Positions 1 through 59,304 of a stretch of DNA of 59,304 nt are shown here, piece after piece. Below the pieces are notes generated by a model. It saw only the letters and a list, made by a program, of their open reading frames with translations. It ran no database searches and had not been told where the DNA came from. Source of the stretch: Girardia tigrina (taxonomy: Eukaryota); assembly GCA_001938485.1 (NCBI GenBank), contig MQRK01238736.1:101680-160983 (forward strand). The letters are read 5' to 3'. Within the stretch, counting starts at the first letter, position 1; each line of letters opens with the position of its first letter. A program made the translations under genes and the position numbers.

Positions 1-70
1 CCAATAGTTGTATTAAAAAAGCTTTAATCAAATTATATTTTCGAAATACTAAACTTGCGTTCACAAGACT

Positions 71-76
<6 letters not shown>

Positions 77-118
<42 letters not shown>
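77..118. repeat. (TA)n microsatellite (others at ~1171-1212, ~24518-24550, ~44313-44355)
   Basis: Directly visible. Confidence 0.95.
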
Positions 119-120
<2 letters not shown>

Positions 121-489
121 TAGTCTTTTGAATCAGTGTTTTTCGAATTGAGAAACTTTTTTATGACAGAAGATTTGATTATTTGATTCTATTAGGTTTT
201 TATCATTTTTACTCGATTTCTTTTCACACATTCAAAACTCATAACAATTTTAATTTAATTCAAATTGAAATTTGTTCAAAGCATTATTCACACATTATCC
301 TTGAATTCACACCAATTCAAACTCCAAATTTCGAATCTTTTCATACTTATTTTATTTGTTAGGTTTTATTTAAAATTAAATTTATCATTTTTGAAAGTCG
401 AAAAAACATTTTATTTATTTATGACAAATATTTTTAAAAAATCGATATCAAAATTGTAATTGTGGGAAAATTCCATAAATAACAAACAT

Positions 490-958
490 ACATTAACAAA
501 GATGTTAATGATCTGCTTGACATGCACAGTCAACCATTGACGGACGAAGAACTGGAGGAGTTGACCAAATCTGCAAGTGAAGAGGAGGAGGAAGAAGAAC
601 AAGGGGGTGCGGAAGAGGAGGTGGTTGGCCTAACGCTTGAATGTCTTGCAACCTTGCAGTGAAAAGGCTCAAAAACTTCAGCAACTTGCTAAAGATTGGG
701 ATACGAATATGATTCGTTCATTACAGTTTAAAATTTCTATTGACAGCTGCATGTCAGCCTACATAACACGTCTAATTCAGGCAAAGAAGCAATACGAACA
801 ACTATTTTTTATGATTTTTTATTGTGATTGTAATGTATCAAAATACATAATTAAAATAAAATATATGATTAAAATAAATATAGCGCCCCTATTTCGCGGA
901 TTTCACTTTCCGTGGGTGGTCCTGGAACGCATTAATAGCGATAAGTGAGGAATTACTG
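490..958 (+). mobile_element. Tigger/pogo-like transposon 3' remnant
   Basis: DVNDLLDMHSQPLTDEELEELT resembles a Tigger transposase C-terminus; ends GCGATAAGTGAGGAATTACTG followed by TA. Confidence 0.7.
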
Positions 959-1168
959 TATATATTTATCTTAAAAAGAAGTAAAAAATAAATTGAAGTT
1001 GAATTAATTAAACATCAAAAATTTTTTAAATTGGTAGATCTTGAGGTAGTTGGATCCAAAAAAGTTGAACTTCAGTACAAAAAGGTTGAGCAGGCCTGGT
1101 ATCTGATAAGCCATAAATAAAATATATATTGTTTTCCCAATTCTTTTTTTTGTTTATATATTTCGAGG

Positions 1169-1217
<49 letters not shown>

Positions 1218-1479
1218 TATGGTTTTTATATATTTTATAATTTTGAAACTGTATTTAAGAAGTTTGTATGAGCTATTTTTATTTGTCTCATTTTTACTAT
1301 CCGTCCTGTTTATTTTGTATATTTTTATCAATATTATTTTTGGATTTATATTTAATTGTTTTAATTGGCTCATTATTGTTTATTGTTTGTTTACATTTGA
1401 CATAAATAAATATTCATCAACAATCATTCAAGTAGATACTTTTGAAATGATAAAACGATAATCTATTGACCGTTTGTAT

Positions 1480-2440
1480 GTATTATACGAGTACCTCAAT
1501 TATTATCATAATCTTCCGAAAATAAATATTACTATACTTTTATGTTTATGTTCATTGGATTATAAAGTTAAATTTTGTATGTGGAGATCTTTTAAGAATT
1601 ATTTAACGACATTCTTTACAACTACCATCTAACTTTTCAATTCACTAACAACTTAGGAACTTTGTAATATTATCCGTAGCATATAAATTCTATTAAAAAA
1701 TGTTGAAGTAGATTAATTAAATATAAAGTTTTCTAACCTAAAAGAACATAGATTGCCCTTCCTATTGATTCTTCAAATTAGTTTTAATGTTTACTCTGTT
1801 CTTCTTAATAAGTTTGTAAAACTGTCTGATTTTATGATTAAAATACAAAACTATTAACAAATATGTCTAATATTAAAACTTAGAAAAAAGAAGAATGTCA
1901 AATAACAAAAAAGAGCATAAGAATAAAAATCTGTTAATTAAAGTAATAAATCTTCAAATGTTTATCCTCATAAATTTACATAAAAAGCCTTTATATCTGT
2001 CTACTTATTCACCACTCGGTGTAATATTCAACAAATTTATACATCCTCTTTTTCCAGTGTTACCAAATAAATATCTCTGTTTAAAAAAGTTTTGAGTCTG
2101 TTGATTTTGTGAATGTTAATGATGGATTTACATTTAATCTAATTAGTGTAATGAAGCTACATTTCATAAAACGTCGGCTTAAGGGATTATGTTTTTTAAA
2201 TTATAATTTCTACTTTTCTTGTCTCAACAAGTTTGCTTTTATCATATTAAAAATTAAATAGTACATTATGCTGGTTCTAACTAAATTATTCATGTTGACG
2301 AGAACGCAATCTTACTTTATCGATATACTTAAAATGTTTTTAAACTCTTCCTTCTAGTGTCAATAATTTGCAAAAAATTTCCCCCTAGTTTTCTTCAAAC
2401 CATATAAAACATAAGGATGTTAATTTCTTAATAATATGAC
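1480..2440 (-). pseudogene. Highly decayed Penelope-like reverse transcriptase fragment
   Basis: Minus-strand traces LYGLKKT (cf. LYGLPKTHK) and a frameshifted segment resembling PLLADIFM; many stops; boundaries approximate. Confidence 0.4.
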
Positions 2441-2459
2441 TGATCTGTATTCTTCCCAC

Positions 2460-3178
2460 CAGTACCGGATTACCCTTTAAGCAAAGTAAGGTCCCGTCAA
2501 TTAAGTGGCACTGCGATAAAAAGATAAATATATTGTAGTATTGTGTTAATAATTAAAAAATATTAGCAAGTTAGTAACGACGATTGACAGAAAATCAAAC
2601 ATTTAAAAATTCAAATGTTTCGTGGACAACATTTAACTGTCAACATGTTACTCGTATTCGCTTATGGTTGACTCATATTTACTCAACTCGATAATTGTTA
2701 CTTATTGCCAAAAATTGTGCGTTAGCATATAAGCGCGTTTTGCGCATGTGAATGACAACGAAAACGGTGTGAATTTGTGAACCATGTCTGTGGATTAGCA
2801 TAAAACTATCTATTAGGTAGTCATGCAGTGATGTCAACTCTTCCACCGAAGTTGACGGATACTTAAACGAGAATTACTGGACGTCAAAGAATGCCATTTC
2901 TGACTGTAGCTTTTTTGCTAGAGATTAGGGTAAGAAATGACATTTTTAACGTTTAGCAATTCTTGTTTAAGTTACCAAACTTCCACTGCCACGTGCAAAA
3001 ATGGCAACTACGCTACTGACAGTGAAATGTAAAAATTGGTTTAACTACTTACAGACACTAAGAAAGTACTTGACTATTAAATTCGCAAATTGCAATATGT
3101 GTCTGGTACTCTCACCGGGCCTCGGGGCCTCTCAAGTTTGACTGTATATCTGCATTAACAGTGCTTAATCTGGCACTG
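2460..3178. mobile_element. hAT-like non-autonomous element with internal inverted repeat
   Basis: Ends CAGTACCGGATTA / TAATCTGGCACTG; flanks CTTCCCAC / CTTCCATG are a partial 8-bp TSD; about 38-bp inverted arms at ~2863-2901 and ~2934-2970. Confidence 0.5.
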
Positions 3179-3643
3179 CTTCCATGGAAGGTTTAAATAT
3201 AATATATTTCCATTTATTTATAGGTAAACTTGGGTTTATAGGTTGAAATTATCATTTACCCAAGTCATCCAGATTAACGAAAGTCTTCTCTTTCAAAAGG
3301 GGTAGTAGAAAAACCACGTCGTGATTGTGATGCCGGCTGCCAAACCAAGTGGCGGCGACCAGCACCTCTTAATTGTGCAGAGGTTCACCAGCGGGAAGGA
3401 AGAGCCGACCGCTTCTCTGTCGCTCGGGATCCAGGCATGTCGAGTGCCCACCGGTCTACAGGTCGCTTTCAATCGGTATTGCAGTTGGTGAGTGCACCGC
3501 CGAACGATGGCGCACGGGATCCGACCGGGTCGTTATGTCGCGGAGCGCTGCGCTTACGCGGGTGGCATATGAATTTGTGATATTAATTTAAAAGTCAAAA
3601 GAAATCGAAAGATTAAAATTGTATTTTTTTAAAAAAGTGTGTT

Positions 3644-3808
3644 TGTAGTGACCTACTCTGGGATATAGGATTTAATTCCTATAATAAAATTAAATTGATT
3701 TATAAATTGATGAAATAAAAAGTTAAATTGTTAGTCTTTTGAAATATATTTTTAGTATTATTCTTGGATTTTTATTTTAAAAAGTGAAGACACTTTCAGT
3801 TTTTCACA
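3644..3808 (+). repeat. 5' LTR (165 bp)
   Basis: TGTAGTGACC...TTTTCACA; differs from the 3' copy only at 3660, 3740 and 3798; contains TATA-like and AATAAA motifs. Confidence 0.96.
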
Positions 3809-3810
3809 AT

Positions 3811-3822
3811 TGGTGTCAGAAG
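3811..3822 (+). other. Primer binding site, tRNA-Leu type
   Basis: TGGTGTCAGAAG, 2 nt after the 5' LTR; its reverse complement CTTCTGACACCA matches the 3' end of metazoan tRNA-Leu plus CCA. Confidence 0.85.
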
Positions 3823-3841
3823 AAAAAAAAGAAAGAAGATT

Positions 3842-5161
3842 ATGCCTCCATTAAGAAAGAAAAGTTCTTCAAAAAGAAATTTCAATCAGTTAATCCAGGA
3901 ATTATTATCCACATATCAAGATCAACAAGATTATTTATCGCAGTTAAACGTAAAATACAATTTTTTATTAAACGCTATGGAAAAACTGCTTTTCGATGTA
4001 CAAAAAAATGTTGAATACTCTTTATTGGCATTGGGAATTTCTAAAACTATAAATAAAGTGAAGCATAACAAGATCAATCAAATAAATCAGTTCAATTCTT
4101 TTTCTCACGTATCAATACCGAAAATTGGTACACTTATACCAAACAGAATTTTTGTGGGTGGACTCACGTCAAATACAACTGAGGACGAATTAAAAATTTT
4201 CTTTTCGAGTTACGGTCCAATTAAATACGCAAATATAATAAATGATCGTACGGTATTATCGAAAAGAAGCTATGGATTTGTGACTTTTGAAAAGGAAGAA
4301 ATTGCTGAAAATCTCACCAAGAATGAATCTGAAACATTGATCTTTAAAGAGAGAAAATTGAACATTAAACAAGCTGTAAGAAATAAATATTTATATCCTC
4401 GACAAGAAATTTCTGGAACAGTTTCATATAATGGACCAGTTCCATATGCTTTGCAAAATGGATCAACTTTATTTCAGGTTCCTGTGCAACATTATTCAGC
4501 TTTAACAGTGATGTCTCCACAATATGCAACTATGATGTTACCTCAATCGACCACAACGATGTATTTACCGCAACCTCAGTACGTTCATCAAATTCCTGCC
4601 GCCGTAATTCCTAACCCTAATTATGCACAGCAAATGGCATCTCTACAAACTAGACCGAAGTCTACTGATTCGTCTACTGCAACACCATGTGTTACATTAA
4701 CTGGATTAACATCAGCTCCTCAATCTCCTTTACAATCTTCTATTAATAATAGTTCCAATAGGACTGCTCAAACATTAAAGGGGGTGGCTACTTCAAAATC
4801 CAAGAATCTTTCTCCTCCTAATGTAACACCTACCACAACACATTTGTTGAGTCCAATGTCCGCAGGACACGAAATTTTACATATTCCTCAAAATGACGTT
4901 AAAACTTTTAACAAAACATTTCAGAACAAGACAGTACAGACCACTTCGACTGAAAACATATCATCCAGAACCCACAAGGACAATTACACACAACACGAAG
5001 AAATTAAAGAAAATCATATTCTTAGCCAAACAAATCTTCATATTTCAAATCAAGAGACGGCTTTCACTACAGACATCAGCAGTTGCATAAAACACGATAA
5101 TCAAAAAGAATATCATCCATTTATAAAAAGCAAAATCAAGTTAACAACATCACTTCCGTAG
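3842..5161 (+). CDS. boule: Boule/DAZ-family RRM protein, intronless copy inside the LTR element (439 aa)
   Basis: aa 93-182 (4118-4387) PKIGTLIPNRIFVGGL...SYGFVTFE...LIFKERKLNI match the Boule RRM signature (GTLIPNRIFVGG, YGFVTF, RKLNI). GPVPYALQNGSTLF (4433-4474) resembles the DAZ-repeat motif PYTYHNGVAYF. A P/Q/Y-rich then S/T-rich tail follows. Confidence 0.9.
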   Translation: MPPLRKKSSSKRNFNQLIQELLSTYQDQQDYLSQLNVKYNFLLNAMEKLLFDVQKNVEYSLLALGISKTINKVKHNKINQINQFNSFSHVSIPKIGTLIPNRIFVGGLTSNTTEDELKIFFSSYGPIKYANIINDRTVLSKRSYGFVTFEKEEIAENLTKNESETLIFKERKLNIKQAVRNKYLYPRQEISGTVSYNGPVPYALQNGSTLFQVPVQHYSALTVMSPQYATMMLPQSTTTMYLPQPQYVHQIPAAVIPNPNYAQQMASLQTRPKSTDSSTATPCVTLTGLTSAPQSPLQSSINNSSNRTAQTLKGVATSKSKNLSPPNVTPTTTHLLSPMSAGHEILHIPQNDVKTFNKTFQNKTVQTTSTENISSRTHKDNYTQHEEIKENHILSQTNLHISNQETAFTTDISSCIKHDNQKEYHPFIKSKIKLTTSLP

Positions 5162-5410
5162 GTCAAATTAAGAACATCAACAAATTGTTAACTGAGGAAA
5201 TCAATGAAACATTTACAAATACTTTCTCTGACTTTGGAGCTTTAGTCAGAGATAACATAACTGGGAGATTCGACGGACCATACAACATTGTGAAAAATCA
5301 AAAAAATCTTTCCTTTTGATCATAAATGGCATCGAAACAATTGTAAACCAGAAACGAATCAGAATTTGTGCAAAAAACCATTTGAGGAAATTGATTTCAC
5401 ACATTTAAAT
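5130..5410 (+). pseudogene. Gypsy integrase C-terminal (GPY/F) remnant, frameshifted
   Basis: An alternate frame reads ALVRDNITGRFDGPYNIVK (GPY at 5275-5283); after a second shift it reads KSFLLIINGIETIVNQKRIR. It lies just upstream of the PPT, where pol would end. Confidence 0.75.
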
Positions 5411-5489
5411 AACGAATTCCGTAGCAAAATCAAATCAAGATTCGAACATAATTTTCAAAGTGTTTGAAACAACGTAACGCTCCACTTAC

Positions 5490-5499
5490 AAAAGGGGGG
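5490..5499 (+). other. Polypurine tract
   Basis: AAAAGGGGGG ending 4 nt before the 3' LTR. Confidence 0.9.
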
Positions 5500-5503
5500 C
5501 TTG

Positions 5504-5668
5504 TGTAGTGACCTACTCTTGGATATAGGATTTAATTCCTATAATAAAATTAAATTGATTTATAAATTGATGAAATAAAAAGTTAAATTGTTAGTCTTTC
5601 GAAATATATTTTTAGTATTATTCTTGGATTTTTATTTTAAAAAGTGAAGACACTTTCGGTTTTTCACA
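5504..5668 (+). repeat. 3' LTR (165 bp)
   Basis: 162/165 identical to 3644-3808; followed by the TSD GTGTT. Confidence 0.96.
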
Positions 5669-8600
5669 GTGTTCACATTCGTATTATTTAAACAAATGTT
5701 TATGCAAACACCAATTAGTTTCTTTTTAATTATAATTTTTGTTTCGGTCGTTTGATCGGAGCACCACAGTGATCGAACTCAATAACTTTGTGACTTCAAA
5801 TATAATATATGTGGTCTCATGTTCTCGTGAAACCAAACATATTAACTTCTATGAACTCAAATTAAATTAAATATAAACAATCAATTCTATCAAAAATTAG
5901 TTCTAGCCCTAAACGCTCAATAATCCGTTTGACCGAACAACTACAATCCGAATTTGAAACTATTAAAAATAAATTTTCAAAAATATCAAATGTTATTTCT
6001 TTTTTAAGAAAAGATATTAAAATAATATTTCAATAAATTTCTATTTATTAAAATATATTTCTATCAATGAAAATGATTTAATTAATTAAAAAAGATTTTA
6101 TGAAATAAATTTATAGAAAAAACATAGAAAATACCTTCGTGACTCTTTCGTCAGAAGATGAATAATTCGGGTTCTTCTAATTCACTGACCAATTTAATAT
6201 TGAACCGTAACTTAGAATGATCCCGGGTTGCTTATTCTTTTTACCACGACGTTTCTAGTTACAAATATACAAAAATTTACCAAAAAAATTGGTGATTTAT
6301 AATGAGAGAAAAAACGAAACGCACAACATTACTTAAAAATAAAAAAATATTGAAAATTATTTTCTCTAATTCTTAAATAATTAATAATTTTACTGAATAC
6401 ATTAGTTAATTCAATGAAGGATAGAAATAAAAAATATAGATAAAAATGTATTGAAAAATAAATGAATAGTATTTGTTAAAATGACAAAAATTGTTAATTT
6501 ATTTATTTATATTTTTAGCCAATTCTTCATTTCTTCGTCGTAAATACATTATATATTTCCCTCTTTGATGTATAGGATCAATTTTGTCGGGCTCGAAACT
6601 ATTTAGTGACGTCAATTCATTGACACTGATCGACTGTTCCTCGAAATTATTTTCAATCTCTTCTGATGTATCAAGATCATCGAGCTCAGCCTAAACTCAA
6701 TTTTTTATCAGAAATAATGTAAAAAATAATTAAAAGCATTAAAATTATTAAAACAATTGTAATGAAAAACTCAAATATACAGTGAAAGCCGCTTATAGTG
6801 ACCACCGCTTAATGTAATTAATTCTCGATTTACGCACTATATTTATAGCAACCTTTAATACATATAGTAGTGATCCTAAAAAATCATCACATTCATTACA
6901 TTAATTTGAATAAAAATAAAAGATAAAAAAAGTGTAGCGCAACGTTGAAAATTCCAATAAAAACGATAAAGATTAACTATCACTGGAAAAATTTATTTTA
7001 ATCATTAAAAATATTTATTTGAGTTTGGTTTAAATAATTGAACATTCACCAAAAACGACACACACAATTTTGGTTTTCTTGTAAAATATATTGAATGTTA
7101 CTCGTAGAATAAATTCGTTGAAAACATTCAATTTGTTCTTTTACTTAATGAATCGCGACTCGCCGTTCCGAATTTCAATCGAAAATTCCTTCCAAGGAAT
7201 TCTGTTCATCGAATTGCATGACGGGCAAGATGGCGGCCCTCGCTTACGAACTCCGATGCCATATTATCGGGGTTAACATTTTTAAAAAAAATTGAAGTAA
7301 TATTCTTTGATACATTCATAAATTTAAAAGCATAAATCAGAAATAGCATAAAATTCATAGATTAACTTTAAATTTTAGTGAAATTGTAGCACCATAATAT
7401 AAATAAGCATAGACGGATTGAGTGCTTTTACTTAAGTAAGAGTAAACTTTTGGTATGAAATCTTGGTGTATTTTCCATTAATGTATCTAAAAAAAATTAT
7501 TTCCGTAGAATATGGCCTCATAGCTCAATAGATTATTGAACTCTTGAGGAAGTTGTAATTAAACAAAGAAAAGTTGGGTACCAATAAAATTGGAGTTTTT
7601 TGCCAAAGTTTTCATTCCCGCTACATTGTCCTATAATTAAATTTGAGATTCTAGGAGGGATTATTATTCCCTTTACCCCCTTGGATTCTCCCTTATATTT
7701 ATGAAGATTTTCTTTAATCTTCAAGCAACATTTTCAACAATTATACAACCTAACATAGCGACTATGTAATCAACTTATGCAATAGCTATTTAAATACTTT
7801 CAACTAATTGAAAGAGTCTTGTTTAAACATTAATGGGTGGATTCAATAATTTTGATCCATTATAGCTCACAAGAGACCCTTTTCCAATAATTTTTAAAAT
7901 TACAGTTTTATATTTAGAAAAGTATTAATAGTGTGTCGAAAGGATGCAACGATAAATATATAAATATCAAAACAATTAGAGTAACAATTTATTCAATATT
8001 ATTTGAAACATTTTCGAAATTTGATTAATGATTTGCAAATATTTAATTAAAGAATAATTTAATTCATTTTAACAAAACCTCATTTTTCTCCAACATAAAA
8101 AGATTTCCTAGATTTCCTTAGAGACAGATCGGTGGTAGTCCAAACAAATTCCTCATTTCTAAGTTCACATAGATGTTCTATGTCTTTAGCCTTTTTACAC
8201 AGCTTGTTCCGAATCGAATATTTCAGAAACCTAAAATTCGTTAGGTCATATTTTTATTTAGGAAAGTTATTTTACTGTGTTTTGTTTAACTGCATCAATC
8301 ACAGTTTTTTTGTTTAACAAAAATTTAGTTTTCGTTGTGTGTAAATTTAAAGTGTAAAGCGAAATTTTGTTTTATAATAAAATTTTTGATTATAGTATCT
8401 TTGAAATGTTCATGATACAAATCTAATTTTTATAATGAAAATTCCCAAATATCAACGACTGATTTTGTATTGAAAGAACTGGATAATAAGTTGTCTAAAA
8501 TGATTTATATCGATAATCCATATTTAGGATAGGCTGATGCATTTTTGTTAAATTTGACAAGAAAATAGTTGAGTTTGTTAAAGTTTTAAATCATTTGAGA

Positions 8601-8759
8601 TTTCAAGAAATTGACGAAGAAATCGAGCTACAAGTGTATGCACGTAAAATGGTTTCCTCCACCTCATTTGCATTTGTCGATGATGAATCTCAACGATGAC
8701 TCTGTCCGAGGGGACGCACTCCTATTGACCTTGATGCTCTTGGAATCTATCTTCTGACC

Positions 8760-9260
8760 TTGTTACCATCTACATAGTCATTTATGAATTTCTGAAAGTA
8801 ACTACATATGCCTAGAAAGATTTTAAGGTTTTCGATACAATAAAGTTTGTTGAATGTTCTGATAATTTTTATTTTGACTGATCTGATTGATAACTTCGTT
8901 AGTAACTTCATTTCCTCCTTTGACAACAGAAACTCACTAGGTGAACTCAATCCAGCTTCATATTTTACTTAGTACTGCGTTTAGAACATCTCAGCGTTGA
9001 TATATATTTTCTGTTAATTCCAAGATGTCATTCAAATAGGTATTGGTTCCTTTTATTTCTCCCATGAACTTGATTGAGAAGTGCTACTTGAGAAGTACCG
9101 TAGATGCAGCTATATCAAATGGAATCCTAGTAAAACAATGTTGTAATTTTTGAAATAATAATCTTTTCTCCTTTAACGTCCCTTTGTAGCAGGCATTTCT
9201 GAAATCAATAGTACAATGAATCCAGCATTTCGTTAATACTTGGAATTGAGAACACTTGTT
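8760..9260 (-). pseudogene. Decayed Gypsy reverse transcriptase fragment
   Basis: Traces FSIPSINEMLD, TIDFRNA, FTRIPF, TYLNDIL and FLGICSYFQKFI, with stops and frameshifts. Confidence 0.65.
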
Positions 9261-10518
9261 TTTTGATAAACATTGTTTTCAAAAATTTCTGATTAAGCCA
9301 AAAAGAAAATAATTTAAACAAATCGCCAAAAATAATTTGTAATAATGTTATTTTAAATTAATATTTTTACTCTTATAAATTTTTTATAATTATTATGTGT
9401 TCTTGGAACATCCTTAGAATTATTATTAAGAGTTCCTCCAGACATCCAAATTTTATTATTATACACAAAAAATGTTTAAATCTTATATTTAAACAAACTT
9501 TGAGAAACAATTTTTTTCATAAATCTTAAACCGATATTGTGAGGAATATTTTAAATTGTTTGAAAGTGTAAATGTATGGATGCTATATGTTGATTTAAGT
9601 ATGTTGAATTTAGAATGGTGATTCTCCCACCCAGATGGAAATTGGTATTTTTTTATTAAGTTGAAATTGATTGACTATTCGAACATAATTAAAATAATAA
9701 TTTTATAAGTTCATATCTTTAATTTCAGAATTAAAATTAAATTTAATAATTTTTAGTAAAATTTAAATTAAATGCATTTTTAATAATTTGATGTCATTTT
9801 TATTATTTTTGGATTTATTGATAAATGGTAAAAATTATTATTTTTTAATTAATATTTTTTAGAGGTTAAATATTTTAAAAAATAACTTAGAAAAATTGTT
9901 CGAATAATCATGATTAAAAACAGAAATAAGAAAACCAATTAGAACGATGGCAAACGATGAAAGACTTTCTGAGAGTCTTAATGACTCTAAATGTAATTGC
10001 AATAAAAATTCAAATGAGACTTGTTTAAATGTTCTTAATAGATATTAATAAAAATACTTATAAATATTCATATTTGACTTTATTTCAATTTTATAAATTA
10101 ATTTTAAATTATGATAACATTTTTAAATATTTAATCATTTCGTTTAATTTTATTAATTTTAAAAAATCGTTACACATCTAAAAGTTATACATTTTAATTG
10201 GCATATTACATTTTAGACTATTAAAAAAATTCTTAATTCTGAACTGTTTAATTAGATCTTATTAATTTTAAAAATTTCTTTTTCAAACTTTACATATTTA
10301 AATATATCTAAATTTTAATATCTACAGATTTAATTTAACTTTATTTTAAAAATTGTTCTAACATTTTTTAATTCCTAACGATAATTTCTAACATTTTCAG
10401 AAGCACGATATTAATTTAAGGACTTTTGTGACTCAATATATATCTTTTAGTTAAAAAAAACTTTTTATACATTAAAAATATAAAAAATTTATAAAAATTT
10501 TAAAGATAAATAATTTAC

Positions 10519-11008
10519 TTGTGCATTTTGAGTAAGAAATTTGATTTTTCTGATTTGAATTGTATAAAAAGCCATTAGAACTGATAAGAAAACATTTTGG
10601 CACCCAATTATAATAAATAATACATGAATGAGATTCAGGCGACAATCTTGGCATTTCGGGTGGAACAACAGCAGCACTAAATGAATCGCAATATTTGATA
10701 AAAGGATTCCAGTAATACTGAGAGTTCCAAGGGTTTGGATTACTTGACAATTTGTGTTTAGTAAAAATATTTCAAGCCGATGACTGACGGATATTATACG
10801 ACAATAAAAAAAGATGGTTATTATGAGCAATATGACTTCTGCTGCGATGACTAAGAAGATACTATTTTTCCATTGCCAATTGAAAATGATGAGGTATAAA
10901 ATGGCAACGAATTCCGACAATAGAATGAGAATAGGTATAATTATGAACAGTAATTCTTTTTTATATATTTTTCTGTCTTCTTTGCATGTATTATAAACTG
11001 ATGGTAGA
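10519..11008 (-). CDS. Candidate exon of an unknown multi-pass (about 4 TM) membrane protein
   Basis: 490-bp open frame with TTTAG acceptor and GTAAAT donor and four hydrophobic segments. A plausible 75-bp intron leads to a short terminal exon 10411-10443 (IYIESQKSLN*). Confidence 0.5.
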
Positions 11009-11233
11009 CTAAATATAAATTTAATGAATTATTAATTAACATAAATATATTATCATTAAAGTAGTTAGATTTGTAATAAAGATGAAAATATTTTGAATTA
11101 AAGATTTATTTCTTAATAGTGTTTCTTGAAGGATAACAGTATTCTTTAAAAAACTAAAGAGTATGCCGAAAATTACTGTCCATTAAAACAAATGATTTTT
11201 TTAAAAAAATAATTAATATTGTAATTTTAAATA

Positions 11234-12366
11234 TTAGGTCATTTCACATTGAATACCGGATTTTATTACAAAACCAGAATAAATATTCCACGAAAATGAA
11301 ACCCATTCAATCAATAACACATTCACCATCATTTTCCATGACACCTACCCACTTAGAAACGAGATTTATTATGTCTTGCTTATAAAAATTATGATCTATA
11401 GAGTCAAAAAACTCTTGTATACCGTTTTTTTAATCATCCCATGAACAAATTTTTTTCCTCTTAGATAATGTTGCATATAAGTGAATAAATGAAAATCAGA
11501 TGGTGCAATGTCCGGACTATAGGGTAGATGGGCCAGAATGTCCCATCCACACTCTTGGATTTTTCTGTGAGTGTTCTTTGCCACGTGCGGCCTTGCAATG
11601 TCGTGCAACAAAATCACATGTTTTATATTTGCTATTACCGGACGTTTAATAGAGATTTGTTCTTTCAAGCGTGCCAATTGAGCGCAATAAATATTTGAGG
11701 TAACTGTTTCACCAGGTTTCAGCATTTCAAAATGAATAATCCAATTAATTCTCCACCACGCGCATATCAGAACTTTTTGACCATAAATGTTAGTTTTTGT
11801 TCTGGTCATTGCTCTGAACTTTATGTTGTTTAGTAAGTTGGTATGATACCCACACACCAGCTCTACTGACTTTCCATATTTCTTTAATATGACGGAAAAA
11901 TGTCACTCGATCTATCCATGTTTTATCCGCTATCTCATCTAACGTCTGTTTCGAATCTTCTTCGACTGCAACGTGAAGAGCTTCATCATCACAGCTGATC
12001 TACGGCCTGGCTCGGGTTCATTTTTTAAGCTGAGATTACCTCTTCTAAATTTCGAGAACCATCATTGGCACTTTCTCTCTTCCAACCCTCCAGGATAAAT
12101 CTTATTAATTCTTCTTGCTGCATTCGAAGATTTTTTTCCTTTTCGATATTCATAGAGCATGCAATGTCGCAAATGCTCTTTTGGCACAATTTTTGCTGCC
12201 ATTTTTGTATCGCTTGAGATAATTATTCTGTTCTTCTAAAATATAAAAGAAGAGATGCTAAACTAACAAAAACGTATAAAACAAAAATGTGCGTCTAAAA
12301 TCAGGTGGTCTACAGCTAGTTACATTTAGTACACAAAAATCCGATATCCAATATCAAATGTCCTAA
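11234..12366 (-). mobile_element. Mariner transposon, decayed
   Basis: Imperfect ~30-bp TIRs (TTAGGTCATTTCACATTGAATACCGGATTTT) flanked by TA; transposase remnant 12202 to 11307 with LLHDIARPH and PYSPDIAPSDFHLF (DD34D). Confidence 0.93.
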
Positions 12367-13342
12367 TATCAATGAATATTTGTAATTATTGATATTGATT
12401 TTAATTTGTTTTTTTAAATAATTAAATTAAATCAATATTTTTGATTTAATTTAATCATTTATTTTTTATGATAAATTATAAAAGTGGTCACTACAATGAT
12501 GATAGACCTCGACTAAAAACACTTCTTTTATTTACTTCCATCTAACGTCTTTTGTTAGATCTTGTTGAAGTATTCCTTAAATAGCAGAACAAAAGACACT
12601 TCATTGGGGCAAAAACAACTTCCAACCTCACACAAAAGGATTAAATTAAGTTTAAACTTTTTATACCAGTTCTAGTAATACAAATTAATATTAAATTAAT
12701 CATGTTCAATATAATGTTGATAAACTTTTAATACATTTTTAAGTTTTCATTGAACTATTTATTATTCATCCATTCATTTATTTGTTTAATTTTTTTTTAT
12801 TGAGTTTAAACAAAATAGTTATCAGCTATGCTTATCTGGTTTAATATTTTTCTTAACCCAAAATATTTCCAAAATATTAATAAAAATCAAAGTTCATAAT
12901 TAAATATTATGTAAATGTAATAAATTACATGAAATAATATTCATTGAAATTTACACATTTATCGATTCTTTTATCAATGATGCGCTTTATGGCAAATTGT
13001 TTGTTTCATACATCCGAATATTTAAAGATTATCGATAAATAATATTAAATAAATAAATACAAAGAAATAAATTTGAGTAAATAGACAGGGATTCTTAATC
13101 TGTGGGGTACACATCCAAAGGGGAGCTGATAAAAGTGTCCAGTTGATGTATGAGAGCCATCTGAAATTTGATTGAGTATAAGCTTATATTTTATAAAATT
13201 TATTTTGAAGAAAATTGCGACTATATTTCTAAGAAAACAAAGAAAGAAACATTTTTTCCATGAAAATTTATTAAGATGATGCAAAAGTTTTTTCGTTTTT
13301 CTATGCCTTACATTGTAACAATTATTTTATATCAATATTCTA

Positions 13343-15161
13343 TTGGGTGTACAACTAATTAATTTCGTAATTTTTTTTGTTAAAAAAACCATTTATTTAA
13401 GTATAAAAGTGAAAAAATATTTTATTCAAAATATTGTCCATCGGAAGCGGCAACTTTTTTCCATCTATCAGGCAATTTATGGATTCCATCCCAAAAAAAT
13501 TTCTCATCTTTTGCACCGAGAAAGTCATCAAGCCATTTTTTAATACCTTCAACATTGGTGAACCGTATTCCAGAAAGGTGATTCTGCATCGACCGAAACA
13601 AGTGGTAATCAGAAGGAGCTATGTCTGGGCTATAAGGCNGGTGAGGTAGAATTTCCCATCCGGCATTTTCCAAATAATTTTTGACCGGTACTGCAACATG
13701 TGGCAGAGCATTGTCATGATGGAAAATCAATTTCTCGTGTCTGGTCGCCCATTCTGGCCGTTTTCGGCTATTGTTTACTTCAAACGTATCAATTGTTGCC
13801 TGTATAGCTCTCCCGTGATCGTCTGGCCCGATTTTAACAGCTGGTTAAAATTAACAGAGGTTAATTTTAAATTTTTATCTCACCCGAATAGTTTATTATT
13901 TTTTAATTTAAAGGGTAAAATATTTTTATATTAATTTGCTTATTAAATATTTTAAAAAATTAAAAATTATATAATAANNNNNNNNNNNNNNNNNNNNNNN
14001 NNNNNNNNNNNNNNNNNNNNNNNNNNNNNNNNNNNNNNNNNNNNNNNNNNNNNNNNNNNNNNNNNNNNNNNNNNNNNNNNNNNNNNNNNNNNNNNNNNNN
14101 NNNNNNNNNNNNNNNNNNNNNNNNNNNNNNNNNNNNNNNNNNNNNNNNNNNNNNNNNNNNNNNNNNNNNNNNNNNNNNNNNNNNNNNNNNNNNNNNNNNN
14201 NNNNNNNNNNNNNNNNNNNNNNNNNNNNNNNNNNNNNNNNNNNNNNNNNNNNNNNNNNNNNNNNNNNNNNNNNNNNNNNNNNNNNNNNNNNNNNNNNNNN
14301 NNNNNNNNNNNNNNNNNNNNNNNNNNNNNNNNNNNNNNNNNNNNNNNNNNNNNNNNNNNNNNNNNNNNNNNNNNNNNNNNNNNNNNNNNNNNNNNNNNNN
14401 NNNNNNNNNNNNNNNNNNNNNNNNNNNNNNNNNNNNNNNNNNNNNNNNNNNNNNNNNNNNNNNNNNNNNNNNNNNNNNNNNNNNNNNNNNNNNNNNNNNN
14501 NNNNNNNNNNNNNNNNNNNNNNNNNNNNNNNNNNNNNNNNNNNNNNNNNNNNNNNNNNNNNNNNNNNNNNNNNNNNNNNNNNNNNNNNNNNNNNNNNNNN
14601 NNNNNNNNNNNNNNNNNNNNNNNNNNNNNNNNNNNNNNNNNNNNNNNNNNNNNNNNNNNNNNNNNNNNNNNNNNNNNNNNNNNNNNGTTCTTCTTGAGTT
14701 TGACATGGATCTTGATCGAGTAATGCCTCCAATTCTTTGTCTTCAAACTTTTTTGATGGACCTGATCGCTCTTTGTCTTCTGTGTCAAAATCGCCACTAT
14801 TAAATCGTGCAAACCACTGCTGACATACTCTAACCTCTGGAGCATATTCAGGATAAGCTTCTGAGAGTAAACGATGTGTATCTGTTGCACTTTTCCTTAA
14901 ATTAAAGAACAAAAGCAAACCTCTCCGCAAATGCTGTTTTGTTGGAACGTAATTTGATATTTTGACTGTAATAAAAAAATTTGTGTGTTTACTAAAATTC
15001 AATAAAATTGACTATTGACTACATAAATAGATATGAGGTTAGTAACAAATTCGAAATGAGGTAACAAATATGAAATGAGGTAACAAATATGAAATGAGGT
15101 AACAAATACGAATATAAGGTTATTTTGTAACAAATACGAAAGTAATTAGTTGTACACCTAA
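13343..15161 (-). mobile_element. Mariner (Mos1-like) transposon, interrupted by an insertion and an assembly gap
   Basis: TIRs TT(G/A)GGTGTACAACTAATTA with TA flanks; N-terminal HTH region (14690-14960); C-terminal HHDNALPH...PYSPDIAPSDYHLF (13422-13730). Confidence 0.93.
15042..15112 (+). repeat. 19-bp tandem repeat GTAACAAATATGAAATGAG, about 3.7 copies
   Basis: Directly visible in the mariner subterminal region. Confidence 0.85.
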
Positions 15162-15271
15162 TATTTTGGCATAATTGATTTTTATATTATTTATTTTGGT
15201 ATTGCATGACGAATCTCCTTGTACAGTGTTGATTAATTTAATAAACGTTTGTTTATTTATTCATATCAGAT

Positions 15272-15634
15272 TATGGAGAGCGAAAAATACGGAATTCGAG
15301 TCCTTTTGCCACATTACTGGAAAAAGGGCTTCAACGCAGCTGCAGCAGCCCGTGTAATATGTGAAGTAAAAGGCCAAATTACGGTTAGTGTTCGTGTGTC
15401 CCAATTGTGGTTCAAGCGTTTTTCAAGTGATGAAATCAATTTACTTAATTGCCTCTTTCAAGCAATGGCGCATTTTCTCAAAGGGCGGCAGTTCGGTTCA
15501 GTAGAAGAGGTTGAACAAGGGGGCCGTGATTACTTTGCTTCCAAAACGACAGAGTGTTATATCCGTAAATCGAGCAACTGGCTGAAAGATGGTTGAAGAC
15601 CATCGAAAATAAAGGCCTGTATTTCGAAGAATAA
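15272..15634 (+). pseudogene. Internally deleted mariner transposase
   Basis: N-terminal HTH (YWKKGFNAAAAARVICEV...WFKRF) joined directly to the C-terminus (LFQAMAHFLKGRQF...ERWLKTIENKGLYFEE*). Confidence 0.85.
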
Positions 15635-18600
15635 ATGTGTTCTGTTTGTATGCTTCGTTATTGCAGTGCCATCATATATTTATTTATACAAATCCATTAT
15701 ATAATTATTTATTTTATTTCGAAAAATGATGATTTTTACTAATAAAATAAACGTTAATAATATTTGGTCTGTGTCTTGAAGTAGCTTTGTAGACTGTATT
15801 TAAACGAACGAATTTGTATTTTATTTATTTATTTTCTTTATTTATGTATAAAGTATGTTTTATTTTTATTTCCTGTTGATCAAATAAAACAAGTTAATTC
15901 AAGTCACAAAAAAGAAAACTATAGTTAAAGAAAATTCAAAAAAATTAATAGAAGGAACAAACAAAACAGAATAAATAATTTCTTCCACGTCAAGCTATGT
16001 AATAATTAAAAGAAAATTATTAAAATTTAAAATTTAAAATTAACGATCGAATTACAATTGCATAACAATTTTAGAACTAATTAATTCGAAAGTAAAAATT
16101 AAAAATTTCAAAAACAATATTGCTGAGAGAATAAAAATTTACTTGTCATTACAACTATCCTAATTTTTGATCCGATCACATTATCGTCAATAATCTCCAC
16201 TACCTCAGAATTTATAAACATAAAAAAAGAAAAATTTACTAATTATATCATCTCAGAAAGAAAGATTTAAATGGGAAACTATCAAATCTTTACAATTATC
16301 GTTCAACTTTCCTGAAACAAAATACAATTTGTTATCCGTTTTCATTTGAAAGACAACTTACCCAAAAAAACTAAGTAACATTTATTATTATTGTTATCAA
16401 ATTATTTTCTTTAATCTGAAAAATTTTCGTTTTATCAGTGATGGGAAGAATTTCAACTCTTCGTTTTATCCGTCTGTTAGAGTTAACATGATATATTTTT
16501 GTATCTTTATAAAATAAATAACAGTATTATTTATCCAATTTTACATTACAGTGTTGGTAAAACTCAATTAATTGATACTACTCTCATCTTTTCTAATTTC
16601 AATTGATTGAATTTTCGTAACATTTATCTTGAAAATAGGATTGGAAAAACGAAAAAACGTTTGAATCACCCTCGTATGTTCCAAACCTTTTGAAGACTAA
16701 ATACTAAAGAACAAAGGAATAGAAATTAAGAACTTTAATGATTAACATGAATAAACCGATATATTTTTTGGATTTTACTTATTAAATAATTGAATAAACT
16801 TTACATTATTTTGTTTTTAATTTGAAATTTTTTTTCTTTTGTAGAGCGAGTGATATTGATATTCCGTCGACTATTACAAGAGGTACACATGTGAAAAGGT
16901 TAGGAAATCCTGGTAAAGAGCGTTTTATACTTAAATCTAAGTTTCTTGATCGTAAATCATATCTTTATTTGGTTACTTAGTGGACCCTCTATCACGTTTT
17001 GAATTCTCTTTTGACTAGTGTTAATTTCTTTTGTCTGTCTTAGCCGAAAGATTTATACATAAAAACCTTAAGGAATTTTCATGTACAAGACAATTCACTT
17101 TCGTTTGTATTAGTTATGATAAATTAAAAATAATAAATTTCATTAAGTTTCGTATAAGTATAAATCAAAATTTAAGTATTTATTAACTAACATCAAATTA
17201 AAAATAAATGAAAATATTGTGTCAAATAAAATAAATGACATTGTAATTTGGCATGAAGAAAATATCGCAGTGGCTTTAAAAAATGAAATAATAAGTCACA
17301 TCCTATTATCAAAAATAATTCTTAACATTTTATGTAATAAACTTTCTGGTCGAAACTCCCCAAAAAACCTAAAATATTAATTTTTTTCTGGATTATTTAT
17401 ATACTGTGTCCTATAATTAGCAAATAGACACAAATCAACGACATTTTAAAATATATTTGACTTTAAATGTCTTCTAAATATCTTGTAAATGTCATGATGA
17501 GGATTAAAATTAAATTAAAAAATAATTTAAGTTAGTTAACTTGCTCTGATTGGCTAGCTAATGAACTTTAGCTGAGACTAATTTTGTCGAATATTTTGGT
17601 AAAACAAATTTTGTCGAAAAATTTTACTGAAACGAAATTTGTTGAAAATTTTTATTTAAAACAAATTTTCAATATTGTTCAAATTTTATAAGGAATATCT
17701 GTTCAAATTTTTAACGATTTAATGACAAATTTTGCAGATATTTTATATTTTGGTGACACTTTTGCAAATCAGATTTTATATAAATTTGAATTTTTCTTTT
17801 GAAAGATTTGGTTTTGTTTAATTTTTTCTATTGATTTGAATTATTTTAAAAATTAAAAATAAAAAGAAAAACTCTATCACTTGAGCCAAAAAAAATCTTA
17901 GAAATCTGAATAAACAGTTATCTAAAAATGAGACCATCACAAAGTGCACCAACTCCAAATGCGCCATGACTCTGCTACCACTGGCCAGTCTCTAGGGCAA
18001 TCTTTGGACAATATCGAACAATGATTACAAATAATTATAAATAAATTTAAAAAATAATGATAATAAATTATTTTTCTTATCAATTATTAATAATATTATC
18101 GGGAGAAAAAACTTGTTGGAAGGTTCAAAGATCATTTCCATGGTCCAGATGCAGCACGACGGTCAGTAAATGAAGACATTTATAAAGACTGAAGACTGGG
18201 AGAAATAATTGAAGGAGACACTAAGAAACTTTTAAGCCAATGTTTATCAGCTATAATTTTAGATGCTAGAGCCAAGTTACCGATATTTAGTCCTTTATTT
18301 GAAAATATTTAATTAGCTATTACACAAGGTTATTACGCAGTCGTTACTTTAATATATAAGACAACGAAATAGTGGTTAATAAAGCTTAAGGATGGTTGAA
18401 ACTCACCAAAATATATTGTTAAAATAAATATTACTTTTTTGAATATTGTTATTATTTATGAAAGTAAGAAAAAAAGTAACAAGAGAAAAGAATTTCCAGG
18501 TTTCCTCTGATATATGATAAAATCACATAATAAAATTTCTTATTCTATTGAATAAGTAATAAAATATAAATAAACGTTATATTGTATTAACACGACTGAT

Positions 18601-19575
18601 TAAATTTTCGATAGTTTACATTATAGAACATCAACTCGGGGCTATTATTACTCATTCAGTGAACGTTTTCCTAAGGGAAACATTGAAAAATATATCAACT
18701 TAATCAGCAAGCAATTATCCTTTCTCAAAAATACAATTATTGACATCGAATTTTCTAAAATTCAGAAATATAAACTTGTTTCTTCATCATAAAAGACAAA
18801 AAAGAACTAATTCACAGAAACGAAGAAAATTATGAAAGCTTTTAAAAACAGTTTTTATAAAAATTTTGTGAATAAATAATAATTTTAAAGTTAAATCAAT
18901 TTCAAAAATTCAAATTTTGACTTAAAATTTAAATTTCAACTTATTTTGCATTATTTATTTATTTAAAATTCAAATACAGAAGAAAATAATGATGCCATTT
19001 TGTGTCAATACAAGTATAAAAAAAGATTGACTGATTTGCATGAATTAAGTTCTTTAATATAAGTTTAACGCTTTTGCAAAAATTCTTTTGTTTTCAATAG
19101 TTTGTAACATTCTGATTAGGAATGAAGGTATCAAAATATATGAAGGAAGACATTTTGAAACATTTCTTTAAATATTGGAAAACAATTGAGGAATTCAATT
19201 CTATATTGTTGAGGTTTGAAAAAAACAAACATTTTGTTATAAAAAATTAAAAAAACTTAAAACTGAAAAAAATTTTAAATTAATTATTTATGAAATATAT
19301 GTAAGTGTAATCCGATTCAACAATTGAACTTGTTAAAATTGAATTTGTTAACTGGAAAACAATGGTAATAATATCAAAATTAAAGTGTGTACTAAAAACA
19401 CTTTTCCAATGCATAATTTAAAACTGAATAACTACTACAATCGAGTCCTGTAAGTGTAACAGTCCAGTTAAGGTGATATATTTTGTCCATAATATGTACT
19501 TGTGGTTCGGATAATGTGACACCCTTAAAGTAAATTTAAATGTAAAACTAACATTTATTAAAATTATATTAAAAA

Positions 19576-19701
19576 CGGTGTGCCGACATTTAAACACGCG
19601 ACAGATAATCACACGACACTTAAACACAGACATTTAAACACGCGTCAGATAAACACGGCGACATAATCACAACGACATTTAAACACACGCCAGATAAACA
19701 T
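19576..19701 (+). repeat. Degenerate ~14-15-bp tandem array (GACATTTAAACAC-like)
   Basis: About 8 related units; probably subterminal repeats of a DNA transposon end. Confidence 0.7.
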
Positions 19702-19806
19702 ATGTTAATTTTAATACTTTTATTTTAATTTTAATACTGCTTAATTTTAATATTATTTAAATATTAATTTAAGGATGAGAAGTAAACATATTGATTCACA
19801 TATAAT

Positions 19807-20633
19807 TGTTATGCCGAATTCGTGTATTCGGTAACCGATTTGCAGAATTCACGAACTCGGCAATGTTTTAAAATTTTTTTTAATTCAATTATGAAATCAA
19901 TATTAATATTTCTTATGAAAAAATATGTATCTGATATGAAAATTGTTTTATTTAATATGAAATAAATCAATTTAATTTGAAAACATATCGATTTAATACG
20001 AAAATTGTATTTAATATGAAAGAAATATCAATTTAATATGAAAAAATGCTTTTAAAATACATACTTTTGCAATTCAGCTTGCCACTAAGGAATAAGTTTT
20101 ATTAACTATGAATAAAAATTTTACATTTGGAATTTATTTTGCATAATAAATTAAGATTTTTTGATATGTAATTTATTTTTTTATATTACATTGATAATTT
20201 TTAATGATAAATTGATATTTTTGTCATATCAAATACAATATTTTTGATATTAAATTAATTTTTTTTCATATTTAATTGATAATTTTTAATATTAAATGTA
20301 ATTCGAGCAAAATAAATATCCATTTGGTTTAATCGGTGGATCGTCGAACGGGAGTTTTATTTAAAAATAAATTTGTGTCACCCATCTTAACTGTTTTGAT
20401 TTAGACAACATTAAATACATATTTTTCATATTAAGTTGATTTTTTTCATATTAAATAAATCTTTCATTTTAAATTGAGAAATTTTCATTTTAAAATGACA
20501 ATTTTTCATATAAATATTGAAATCGGCAAAATTGACTAGTTCATAAATTCGGGAATTACACTATTTCAGCAAACTGTTGCGAATTCACGAACTCGGCAAA
20601 ATATTTTACCTAATTCACGAACTCGGCATAACA
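19807..20633. mobile_element. Ginger-like MITE (TGT...ACA ends, 4-bp TSD)
   Basis: TIRs TGTTATGCCGAATTCGTG / CACGAACTCGGCATAACA; TAAT duplicated on both sides; internal ~21-bp AT-rich repeats in inverted arrangement. Confidence 0.8.
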
Positions 20634-21953
20634 TAATCATATCAAATAATTTAGTTTGTTTTTTAATTTTATTTTTCATCAAAAATATAGAAGAAAAACC
20701 CCAGCTACCATGACTAATAAAAAAGACGTCTCTGCCCGTACAGCAAAAGCTTAAAATTTTGAATCTGCTAGAATCTAACTCAGCAACAGATTGCCGACCA
20801 GTTTTGCATTGTCCGATCCACTGTGGTCAATATTAAGGAGACAATATTCAATTTGAGGCCTTGAGAAGCAGAAATATACAAAGAAAACGACAACGAATAA
20901 GTTCAAACGAAGATGTAGAGCAAGCTGTTATTGAGTGGTTCAAGTATAAAGTTTTCAGTATGGTTCGGTTAATGTGACATTAACACCACGTCCCGACAAC
21001 GTCACACTAACTGGACTCGACCGTAATACATTTAATTTAATCTCATCAATAATCCATTAAAAAAATGAACAAATTTTTCGGAAGTCAGTAAGTATATTTT
21101 TCATTGTGTTAGTATTAAGTAGAGGTTGAATTTAAAAATGTATTATAAAATTATACATTTTATTTATGTGTAATTTATTTTAGAATCCTATTTATGTAGT
21201 ATAAGTTTTTCATTACCTAAGAACGGATATTATTTTTAAATTACTTTTTATGGGAAATATTAGTCTGAAATACCATCAGCTGGGTTTAAATCTAAACATC
21301 AGGTACGAATTAAGGGCATACGTCGAATTTTCAAAGTATTTTAAAATCAATGAATAATGATGTCAACTAGTAAGTTTATTATTAGTATTAAGAACATTAA
21401 TTGAGTTTTCATTACATTTATTTGCATAACAATTCGAATTGCCATTAGAACAGTTTTCCGTAAAACTTGCGTAGCTCGTCATCGTTCTTGATTGATAATC
21501 TTTAAATAATATTCTTTAACGTCTTATTATTCGAACAAATTTAAATTACAATTTAATTACTACAAAAATAATTTATACTTTAAATTAAAAATAAATTTTA
21601 TTTATTTTAAGAAAATTATTATTAAAATATTATTTATGAAATATTAATTTAATTTTACAATTGGTTATTTAAATTTTAATAATTGATTAAATAATGCGAC
21701 GTTTTAAAATATTTAAAAAATCAATATTCCATCTGGGTGGGAGAAACACAATACTAAAATAACATACCAAACAACATACAATAAACACCATTCAAAAATA
21801 TTCCTCACAATTAGAATTATGAAAGAGACAATTTTACTTACAATTAAAAATGTTTTCAAATACACGTTAATGCTCTATGTACAACGAGACTTTAGGATGG
21901 ATGGAAGTAAAAGTTTCTCAAATGTCATTATCAGATCAAGGGTTGTTGCTATT

Positions 21954-22390
21954 TGTGCAATTTCACGAATCAGCAACTTAAAAAATTTTTTAATTCAATT
22001 ATGAAATTAATATTAATATTTAATATGAAAAAATATCGATTTAATTTGAAAAAATATCAATTTAATAAGAAAATTGTATTTAATACTAAAAAGTATCAAT
22101 TTAATATGAAAAAATATCAATTTAATTTGAAAAAATATCAATTTATTATAAAAAGTGCTTTTAAAATACAAAATGTTTGCAATTCAGTTTGTCACCAAGG
22201 AAAAAGTTTAAATAACTATGAATAAAAATTTTACATTAGGAATTTATTTTGCATAATAAATTAACATATTTTCATATGTAATTTAATTTTTCATATTAAA
22301 TTTATTTTTTTAATATTAAATATTAATATCAATTTCATAATTGAATTAAAATATTTTAAAAATTGCCGATTTCACGAATTTGGCATAACA
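21954..22390. mobile_element. Second, truncated copy of the Ginger-like MITE
   Basis: Clear similarity to 19850-20170; ends CACGAATTTGGCATAACA. Confidence 0.75.
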
Positions 22391-23259
22391 CACACACACA
22401 CACATATATATATATATTTGTGTATGTTGGGTATTTGATAAAAATTATTACTTTAACTCTCTTGAGTTTTATAGTAGCGACACTTTCTTTGGATTTAGGT
22501 TCAGAAGGTTCTTCCAACTATTTGTATAATCTAAACAGTTATTCCNNNNNNNNNNNNNNNNNNNNNTCCCTCTCTTGAAGATTGTCAACAAATTCAATCT
22601 CGAAAGAGATTCTTTAAATTTGATTTCTAAAATATTCTCACAAGAGAATTTAGCAATTAACTTCTTGTTAAAATAAATAACGAACGACCAAATCTAGAAA
22701 CCTTTATTGAATAATTCAAATCGGCGAATATACATAGTGGAAAGAATTAACAATGGAGAATCTTCGAGAATCTTTTATTAAATTTTTTTTGTGTAAGTTT
22801 TTCTCTAGAAAAATTTGTGTGCTCTAATGTGATTATGTACGGGTATTTATACCCGATTTTATATAGTAATTATATATAAATTATTTTTTTCTTTTAAATT
22901 ATATTAAAAAATTAAAAATTATTCAAATAATTTATTTAAAAAAAAATTAAATTAAAAATTTATTTTTTATAAATCATATTCCCATTTTTGGGAAATAAAG
23001 TTGAACATGACAAGTGCACAAGCACCTGTCATGTAATATTATAATTAATTTTTGTTTTTCGGTGCGATTGCACCAATTTACTCTTTTTCGGTGCGCTTGC
23101 ACCTGACATTTAACAATGATGCACTTGCACCTAATTAAAAATTTCGGTGCGCTTGCACCAATGAAATACCAATGGCAAAAATGCCATTTCAAAATTTTTT
23201 TTTAAATTATTTTTTCTTAAATGATAATTTTTGAAGGAAGTAAGTTCCTTTTTTTTTAA

Positions 23260-23391
23260 TTAAAATAATAAATAATAATAATAATTATACTTACAATTAA
23301 AATAATCATAAAAAGAATAATAATACTTTTAATAATACTAATAATAAATATATTGATAATATTAATAATAGTAAAATGAATAATAATTAGG

Positions 23392-23443
<52 letters not shown>

Positions 23444-24060
23444 TAATAATAATACTAATATTAATAATAATGATAATCATATAATAATAATGATGATAAC
23501 AATACAAATAATAAAATACTGATAATAATATCAATAATAATAATAATTTAATTATACAAATAATTAATAATAAATGATAATTATACTAATACTACTACTA
23601 ATAATAATACCAATAATACTAATGACAATAATAAAATATAATAATGATAACAAAATTAATTTTTCGATAATAATAATAAATACAAATTAAGTTGATTTTT
23701 TTAATGATAACGCCCATGACGACCTTTTCCCTCCAAATTAGGAGCACCCCCACAATGAATGGGTCCCTGAAGAAGAAGGAAAAATTCGACAAAAGGGAAA
23801 TATAATAATTATAGTAATTTATTTTAATGATAAAAATATTTATAATAATAATTAATTATAAAATGATATTAATTTTAAATAATTAAAGATAGTAATATTA
23901 ATAATAGCGATAATAATGATACTTGTTTTTTTTAAAGTCAAAATAATAATAGTATTATACAAGTAGTAATAATTAATAAAATAATATTATTAAATTTGTT
24001 TTTATGTTTTTTTTAAAAAAAGAAAAATAGTTATAATAATTTTATATAATAATTTTATAT
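23260..24060. repeat. (AAT)n-rich low-complexity tract
   Basis: Pure AAT run at ~23392-23438 within degenerate AAT sequence. Confidence 0.9.
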
Positions 24061-24428
24061 CCCTAATAACTTCCACGCGTCCCTGAGCGCTAGGTCAAAC
24101 AAATGGAAGCTAGAAAGGGATCGGACATCAAAAGGAATTTTAGTTTTATAATTATTATATATTTTTGTTTTATTTTTTACTTTTTTAGTTCTCGTAGCGC
24201 AAGGGTGAATAATTTTATACGTATGATTTTAATGTTTTTAATTTCAGGATCTCAACATATATATGTGCCAATGGTTGCTTTGCCAGAATGAGATTGATTG
24301 TATTTAGTGCATTTTTCTTAATTTTAAGGAAAAGTGAAATAAAGTTATTTTCATCCAATAATTTATTGAATAAATTTTATTTTTTTTCGGCAAGTTTCCA
24401 TATAGTGTACTTGCTTAGTACATTTTGT

Positions 24429-24469
24429 GACCTAATGATGTGATTATTATTATCTCGAAACGCGTCGTC
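24429..24469 (+). ncRNA. Minimal type I hammerhead ribozyme motif, Penelope-type, probably inactive
   Basis: GAC-CTAATGA-T-GTGAT-loop-ATCTC-GAAAC-GC-GTC-GTC; the core CTGATGA is mutated to CTAATGA; palindromic ACGCGT stem III. Confidence 0.6.
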
Positions 24470-24514
24470 TAATTTTTATCCCTATTATATAGATTTTACC
24501 TTACAATGTATATG

Positions 24515-24552
<38 letters not shown>

Positions 24553-26199
24553 CAACATAATATACGTAAGAATTATGTACCTGATTTCATGTTCAGAAGC
24601 AAGCTTTATTATTAAGACTCGCCAGTTTCACATAATTAACTAACAAATATTGGAAAAAATCATGCTTCCAATTTCAAAACCCTTGTAGAAGATGAAAAAG
24701 CCTCACACTTAGACTATGTAACATGTAATAAAACCAAATTTGGAGGAGTGTACTCTGAATCTTAATTATGACTAGTGAATAAATATTTGTTGAAACCATA
24801 AGAATTTTTAATTTGATAAATCTATTTTAAATCTATTTTTAAGTTTCAGTTTTTAAAGAAATTGTGCTGAAAACTTCCTTTGAATCTTCTTCTACTAGTT
24901 ACTCTGACGCGTTACACTAAATTAAGATATTCATTGCTGTTGAAACAACAATTTTTGTGTGAAAAACAATCAGAATAACATTTTACAAAGAATTTATTTG
25001 ATCATTGACCTAAAGATTGTCGATGACATTTAAATCCAATATTGGCACAGCTTACTAGGACCATTTTTGTCCAGTTTGTAACATCAATAAACCATCAAGT
25101 CTTACGAAGGGTTAGCATTTATTAATTTATAATTATCATATTTTATCAAATAAATTCGCTATTCTTGTTTTTTTAGCATTATTTTAGAAATATTAAAAAA
25201 ATTTAAATAATAATTTAGTCCTTTTTGAAATTTATTTATGCTATAAATTTTGATTTATGAGGCTTTTAATACTCATTATCCACCGCTCGACTTGACTTCA
25301 TGTTATTATATTTATTTTTTTAATGAAAAATTATTTAATTAAAAATACAATTAAAATTGGTTTTCCTACTTGATAAAAATTGAAAAAAAATAATTTCTTA
25401 TAATTATAGTTTTAAAATATAAAATATAAATAAATATATAATTATTTAATTAAAAAAACGATATGAAATTATTTCAATTTATTTTGCAAAATAATAAATA
25501 TTCCGAACAAAATTTTAAAAATACATTGAAACTAATTACACAAATATGTAAAAAAAGTATAAAAATTACATTATATAATTGCTATTTAATATAAAATTTA
25601 CTTACTCGGTTTTCCGAATTGAAATATTAAATTGATGAGAGTTATTTATTCGAGAACTATTTAAAGATAAAAAGCATTGAAGAAGCGGAGGGTTTTGACC
25701 ACTTGATTCCATTCAATATCAACTTAATTTTTAAAATATTTATAATATTTGAACTCTGTTCTGTCTTTGATAATATTTATAAATGGTGGAGTGCTTGTTT
25801 TCGGTCAATGTGTTATCAAGAGTTAAATAAATTTTAACACAATCATCCATACATTAAGTAAACAAATCATGAAAACATTTTAGTCTACCTTGAATTCATG
25901 ATATCTAGTCCATATTTTAATAATTAAAAATGTTTTGTGAAGTAATCTTACACACACTTGGGCATTCAAAATTATTTGTGTAAAGTAGTAAATCAAAAAA
26001 TTAAATTTTTTATATCCATTTTTTAGGCAAACAGAACTTTACTTTGCTAGCAAAGTTTTTAAAATTTTAAAAATTTAACATTTAAAAATTTTAATTAAAA
26101 GAGCAAATTAAAAATTAATATCAACTACTTATAATTTATAAATAGTATCTTGCAATTAATATTGTTCGGGAACTCCGAATTTTCCGTTTTTTCTCATTT

Positions 26200-26390
26200 T
26201 GGGATCTTAAAAATATTTTTTCTCTATCAAATTTTTACATAATCCTTTTTTGTCATCGAGAATGAGTAAGTGTGCAAAGTTTGAAGAAAATCGATTTAGT
26301 AAAAAGCCTTCAAAAATAGGTTTCTAAATTCCATGGATACACACACATATACATATATATAAAGTAAGCTAATAAAAAGAATGGAATAAA
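26200..26390 (+). mobile_element. Helentron/DINE-1-like dispersed repeat, copy 1
   Basis: Highly similar to 36940-37105 (AATGAGTAAGTGTGCAAAGTTTGAAGAAAAT...AAGTAAGCTAATA); includes a CA/TA microsatellite. The family assignment is inferred. Confidence 0.55.
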
Positions 26391-26449
26391 TTTAAATTTT
26401 AGTTTCAGTGTTGTTTATTGCTAACACTACCAGCTACCTAAAAAAAGCA

Positions 26450-28150
26450 ATAAAAAGGATTGACATTAAAATTATTTTAGAGCATTCGACAGCAGTGGAA
26501 GCTTTTATGTGTGAAAAAATTCGCAAGAATTATGAAGATTCATTTGATTACTGACTCGATTCTGTATATCCCGTTTCCGTAATCAAAAGTGCCACTGAGC
26601 ATTTACATGAGCTGCATGAGAAAAAGTAGAGTACTAAATAATTATTTTGAATTGACCAGACGTTCGGCGTCCGATCAGTTAATTGATTTGCGACTTCAAT
26701 ACTTGGAAACAATTGATAATACACATCCCAAGTAAAAAGGTTGGTGACTAAGATTGATGATTTGATGAAGGTGGCCTTTACGGCTGGATTGTCATTTGAA
26801 CTACAAATATAGTTCAAATGGATCGGCGATCCACCACTAGGTAAAATGATTAAAAGCAGTCGGAGGTATTTTGGAATCAAAAGAAGCATATTGGTAGAAA
26901 CAATTGTTGGATACAGAATGAAGGAATGACGAGCATTCAGGCTAAAATCATCCAGAGTGATTGAAAAAAGCAGACAGTTTTCTACATATGTCAGAGGCCG
27001 TATCATATTAAAAAAACACTGTCAATTGGAAAATCATCAAAAGAGTTTGTAAGAGGACGACTCTTTTCCATTGCAATTACAGGCACTACAAGCGATGAAT
27101 ATCGGCGTCAATGATTGGTCATTTGTTGCACTGAGAGATTCCGGTAGCTCAAAAACGGTTGTTTGAAAAAAGTTAGTTTGAAAGGATGTTATTTTGTTTG
27201 GTGAGGAGAGAATGGTTCTGTCGGACAGAAAGGATGTCAGAGTGAATTCTAGCACATTAAGGTTGACTATAGACGGGAGCATGTTCAGTTATGAAGAGCA
27301 TGCCAAATGGATTGGGAACGTTAATCAGCATAGACATTATTGAGAATTTAAGTGTGTAAGAAGTAGTTGCAACCTCAATATCAGGATTCATTTTTTTAAC
27401 ACCAAAATTTATTTATATAACAATTCACATCTTTAAAACAAATTTTCCTGTTAATGTAATTTAATTATCTCGACCCAAATTAATCCATTAAATTCTTTTC
27501 GATTTAATTTTTAAAATCCTGAAAATTTATTTCGAAAATTATTTAAACTTTATTTTCAAAATTTATTTCAAAGTTNNNNNNNNNNNNNNNNNNNNNNNNN
27601 NNNNNNNNNNNNNNNNNNNNNNNNNAAATTATTTAAACTTTATTTTCAAAATTTATTTCAAAGTTTTTAAAATTACTTATTAAAAATATTTTTATTTATA
27701 AATAAATATTTAATATTTTTGTTTTCTTGATATTTTTAATTTTACGATATTTAATAGATACATTAAAAGATATCTTTTTATTTTTAAATAGATATTTTAT
27801 TTTTTATGATTTTCTTTTATTATATCATTTTTAATTTTAAAATATTGAATAAGCATATTAACATAAAAATATTTTACCCTTTAAATTAAAAAAATAATAA
27901 ATTATTCAGGCAAGATAAAAATTTAAATTAACCCCTCATAAAGTGGAAGGAGAATCAACAAGAGCATTATCGAGTTCGATGTAGAAATTGAAGAAAGAGA
28001 TAAATGCATTGGCGACAGCAGCACCCTAATTTAGTAGAAAGAAGTACTATTTAGAGATCGAATTTAGGGAAAACTGGGCGATAAGATGGGATTAGAAAAA
28101 CGGAGCATTTGTTTATCTCCCCAAGTGACAGTCTATTTTCTGGATGCAGC
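26450..28150 (+). pseudogene. Decayed LTR-retrotransposon gag/protease, interrupted by a reverse-oriented LTR
   Basis: KIDDLMKVAFTAGLSFELQI (homologous to 55160-55230) and protease ALRDSGSSKTVV (~27125-27165); broken at ~27355-27945. Confidence 0.65.
27355..27945 (-). repeat. LTR-like repeat (family also at 13845-13977, 40095-40369 and ~30690)
   Basis: Shares GAGGGGTTAATTTAAATTT...AATAATTTATTATTTTTT and the CCTGATATTGAGGTTGCAAC...ACA end with the LTR preceding the gag at 40369. Confidence 0.7.
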
Positions 28151-31100
28151 CATACTGACAATTGTTGGTTGTTATTATTCTTATCATATATAATTTATTT
28201 CTTTTTCATTTTAACCTAACAAATTATTTTGAAACGAATATCATTTACCATCCCTCTTGTAACAAATGCAAATGGTTTGTATTGTACCCGAATTAAATTC
28301 ACCTGGCATAATGATTTACCAGTGAACAAAATAAAATAATTTAGGGTTCATAATAGAAAACATTCTATAAATATTCCTCTAGCTCCTGTCTAGTTGAAAA
28401 AATCTCAATTAATATCATGTTCCTTTATATTTTGTTGATTTTTTAAATATAAATTTTCCAACCAATAATCATTTAATTATTGATCATTAAAAGTTACTCT
28501 AAATATTTTAAAAGATTATAAATAAACTTTAAAAAACATAGATATTTATCAGTTATTCAACATTCATATTTAAGGTTTAACAATGATACGTGTTAACGTA
28601 ACTAAAAAAGGTTGAGGTTGATAGAGGATTGATTATTGGACTTTCTCATCGAAAGCGACATCTTGAGTGTTCTATGGAGAACAATCTTCTCTTCGACTTT
28701 CAGATCATAAATGATGTCGATAGGCACTATGTACACTTGCCATTGCTTATCAACTGATCGGTTCTTAGAAATTTATATCAATACTCCATCAACCTCAAGA
28801 AAAACTAAAAACTCACAAAAACATCAACTTAAAAATTTATTGATTTAAATTTGATAACTTTGCAAAAGACATACTGAACAAAATAAAATGTAGACAAATC
28901 TATATTAATTCGTTTTTCAAAAATATTCACACAAAGTTCTAGACCGCCGCACCTATTGTCAATAGTCTCGACAGGGGACCATGAGTGCCTGCCGTTTTCT
29001 ATCAACCACAAAATCTAAATCAGTCAAATAAGTTTTTTCCATTCTTTACATTAGCTTACTTTCACTCTCTCTATATATATAGATCTTCTTCTGCATCTGG
29101 GATCTTTGAATCTTCGATATATTTTCCACAATTAACTGCTTTTCAAAATAATTGCCAAATTATATTATTTAATCAACTCTAATTTAATTTTATTAATTAC
29201 ATTTAATTAAATTTACCTTTTGTTAAATTTAATTAAATTTCATCGAACTATCTAAAAGTTATATTATAAATTCGACAATTACTTTTGGGAGAGACAACAT
29301 AGTCTACAACATACGACACATCATACCAAACATTCAACACAGGTACATTTTTTTGTTTTATTTCTGCTGTCTTGTGTGAATATGTATTACTATTATTTCT
29401 TTTTTGTTTGGAGCCTTTCAAAGAATGAAAGAAAGAAAAATGAAAAGATAGAAGAAGATTGAAAGAAAAGGGAATAAAAGAGAATTGTATTTATTTTCCC
29501 CCCATTATTTATTTTAAGCACAAAATAATTATTTGGTAAACAATAATTATTAAATTTACGAAAAAAATCAGTACACAAATTAATTACCAGTTACCGCAGA
29601 ACAAATTATTAATCGTATCAATCTCAATCTTTCCTCTTTTTTTTGGATAACCGTTTTCCACCGTTTTCAAGAAGGTATTTCGTCAATCAAACAAACCAAG
29701 AAGATCATAATTGGAAGATTATATGACCCTAATTGTGACTCGCTGTCGATTGATTCATTTATTTGATTTTTCATCATATCTACCATACTATTGATATTAA
29801 AGTGAGGTTTATTTTATTTTTTTTATTGTTGGTATTTTTGTTTTAACCTGGTATCTGTATTAAATAATATATCTTATTTTAAACTCTAAGAGTGATTTTT
29901 TCTGAAATATTAATGTTGGGTTCTTGATCAAGATTATAATTCATTAACACCAAAACTTTATTAATAACACAAATAACAATTATTTAAACAATTTTTCTTG
30001 AGGAACTTTCGTTTTCTTTTGACCAAATTTCTTATACATAAAAATACAGAATTATAAATACTGGTAAGTTATTTATTAAAACGAGATTTTTTAAAAATTA
30101 AAATTTTTTTCTTTAATTTTATAGATTAAACATTCTATTATTTGATAAAATTTGATTTAAAATCAGCAAAATTTATTTTAACCCAAATTAACAAAAAAAA
30201 GAGTTTAACATTTTATTTATTATCAATATTTTAATTTAAAATACAATTTACGAATTTAAAATACAATTTATGAATTTAAAATACACTTTTTATTATTAGG
30301 GGCAATTAAAACAAAATACCGATCTCGATTGGATCGAGAGGACGACTTACGACTTTCGATTTCAAATATAAATCCTAATATAGATGCAATTATACGCACT
30401 TTGCAAGCTCACCCTTCTCACTAATTGATATTGTTATGAAAAGTTGTTCATTAAATACATGTTTAAATATAAAACTATACATAGTTCTATTGATATCCCT
30501 ATATACATAAATAAAACCGTTCTTAAAAAAATTGCGTTTTATTTCACTGTACCTACATTGTTGATTGAAAAAAATGTCAATTATTTACCAAGGGGTCGCG
30601 AAAAATATTTATACAGAATGAGGTGTCATAAAGCAAAATAGTTTGCGCACCACTGTACTAAACCATTACACAAAATTATAGTTATGAAGAGTTAGTTTAA
30701 ATTTGCATTTCGCCGAAATAGTTTATTATTTTTTTTAATTTGAAAGTTTTAAAAAAAGTAAATAACTACAAATGTTAAAATTAAAAGTGATATTATAAAG
30801 AAAAGCATCAAAAATTAAAGACGTGTATAAAAAATAAAAAAATACTTATAGTTATAGCAATTGATATATCATAATAAAAGTTTTGAAATAAAAATTTTAA
30901 AATAAATAATAAACAGATAAAACTTTATAATATATTAAGAAAAAATTTTACAAAATTTCATTTGAAACAGATAAAACTATTCTTGAATAACATGCGAATA
31001 CCCCGAGATAGAGTCGCTCATTGGGCCATGTTTTCTACCTTCACAATATCCGTTCACTGATGCATCTGCCGTAGTCGTTACTTTAGTAACAGCTACCGCA

Positions 31101-32245
31101 TTTGATGTCAGGGGGTTCCATTCACCAGTGTTGTGTTTATTCCAAGTCGATATGTAGTACTTGAATTAGAAATAATGCACATGCGTCTCAGATTTTTTGT
31201 CGTTGTATCTGAGAGTTTCATAGTTGATAAGAGGGTGTTGTTGGCATCTAGCCAGGAACCCAAGCAACCCCCCACAATAGTGCCCAGTCGAACCGTCTAT
31301 CCCTTGTGGTTTTTCTTGGCTTCCTTTTTCATTTTTTGTTCTCGCATTCTTCAGGGATTTGACTGTGTTGTAGCTCTCTTCTTCCCTTGTTGTAGATTTA
31401 ACACATTTACTTTAAAAACACAAAAATCAACATTGACAGTTTTTTTCAATTTTTGATTTTTTTAATTGTCAGTTTTTCTGAGCACTACAGTCTGGATTTA
31501 ATTTAAAAGGGAATTATTTATTTCTTTAATTATATGTAGTTGTTTAATTCATTTTTAGCATAGCATTATATATGCATAAAAAAGTAAAGCAAACCATTCA
31601 GCGACATTAACAATTCAATATAAAAACGAACTAAGTCTTCAAACAATTTGAATATAGAGTCGAGTACAGATAACTCGTACTCGGTTACCTTGAATTTCGT
31701 CATTAGTTGAAGTTTTTCAAAGTCCTAAAATAATTGTCATCCAAAAGAATAAAGAATTTTTCACCTAACTCAAATTCGGTGAACTCAAAATTCTTTTAAC
31801 TTGAACATTTTTAATTGGCCGAACAGTTTCGACTTATCCATACCTGACTTTAATTAAATATTGACAAGAGAGAAGAGGACGTTCGAAATATCAATATAAA
31901 TAATTATGAATATAATAACAAATTCCTTTAAAATTCCGAAACAGTAATTTCTCCAATGTTAATATTTTCTAACATATAACATATTTGAGAAATCGTTTCA
32001 TTTTTTTAATATAAAATAAATAAACAAATAAAAAATCTTCGACTCATCAAGATTGTGATTATTGTACAATAATAAAAACAATTCCTTTTGCAAATTTTTA
32101 AAATAAGTAAAACGCTTCGTTATAGGCGTTATATTAAATAATATTTTATTAGAAAAAATTATGAGAAATGACTGAAAACTAGAAGGAAAAGAAACACGGT
32201 AAACATAATAAAATACACTTGACATAAAGTCTGAGTTTTTTAAAT

Positions 32246-32371
32246 TTAAAAATCAATAAATTCTTTTGCACATTTTTCCGAATTTGCAATACGAAGAGGT
32301 TCTTCTTCGTAATCATCAAAATTTGACGAATCTCCTGGTCCTTTGATATTTGGTATAAATGGGGCTTCAAT
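32246..32371 (-). CDS. PKA-C: PKA catalytic subunit terminal coding exon (AGC C-tail)
   Basis: AG acceptor; [41 protein letters not shown], with NFDDY and the terminal FxxF hydrophobic motif. Confidence 0.96.
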
Positions 32372-34926
32372 CTAATAATAATAAATGGATTTAATAATTC
32401 AAACTAATTTGGTAGAAAATTAATATACATATTACATTCAATAAGTACTCTGTCTGACAAAGATAAAATGTATTTAAAGACGTAAGACTTTTTTTAGTAA
32501 GAATACATTCATTTACTTAGGTTTTAAATATCGATTATTGTTTTACTCTTAAACAGAATTTTTATAAATGAAAAATATATTTACAAATATATATTTTACA
32601 AAATGTAAAACTAAAAGTTAAAATTAAATATTTATATTCACAAACTAGTAAATAAAAAAAAAAATTTTTATATTCACTCTTTATGCTGGCAGAACTCTAC
32701 TTGGCCAAGATATTTTTTGTTATCTTTTGTAGAAGGGAAAATTAATATTTCATTTATTTTTTAGGGTAATATAAACTACTTATACGTATATTTATAGGTA
32801 GATCTTTTTCAACAGAGAGTAGCCAGGATTTCATTTCGGGGAGGTTATATTGATGAACATGTAACACTCACACACACATATATATAATCCCTGACACACA
32901 CACTGACATCATTCATGATTTCTTGGTCCTGTTAAAAAGCATTTCCATATTGTTTATAGTCTAGCAAGAATGAAAAGAGGCTGGACATATAAATTACAGT
33001 GTATTCTACGGAAAGTATAAGGAATAAAGAATTTAATAAAGATAAGAAGAGCTCAATTTATATAAAAAAGTCCAGTCGTCCTTGGTATTGACAAAATTCT
33101 TGCAGTACTTCATCAGAACTGACTGAAACGTCCTAGTATATTTGACAGCATCACCCAGCCACTTAGTTGGTTGTTATTAATGGTACTTCTCGTATTTGTT
33201 TTAATTCGGGTCAGAGCGAAAAATATTCTTTTTTCTGTTGCAGTAATCCCTGAAAGAGTAAGGAAAATTTGTAGAGGTTTTAAATATTTGGAAAGTAGCG
33301 GATATCACATTGACAAAATGCTTCCAACGTTGTCACTGACTGGTCTTTTGGGAGACATTGAACCTACTTTTCCGAGTAAATGCAAAACTTCAATGGTTAT
33401 TGCCGCTTTTCGACAGAGGTTTCATATAATTAGCCAAGCTTTTCAAAGTTGATATCGGTAACTTTATGGCAATTGAAAGGAATAAGAGCTTTAAATATTG
33501 AAAATATCTTCTCGTGATTAACGAGCCTTTTACAAAGTTTTAATCCAACGTTGTCAACAAATACGTTATAAACAGTTATCCTATAATAGTTTTCTGACGA
33601 TAAGAATGATAATTACGGATATGCACATATCCCTTGCAAGTCGTCAGATTTGTCTTTCAGAACCGCTCTTAAAGATGTTTTTTGTTTTTTTCATGGTATC
33701 CTTAATTGCTGATTCTCTATCTGAGATGTGATTTTTGAAATAAAATATGAATCTTGAATAGATAGAATGTTTTATACCTATCGATTTTTGGCACAAATCA
33801 GTTTCATATCTTCAATGGCGTTTTTTAATAAAAATATTTTTAGTTTTTGTTCTTATTAGTCGGAGATCGATCATAATCCCGACTCCAGACCAGATAATAA
33901 CTGAAAAAGCACTGATTGATTGGAATATAATGTTTTACGTGAAAAAATTGTCGGAATCTTTACAATGTCGGAACTTCGGTTACGTTATACATAGTTTATC
34001 GATTTTTTTCATACTTTCAAATTTCATCATTGATTCCCGTGGGTATATTTTAAACAAAGATATTTATTTATTACCATTATTAGATATGTGAGCTCCGATC
34101 CCGGCCAGTTCATTGTCGTCTAACGTGGCGGTCATCAATAAAATAGCTTCTCTTTTGAAAATTTAATACGACAAGAAAAAGCGGTTCCAAATTTTATTAT
34201 TTCGAAAAAATCACTCCACGCTTTGAATATTAAAACAAAAATTTTTTTGTTGTTCATTTATTTTTTTAGAACCCGTTGATTAATTTTCTTAATTTTCGAC
34301 ATAACGATTTTAGTATATAAATATTAATATGTTATAAATATTGATATTCATTTTATGTATTCTTTATTTAAGGATTATTTTACTTCAAGATATTTTTTTA
34401 TAATTAAAAATCGAGATTTTAAAATAATTCTATTTTAAATATCTCACAAGATATATATGACTTTTAATTAATATTAATTCAACATACGATTGGTAGTCGT
34501 TCGTTTCCATAAAATGTTTTTTCTTTAAATTTTTGACTATTATTATTGTATTCATCATATGGGAATTTCGAGTTAATTAATGGAATTGAATAAATTGAAT
34601 AAATTTCTTACACTGCTTCAATTTATTTCTAATCGAGGCTAATTTGAACTTAACAAAACAAAAAATTATTCATATAAATAAAGATAATTATTTGATAATA
34701 ATAATAATAATAAATAAAATAATAATAATAAATAAAAAATTATAATAAAAATAATAAATCTTATTATCACTGATTATATTATTATCAAATATTATTATTA
34801 AATTAATGCAAAAAAGATTTCCTTTAAAAGAAGATTAATTTTTGATTTTATTAAATATAAAATACATAAAACGAATTCAACTGAAGAATTTTCAATATAA
34901 ATTAAATTAATTTGAATAAATCAAAC

Positions 34927-35091
34927 TTCTTTTTTAAATATTAATATCCAATCACAGTTGAGAAACCATTTGTGAGTTTTAATATCGCCAACGTTGTTCT
35001 TCAAATTGCCGAATCTTTTCGTTAAATCAACTTGCAACAAATTGCGCAGCAAATCCTTCAGATCCGCACTAAAGTGTGATGGAAATCTTAC
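34927..35091 (-). CDS. PKA-C: PKA catalytic subunit exon (165 bp)
   Basis: AG/GT bounded; [55 protein letters not shown]. Confidence 0.96.
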
Positions 35092-35444
35092 CTAAATTCA
35101 ATTAGATTTTTATTAGATTCCCGAAAAAAATCAATAAAAAAGATAATTATATTTATTTTCTTATTCTCCTTTGTTTTTAACCAGGAGTTAAATATTTTAA
35201 TATTTATATCTTAAAATAAACTAATTAATTAATTTCAAATAAATCATCATCTAGAATACCCTTTGAATGATATTGTACCATTGAAATGGTCATACAAATA
35301 CAACTATTGTTGTTATAAAATCTTATTTAATTTTGGAGCTTAATTTTAAATAATTTTAATAATAATTCAGAAAATTAAAAAAATTATGGCAAATTATGTT
35401 TATAAATTAAAACACTTCATTTGTAAAATAAATTTTTATAATTT

Positions 35445-35747
35445 TACGACAATTAATTTCGACGGTATAACCGTCATCGTCAGGTTTAGAGAAAAAAAAG
35501 TTTTAAATCTGCTTATAAAGGCTAGCAGTGATTATGTCATCAATTGATTATTATGTCATCTAAGCACGCTCAATTGGGTTTTCGAGAGACCCGTTTGCAC
35601 ATTAATCTTAGGATCTGATATAAATGTGCAAAAGGGTCTGTCAAAAACCCTATTGAGCGCGTTTAGATGACATAACAATAATTTGATGACATTGCTACTG
35701 CTTGTCTATATGAGCAGATTTAAAATTTATTTTTTATTGTGACCTGA
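35445..35747. mobile_element. Inverted duplication of a Penelope-like 3' end with hammerhead motif
   Basis: About 125-bp imperfect inverted arms (35481-35603 / 35623-35747). The right arm encodes LGSDINVQKGLSKTLLSAFR*, homologous to the GIY-YIG ORF end at 42140-42203. The minus strand has CTGACGA-T-GACGG-TTATA-CCGTC-GAAA. Confidence 0.7.
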
Positions 35748-36939
35748 TTTTGAAATGGCGTGTTTTGGTTTATAATTTGAATAAACTATTTTTTTGTTAT
35801 TTCAAACTCGAAAGTTCACATATCTCTTAAAAGAAAGGATAAACTATTATTTTGCTATTTTCATTCACAAAGACAATCTTTTTAATATTCTTGTGTAGCC
35901 AATCTTCACTACTCTCTGTATATGTCGACTCTCTCGATCTCTCATAATCCCATTATAAAATAACTGACTAATTCGTAAAAAGTCGAAAAGTGATATTCGT
36001 CAAAAATAAGTCTAAAATATTTATAAAAATTTTGTTAGCCGTCCCTTTTTGACCACATTGAAAGCGAATTTACAGAATTGGATCGTAAATAAGTTACGTC
36101 AATGTAATAGTAATATGATGAATAGTTCCAAACACACTTTTAACATTTATCTTTTATTGTGATAAATATAAATGTAGTTATCACATTATTAAGAATAATA
36201 TAATTTTCAAAATTTTTATTAGTATCACAATTTGATTTGCTTTCAAGTCAAATATTACTAAAACTTTCATAAATTTGTATCATAAAATTAATTATTATCT
36301 TTATTTCATTTTCTAAACCAATTTGGGACCTGAAAAATCTTTTCAAATATTTTCTACTAATTTGATTTTTTAAATTACAATAAATATTAAATATTGAAAA
36401 AATATTAAACTGCTTTTTTGTTTAAAATTTTAATATAACATTTATCAAATTATTTAAAATTTTAGAATGATATTAAATTAAAATAAATTTAAATATTATA
36501 TGTAAATTTACATCAAAGTAGTCGCAGATAATGAGAATTAAAATATTAATCATCCATCTGGATAGAGTCACAATCTATAATCAGCATACAACATACCAAC
36601 ACAAAACATCAAACATTACAAACATTCCTCACACACTTGATCAAAGGTTACACTTGCTATTTGTAATGACCATTTTGGAAATTTATTTGATTTAACGTGA
36701 GATAAAAACGAAAAAAATCGATTTTCAAAAAACAAACTAACTTGGAATTTTAAAAATTTTATTAAATTATTTCGATAAAACAATTTTGTTTTTTGTATTG
36801 TTTTTTTATATACATTATAAAATAATTTTTAAAATTGGAAAATAATTTTTACAAAAAAATAATTTTTTACATTGGTAAAAAAATAGTTTTTCCAACACGA
36901 TAAAATAAGTACTTTTATGTTTTTGTTGTAAAAATATTG

Positions 36940-37105
36940 TGGGACCTTAAAAAGTTTTTTTGATCAAATTTTCATATAATCATTTATTGTCATCGACAAT
37001 GAGTAAGTGTGCAAAGTTTGAAGAAAATTGATTAAGTAAAAGCCTTCAAAAATAGGTTTTTAAATTCCATGGACCTAGAAAGTAAGCTAATATAAAGAAT
37101 GGAAA
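36940..37105 (+). mobile_element. Helentron/DINE-1-like dispersed repeat, copy 2
   Basis: Homologous to 26200-26390. Confidence 0.55.
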
Positions 37106-37329
37106 AAAATACATCATCAAATGATCACTTTGATGCATACATATTCCTTCACTTAATTGCAAGTTTATAATTCCATTGATTGTGTAGAAAATGAAGTGAT
37201 ACATGAATATATAAATAGTTATGCGTATATTTTGTATAAGCTAAGAAGTACAAGGGAAATATATCTCTAAAAATACTATCCAGCGATTGAAGATAAAATA
37301 TGATTTAAATATTATTCAGAGTTTGTATA

Positions 37330-38705
37330 CTTGTATACTTGTTTATTATCTGTAAACATTCTTTCCTCGAGTTTGCTTCATTTGATTGTGTTTATTAATA
37401 TTCGTTGTAATCGTAGTCATCATGCATTTCTGCAATATCATATCTTCGATTTTGATGCCTCTGTTGATTTCGTGGGCTATTTGTTCTTTGCCATTCATTT
37501 TTTTCTGGCGTTTTGGTCTCTTTCTTTTAATCTATTCTTGTTCATGTTGCATTGCGTCCTGATATGGCCATTTTTTTGCAATAAGAACACTTTATATTTG
37601 GACAGTTTCTTCTTATGTGTCCTTCTTCGTGGCATGTCCAGCATTTTACAACTCATAACTCTAGTTATTTCTCGGTTTGTATCCATTATTTCTTTGATTA
37701 GTGTGCCTATTTTCGAAATTTCTTTGTTGGTTGCGTTCTATATAGTGTGGTTTACGTTTGCCTACCGTTTTTCATTCATCATGTTTACCTACCGTATTGT
37801 ATGCCGCAACTGTTTCTTCTTTTTCCATTTTGCGTAGTTCATACATATTTGAAACTATATCTTTTATATCCTTTGTTTCGGTAGCTCCTCTCAATTTCAA
37901 TTCTCTTTTCACCTCATAATCGTCAACCATATTCATGCAAACAAGATTGAGCAGCTTTTTCTTAGAAAGTTTGCTTTCTGTTAATATCGTTACTTATTCT
38001 TCGGCTTTTTTGAACGTTTCTTCCGGATCTGAAGATCCCCATCGGAGATTTAAAATATTCTTCATTGTGTCAAGCAGAGATTTTTCTTTTACAAATGCCG
38101 TTTTCAGTTTTTCTTTATACGTATTTCCATCTGCTTCTGAAAATTTTGTGATTGCTGATGAAGTCATGAAGATCGTCACCATCACTAATATTCTATCTTC
38201 TATTATACCCATAATATCCGCATAACGTTCGAAATTTTTTATGAAGTCATCTAATTTCGACTAGTATTCATCGAATTTTTTGTGCTCCATAATGTTCGTT
38301 GTCACACGAGCTGTGGTCGCCATATTAACAATATCACAAGCGAATTCACTATTTGACATTTTTCTTGATCAATATATTTCTGAGTTCATACCAATTATTT
38401 TCAATAAATGAAAATCTGTTAATAAAAATTATTAATTATAAAGAATCTAATTGGTTAAAATTAAATCTAACATTTTTAAAAAAAGAACATTTTAAATTAA
38501 TATATTAAAATTTTAAATTACATTAAAAAATAAATAATACATTAAAAAATTATTTTAAATCTTTTTACTTTAAAATTAAATTAAATTATTTTTAATTAGT
38601 AAGAATCAAAGAAAATACCAATCATCCATCTGTGTAGGAGAGGCACAATCCGAATCAACATTCTACATGCACAATATCAACACACAATTCAAAACATTCT
38701 TCACA
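37330..38705 (-). mobile_element. Truncated LTR retrotransposon: LTR, PBS (TGGCGACC) and decayed gag with two CCHC knuckles
   Basis: LTR-like segment 38705 to 38323 starting TGTGAAGAAT (related repeats at ~9538, ~21809 and ~36633); PBS at 38322; gag homologous to the 40369 ORF; CWTCHEEGHIRRNC plus a second, frameshifted knuckle. Confidence 0.8.
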
Positions 38706-39184
38706 GTAAATATGTTCAATTTAATTGGTCGTGAAATAATTTATATTCAGTTTTATTATTAATATAATTTCAATACTTAAAATTGTTAGAAAACAGTTTA
38801 GCTTTTATTAAACGTAGTTACTTGCTTTACAAATGTTCAACTTTATTTTGTAAATGTATTTGCAATAAAATAAAGAATAATTCATAAACTTAACTTCTTA
38901 GTAAAAAAACCTCTCAAAAAAGATGAAGGAATTTTTATTTATCAAAATATTTACGACAGAAATATTAAAAAAGGATGAAATGGAAATGGAATCTGTCAGT
39001 AAATAGTTTCACTTAATCAAATCAAGATTTGAAGTATATTTTATTATATAACGTTTTAATTAATAAATTAATTAATTTATTAAAATATTTTTAAATAAAC
39101 ATTTAAACAAAAATTGTGAGTCCAAATACTTTTACATCAAAATACTTACTTTTTATAATTATAGTAATAATATTTATTTATTTA

Positions 39185-39334
<150 letters not shown>

Positions 39335-39449
39335 TCATTTAAAATAATGATACTTATTAGCTGTTTATAAAATAATTTTATTTCTGATTTTAACATTGAA
39401 AAATATAGAAACATTTTAGAACGTATTAATACTATATTAACCACAACTC

Positions 39450-39850
39450 TTAACCCACTTGTTTATAAAAGGTATGATGATGATAAAGTTCATTAACTTC
39501 AATTTCTAAATAATATGGATTCGATACATTCCAATATAAAATTAGTAGAGAAAGTAGTGCAGAGTACTCTACAATTTCTAGGCTTATTGATCAGCAGAAA
39601 TCTGATTGTTATGAAACTAGAATTTACAGAAAGAAAATTGACACAGGGTTGCACACAACTCCGTTAGTTTCTGTGAATCTAGGTAAAGGGGAACATAATT
39701 AAATGTTTAATATATTGTTCTTGGTTTTTTTCATCAAAATATGTAAAAGCTGATGAAAGTATAAATAAATTAACAAATTTATTATATAAGAATGGGTGGT
39801 TAAAGTCATTATTGAAAAACTGATTCATTATTTTTATTAAACGTTAAATG
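39450..39850 (+). pseudogene. Decayed Penelope-like RT C-terminal fragment
   Basis: FLNNMDSIHSNIKL...LQFLGLLISR...YRKKIDTG (cf. LNSIHPNIKFT...LPFLD...YRKPT). Confidence 0.65.
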
Positions 39851-40094
39851 AGTCAATGGATAATAATAATGAAAATCGTGATAATATCCACGTTCGCTAA
39901 TTAATACTATAGTAGAATTATGATTTCTGTCTGTGTGAAGTTCCTGATGATTAAAGTGCTTCGTTTAAAATTCACCAGACCTGGCGAAACGGGTTCACCC
40001 TAGTATAAATCATAATCCACTTGAATCAAGGTCTATCTTATCAATTCCTTATTCAGAAGATTTTTAACAATTTAAATTATCGATTTTGAAAAAC

Positions 40095-41019
40095 GTAAGT
40101 CCAAATTTTGAGGGGTTAATTTAAATTTACATCTCGCCAAAATAATTTATTATTTTTTTTTAATTTAAAGGTAAAAATATTTTAATGTTAATATGCGTAT
40201 CAAATATTTTAAAAAAAAATTAAAAAAGGATATAATAAAACAACTATGAAAAAAATCAAATACGTACTTAAAAATAAAATATGTTTTTAATGTGTTTTTT
40301 AAAAATATTTCAAAAATTTTGGTGTTACAAAAATGTATCCTGATATTGAGGTTGCAACCACTTCTGACATGGCGACTAACGCTGCAATGTATATCTTCAC
40401 GAGTCAACTGTTACCTGAAAAGTACAGGAAAGGCGATAATGAGGAGACATTTATTGAAGAATGTGAAACATTCTTTAATTTTGCAGGAATAGCGAAGGCC
40501 AAACAAGAGACAATAGTCGTTTGTTTGTTGGAGAGAGATCTGAAAGATCGATACAAAGCGGTAGATAAGACAATAGTAGGTTATAAAGAGCGATTGAGAA
40601 AGGCATTCTCTCGAACTTCCTCACTATTCGAAGACCTGGCTGAGGCATGCCGGTACAGGATGAAGGAAGATATACCGAAAGTATTTTTTGAGAAAGTAGA
40701 AAAGCTCGCAGCCAAGATCCTGAAACATGACTTGTCAAAAGAGGCCCTCGCGGAAGCATTATTGTTACATTGTTGTGATAATGTGGACATAAAAAAGGAA
40801 GTGAGACTTAACAAAGTGAAAGGAATAGATGAGATAAAAGAAAAGATAAAGGCAGTACATGACGTCAAAAGTGTGACAGAAGACGTGAATGTAGTAAGAG
40901 ACCAGAGGATGCAAAACAGACGCCGGAGTTACAGAGAAGCAGTAACAGGAAACAGTAAATACGGACAAAATCAGACAGGGGCTGGTAGAAATACTACTGA
41001 ATACGCTCAAGGCATATAA
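40095..41019 (+). mobile_element. Truncated LTR retrotransposon: LTR ending CA at 40369, PBS TGGCGAC, and open gag capsid-like ORF
   Basis: ORF 40333-41019 (LPEKYRKGDNEETFIEECETFF...YKERLRKAF) aligns by eye with the gag at 38290(-); it ends before any zinc knuckle. Confidence 0.78.
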
Positions 41020-41899
41020 AAAAGGATAATGGTTAATTAATTATTTTTTTCTGAATATTAATTGATGTAAATTTTTATTGTAAAAAGTAAAGTTATAAAA
41101 AAACATTGTTTTGTGTTTTGTCCAATCAACATTATTTTTTTTTATTTTTTTCAATAATTTTTAATTAATACATTAATATTATTAATCTGTAAAACGTCTT
41201 TATTTTTAATAAATTATAATTATATATTTGGAAAGTTTAATTATTTTGTGATTGAAATTTGAATTTGTATTTGAAATTTCAAATTAGCAATTATTTAATA
41301 TTACAACTACTATTGTATTCCTTTTGAAGAATTTTGTACCATTAATGAAATTACAATTAATAATCTATAAACTAATGATTACTTTAAACATCTTCTAGAA
41401 CTGCTAAAGATATATGACGAAGGACGAAAGTTTTGACAATAGGAATGTTAGAAAAAGACTGAACTCCAGATAGGAACGATTTATTTATGCAATAAAAATC
41501 GGTTATCTTCTTTTACATCTGAAAAAATTTTGATAGCCTGTGTTTTGCATTTCGCTCTCATTCCCTTATTGATGACCTCAGCTTTTGGCGTCCCACATAA
41601 CTCTACTGTGTAAAAATATTAATGAAGGAAATAAATTCCTTTTAAATTACATTTTCATTGAGGCCCATGAGAATGATGTGACTGTTTCTTGCATCGTTCC
41701 ATGATGGACTTCACATGAACTTCAATGAGCGATAATTTCAGACGTTAAGAATTTTAGAGTTGCAGTTTATTCCAATATTTGCTTTTTATTGAAAACATTG
41801 CCAAAAATCCAGCCTCACAGTTATAAGATGATGCTAAATGGAGACGTACTTAAAAATTTAAATCACATTAGGCAATACATCTCCTACTCCGTTAGGATT

Positions 41900-42320
41900 G
41901 TGTTCGGATCTCATTTGCTAATATACATGTAATGGATGCAACGCCACACACATTGGAGAGACTTCGCGTCATCTCAGTTAGAGAATCCAGGAACACAGTC
42001 GCAATGAAGGTGGAAATAACATTGCAGGACATAGAAGACATTGTAAAGGAGACATAAATTCACAACACTAGAAAATTCTGTGCCCTCAATTTAAGAATTA
42101 TTATGAGAGAGTGAAATATGAAGCGTTATATGTAAGATCTTTGGATCCTAAAATTAACGTTCAAACTGCATTCTCTACAACTTTGTTGAGAGTTTTCAAA
42201 TGATGTACTGATTACATATTGATTGCATAATCATTAACTGCACTATATAAGTAAATTTCGTTTGAAAAATCATTTGTTCTGACGATAACGGTTAGAGCGT
42301 TGAAATTGATAAATTTTATT
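41900..42320 (+). mobile_element. Penelope-like element 3' end: GIY-YIG remnant plus hammerhead motif
   Basis: YTCNGCNATHIGETSRHL and EALYVRSLDPKINVQ; CTGACGA-T-AACG-loop-CGTT-GAAA at 42279-42305. Confidence 0.8.
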
Positions 42321-44309
42321 TTGCGTCAAATATTTTTATTTGGATATTTGCCAATTTTATTTAAATTTTTCTACAATAAAATTGAACTTAAATGGTATTT
42401 TTATTTAATTAATTTCTTTAAACATTATAAAATTAAATAACTTATTAAAATTATTGACAAAACAAATAAAATTACTGAAAATGATCAAAGATTGTGATTG
42501 AAACATATTATATATTTTAAACATTCTATATACATTTTTAGTTAAAATAAAGTTAGTACAAAGTTGTAAATATTCCATTGCGTACTCATAAATTTTTCAA
42601 GGGTAAATTGGGCTATTAATTTGTTTGGAAGTACAATTTCTATTTATTCACTTATAAAAATTTTGTAAAAAGATTTTCGGATAATTCAAAATTGTCCTAC
42701 AACATGAATTTATTTCTTTTGATAATTTTACAAATGTAATTACATTTACTGAAAATTAATTTATTCATTATTAATATTTTTATTTAGGAATTTTAATTTG
42801 TTCAACTTAATTAACAGTAAAAAATATTGTATTTAAAATACAACATTCTTTTAAAAATTCTTTTTGTCTTGACTATCTCTAGATTAAAGAGAACATAAAA
42901 AATAAGTTTTTTTCGGAATTTGACTGTAGTTACATATAATTGAAATTTAAAAGATCAATAACATTTTACAGTTTTACAAAAAATATAATTTTTAACTGAA
43001 TTATTTCCAGCAAACAGCTCATTCCAATACTTTGAAAAATGTTAAAACAATCGTTGATGTAAAGTTAGTCGCAAATAATTCAATAAATACTGATGGTGGC
43101 TGTACCATGATTGCGTCGGGAATATTTAAGAAGGGAACAGAAATGTATCTTTATCCATAAAATGCCTATAAATATTTTATGAATTAAAATGACTTTAATC
43201 ACATATCCCACGTTGAGTTACAAATTCCCGCTTTTTACAATTGATGATTCCAACGTTATAAATAAAACACAGTAATATCACATCCTATGTAACCCTATTT
43301 TAAGACAAACGAGCATACGCCAGTTGAACAGGACAGTCGCTTTCGGATGCTGCGACACCCTCAAACTCAAAGTCTTTAAATCATGTCGATCTAGGAATGG
43401 CTTTTAAAGGCCACACCTTGTATGATCTAGAGAACCTCCTGAACTCTGCTTTTGTAATTCAAATGTTGTAGCGATGCGTCGATTACATCTCAACATTCTC
43501 ATTCTCTTCGTGATGAAGTAAAAGATCAAGCAAAAGAACTGGTGCAATAGATCATTCTTTCTACTTTCAATTGATTAACCGATAGCACCCTGTCTCTGTC
43601 TCCCGATTTCACCGTGACATGAATTTGTATATGTACGATGGATTTACGTACAACGCAACCTTGAATTTGCAACACCATTCTCTGAGGTTTCCAGACCCAT
43701 CGAAGAGACGGTCTTATTTTTCTATTGTATGACGAGCTATTGCAATTTAGTTAAATATCACACGTTGAGTTACAATTCACTGTTTAAACAAATGTTAATT
43801 ACAAGATTATAAATAACATCCATTCATATTATATCACATTAATAAGGACTGGAGCGAATGAGACATAAATTTCTTTATTAATATTCCAAATTTGTTAACA
43901 AATTGAGCATGAAAATGTGAGCAATTGTGTGATCCATAATGATAAATTATATTTAAATTAAGACTTTTTAGCTCAATATTTTTTATATTGCTTGCATTAG
44001 ATATTACTCATTGAAAATGTAATATTTATTGAATTATTGAAGTTCCAAATTGATATATCTCTACAAATCTGTTTAAAATATTTTAATAACAATGATTTTT
44101 GTTTAGACAAAATAAATAAACATATTTATTAATTCAAACATTTTTCATATATTTCTATTTTTAAAACAATTAACTAATTTTCCTATACGAAATATGTTTT
44201 TTACAGTAAATGGTATAACATAATATTATATTCTCGTAAAAGAAAATAAGTTCGTCGTTTCAAAAATAAAACTGTGTTAAACAGAGCTCATATAAAGGAT
44301 GAATTGACA

Positions 44310-44355
<46 letters not shown>

Positions 44356-44499
44356 TATAAAACAAAAAACGAATAAAAATTATTACACATTGTCATTCAA
44401 TTGTAAAGAGAAAAAGAGAGAATGATTGATTGATATAAATAATAATTATAACAATATAATAATAATAATAATAATTGAATCCTGAACAGAGGGATTTAT

Positions 44500-44800
44500 G
44501 TTGCAGTTCATTAAAAGCATTTTAAGGTGGACATTAAATATGAAGATGTTAAAATTCTGGGAAGCTAATTTAAATATTAATTGGAGAAAGTGACACGTGA
44601 AACGTTTGATATAAGATCCTTTGATACTAAAATTAACATTAAAACTACATTCTCTACAAGTTTTTGAATGTTTTAAAATGGTGTACTGATGACGTATTGA
44701 TTATATACCATTAATTGCACTATACAAGTAGAACTCTTTTTAATAATCAACTGTTATGAAGATGACGGCCTATCCGCCAAAATTAATAAAAATGAAAAAA
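44500..44800 (+). mobile_element. Second Penelope-like 3' end copy
   Basis: Clear nucleotide similarity to 42100-42320; degenerate hammerhead at 44756-44788. Confidence 0.7.
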
Positions 44801-44811
44801 TCTGTTTTTTT

Positions 44812-45829
44812 GCGTTACAAATTACCGCTTTAAACAACTGATGATTCCAACGTTATAAATAAAACACAGTACTATGACATCTTACTCAACCCTAATTTAA
44901 TACGAGAATACGTCAGTTGAACAGGACAGTTTCTTTTATGAAGATGATAAAAAAATGAAGGTGAATGAACAACAAAAAAAGAATGCTCAGGGAGACCATT
45001 GTCAGAAACAACAGACTAGAAAAAGGGCTGGGGAGGAAACAGCTGCATAATGAATATAGGAATTTTTGCATTACAGGAATCGCTAATCTGGCAGAAATCA
45101 TCGTAAATGCAGCATACCAAGTTGTAACGGAGAAATTAAAAATGAAATGCGTCTACACCAGGTGGATTCTTCATCAATTAACAGAAAATTACAAGACCAA
45201 GAGAGTGTAGAAAGCACAACACTTGCTTTAAAATCTGAATAGTTACATTGTAGTTGTCGATGATAAGTGAGTGTAAAGTGATCCCTGTGGGTAAAACAAT
45301 GATTGAGTGAGAGCAGACAGCGACCGGCCAACGATTGCAAACCAGAAATTACACATACTTGTGACCTGTAATTTTTGTGGTGATTTTAGTTTCAAAGTTT
45401 TCGAGAGAAATCAAACCTTTAACGCTGAAAGTTATGTGGATTTCCTGCCGACGATCGGAAAAACCGTTAGAAAAGGACGTCTGCATCTCATGCACGATAA
45501 TACCCGTTCACATACGTCTGTCTGGACGCAGACCCTTTATGAGCGAAATGGAATTACTCTTGTCAAACAAGACATGAATCTCTTGGAACAGTTCGTGTTC
45601 TGAAATCTGAAATTGGACATATGCATAGTCCATTTTTTGAACAAGGATGCCCTAACAAGAGCGCTGGATCGTTCCAAACACCATCTGTAAGAGGCAATTG
45701 ATATTGACGGGAACTATGTATAATTCCGTTTTTGTTTAAAATTACATTTCTGTCTTACTATTGGAGATTATATCATATACCGGTATATATAGAAGAGATT
45801 ATGAAAAACGCTATTTTTATAACACCCTA
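44812..45829 (+). mobile_element. Decayed mariner/Tc1-superfamily element
   Basis: RWILHQLT (WVPHEL-like), LMHDNTRSH and terminal DGNYV*. The 5' region is repeated at 43203-43340 and partly at 43755-43820. Confidence 0.75.
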
Positions 45830-46394
45830 TATATACACATATATGATTTTGATAAAAATCCAACACCATTTACAATAGAACAAATTATTAAGGAAATGTC
45901 AACAAAATAAAAAGCGACTTAAGTTTCTCTCTCGTTCGATGAGTAAACTCATTATCCCGAAACAAATGAGTATTTTTGAAGGAACATGAAAATTTGTATA
46001 ACGCATTTGTGGGTTATAACATGGACATCATTTGAATCTGAAAGAGCTTTTCTGCAACTATAATTTTCATCACAAAACTTCAGTCATTGTTTAGCGATAT
46101 CGGCATTTGATTGCTTTTATTTTTTTAAAAAAATATTATAAAAAATAATGTCTTTATTACTTATTACATCTTGAACAAGAAAACATTTTTTGTGCTAAAA
46201 TAAGGTAAACATAAAATATCGTTATATTTACTGGTAGATATTATAAATTTGTATCAACTATGTTAACAATAAATTATTTTAAAATACTAGGCTAACAATA
46301 ACAGGAAGTCCAGGTCTCCTTGTAAAAATCTTTTTATCGAGATATCCATGGAATTTGATGTTGACAAGAATCCCTAACTCCAACGCTTACATCT

Positions 46395-47249
46395 AACGGA
46401 TAACATCAAATAGTAGGTGGACATAAAATAGTAGGTGTAATGAAGTTTTCAAAAAATTTCCCACCTACTATTAAAATAGTAGGTGGAATCAAATAGCACA
46501 AGATAAAGCATGGGTTAATCAAGAAATCCTTATTAAATGGATTAACTTGATGTTTCCGAGTGTGGATTATTCTGAAGGGAAATGTATAGTATGGGATTCG
46601 TGTAGAGCTCANNNNNNNNNNNNNNNNNNNNNNNNNNNNNNNNNNNNNNNNNNNNNNNNNNNNNNNNNNNNNNNNNNNNNNNNNNNNNNNNNNNNNNNNN
46701 NNNNNNNNNNNNNNNNNNNNNNNNNNNNNNNNNNNNNNNNNNNNNNNNNNNNNNNNNNNNNNNNNNNNNNNNNNNNNNNNNNNNNNNNNNNNNNNNNNNN
46801 NNNNNNNNNNNNNNNNNNNNNNNNNNNNNNNNNNNNNNNNNNNNNNNNNNNNNNNNNNNNNNNNNNNNNNNNNNNNNNNNNNNNNNNNNNNNNNNNNNNN
46901 NNNNNNNNNNNNNNNNNNNNNNNNNNNNNNNNNNNNNNNNNNNNNNNNNNNNNNNNNNNNNNNNNNNNNNNNNNNNNNNNNNNNNNNNNNNNNNNNNNNN
47001 NNNNNNNNNNNNNNNNNNNNNNNNNNNNNNNNNNNNNNNNNNNNNNNNNNNNNNNNNNNNNNNNNNNNNNNNNNNNNNNNNNNNNNNNNNNNNNNNNNNN
47101 NNNNNNNNNNNNNNNNNNNNNNNNNNNNNNNNNNGTTCAAAACAAAAGCACCAAATAGTAGGTGTAAACCAATATTGGGCGCCTTTTCAATTTTTTTTCC
47201 ACCTACTATTAAAATAGTAGGTGTCCTAATATTTCATGTTATCCGTTAA
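46395..47249. mobile_element. TIR element (TAACGGATAACAT ends, AAATAGTAGGTG subrepeats) containing a pogo DDE fragment and a gap
   Basis: Inverted ends TAACGGATAACAT / ATGTTATCCGTTA; CIVWDSCRA at ~46580-46610 resembles the pogo LLVWDSFRAH motif. Confidence 0.6.
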
Positions 47250-48956
47250 TTTATGTAAACACTTTCTAACATTAAAAAATGTCTGAGGAAATTCCTTCCG
47301 TGAAATTTTTTATATTACCATATTTTCCGGTAGATAACGTTATCTATACAAAAATGTTAAATTTTGTCAAAATATGAACTGTGAATCCTGTACTGGTGCT
47401 AACGATGTATACCTCTTAGATATACCACCATGCCTGATATGCGCGTTATCTATACATAAAAAGGGATGCCAAAAACTAAGAGCTGCGCCTTATACAATAG
47501 ATGCGCGTTATATACCGTAAAATACGGTACTTTGGTCTTAATAAATATTTTTCAATTTAAAAAAATTAGAAATATAAAATTTTATCAAACGGAGAAACTC
47601 ATTTCTATGGAAACATTAAACTGTACAATGAAGGTCTAGTGGTTTGTTTTAAAGATTAATAATAATTGTTATACATTACAAGACACCGGCTTTCTTTACA
47701 CATTCTTTACAAATGTGATGTTTTTTTTATTTGTATCACTCTTGTTTACTTGTTTTTTTATTTGGTACGTGTGTTGATCATTGCTGTTGATCATTTGTTT
47801 ATTTATTTCTTTAGTTTTTGTTTTGGGTTGTTGTTGACATTTATTTTTATATTTTTTTTAATTTACACTGAGTCATATTTAACATCCTTGAAGAATATAA
47901 ATAAAAGATAATCATTGCTTACCGTGTAATTTCAAGAAATTATAATAGAACGTTTAAAGCAAAGATAAAAAAAATATTGAAAATAAATCTCCTCCAAAGA
48001 AAGTCAATTATCAATCCTATTCAAAATACCAATTCCTTGCGGAAATCCGAAAATGAAATATTGTCATTAACATTTTTGATTTTGAATTTAAAAGTTTAAT
48101 TTAAAATCAATGACAAAACAATAATTATTATATCAACAGAAATAATTAATCTTGATCATTTCCCGGTTTGGCTGATTAATTAGTGGAGTGACTTCCCAGT
48201 TATGCTTTCGTACCAATCATCAACTATTTTCACAACGTTTGAATAGACTCTTAATCAACCATTGAAATACCTATATCGTACCCGTACTGTAAATATTATT
48301 CCCTACGAATTTGTGAGTAATTGTTGTGGTGATTAAACCGTTAATTGTTGAAAACTAGACTCATTTTTTTGTTTATTTGTTGATTTATTTTTTTAATTCA
48401 TTCTAAACAGGTTCGTCAATCAATTCTTAGTTTGGCTAACCTGGTTAGTCTCATCTTGTACTAGAGTAAAAAAAGTAACAAATACTTTTTTTGCATATAC
48501 GTTATTCGAATTGGTTATTTATTTATTTTTTACAATAATTAAATTAATAATAATTAAATCATAAATAAATAAAAAATTTTCCTAAAAGAAAATATTTTCT
48601 TGCAAATGTTTCAAAAGAAAAAGAATTTCGTGCCAATTTTATTAGAAAAAAATTATATTTCGTTAAAATAAATTTGAACATTTATTCAATACAAAAGTAT
48701 TTTATAATTAATCTTTCATCCACTTTGATTAACGATTGATGTTTAATTTTCATTTAATTACTCAGCAACATAAAAAAAGGATGAAACAAAAATAATTTGG
48801 TTTTCAATTTAAAAAATTGTCCTGTTTTAATGTTCAATAATTATTCTCATCGAAATACCAAAACCGGAAAATTGTTTCCAAATTGATGTCAAAACAAAAA
48901 AGATTATTTATAATAATTATGTAGATAAATAATTTGAATTTGTTAATGATGATTAC

Positions 48957-49052
48957 CTTGCTCAGAATGATTTCCGGGGCCAAATATTCTGGAGTTCCAC
49001 ACAAAGTCCAGGTCCTTCCTTTGACACGTTTGGCGAATCCAAAATCTGTAAC
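48957..49052 (-). CDS. PKA-C: PKA catalytic subunit exon, activation segment (96 bp)
   Basis: AG/GT bounded; [32 protein letters not shown]. Confidence 0.98.
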
Positions 49053-49217
49053 CTGAATAATATGACAGAGTTTCACTAAAATATTTTATGTGTTTAGATT
49101 ATCGTAAAATATCAAATTAATTCATCTATAATACAAATAAGTATTTATTGTTTATAATTTAAAATGTTATATAAAAATTATTTAACGTACCCAAATACTT
49201 ATGTTTTGGGAAGTATT

Positions 49218-49501
49218 CAGTGCTCGAAGTGGGAAAAAAGAAGTGCCGGTATGCGGAAACCGGCCATACAGTTATTTTGCTCCTCCGTTGCCCAACGCCA
49301 ACACCCTGACGTCAACTTCCACACCCCCTCCCGATTTTTTAATATATTTAAAAAAACAGTGGTTTCTTTTCCTTTCCGCTCACCCAAAATTGTATACAAA
49401 TCATACTGCCTTAAAATCAAATAAGTGCCGGTATGTCATACCGCCTCGAAAACAAGTGGCGGTATGGCATACCGGAACATCCCGGCTCACTTCGAGCCCT
49501 G
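49218..49501. mobile_element. hAT-type MITE (284 bp)
   Basis: TIRs CAGTGCTCGAAGTG / CACTTCGAGCCCTG; 8-bp TSD GAAGTATT / GATGTATT; three AAGTG(C/G)CGGTATG subterminal repeats. Confidence 0.88.
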
Positions 49502-50361
49502 GATGTATTGATGATTGAAGATAGTTTTTACTACTTTCAATTAAAAAACGTATTTTTCCATTAGGTACAAAAACAAATAATATAAGATGTATTCTTAAAC
49601 TAACAAAAATATGGAGGTAAATTTTCGAATATTTTTCTCCAATCAGTTATTATATTTTATTGTTTTGGTAAAGTTTACTCTTGGGAATGTGTACCAAAAG
49701 ACCGTAACTTGTAGAATGAATCTTTGGTGCAACCATGATTTAATTTGGTTTCAAGGTCTTCACAGATTCTAAGCAAATGTTTTTAGTTTATATTTTCAAA
49801 GTTTTTAATGTTTTACATAAATTTATAAATGGATTAAAGTTTTTGCATTTGTTGAAAGAGTTCATTGACGAACGTATTATCAGTGTCAAGTATTGAGAAA
49901 TAAAAATTCAAGTTAAATCTCTCATTTGCCTTTTCAATAAAATTATTTTGTCCTTCACATGATTCTTTTCTTTATAATCACCTTCTGTCTGTTTCAGACT
50001 CAAATTACAGGGGAAAATTGACTTTTTTGTAAAATTCTTTAGATTTTTCAAATAGCTTTTGTAGTTCGATATTATTGTTAATAAAGACACTGTTTTCATT
50101 AATGATGTTCTGATTCTCGTTCTTATTCAAATATAAATAATAATCCGTTCATTGATCGAATTTGATCGGTAATTCGTATAATTCTGGAAGATCTGTAAAA
50201 AACACAGAAGTTTTCAAAACCTTTTTAGTGCGGGGGCTGTATCGTTTATAGTATGTATTTTAATCGGTTTTAAGACCGTTTTTATACACAATACGTTTTT
50301 ATCAATAAAAATATTTTAAATCAAAGACTAAAATTGAATTTTAAAGCGAAACAAGCATATA

Positions 50362-50498
50362 CAGTGAAGGCCGTTTATAGTGGCCGCAATGATGTACTCT
50401 GACTTTGATTTAAAAACAGAACTAGGGATATAATGGCCATCCGGTTATAGTAGCCAAATCAAGCTAGCGAATTTGACCACTATAAGCGGCTGTTACTG
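50362..50498. mobile_element. Tc1/pogo-type MITE (137 bp)
   Basis: TIRs CAGTGAAGGCCGTTTATAGTGG / CCACTATAAGCGGCTGTTACTG with TA flanks; a related end occurs at ~6780. Confidence 0.8.
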
Positions 50499-50702
50499 TA
50501 TTTATTTTTCAAATATTTATTTATGATATTTTAAAAGTTCAGCTAGAAAATTTGGTTGTCCTAATGGTTCTGAAAGTGTCATTTTACCACAAGATACAGT
50601 AAATGTGTCATTCTCAGCAACCGTGACCCGAAAAATGTTGATTTTTTATTATTAATTCGTTAATACTAAAAATATTTTTGAAATATAAAAATTAATCAAT
50701 TA

Positions 50703-51316
50703 CAGCTGTGGACAAAAGTCTGTTGACTCTCACATTTTAGCACAATATATTTGATAAATTTATGACATTTACAGCAGAATAGTTATAACATTTAAATAAT
50801 GTAACGGGTGTATNNNNNNNNNNNNNNNNNNNNNNNNNNNNNNNNNNNNNNNNNNNNNNNNNNNNNNNNNNNNNNNNNNNNNNNNNNNNNNNNNNNNNNN
50901 NNNNNNNNNNNNNNNNNNNNNNNNNNNNNNNNNNNNNNNNNNNNNNNNNNNNNNNNNNNNNNCTTCAATGACTTCCTTCAAATTCTCAAAACTTGTTGGG
51001 CGGTGGGCAGCAACCTTGGCCTTCATAATATGCCACAAATTTTCCAAAGGATTCAATTCTGGACTATTTCCTGGCCATGGTTAGAGGATTTCGATACCTT
51101 GACTTGCTAACCAGCGTTTGACTAAGACTGCTTGGTGGCAAGGAGCACCATCATGCATGAATATTTTTGTTCCTCGAATATTCATCATGGGTTGTAGCCT
51201 TTCTTTCAACACATTTAAATAATTTTCACTTCTCATGGTGGTGTTTGGAGGCAACTTTTTTTTGTGCACTTAATGTGTAGAAAATGTGAAAGTCAACAGA
51301 CTTTTGTCCACAGCTG
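50703..51316 (-). mobile_element. Internally deleted Tc1 (DD34E) element
   Basis: Near-perfect ~36-bp TIRs CAGCTGTGGACAAAAGTCTGTTGACT(C/T)TCACATTTT with TA flanks; FMHDGAPCH...WPGNSPELNPLENLW. Confidence 0.93.
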
Positions 51317-53600
51317 TATATCAATTTGAAATCAAAAAATTATTTTTTTATAAATATAGAAATAATTTTGTTTTAAATAACTACAAACAAACTAAAATAC
51401 TTGGTATATTATGAATATCATTAAATCAGAGAAAGAAAAGGACCAAATGATTTATTTCAAGCGAGAGTGTACCAAAAGACTGAGGAAAGAAACTAATAGG
51501 ACAGCACTGAATATTACTAATCACATTCCTGCTCCTGACAATTCTGAGAATGAATCTGAAAAAAATCGAATCAAATATACTCGAACGCACTGTAAACAGA
51601 GTTGAAAAATCTAGCCAAATTATTTTGAACATCATAACATGAGTTTTACTGGAAGCAGTTCACCTTCTGCCGTCCATTATATTATTTTTTAAAAAGTTAC
51701 TCATTATTTATATAATCCCTTTTTAGTGCATTTGTCGTGGTATCCTCAACAATATTGGTTAAAGCGTCATAAATATTACTTATCTCATAGGGATCAACTG
51801 TGCGACCAGGCAGACATACTTCCACGTAGTGTCCATGAGAAACTAGATTTGGTATAATTCCGTCTCTAGGCTAAAGTATCTGAAAAGCTAGCCGATTTAT
51901 TGCTGAACAGCCGACAATATATTGTATTTTGTGATGGGCTAGCAATCCATCAACTAGGCTTAGCTATACAATCTGGATGTGGAGGTTGTGAGGAGTAGTG
52001 ACCTCGCGATCGATGGTAGGATTGCAGCGTAATGATCTAGGATGAATAAATCCTGGTGAACACTGTTGCAATGATGTCGGTTAACTGGCTTAGCTAAGGC
52101 ATGGATCCCTACATAGGGGGAGTGCCCGTTGAGAACCGTCAGTGTCCCAGGCCTCCTAAAAAGCCTCAGGCTTAATACCGTAAAGGAGTAGAGGTGCACT
52201 TATGTCATACCGATTTGGTTTCAGTGCATCAATTCTACGTTTCTATCTTGTCTAACTGAACGGTTTAACTGTCAAGGACCTAATAGTTTTCATCGGAATA
52301 TTCAATCTTCGGTTTGAGGTAGAGAAAAATACATATTTTATTCATAATGACTCAAATAAGGTCACTGCATGTAAACTACAATTAGTAGCATCGCTTTAAA
52401 CTATGTTTAGACAATGCGCATAAGAAGGCACAATAAAGTACCTTCCTTCTGGTACCATGATTTACATTTAAAATTCGATTCTAAATTTTATTTTCCTTTC
52501 ATATTGCTCTCGCTATCGTCATCTTGACCGCGTATTCAAAATATGTTTTTAATTCTTATAAAGTTGTTTCCACCCTATTCGGATAGGACGAAGATTCAAA
52601 TTGAACAAAACATTAATATTTTTCTTGATGAAAACTTTGGTATTATAATTGTCTGAACTTTTATATATATCCACAAACGGAATAATTTTTTTGATTTTTT
52701 TCCTAAATAACAAAATGTATACCATTGTTATCTACTTTGTGAAATTATTTTTGAAAAAAGGAATCAAAAATTGATAGATATTCTAGGAATTTCCAAAAGT
52801 TATCTTTGTTAAGAATAAATAGTTTTTCGCTGCACCTACCTATGCTACCGAAAGCCAAGTTCTTTTGAACTAATACACGAATATAAAACGAGCTAATAAT
52901 TCAAACTCTTCCCATACATGAAAATATTCCGTGTTTTGTATTTTACTGATGTGATATTAGAATAACATAAAAAATTTCTGATCTTTTCAACCATCATAAA
53001 TATGCGGATCAGCAAACGAAACATATCGAACTTTTTTAGTCTTTGAAAACTTTGTGCTACTTCTATCGGATAGAAATTATTATACACTTTTTGCGATAAA
53101 TTTTCCAGAATTCAGTCTTTCTTTGACAAGAAGCCAGACTACATCTTATTAGTAAATATTTATATTTGCTTCATGATATCCTTGTAGATTCTTAATGATC
53201 TTCAGTTATTATTTCAAAATGACGTCTTTATAGAAACATAGAATCTCTTGAGATGGATTTTCAACATTTTCATCGATACGGAAAATGTACTGTTTGAAAA
53301 CGTTATTGAATGATGAATGTTGGGTTCGTTATCAACGATATGGTTCATAACACACATTTATTTTAAACTATTTTATTTTAAAATGTATAATATATTAAAT
53401 GTATAATATAAATATAATATATTTAAAATGTATAATGTATAATATAAACTTTATTTTGATTTTTTAGATATAATAATTTTTTAAAACTAAACATCTTTTA
53501 AAATTTGTTTTTAATATTTTCTTTACGGTCACCTCAAGTGTTGACATTTTTGAAGACTCTGAGCCACCAAAGATTTTTAAGGTTCAAACTCAACCATATG

Positions 53601-54033
53601 TGTGATATTTCTGTATGTATTTTCGATTGGGTGGCCGGACGCGTCTCCCTCACTTCTCATTTATAAGTAGTAATGGGTTTGGAGCGCCTTCAAGTTCTGG
53701 AGGCCAGGACTGCCGAGTAGCCCCCAGCCGGCTCTGTGTCGATCGGAGACGATGTGTATAGTGTTAGTTTTCGGTTTCTCAACTCACTGTCAGAATTCAG
53801 ATCTTTACTTGCGATTCAATCTACAGATTTGGTGATTCCTTCATCCAAATATACTCTTACAGCGATTTTTGCTAGTGCTTCGGTTGTCATTCATGGTTTA
53901 TATTCAACTGTGTGTACATATCGTGTTCTGATTGCTGTTTAAATATATGTATTAAATCGCGAATGTATTCTACTTATTAATATATTTCCTTAAAATATCC
54001 TATGAATATTGTAACGAGTTAAAGACCGCAACA
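53601..54033. repeat. Possible solo LTR
   Basis: GC-richer block bounded by TGT...ACA; flanks TATG / TATC match only partly. Confidence 0.3.
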
Positions 54034-54525
54034 TATCTCTAATTTTATACATTCATGGATCTACTTCCTTTTTATTTTCTATTTAATTTTTAAAACATTT
54101 TCAAAATGTTATCCTTAGTTTCCTCTCAAAAGTATTTAATTTAATATTTTAAAATCTTTTTTTAAAATAATATTCCCTTATTTAATTTATGCAAAATGTT
54201 TTCAACAATATTTTTTAAACTCTAATTTTAATGAAATGTTTTAAATCGTACAATTATAAAATTTATTGAATTATCATTTTAAAATATTTTACATTTTAAA
54301 ATGTTTTAAATCAACCATCATTCTTATTTTTTCTCATGGACTATCCATCATTCTACCATTCGAAGCAGTATTGTTAATAATTTTGATTAGGGTTAGGAAT
54401 TTAGTATCAATGTTTTTAAGGTTAGGGAACTTAAAGTTATGGTTGTGATTTTATTAATTTAGAATACGAGGTTACGTTTAGAGTTATAGTTACTTTTTTA
54501 GTTTTATTACTTTTGATTAATTTAC

Positions 54526-54652
54526 CTTTATATATCCTTGGCTATCAATCAGAAGGTTTTCTGGTTTCAGGTCCCTGTAAATGAGGTCCAAATAGTGCAG
54601 ATATTCAAATGCCAAAACAATCTGTGCAGCATAAAATCTGGAATGAGGTTCA
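54526..54652 (-). CDS. PKA-C: PKA catalytic subunit exon, catalytic loop (127 bp)
   Basis: AG/GT bounded; [42 protein letters not shown] with the YRDLKPEN loop. Confidence 0.97.
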
Positions 54653-55099
54653 CTGAAAGACGAAGTTAAAGAATTTTTTTAATTAAATAAAGTGATAAAT
54701 ACACCAAAACATTTTCATAGTCAATAATATTTAATACTAATATAAACAAATAATATAATAATAGTAGGGATTGGTAATACTAATGTCATTTTAATAATTT
54801 ACAAAAAAAATATTTTTATTAATAATTTGATAATAAAACCAATTATTTTATTCAAAAAATGATGAAATACGAAAATAAAATTTTTTCTAATAATAGATAG
54901 AAAAGAAGTGAAGTTTGGTAATATTTCGATTTGATCGAAGACAATATTGCGAAATATCGACAATATGAGCATAAAATAAATTTTAATGAACTGACGAATA
55001 AAATATTATACTGACAAATGGTCTCAAATAACACGCAATAGGTGAAGATAAAATGGAAGTGAATATACTGCAAGCTTGTTTTATCAGTTAATTGGTTAT

Positions 55100-56910
55100 A
55101 AAATGTCTATCAACATTATATTTCCCAACCAAAATTGACGAAAACGCGTCACAAGTATCCAAAATTGGTGATTTATCTAAGGCGGCATTTACGGCTGGGT
55201 TGCCGTTCGAGTTGCAAATTGAGTTGAAACGAATGGGGAACTAACCGCTTGACGAAAAAAATTGACTGTAGCCGGAGTTATATAGGAATCAAGGGGTGTC
55301 TGTTCGATGGAAATATGTCGGCATTACAATATTGACATGAGGTCGATTATGAACTCCAAGGAGAATGATGAAAAACTGGGAAGATGCCATCAAGGGCGAT
55401 TGATGAGACAAGCGATGTGATATCGGTGTCAGTATCTGGGTCACATCATGAGATATTGTCAAATGAAAACGGTCAAGAGAGTTTGTAGGTGCCGGCTTTC
55501 TGCCAGGGAAATTGCGCGGTTACCGATGATGACGATCGGTGTTCATGGTCAGTTGTTGCTCACAATAGTGGTTACTAGATGTTTTAAAACTGTAGTACAT
55601 AGTAACGTTAATCTGTTCGAGGGGAAGCCGTATGCTCAGTTATGGAGAATATGTCATTTGGCCTATGAGTATTGATCGACACAGATGTTATTAAGGGTTG
55701 GGGGGTGTGAGAATCCAAGGCAGTTGGCTACGGAGGTAAGGCTGGAGAAAGCGGTATCGGGTGCGCAATTACTGAGGTTCTCCCAGTACGTATAAAAAAA
55801 CAAAACTACGAAATCGAAGTCAAGGATATCAAGGATTGTAAAAGTGGAAAATATGATTAGTTCCAAAATCGACATTATGTTTTTAGAGAAGATAAATCAA
55901 ATAACGCGGCCACGTTGGCGATCTTAGAGAACTGAAAGAGCACAAGATATTTAGTCGATCATGACGAGAAGAAAATGGGTAAGTTAATATGATCGATTCC
56001 TATATTCAGGATAATAGAGATAAATAAGGATAAAATACTTCCAGTTTTCGAATTTAGGAATTTAAATAAGTATTTCGATATTTATAGCGGCTCGGCCGAC
56101 ATTTCTTTGGATAAGTTACGAAGCTGACGTCACAGGGATTCTAAATTTTCCATGCTCGATTTGTCAGAGGCGTACATGAAGGTACTGGTTCACGAGGATA
56201 TGTGGCGCCATAAATCGTGTATTATTAATAATAAGTACGCTTTCACTAGAATGGAGGGGAGATTAAATATTGCATTTTCTGTCATGACTAAAATTGTCAG
56301 GTGGGTGAAGGGACTCTGATGTGAGAAATCGAGATCATGTTAATTCGTACATAGACGACATTTTTGTGAATGACAGTAGAATTTCCGTTGATGAGGTCAA
56401 AGGACTTTAAGAAAAAATTGGCCTAAGGTGCAATAAATTAGAAAGTATTACAGAAGATCATGAAGTGTGGGTGTTGTGAATGAGGGTCTGTAAAATAGGC
56501 CATTCCGTGAGACGGAAGAGGGATAATCGAATCAGGGAAGTGTCTGATACTGCATCCTTGTCTTGACGGAAATTATATTTGGTGTGTGGACAATTTGTCG
56601 ACATAGATCCTGTGGCGTGTTGGCTTCTTCCGGTTTGTTGATACTTGAAACGTCTCAGTGAAGGCAAATTGGAGGACAAATTGGGAGACATGATATTTGA
56701 AAAAAATCAAGTAGGTAATAAAAAGGGTGGAGGAAAGCGATCCGTGACAAGGGAATTGAATATAAATTGTGAATGAGGGGTTATATAGTTCGAAGCGAGC
56801 TCGATTGCAGTTGGTGTAGTGTTTGAGGATAAGAGTCATATAACCGAAAATGCGTAATGGTTGATAAAAGCAGATGATTTCAGATATATCAATAAGAATG
56901 AAATATAATT
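55100..56910 (+). pseudogene. Decayed LTR retrotransposon gag-protease-RT-RNase H, antisense in a PKA-C intron
   Basis: FTAGLPFELQIELK (gag), LPMMTIGVHGQ (protease), FSMLDLSEAYMKV and SYIDDIFV (RT), ASSIAVGVV and ADDFRYINKNE (RNase H). Confidence 0.8.
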
Positions 56911-57689
56911 TTTCGTCACTTCATAAAAAATAAACACTTTAGGGTACGTTTGGTTGCTCATCTTTTTGTTATTAATTTTTTGTATTACATTTAAAAACTA
57001 TGTTGTTTTAAGAAGATAAAACATGTTTAATATGAGAAATAAATGATTTATAAATGGGAAATCTTATATTTCTTCTCTTTTCAATTCAACATGTTTCGTA
57101 TTTAATTAGTTTGACTTGTAATTTAATTCTTTTTCAATTAAATCTAAATTTTCTTTGAATGTGTCTTCTCTGTAAATTCGGATTACCTTAGTAATTTGTA
57201 CTAGTTATTCATTGACTTGAAAGTTGACTTATTATTTAAATTTGATATTCTTTGTAAAGGATTTCACAAATTTTATAACAAATATGCATCAAAGAACATT
57301 TTTAATGTATTTTCTAGATAGTATAAACTCTCAAAGTTTTGACAAGAAGCATTTTATCCCCCGTATAAACAAAAAATATTATTATTAATGTCATTTAAAA
57401 CATAAAATAATTAGTTTTTCATGTTATTTACCAAAGTCAAATTATACCTCAGGTAATCAAATACACTCCCAATTACTCGTTTTGTATACTTTGCCTTGAT
57501 TATACTTTGCATCCTTTTAACTTTTGCTAATTATTATGAAACATGATCATGAATATAATATTTTTCCTATTTTTTGTCATTGTAGCATCTTTTTCATATT
57601 ATATCTCTTTATAATATATTTTAATATTATAAAAATATAAATTTAAAGATTATTTAAATTCCAAAATTAAAAAAAGACAACTGTAATTA

Positions 57690-57790
57690 TCTGTAATGCC
57701 CCACCCACCATACAGGCCAAATCTCGCCCTAAGTGAATTTCGCCTCTTACGACCACTGAATTAAGATTTGCGAGGAAAATTCTTCAATTT
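57690..57790 (+). pseudogene. Mariner transposase fragment
   Basis: MPHPPYRPNLALSEFRLLRPLN*DLRGKFF, cf. HPPYSPDLAPSDFHLF. Confidence 0.7.
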
Positions 57791-59304
57791 TGCAAGTAAT
57801 TTTCGGCATCATGTCGTGGATGTGCTGATTTCCTACCTAAAACCTTCTATAAAACGGGTCATAGTGATAATTTGGCGAAGCTTGAGATATAAAACTTGAC
57901 TAATTTCTTGTTTATTGTTATGGGTTGCTAATTTTTTGTCGACTCTTTGGGTGCATCAAGTATACTTAATTTTGTTTCATATTTCTTTGTCATAAAATAT
58001 GTAATGAAAAATGAAAATTTCTTACTATAGAATACTTCGTTACAAATTTTCGATTGGTTGATTCAGATGTGAAGCCAGTGAATTTTGAGTCGTGGATATA
58101 GTTGAAATACTGTCAGAGTTAATTACGTATAGTTTTGATTTAGTTGATTTTGTTTATGTATTTTTGATATTTAGAGGTGTACCTTAAACAGGTCTGCATG
58201 CCGTCAAAAATGTCGATAAAATCGTGAATGTTGGGTTCGTGATAACTCGTAGTTGAACAATCAAAAATAACATTTTTAAAACTTTTATTAAATAAAATCA
58301 AAATAGCATATTTTTGAAACAAGTTTTTTTGAATAAATTTCCAAGGAACACTTTTCATTTTTTTCTAGCACAAACCATTTATGCATAAAAATAATGAATT
58401 TTAAATATAGATAAATAATTAAATATTTCATTTTTTTAAATTTATTATTTAATTAAAAAGTTTTTACATCAAACCTTATTAAAGTTGTTATTTTAAATTA
58501 TTTCCAATTAAAAACCTATTTTTAATTTTGAACATTATTTTACATTTTTTTAAATTTGTAATCAAACTATTTTATTTAAAATTTTATTACGAATATTTCA
58601 TTCCAAACTTATTAAGTTTATTTTGATTTACAAAAGTCTTTAAAATTTAAATTGGGTTTGAATACATAAACAAACAAAGAAGTCTTGGTGTCGATTTTCC
58701 AAAGCATCGTACATGTGGATTGTCGAGCATTCGTGCTTACTGGAACAGATAGTTAGTTGGTTCACTCTGATTGGTTGGGCAATCATAACGAGTTAATAGT
58801 CATTTGACATACATAATTAAACTAGAAAAGAACTCGTCATGTATAATGGGAAAGCTAAATTTTCATACTTGAAGGTTCCTCTTTTATTCATAAATTTTTA
58901 ATACTAGAAGAAGAGCCGTCATATATGATGGGTGAGCTGAATTTTCGTCTTTGAAAGTTTCTGTTTTAATTTTTAAATCGTAATTATTATAATTTATTAT
59001 TTATTGTTCCGAATTTCTGTGTTGATTTAACAGTCAGTCAATTCAGTCGGCTGCCGGCGCCTTTCGGCGAAGGCGCTGTGCAACCAGAACCGCCTCAATG
59101 CGAGCTATGCATATTTACCTCAACTTTATGCGGATTCACTCCATGTTCCTACATTATTTCGCATTTTATCAGCATATACACTCAAGTGCAAAATAAATCG
59201 GGCACTTGGGTGTCTTTTAAAAAATCAATTATATCTGGCACAATTTGCGTTATCTGTGCGCCGTTTTTGTTCAGTTCATCTGCTGATATATTAAAAACTG
59301 TGTT

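What the first reader, a model, noticed from the sequence alone, without database searches (positions are those of the whole stretch)
3639..5673. Young LTR retroelement whose only intact cargo is a germline Boule/DAZ-like RNA-binding gene
Seen in the sequence: a 2,025-bp unit with all cis signals for retrotransposition (165-bp TG..CA LTRs with 3 mismatches, perfect GTGTT TSD, tRNA-Leu-type PBS, PPT). It has no RT or RNase H, but one uninterrupted 439-codon ORF with a Boule RRM and DAZ-like motif. Established: Boule/DAZL proteins are germline translational regulators needed for meiosis and gametogenesis, host boule genes normally have introns, and LTR elements can capture mRNAs by template switching. 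Inference: boule mRNA was transduced into a Gypsy backbone. The clean TSD indicates integrase-mediated insertion, so a helper element supplied the enzymes. The ORF is open while most other TE ORFs here are decayed, which may reflect selection or just youth. It may be a mobile boule family that promotes its own or its helper's germline expression, or that interferes with host Boule. I do not know of a described element like this.
Basis: partly seen in the sequence, partly recalled or inferred. Interest (0 to 1): 0.93.

Follow-up and report, generated by a model that had tools for sequence, protein, structure and literature searches.

The report
LTR retroelement carrying a Boule gene
A small, helper-dependent retrovirus-like mobile element in what looks like a flatworm genome has picked up most of the host's spliced Boule (germ-cell RNA-binding) gene, fused it to the start of its own Gag-like protein and spread it as a multi-copy family: a rare animal counterpart of oncogene capture by retroviruses.

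Summary
Window 3644-5668 is a 2,025-bp LTR-bounded unit: 165-bp TG..CA LTRs with 3 mismatches, a GTGTT target duplication, a PBS-like site, a purine tract, no pol, and one 439-codon ORF.

- **The ORF is a fusion.** Residues 1-89 are the N-terminus of the element's own Gag-like protein, 94% identical to Boule-free sister elements. From residue 90 on it is Boule, which lacks about 33 N-terminal residues. It crosses five intron positions of the Schistosoma mansoni gene without interruption, so it came from processed mRNA.
- **It is a family.** The same junction occurs in two independent metagenome contigs that are 94-96% identical to the window copy.
- **Selection is uneven.** Differences among the three copies are mostly synonymous in the RRM (dN/dS about 0.14) but neutral in the tail. 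Only the window copy is open; youth alone could explain that (about 31% chance).
- **The RRM replaces a zinc knuckle.** It sits where the sister elements carry one.
- **A possible second cargo.** One database protein joins the same N-terminus to a Cut homeobox protein.

Not shown: a Gypsy affiliation, a tRNA-Leu primer, any helper element, expression, or the host species. The kind is known (gene transduction by retroelements). This cargo and architecture appear undescribed.

The parts
3639..3643 (+). Left copy of the 5-bp target-site duplication (GTGTT)
   Evidence: Read directly. It is identical to 5669-5673.
3644..3808 (+). 5' LTR, 165 bp, TG..CA; contains TATA-like and AATAAA motifs (function not tested)
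   Evidence: Direct repeat family D1, 98% identity. 3 mismatches. The probe is unique to the two LTRs. The end of this LTR is also present in contig L002.
3811..3822 (+). Primer-binding-site-like sequence TGGTGTCAGAAG, 2 nt after the LTR
   Evidence: Unique in the window. The same sequence opens L001 and is in L002; GGTGTCAGAAG is in L004. The cognate tRNA was not identified.
3842..5161 (+). Single intact ORF of 439 codons plus stop: a fusion of a Gag-like N-terminus with Boule
3842..4108 (+). Element-derived N-terminal part (aa 1-89); one long helix is predicted at aa 14-63
   Evidence: Window 3869-4108 is 94-95% identical in DNA to the Boule-free sister elements L001 and L006, and the homology stops exactly at 4108. 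It is 94% identical in protein to P0036. AlphaFold helix with pLDDT 64-75.
4109..4912 (+). Captured Boule coding sequence (minimum extent), intronless, corresponding to S. mansoni Boule from about aa 34 onward
   Evidence: tblastn bounds against flatworm Boule proteins and P0001. BLASTP 47% over 224 aa to S. mansoni boule-related. Intron positions of that gene. 36 columns that are nearly invariant across 40 aligned proteins are kept.
4133..4378 (+). RRM fold (aa 98-179); the Pfam RRM_1 core is aa 103-163 = 4148-4330
   Evidence: Pfam. AlphaFold pLDDT is mostly 88-97 over this stretch, with beta-alpha-beta-beta-alpha-beta topology. Foldseek and PDB sequence hits are RRMs, including DAZL at 36-37% identity.
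4913..5232 (+). Stretch of unresolved origin (end of the ORF and what follows): either divergent Boule C-terminal sequence or divergent backbone. The 3' junction lies somewhere in here
   Evidence: No significant match to Boule proteins or to sister elements. Local alignment scores are within the range of shuffles.
5233..5292 (+). Remnant of the C-terminal tail shared with sister-element ORFs (GPY-type motif). It is in a different frame from the ORF and not part of it
   Evidence: tblastn of P0036 aa 394-413. DNA similarity to L001 and L004. Translation.
5490..5499 (+). Polypurine tract AAAAGGGGGG, followed by CTTG and the 3' LTR
   Evidence: The PPT-to-LTR junction is conserved in L001 and L004.
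5504..5668 (+). 3' LTR, 165 bp
5669..5673 (+). Right copy of the target-site duplication (GTGTT)

Best explanation
This is one fairly recent insertion of a non-autonomous LTR retroelement family that transduced a host gene.

**Ancestral capture (inferred from what is shown).** A short, pol-less element took in a piece of spliced host Boule mRNA between its own N-terminal coding part and its 3' tail. Its ORF encoded an N-terminal helix, a CWYH-type zinc knuckle, a low-complexity stretch and a GPY-type tail. The most likely route is reverse transcriptase switching templates between RNAs packaged together.

**Result (shown).** The product is an LTR-driven in-frame fusion: 89 residues of the Gag-like N-terminus, then Boule from about residue 34, including the complete RRM. 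The RRM now stands where sister elements carry the zinc knuckle.

**Spread (partly shown, partly inferred).** The chimera was then copied repeatedly. The same junction is seen in three independent assemblies (shown). The enzymes must have come from an autonomous relative, because there is no pol and there is a clean 5-bp target duplication (inferred).

**Function (inferred, about 35% likely).** During the spread, the RRM and the N-terminal part were kept by selection. I read the fusion as the family's own RNA-binding, Gag-like protein, with a germline RNA-binding domain standing in for the lost knuckle. Individual copies decay after insertion.
For: - Structure: LTRs, target duplication, PBS and PPT are all present, and pol is absent.
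- N-terminal part: DNA identity of 94-95% to the Boule-free elements L001 and L006 stops exactly at 4108.
- Cargo: Boule homology starts at 4109-4118.
- Processed-mRNA origin: the S. mansoni gene has introns after aa 54, 85, 104, 130 and 166, all inside the region the cargo covers without interruption. The closest Boule (P0001) has model anomalies at the same positions.
- Family: L002 and L005 have the identical junction at 93.8% and 95.9% identity. Private differences are star-like: 19, 20 and 18 in 848 columns.
- Timing: the LTR pair is only 1.8% diverged, so the family is older than this insertion.
- Selection among private changes (pairwise values): RRM region, 8 synonymous against 4 non-synonymous, dN/dS about 0.14, p about 0.001. 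N-terminal part, 8 against 10, dN/dS about 0.30, p about 0.013. Tail, 6 against 17, dN/dS about 0.89.
- Knuckle position: in sister ORFs the knuckle follows the shared N-terminus directly. In the fusion the well-folded RRM starts at aa 98.
- Known precedents for the process: PMC13317346 (maize Bs1, template switching) and PMC4299795 (captured host mRNAs in crocodilian ERVs under purifying selection).
Against: - No autonomous partner was found in the window, in the 1.84-billion-protein search, or in metagenome, viral or prokaryote-genome scans.
- Only three copies are known. The two others are short metagenome contigs of unknown organism and unknown DNA/RNA nature, and each carries one frameshift in the part covered.
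- L005 lacks the PBS and has unrelated sequence upstream.
- Selection counts are small. The method ignores the transition bias (39 of 57 changes), which inflates the apparent excess of synonymous change.
- The open frame is compatible with youth alone (31% after 30 substitutions).
- GUU-type motifs, as bound by DAZL in PDB 2xs7, are not enriched on the element's sense strand: 12/kb against 17/kb in the window.
- The 5' junction lies inside an exon by the S. mansoni gene structure, and no host gene sequence was available to look for microhomology.
- The 3' junction is unresolved.
Confidence: 0.75

Rival explanations
1. Neutral passenger. The capture and the family are real, but the Boule part does nothing for the element or the host. 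The window copy is open only because it is young.
For: - Two of three copies are frameshifted.
- The post-RRM part has dN/dS of about 0.9.
- A 439-codon frame survives 30 random substitutions in 31% of simulations.
- The Boule lacks its N-terminus and probably its C-terminus.
Against: There is an excess of synonymous change in the RRM (8 against 4; p about 0.001) and in the N-terminal part (p about 0.013). No substitution creates a stop in any copy over the shared 848 columns. All 36 near-invariant Boule columns are retained.
Confidence: 0.35
2. Domesticated retrogene. The LTR-flanked Boule fusion is now a host gene at one or a few fixed loci, and the metagenome contigs are its orthologues or paralogues in related species rather than transposed copies.
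For: - The RRM shows purifying selection.
- L005 carries different, non-LTR sequence directly upstream of the leader, as a gene with its own promoter might.
- The contigs come from different samples.
Against: - The window copy keeps intact cis signals, near-identical LTRs and a target duplication.
- L002 keeps the LTR end and the PBS.
- Two of the three copies are frameshifted.
- L001 (no Boule) and L005 (Boule) occur in the same sample, as expected of a mixed transposon family.
Confidence: 0.12
3. Read-through or chimeric transcript rather than capture. An LTR element next to the boule gene gives a spliced hybrid RNA, and the contigs are assemblies of that RNA.
For: The metagenome contigs could be transcript assemblies. 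P0126 (N-terminus joined to a Cut-like protein) has no DNA on record.
Against: The window is genomic DNA with both LTRs, the PPT and a target duplication around an intronless cargo. By the S. mansoni structure, the 5' junction is not at an exon border.
Confidence: 0.03
4. Assembly artefact, or chance direct repeats around a processed pseudogene.
For: The window holds assembly gaps elsewhere.
Against: - There is no N inside 3639-5673.
- The identical junction, leader, PBS and LTR end appear in independently assembled contigs.
- The conserved PBS and PPT/LTR ends are shared with sister elements.
- The LTR probe has 0 matches expected by chance.
Confidence: 0.02

Closest known systems
Acutely transforming (transducing) retroviruses with gag-onc fusion proteins (textbook knowledge; captured-mRNA background cited in PMC4299795)
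   Same: - Spliced host mRNA sits between the LTRs.
- Replication genes are lost.
- The cargo is expressed as an in-frame fusion to the N-terminal part of Gag.
- The cis signals are kept.
- Spread depends on a helper.
   Different: - This is an endogenous retrotransposon-like element of an invertebrate, with no env and no sign of infection.
- The cargo is a germline RNA-binding protein, not a growth regulator.
- The chimera persists as a germline multi-copy family.
Maize Bs1 LTR retroelement (reviewed in PMC13317346)
   Same: It is a non-autonomous LTR element that transduced host gene segments. These form a hybrid ORF with element sequence, and that ORF is transcribed, translated and linked to reproductive development.
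   Different: Bs1 carries fragments of three genes, none a complete functional domain set. Here one gene supplies a complete RRM, three copies with one junction are documented, and the host is an animal.
Crocodilian ERVs that captured KIT-ligand and nectin3 mRNAs (PMC4299795)
   Same: Host mRNA was captured by LTR retroelements of animals. Several copies exist, and purifying selection acts on the captured ORF.
   Different: Those are full-size ERVs, and the cargo is a separate ORF or replaces env. Here the unit is 2 kb and pol-less, and the cargo is fused to the Gag-like N-terminus and replaces the knuckle region.
Gene fragments captured by plant LTR retrotransposons (rice and sorghum survey, PMC3726574) and non-autonomous LTR elements of the TRIM/LARD type (PMC13317346)
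   Same: They are small, helper-dependent LTR elements that carry host sequence.
   Different: The plant captures are mostly fragments without a maintained domain. Classical TRIM/LARD elements are non-coding, whereas this family keeps one ORF.
Host Boule/DAZ-family proteins of flatworms (PMC3158854, PMC4858218; hits)
   Same: It has a single RRM with all near-invariant family residues. Similarity continues beyond the RRM, with 57% identity over 142 aa to P0001.
   Different: - It lacks the first ~33 residues.
- It carries a foreign 89-residue N-terminus.
- It has no introns.
- It sits inside a mobile element.
- Its tail evolves neutrally.

Membership tests
LTR retrotransposon (structural definition) | Two long terminal direct repeats ending TG..CA | tested here: met
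   165-nt repeats with 3 mismatches, TG..CA. 0 matches expected by chance.
LTR retrotransposon (structural definition) | Short target-site duplication flanking the unit | tested here: met
   GTGTT on both sides.
LTR retrotransposon (structural definition) | PBS next to the 5' LTR, complementary to a host tRNA 3' end | tested here: inconclusive
   A TGG-initiated 12-mer lies 2 nt after the LTR and is conserved in L001, L002 and L004. There is no tRNA gene in the window and no host tRNA set, so tRNA-Leu is unverified.
LTR retrotransposon (structural definition) | Polypurine tract next to the 3' LTR | tested here: met
   AAAAGGGGGG lies 4 nt before the LTR, and the junction is conserved in sister elements.
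Autonomous LTR retrotransposon | Encodes protease, reverse transcriptase/RNase H and integrase | tested here: not met
   Pfam finds only RRM families in the single ORF. There is no other ORF. Only a 20-residue tail remnant is left.
Ty3/Gypsy (Metaviridae) | RT-RNase H-integrase order and RT phylogeny | not testable with these tools
   There is no pol in the element or in any relative recovered. A GPY-type tail motif is only a hint from general knowledge.
Gag protein | Recognisable capsid fold or family match, plus a nucleic-acid-binding knuckle | tested here: inconclusive
   There is no Pfam match for P0036. Sister ORFs have a CWYH..C..PC knuckle, also seen with DUF7041 in the distant hits P0130 and P0131. 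The window's part is one predicted helix. It is called 'Gag-like' because it is the first ORF after the PBS.
Boule/DAZ family | Single RRM with the family's conserved residues, and best matches to Boule proteins | tested here: met
   RRM_1 at 3.1e-15. Nearly all of the 120 best hits are Boule/DAZ proteins, with flatworm ones first at E down to 1e-49. 36 near-invariant columns are kept. DAZL is the PDB RRM with the highest identity and the longest match. No outgroup-rooted tree was made.
Boule/DAZ family | DAZ motif downstream of the RRM | tested here: inconclusive
   Similarity to flatworm Boule continues 60-190 aa past the RRM. No profile scores a DAZ motif, even in bona fide invertebrate Boule proteins.
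Transducing retroelement (host-gene capture) | Host-derived, intronless coding sequence inside the LTR-bounded unit | tested here: met
   The cargo spans five intron positions of the S. mansoni gene.
Transducing retroelement (host-gene capture) | The chimera propagated after capture (several copies with one junction) | tested here: met
   The window, L002 and L005 share the junction and are 94-96% identical. That the copies sit in one genome at different sites was not testable.
Transducing retroelement (host-gene capture) | A helper element with matching LTR ends, PBS and PPT | tested here: not met
   None was found in the window or in any collection. The source genome itself could not be searched.

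The most novel reading that the evidence does not exclude
A lineage of small flatworm LTR elements works as a modular 'Gag N-terminus plus borrowed nucleic-acid-binding domain' system. Its own zinc knuckle has been swapped for the RRM of the germline translational regulator Boule. In a sister lineage (P0126) it was swapped, at almost the same point, for a Cut homeobox protein. Selection on the replicating lineage keeps the borrowed domain, because the fusion protein serves the element's germline expression or RNA handling, or perturbs host Boule.
Probability: 0.2. Interest if true: 0.85.

Novelty: new variant of a known kind. Interest (0 to 1): 0.62.

Why it matters
Capture of host genes by retroelements is the classic origin of retroviral oncogenes. 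It is documented in plants and in a few vertebrate ERVs. Clear cases in invertebrate LTR retrotransposons are rare, especially ones where the chimera went on to multiply and a complete functional domain stayed under constraint.

Here the cargo is a regulator of meiosis and gamete formation, so its activity lies in the tissue where a transposon must be active to be inherited. It also sits where the element's own nucleic-acid-binding knuckle used to be.

If the fusion is expressed in germ cells, the case would offer three things:
- a natural example of a mobile element recruiting a germline RNA-binding module;
- a possible source of dominant interference with host Boule;
- a dated series for studying how transduced genes decay or persist.

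If the Boule part is only a passenger, this remains a clean, well-delimited example of transduction in an animal LTR element.

Tried and rejected
- **Other copies or a helper in public collections.** The protein-based metagenome scan gave no relative. A PPT/LTR-junction pattern gave 0 matches in metagenome, viral and prokaryote-genome contigs. The exact ORF is not on record.
- **Autonomous partner through the sister ORF P0036.** The 1.84-billion-protein search gave only 10 hits, none with pol. The contexts of the distant knuckle proteins P0130 and P0131 showed no pol either.
- **Host identification.**
  - Boule hits point to flatworms, but no near-identical named protein exists.
  - A Gag ORF elsewhere in the window matches only unnamed metagenome proteins.
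  - P0126 gives Cut-like proteins of many phyla.
  - Rfam and tRNA scans were empty.
- **Splice-mediated capture.** Rejected as unsupported. The 5' junction falls inside exon 2 of the S. mansoni gene, and the sister element has no GT at the break.
- **Backbone homology resuming at about 4925.** Rejected. Local scores against L001, L006 and L004 are within the range of shuffles.
- **Self-binding through GUU-type motifs.** These are not enriched on the sense strand.
- **Fold-level discrimination of Boule from other RRMs.** Foldseek and PDB searches return generic RRMs, with DAZL among them.
- **GC-rich stretch upstream as a related LTR.** No match to anything held.
- **Literature.** No report of a Boule-carrying retroelement was found.

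Full report
**1. The observation**

Window 3644-3808 and 5504-5668 are 165-nt direct repeats. Both start TG and end CA, and they differ at three positions. A 36-nt probe from the repeat finds only these two places in 59 kb, where shuffles give none.

- GTGTT flanks the unit on both sides, at 3639-3643 and 5669-5673.
- TGGTGTCAGAAG begins two bases after the 5' repeat (3811-3822).
- AAAAGGGGGG lies four bases before the 3' repeat (5490-5499).
- The PBS-like site and the PPT/LTR junction are each unique in the window.

Between the repeats there is one ORF, 3842-5161, of 439 codons. Its stop-free stretch of 457 codons compares with at most 168 in shuffles. Pfam finds an RRM at aa 103-163 and no retroelement enzyme. 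There are no Ns inside the unit.

**2. What the ORF is made of**

*The N-terminal part comes from the element.* Residues 10-89 are 94% identical to the N-terminus of P0036, a 444-aa protein from a JGI metagenome contig.

- That contig (L001) opens with the same PBS. It ends with a similar purine tract and an LTR start of the TGTAGTG... type. It is therefore the interior of a sister element.
- DNA identity between the window and L001 or L006 is 94-95% over 3869-4108 and stops exactly at 4108.
- In the sister ORFs a CWYH..C..PC zinc knuckle follows. After that come a long low-complexity stretch and a tail with a GPY-type motif. A more distant relative, L004, has the same plan.
- None of these elements has pol.

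*The rest is Boule.* From 4109 the window sequence is Boule.

- BLASTP gives 47% identity over 224 aa to the S. mansoni boule-related protein, starting at that protein's residue 34.
- The listed homologues (the best 120 of 170) are nearly all Boule/DAZ-family proteins. Trematode and cestode ones come first, at 56-59% identity around the RRM.
- The closest is P0001 (UniParc UPI000602C7AB). It alone matches the fast-evolving post-RRM part, at 57% over 142 aa.
- Boule similarity is demonstrable up to 4912.

*The 3' end.* The stretch 4913-5232 matches nothing significantly, so the 3' junction is unresolved. At 5233-5292, in another frame, lies a remnant of the sister elements' GPY-type tail. The conserved PPT region follows.

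**3. Processed-mRNA origin**

I mapped the S. mansoni protein onto its gene (L003). It has introns after residues 1, 54, 85, 104, 130 and 166. The last five fall inside the region that the window cargo covers without interruption.

P0001 looks like an imperfect gene model. It has short extra pieces at two of these positions and lacks one exon's worth of sequence, which fits an intron-bearing gene in the cargo's closest relative.

The 5' junction corresponds to the middle of S. mansoni exon 2. The sister element has no splice-donor dinucleotide at the break. A splice-in model therefore has no support. Non-homologous template switching is the more likely route, but that is inference.

**4. It is a family**

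A search of 1.84 billion representative proteins with P0036 returned only ten hits. One of them, P0123, reads through the LTR end, the PBS, the same N-terminus, the same junction and the Boule RRM.

- Its contig L002 (JGI sample 3300081718) is 93.8% identical to window 3754-4835.
- L005 (sample 3300033082, the same sample as the Boule-free L001) is 95.9% identical to window 3824-4670.
- All three copies have the same junction, so a single capture event was followed by copying.
- Private differences are 19, 20 and 18 in 848 shared columns. The window's LTR pair differs by 1.8%. The family is therefore older than this insertion.
- In the parts covered, L002 and L005 each carry one frameshifting indel. 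The window copy is the only one open throughout.
- L005 lacks the PBS and has 205 nt of unrelated, GC-richer sequence upstream. This is unexplained.

**5. Selection or youth**

I counted private substitutions in the window's reading frame, skipping gapped codons.

| Region | Synonymous | Non-synonymous | dN/dS | One-sided p |
|---|---|---|---|---|
| RRM region | 8 | 4 | about 0.14 | about 0.001 |
| N-terminal part | 8 | 10 | about 0.30 | about 0.013 |
| Post-RRM tail | 6 | 17 | about 0.89 | not significant |

Pairwise Nei-Gojobori values agree.

The caveats are real:
- The counts are small.
- Transition bias (39 of 57 changes) was not modelled.
- There are only three sequences, and their provenance is unknown.

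Openness of the window ORF is weak evidence on its own. After 30 random substitutions, 31% of simulated copies stay open. My reading is that constraint acted on the RRM and the N-terminus in the replicating lineage, and that inserted copies then decay.

**6. Anatomy of the protein**

AlphaFold, run with a 40-row alignment, predicts three regions:
- one long helix at aa 14-63 (pLDDT 64-75);
- a confident RRM at aa 98-179 (pLDDT mostly 88-97);
- disorder elsewhere.

All 36 columns that are nearly invariant across 40 aligned proteins are retained. Fold and PDB sequence searches return RRMs in general. Among the structural matches DAZL has the highest identity (36-37%), and its match to the query is the longest in both searches. 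These searches do not by themselves separate Boule from other RRMs. The homologue list does.

The RRM stands where sister ORFs have their zinc knuckle. The position is shown. That the RRM substitutes for the knuckle in function is inference. A simple test of self-binding was negative: GUU-type motifs are not enriched on the sense strand.

**7. A possible second cargo**

P0126 (UniParc UPI000608E5E5, 704 aa) begins with the same N-terminal sequence, 72-81% identical. It breaks off within about five residues of the same point and continues as a Cut-like homeobox protein (Pfam CUT, E 4.9e-30). No DNA is on record for it, so LTR context and introns are unknown. If it is real, the family has taken up two different nucleic-acid-binding host proteins at nearly one position.

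**8. What was not found**

- **No helper.** No autonomous relative turned up anywhere I could search.
- **Superfamily open.** The GPY-type tail hints at a Ty3/Gypsy or retrovirus-like integrase, but that rests on general knowledge only.
- **tRNA-Leu untested**.
- **Host unnamed.**
  - The window is 26% GC and holds mariner pieces and a kinase exon.
  - The cargo and P0001 point to Platyhelminthes.
  - No near-identical named protein exists for any window ORF.

**9. Comparison with what is known**

- The process matches gene transduction by retroelements, as in gag-onc fusions of transforming retroviruses (textbook knowledge).
- Maize Bs1 carries a hybrid ORF from transduced host segments that is expressed in reproductive tissue (PMC13317346).
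- Crocodilian ERVs captured KIT-ligand and nectin3 mRNAs, which are under purifying selection (PMC4299795).
- Plant LTR elements carry many captured gene fragments (PMC3726574).
- Full-text searches found no Boule-carrying element and no comparable flatworm case.

I therefore file this as a new variant of a known kind.

- Scripts printed only counts and outer bounds.
- The alignments printed by the tools show the indels of L002 and L005.
- While reasoning I noted roughly in which part of the ORF each indel lies, which goes beyond a count. I stopped there and give no places in this report.

**11. Verdict**

- Capture of processed Boule mRNA by a non-autonomous LTR element, as a Gag-like fusion, and its spread as a family are well supported (about 0.75-0.8).
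- A function for the fusion is plausible but unproven (about 0.35).
- The Gypsy and tRNA-Leu labels are unverified.

Noticed in passing
window 3276-3570: A PPT-like tract (..CAAAAGGGG, 78% like the element's own PPT region) is followed by a markedly GC-richer stretch in an otherwise 26%-GC window. It has no match in the window, the fetched loci, Pfam or Rfam. It may be an old LTR of another element, into or next to which the Boule element inserted.
   Followed up: partly
L005 1-205: In this metagenome copy, the leader and the fusion ORF are joined to 205 nt of unrelated, GC-richer sequence. There is no PBS or LTR. It is either a 5'-truncated copy or a transcript from another promoter.
   Followed up: partly
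protein P0126 (UniParc UPI000608E5E5; no DNA held): The same element N-terminus (72-81% identical) is joined, within about five residues of the Boule junction point, to a Cut-like homeobox protein. This may be a second cargo of the family.
   Followed up: partly
L001, L006, L004 (JGI samples 3300033082, 3300013315, 3300033063): These are sister elements without Boule: short, pol-less LTR elements with one ORF (N-terminal helix, CWYH..C..PC knuckle, low-complexity stretch, GPY-type tail). They share the PBS and the PPT/LTR junction. This looks like a family of coding non-autonomous LTR elements in its own right.
   Followed up: partly
window 40333-41019 (+) and 37997-38260 (-): The 228-aa ORF at 40333-41019 is 93% identical to the N-terminal part of a 381-aa metagenome protein (P0132) that carries CCHC zinc knuckles further on. 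It is the gag of a different retroelement. The shorter ORF at 37997-38260 looks Gag-like by eye only, with no Pfam match.
   Followed up: partly
window 11399-11902 (-), 15237-15593 (+), 45307-45600 (+): These are pieces of mariner/Mos1-type transposase. The first two have Pfam matches (Transposase_1, HTH_48). The third had no Pfam match and is judged by eye only.
   Followed up: partly
window 48837-49085 (-): An exon of a protein kinase (Pfam Pkinase) with a motif typical of the cAMP-dependent kinase catalytic subunit. It is the only clear host-gene piece seen in the window.
   Followed up: no
window 19868-20201 and 21978-22311; 26218-26315 and 36955-37052; 43213-43306 and 44810-44903: Further pairs of direct repeats, 80-86% identical. 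The first pair is spaced 2,110 bp apart and could be the old LTRs of another small element.
   Followed up: no
window 23237-23700: A long AT-rich run of trinucleotide-like (TAA/ATA) simple repeats. ORFs in it are low-complexity artefacts.
   Followed up: no
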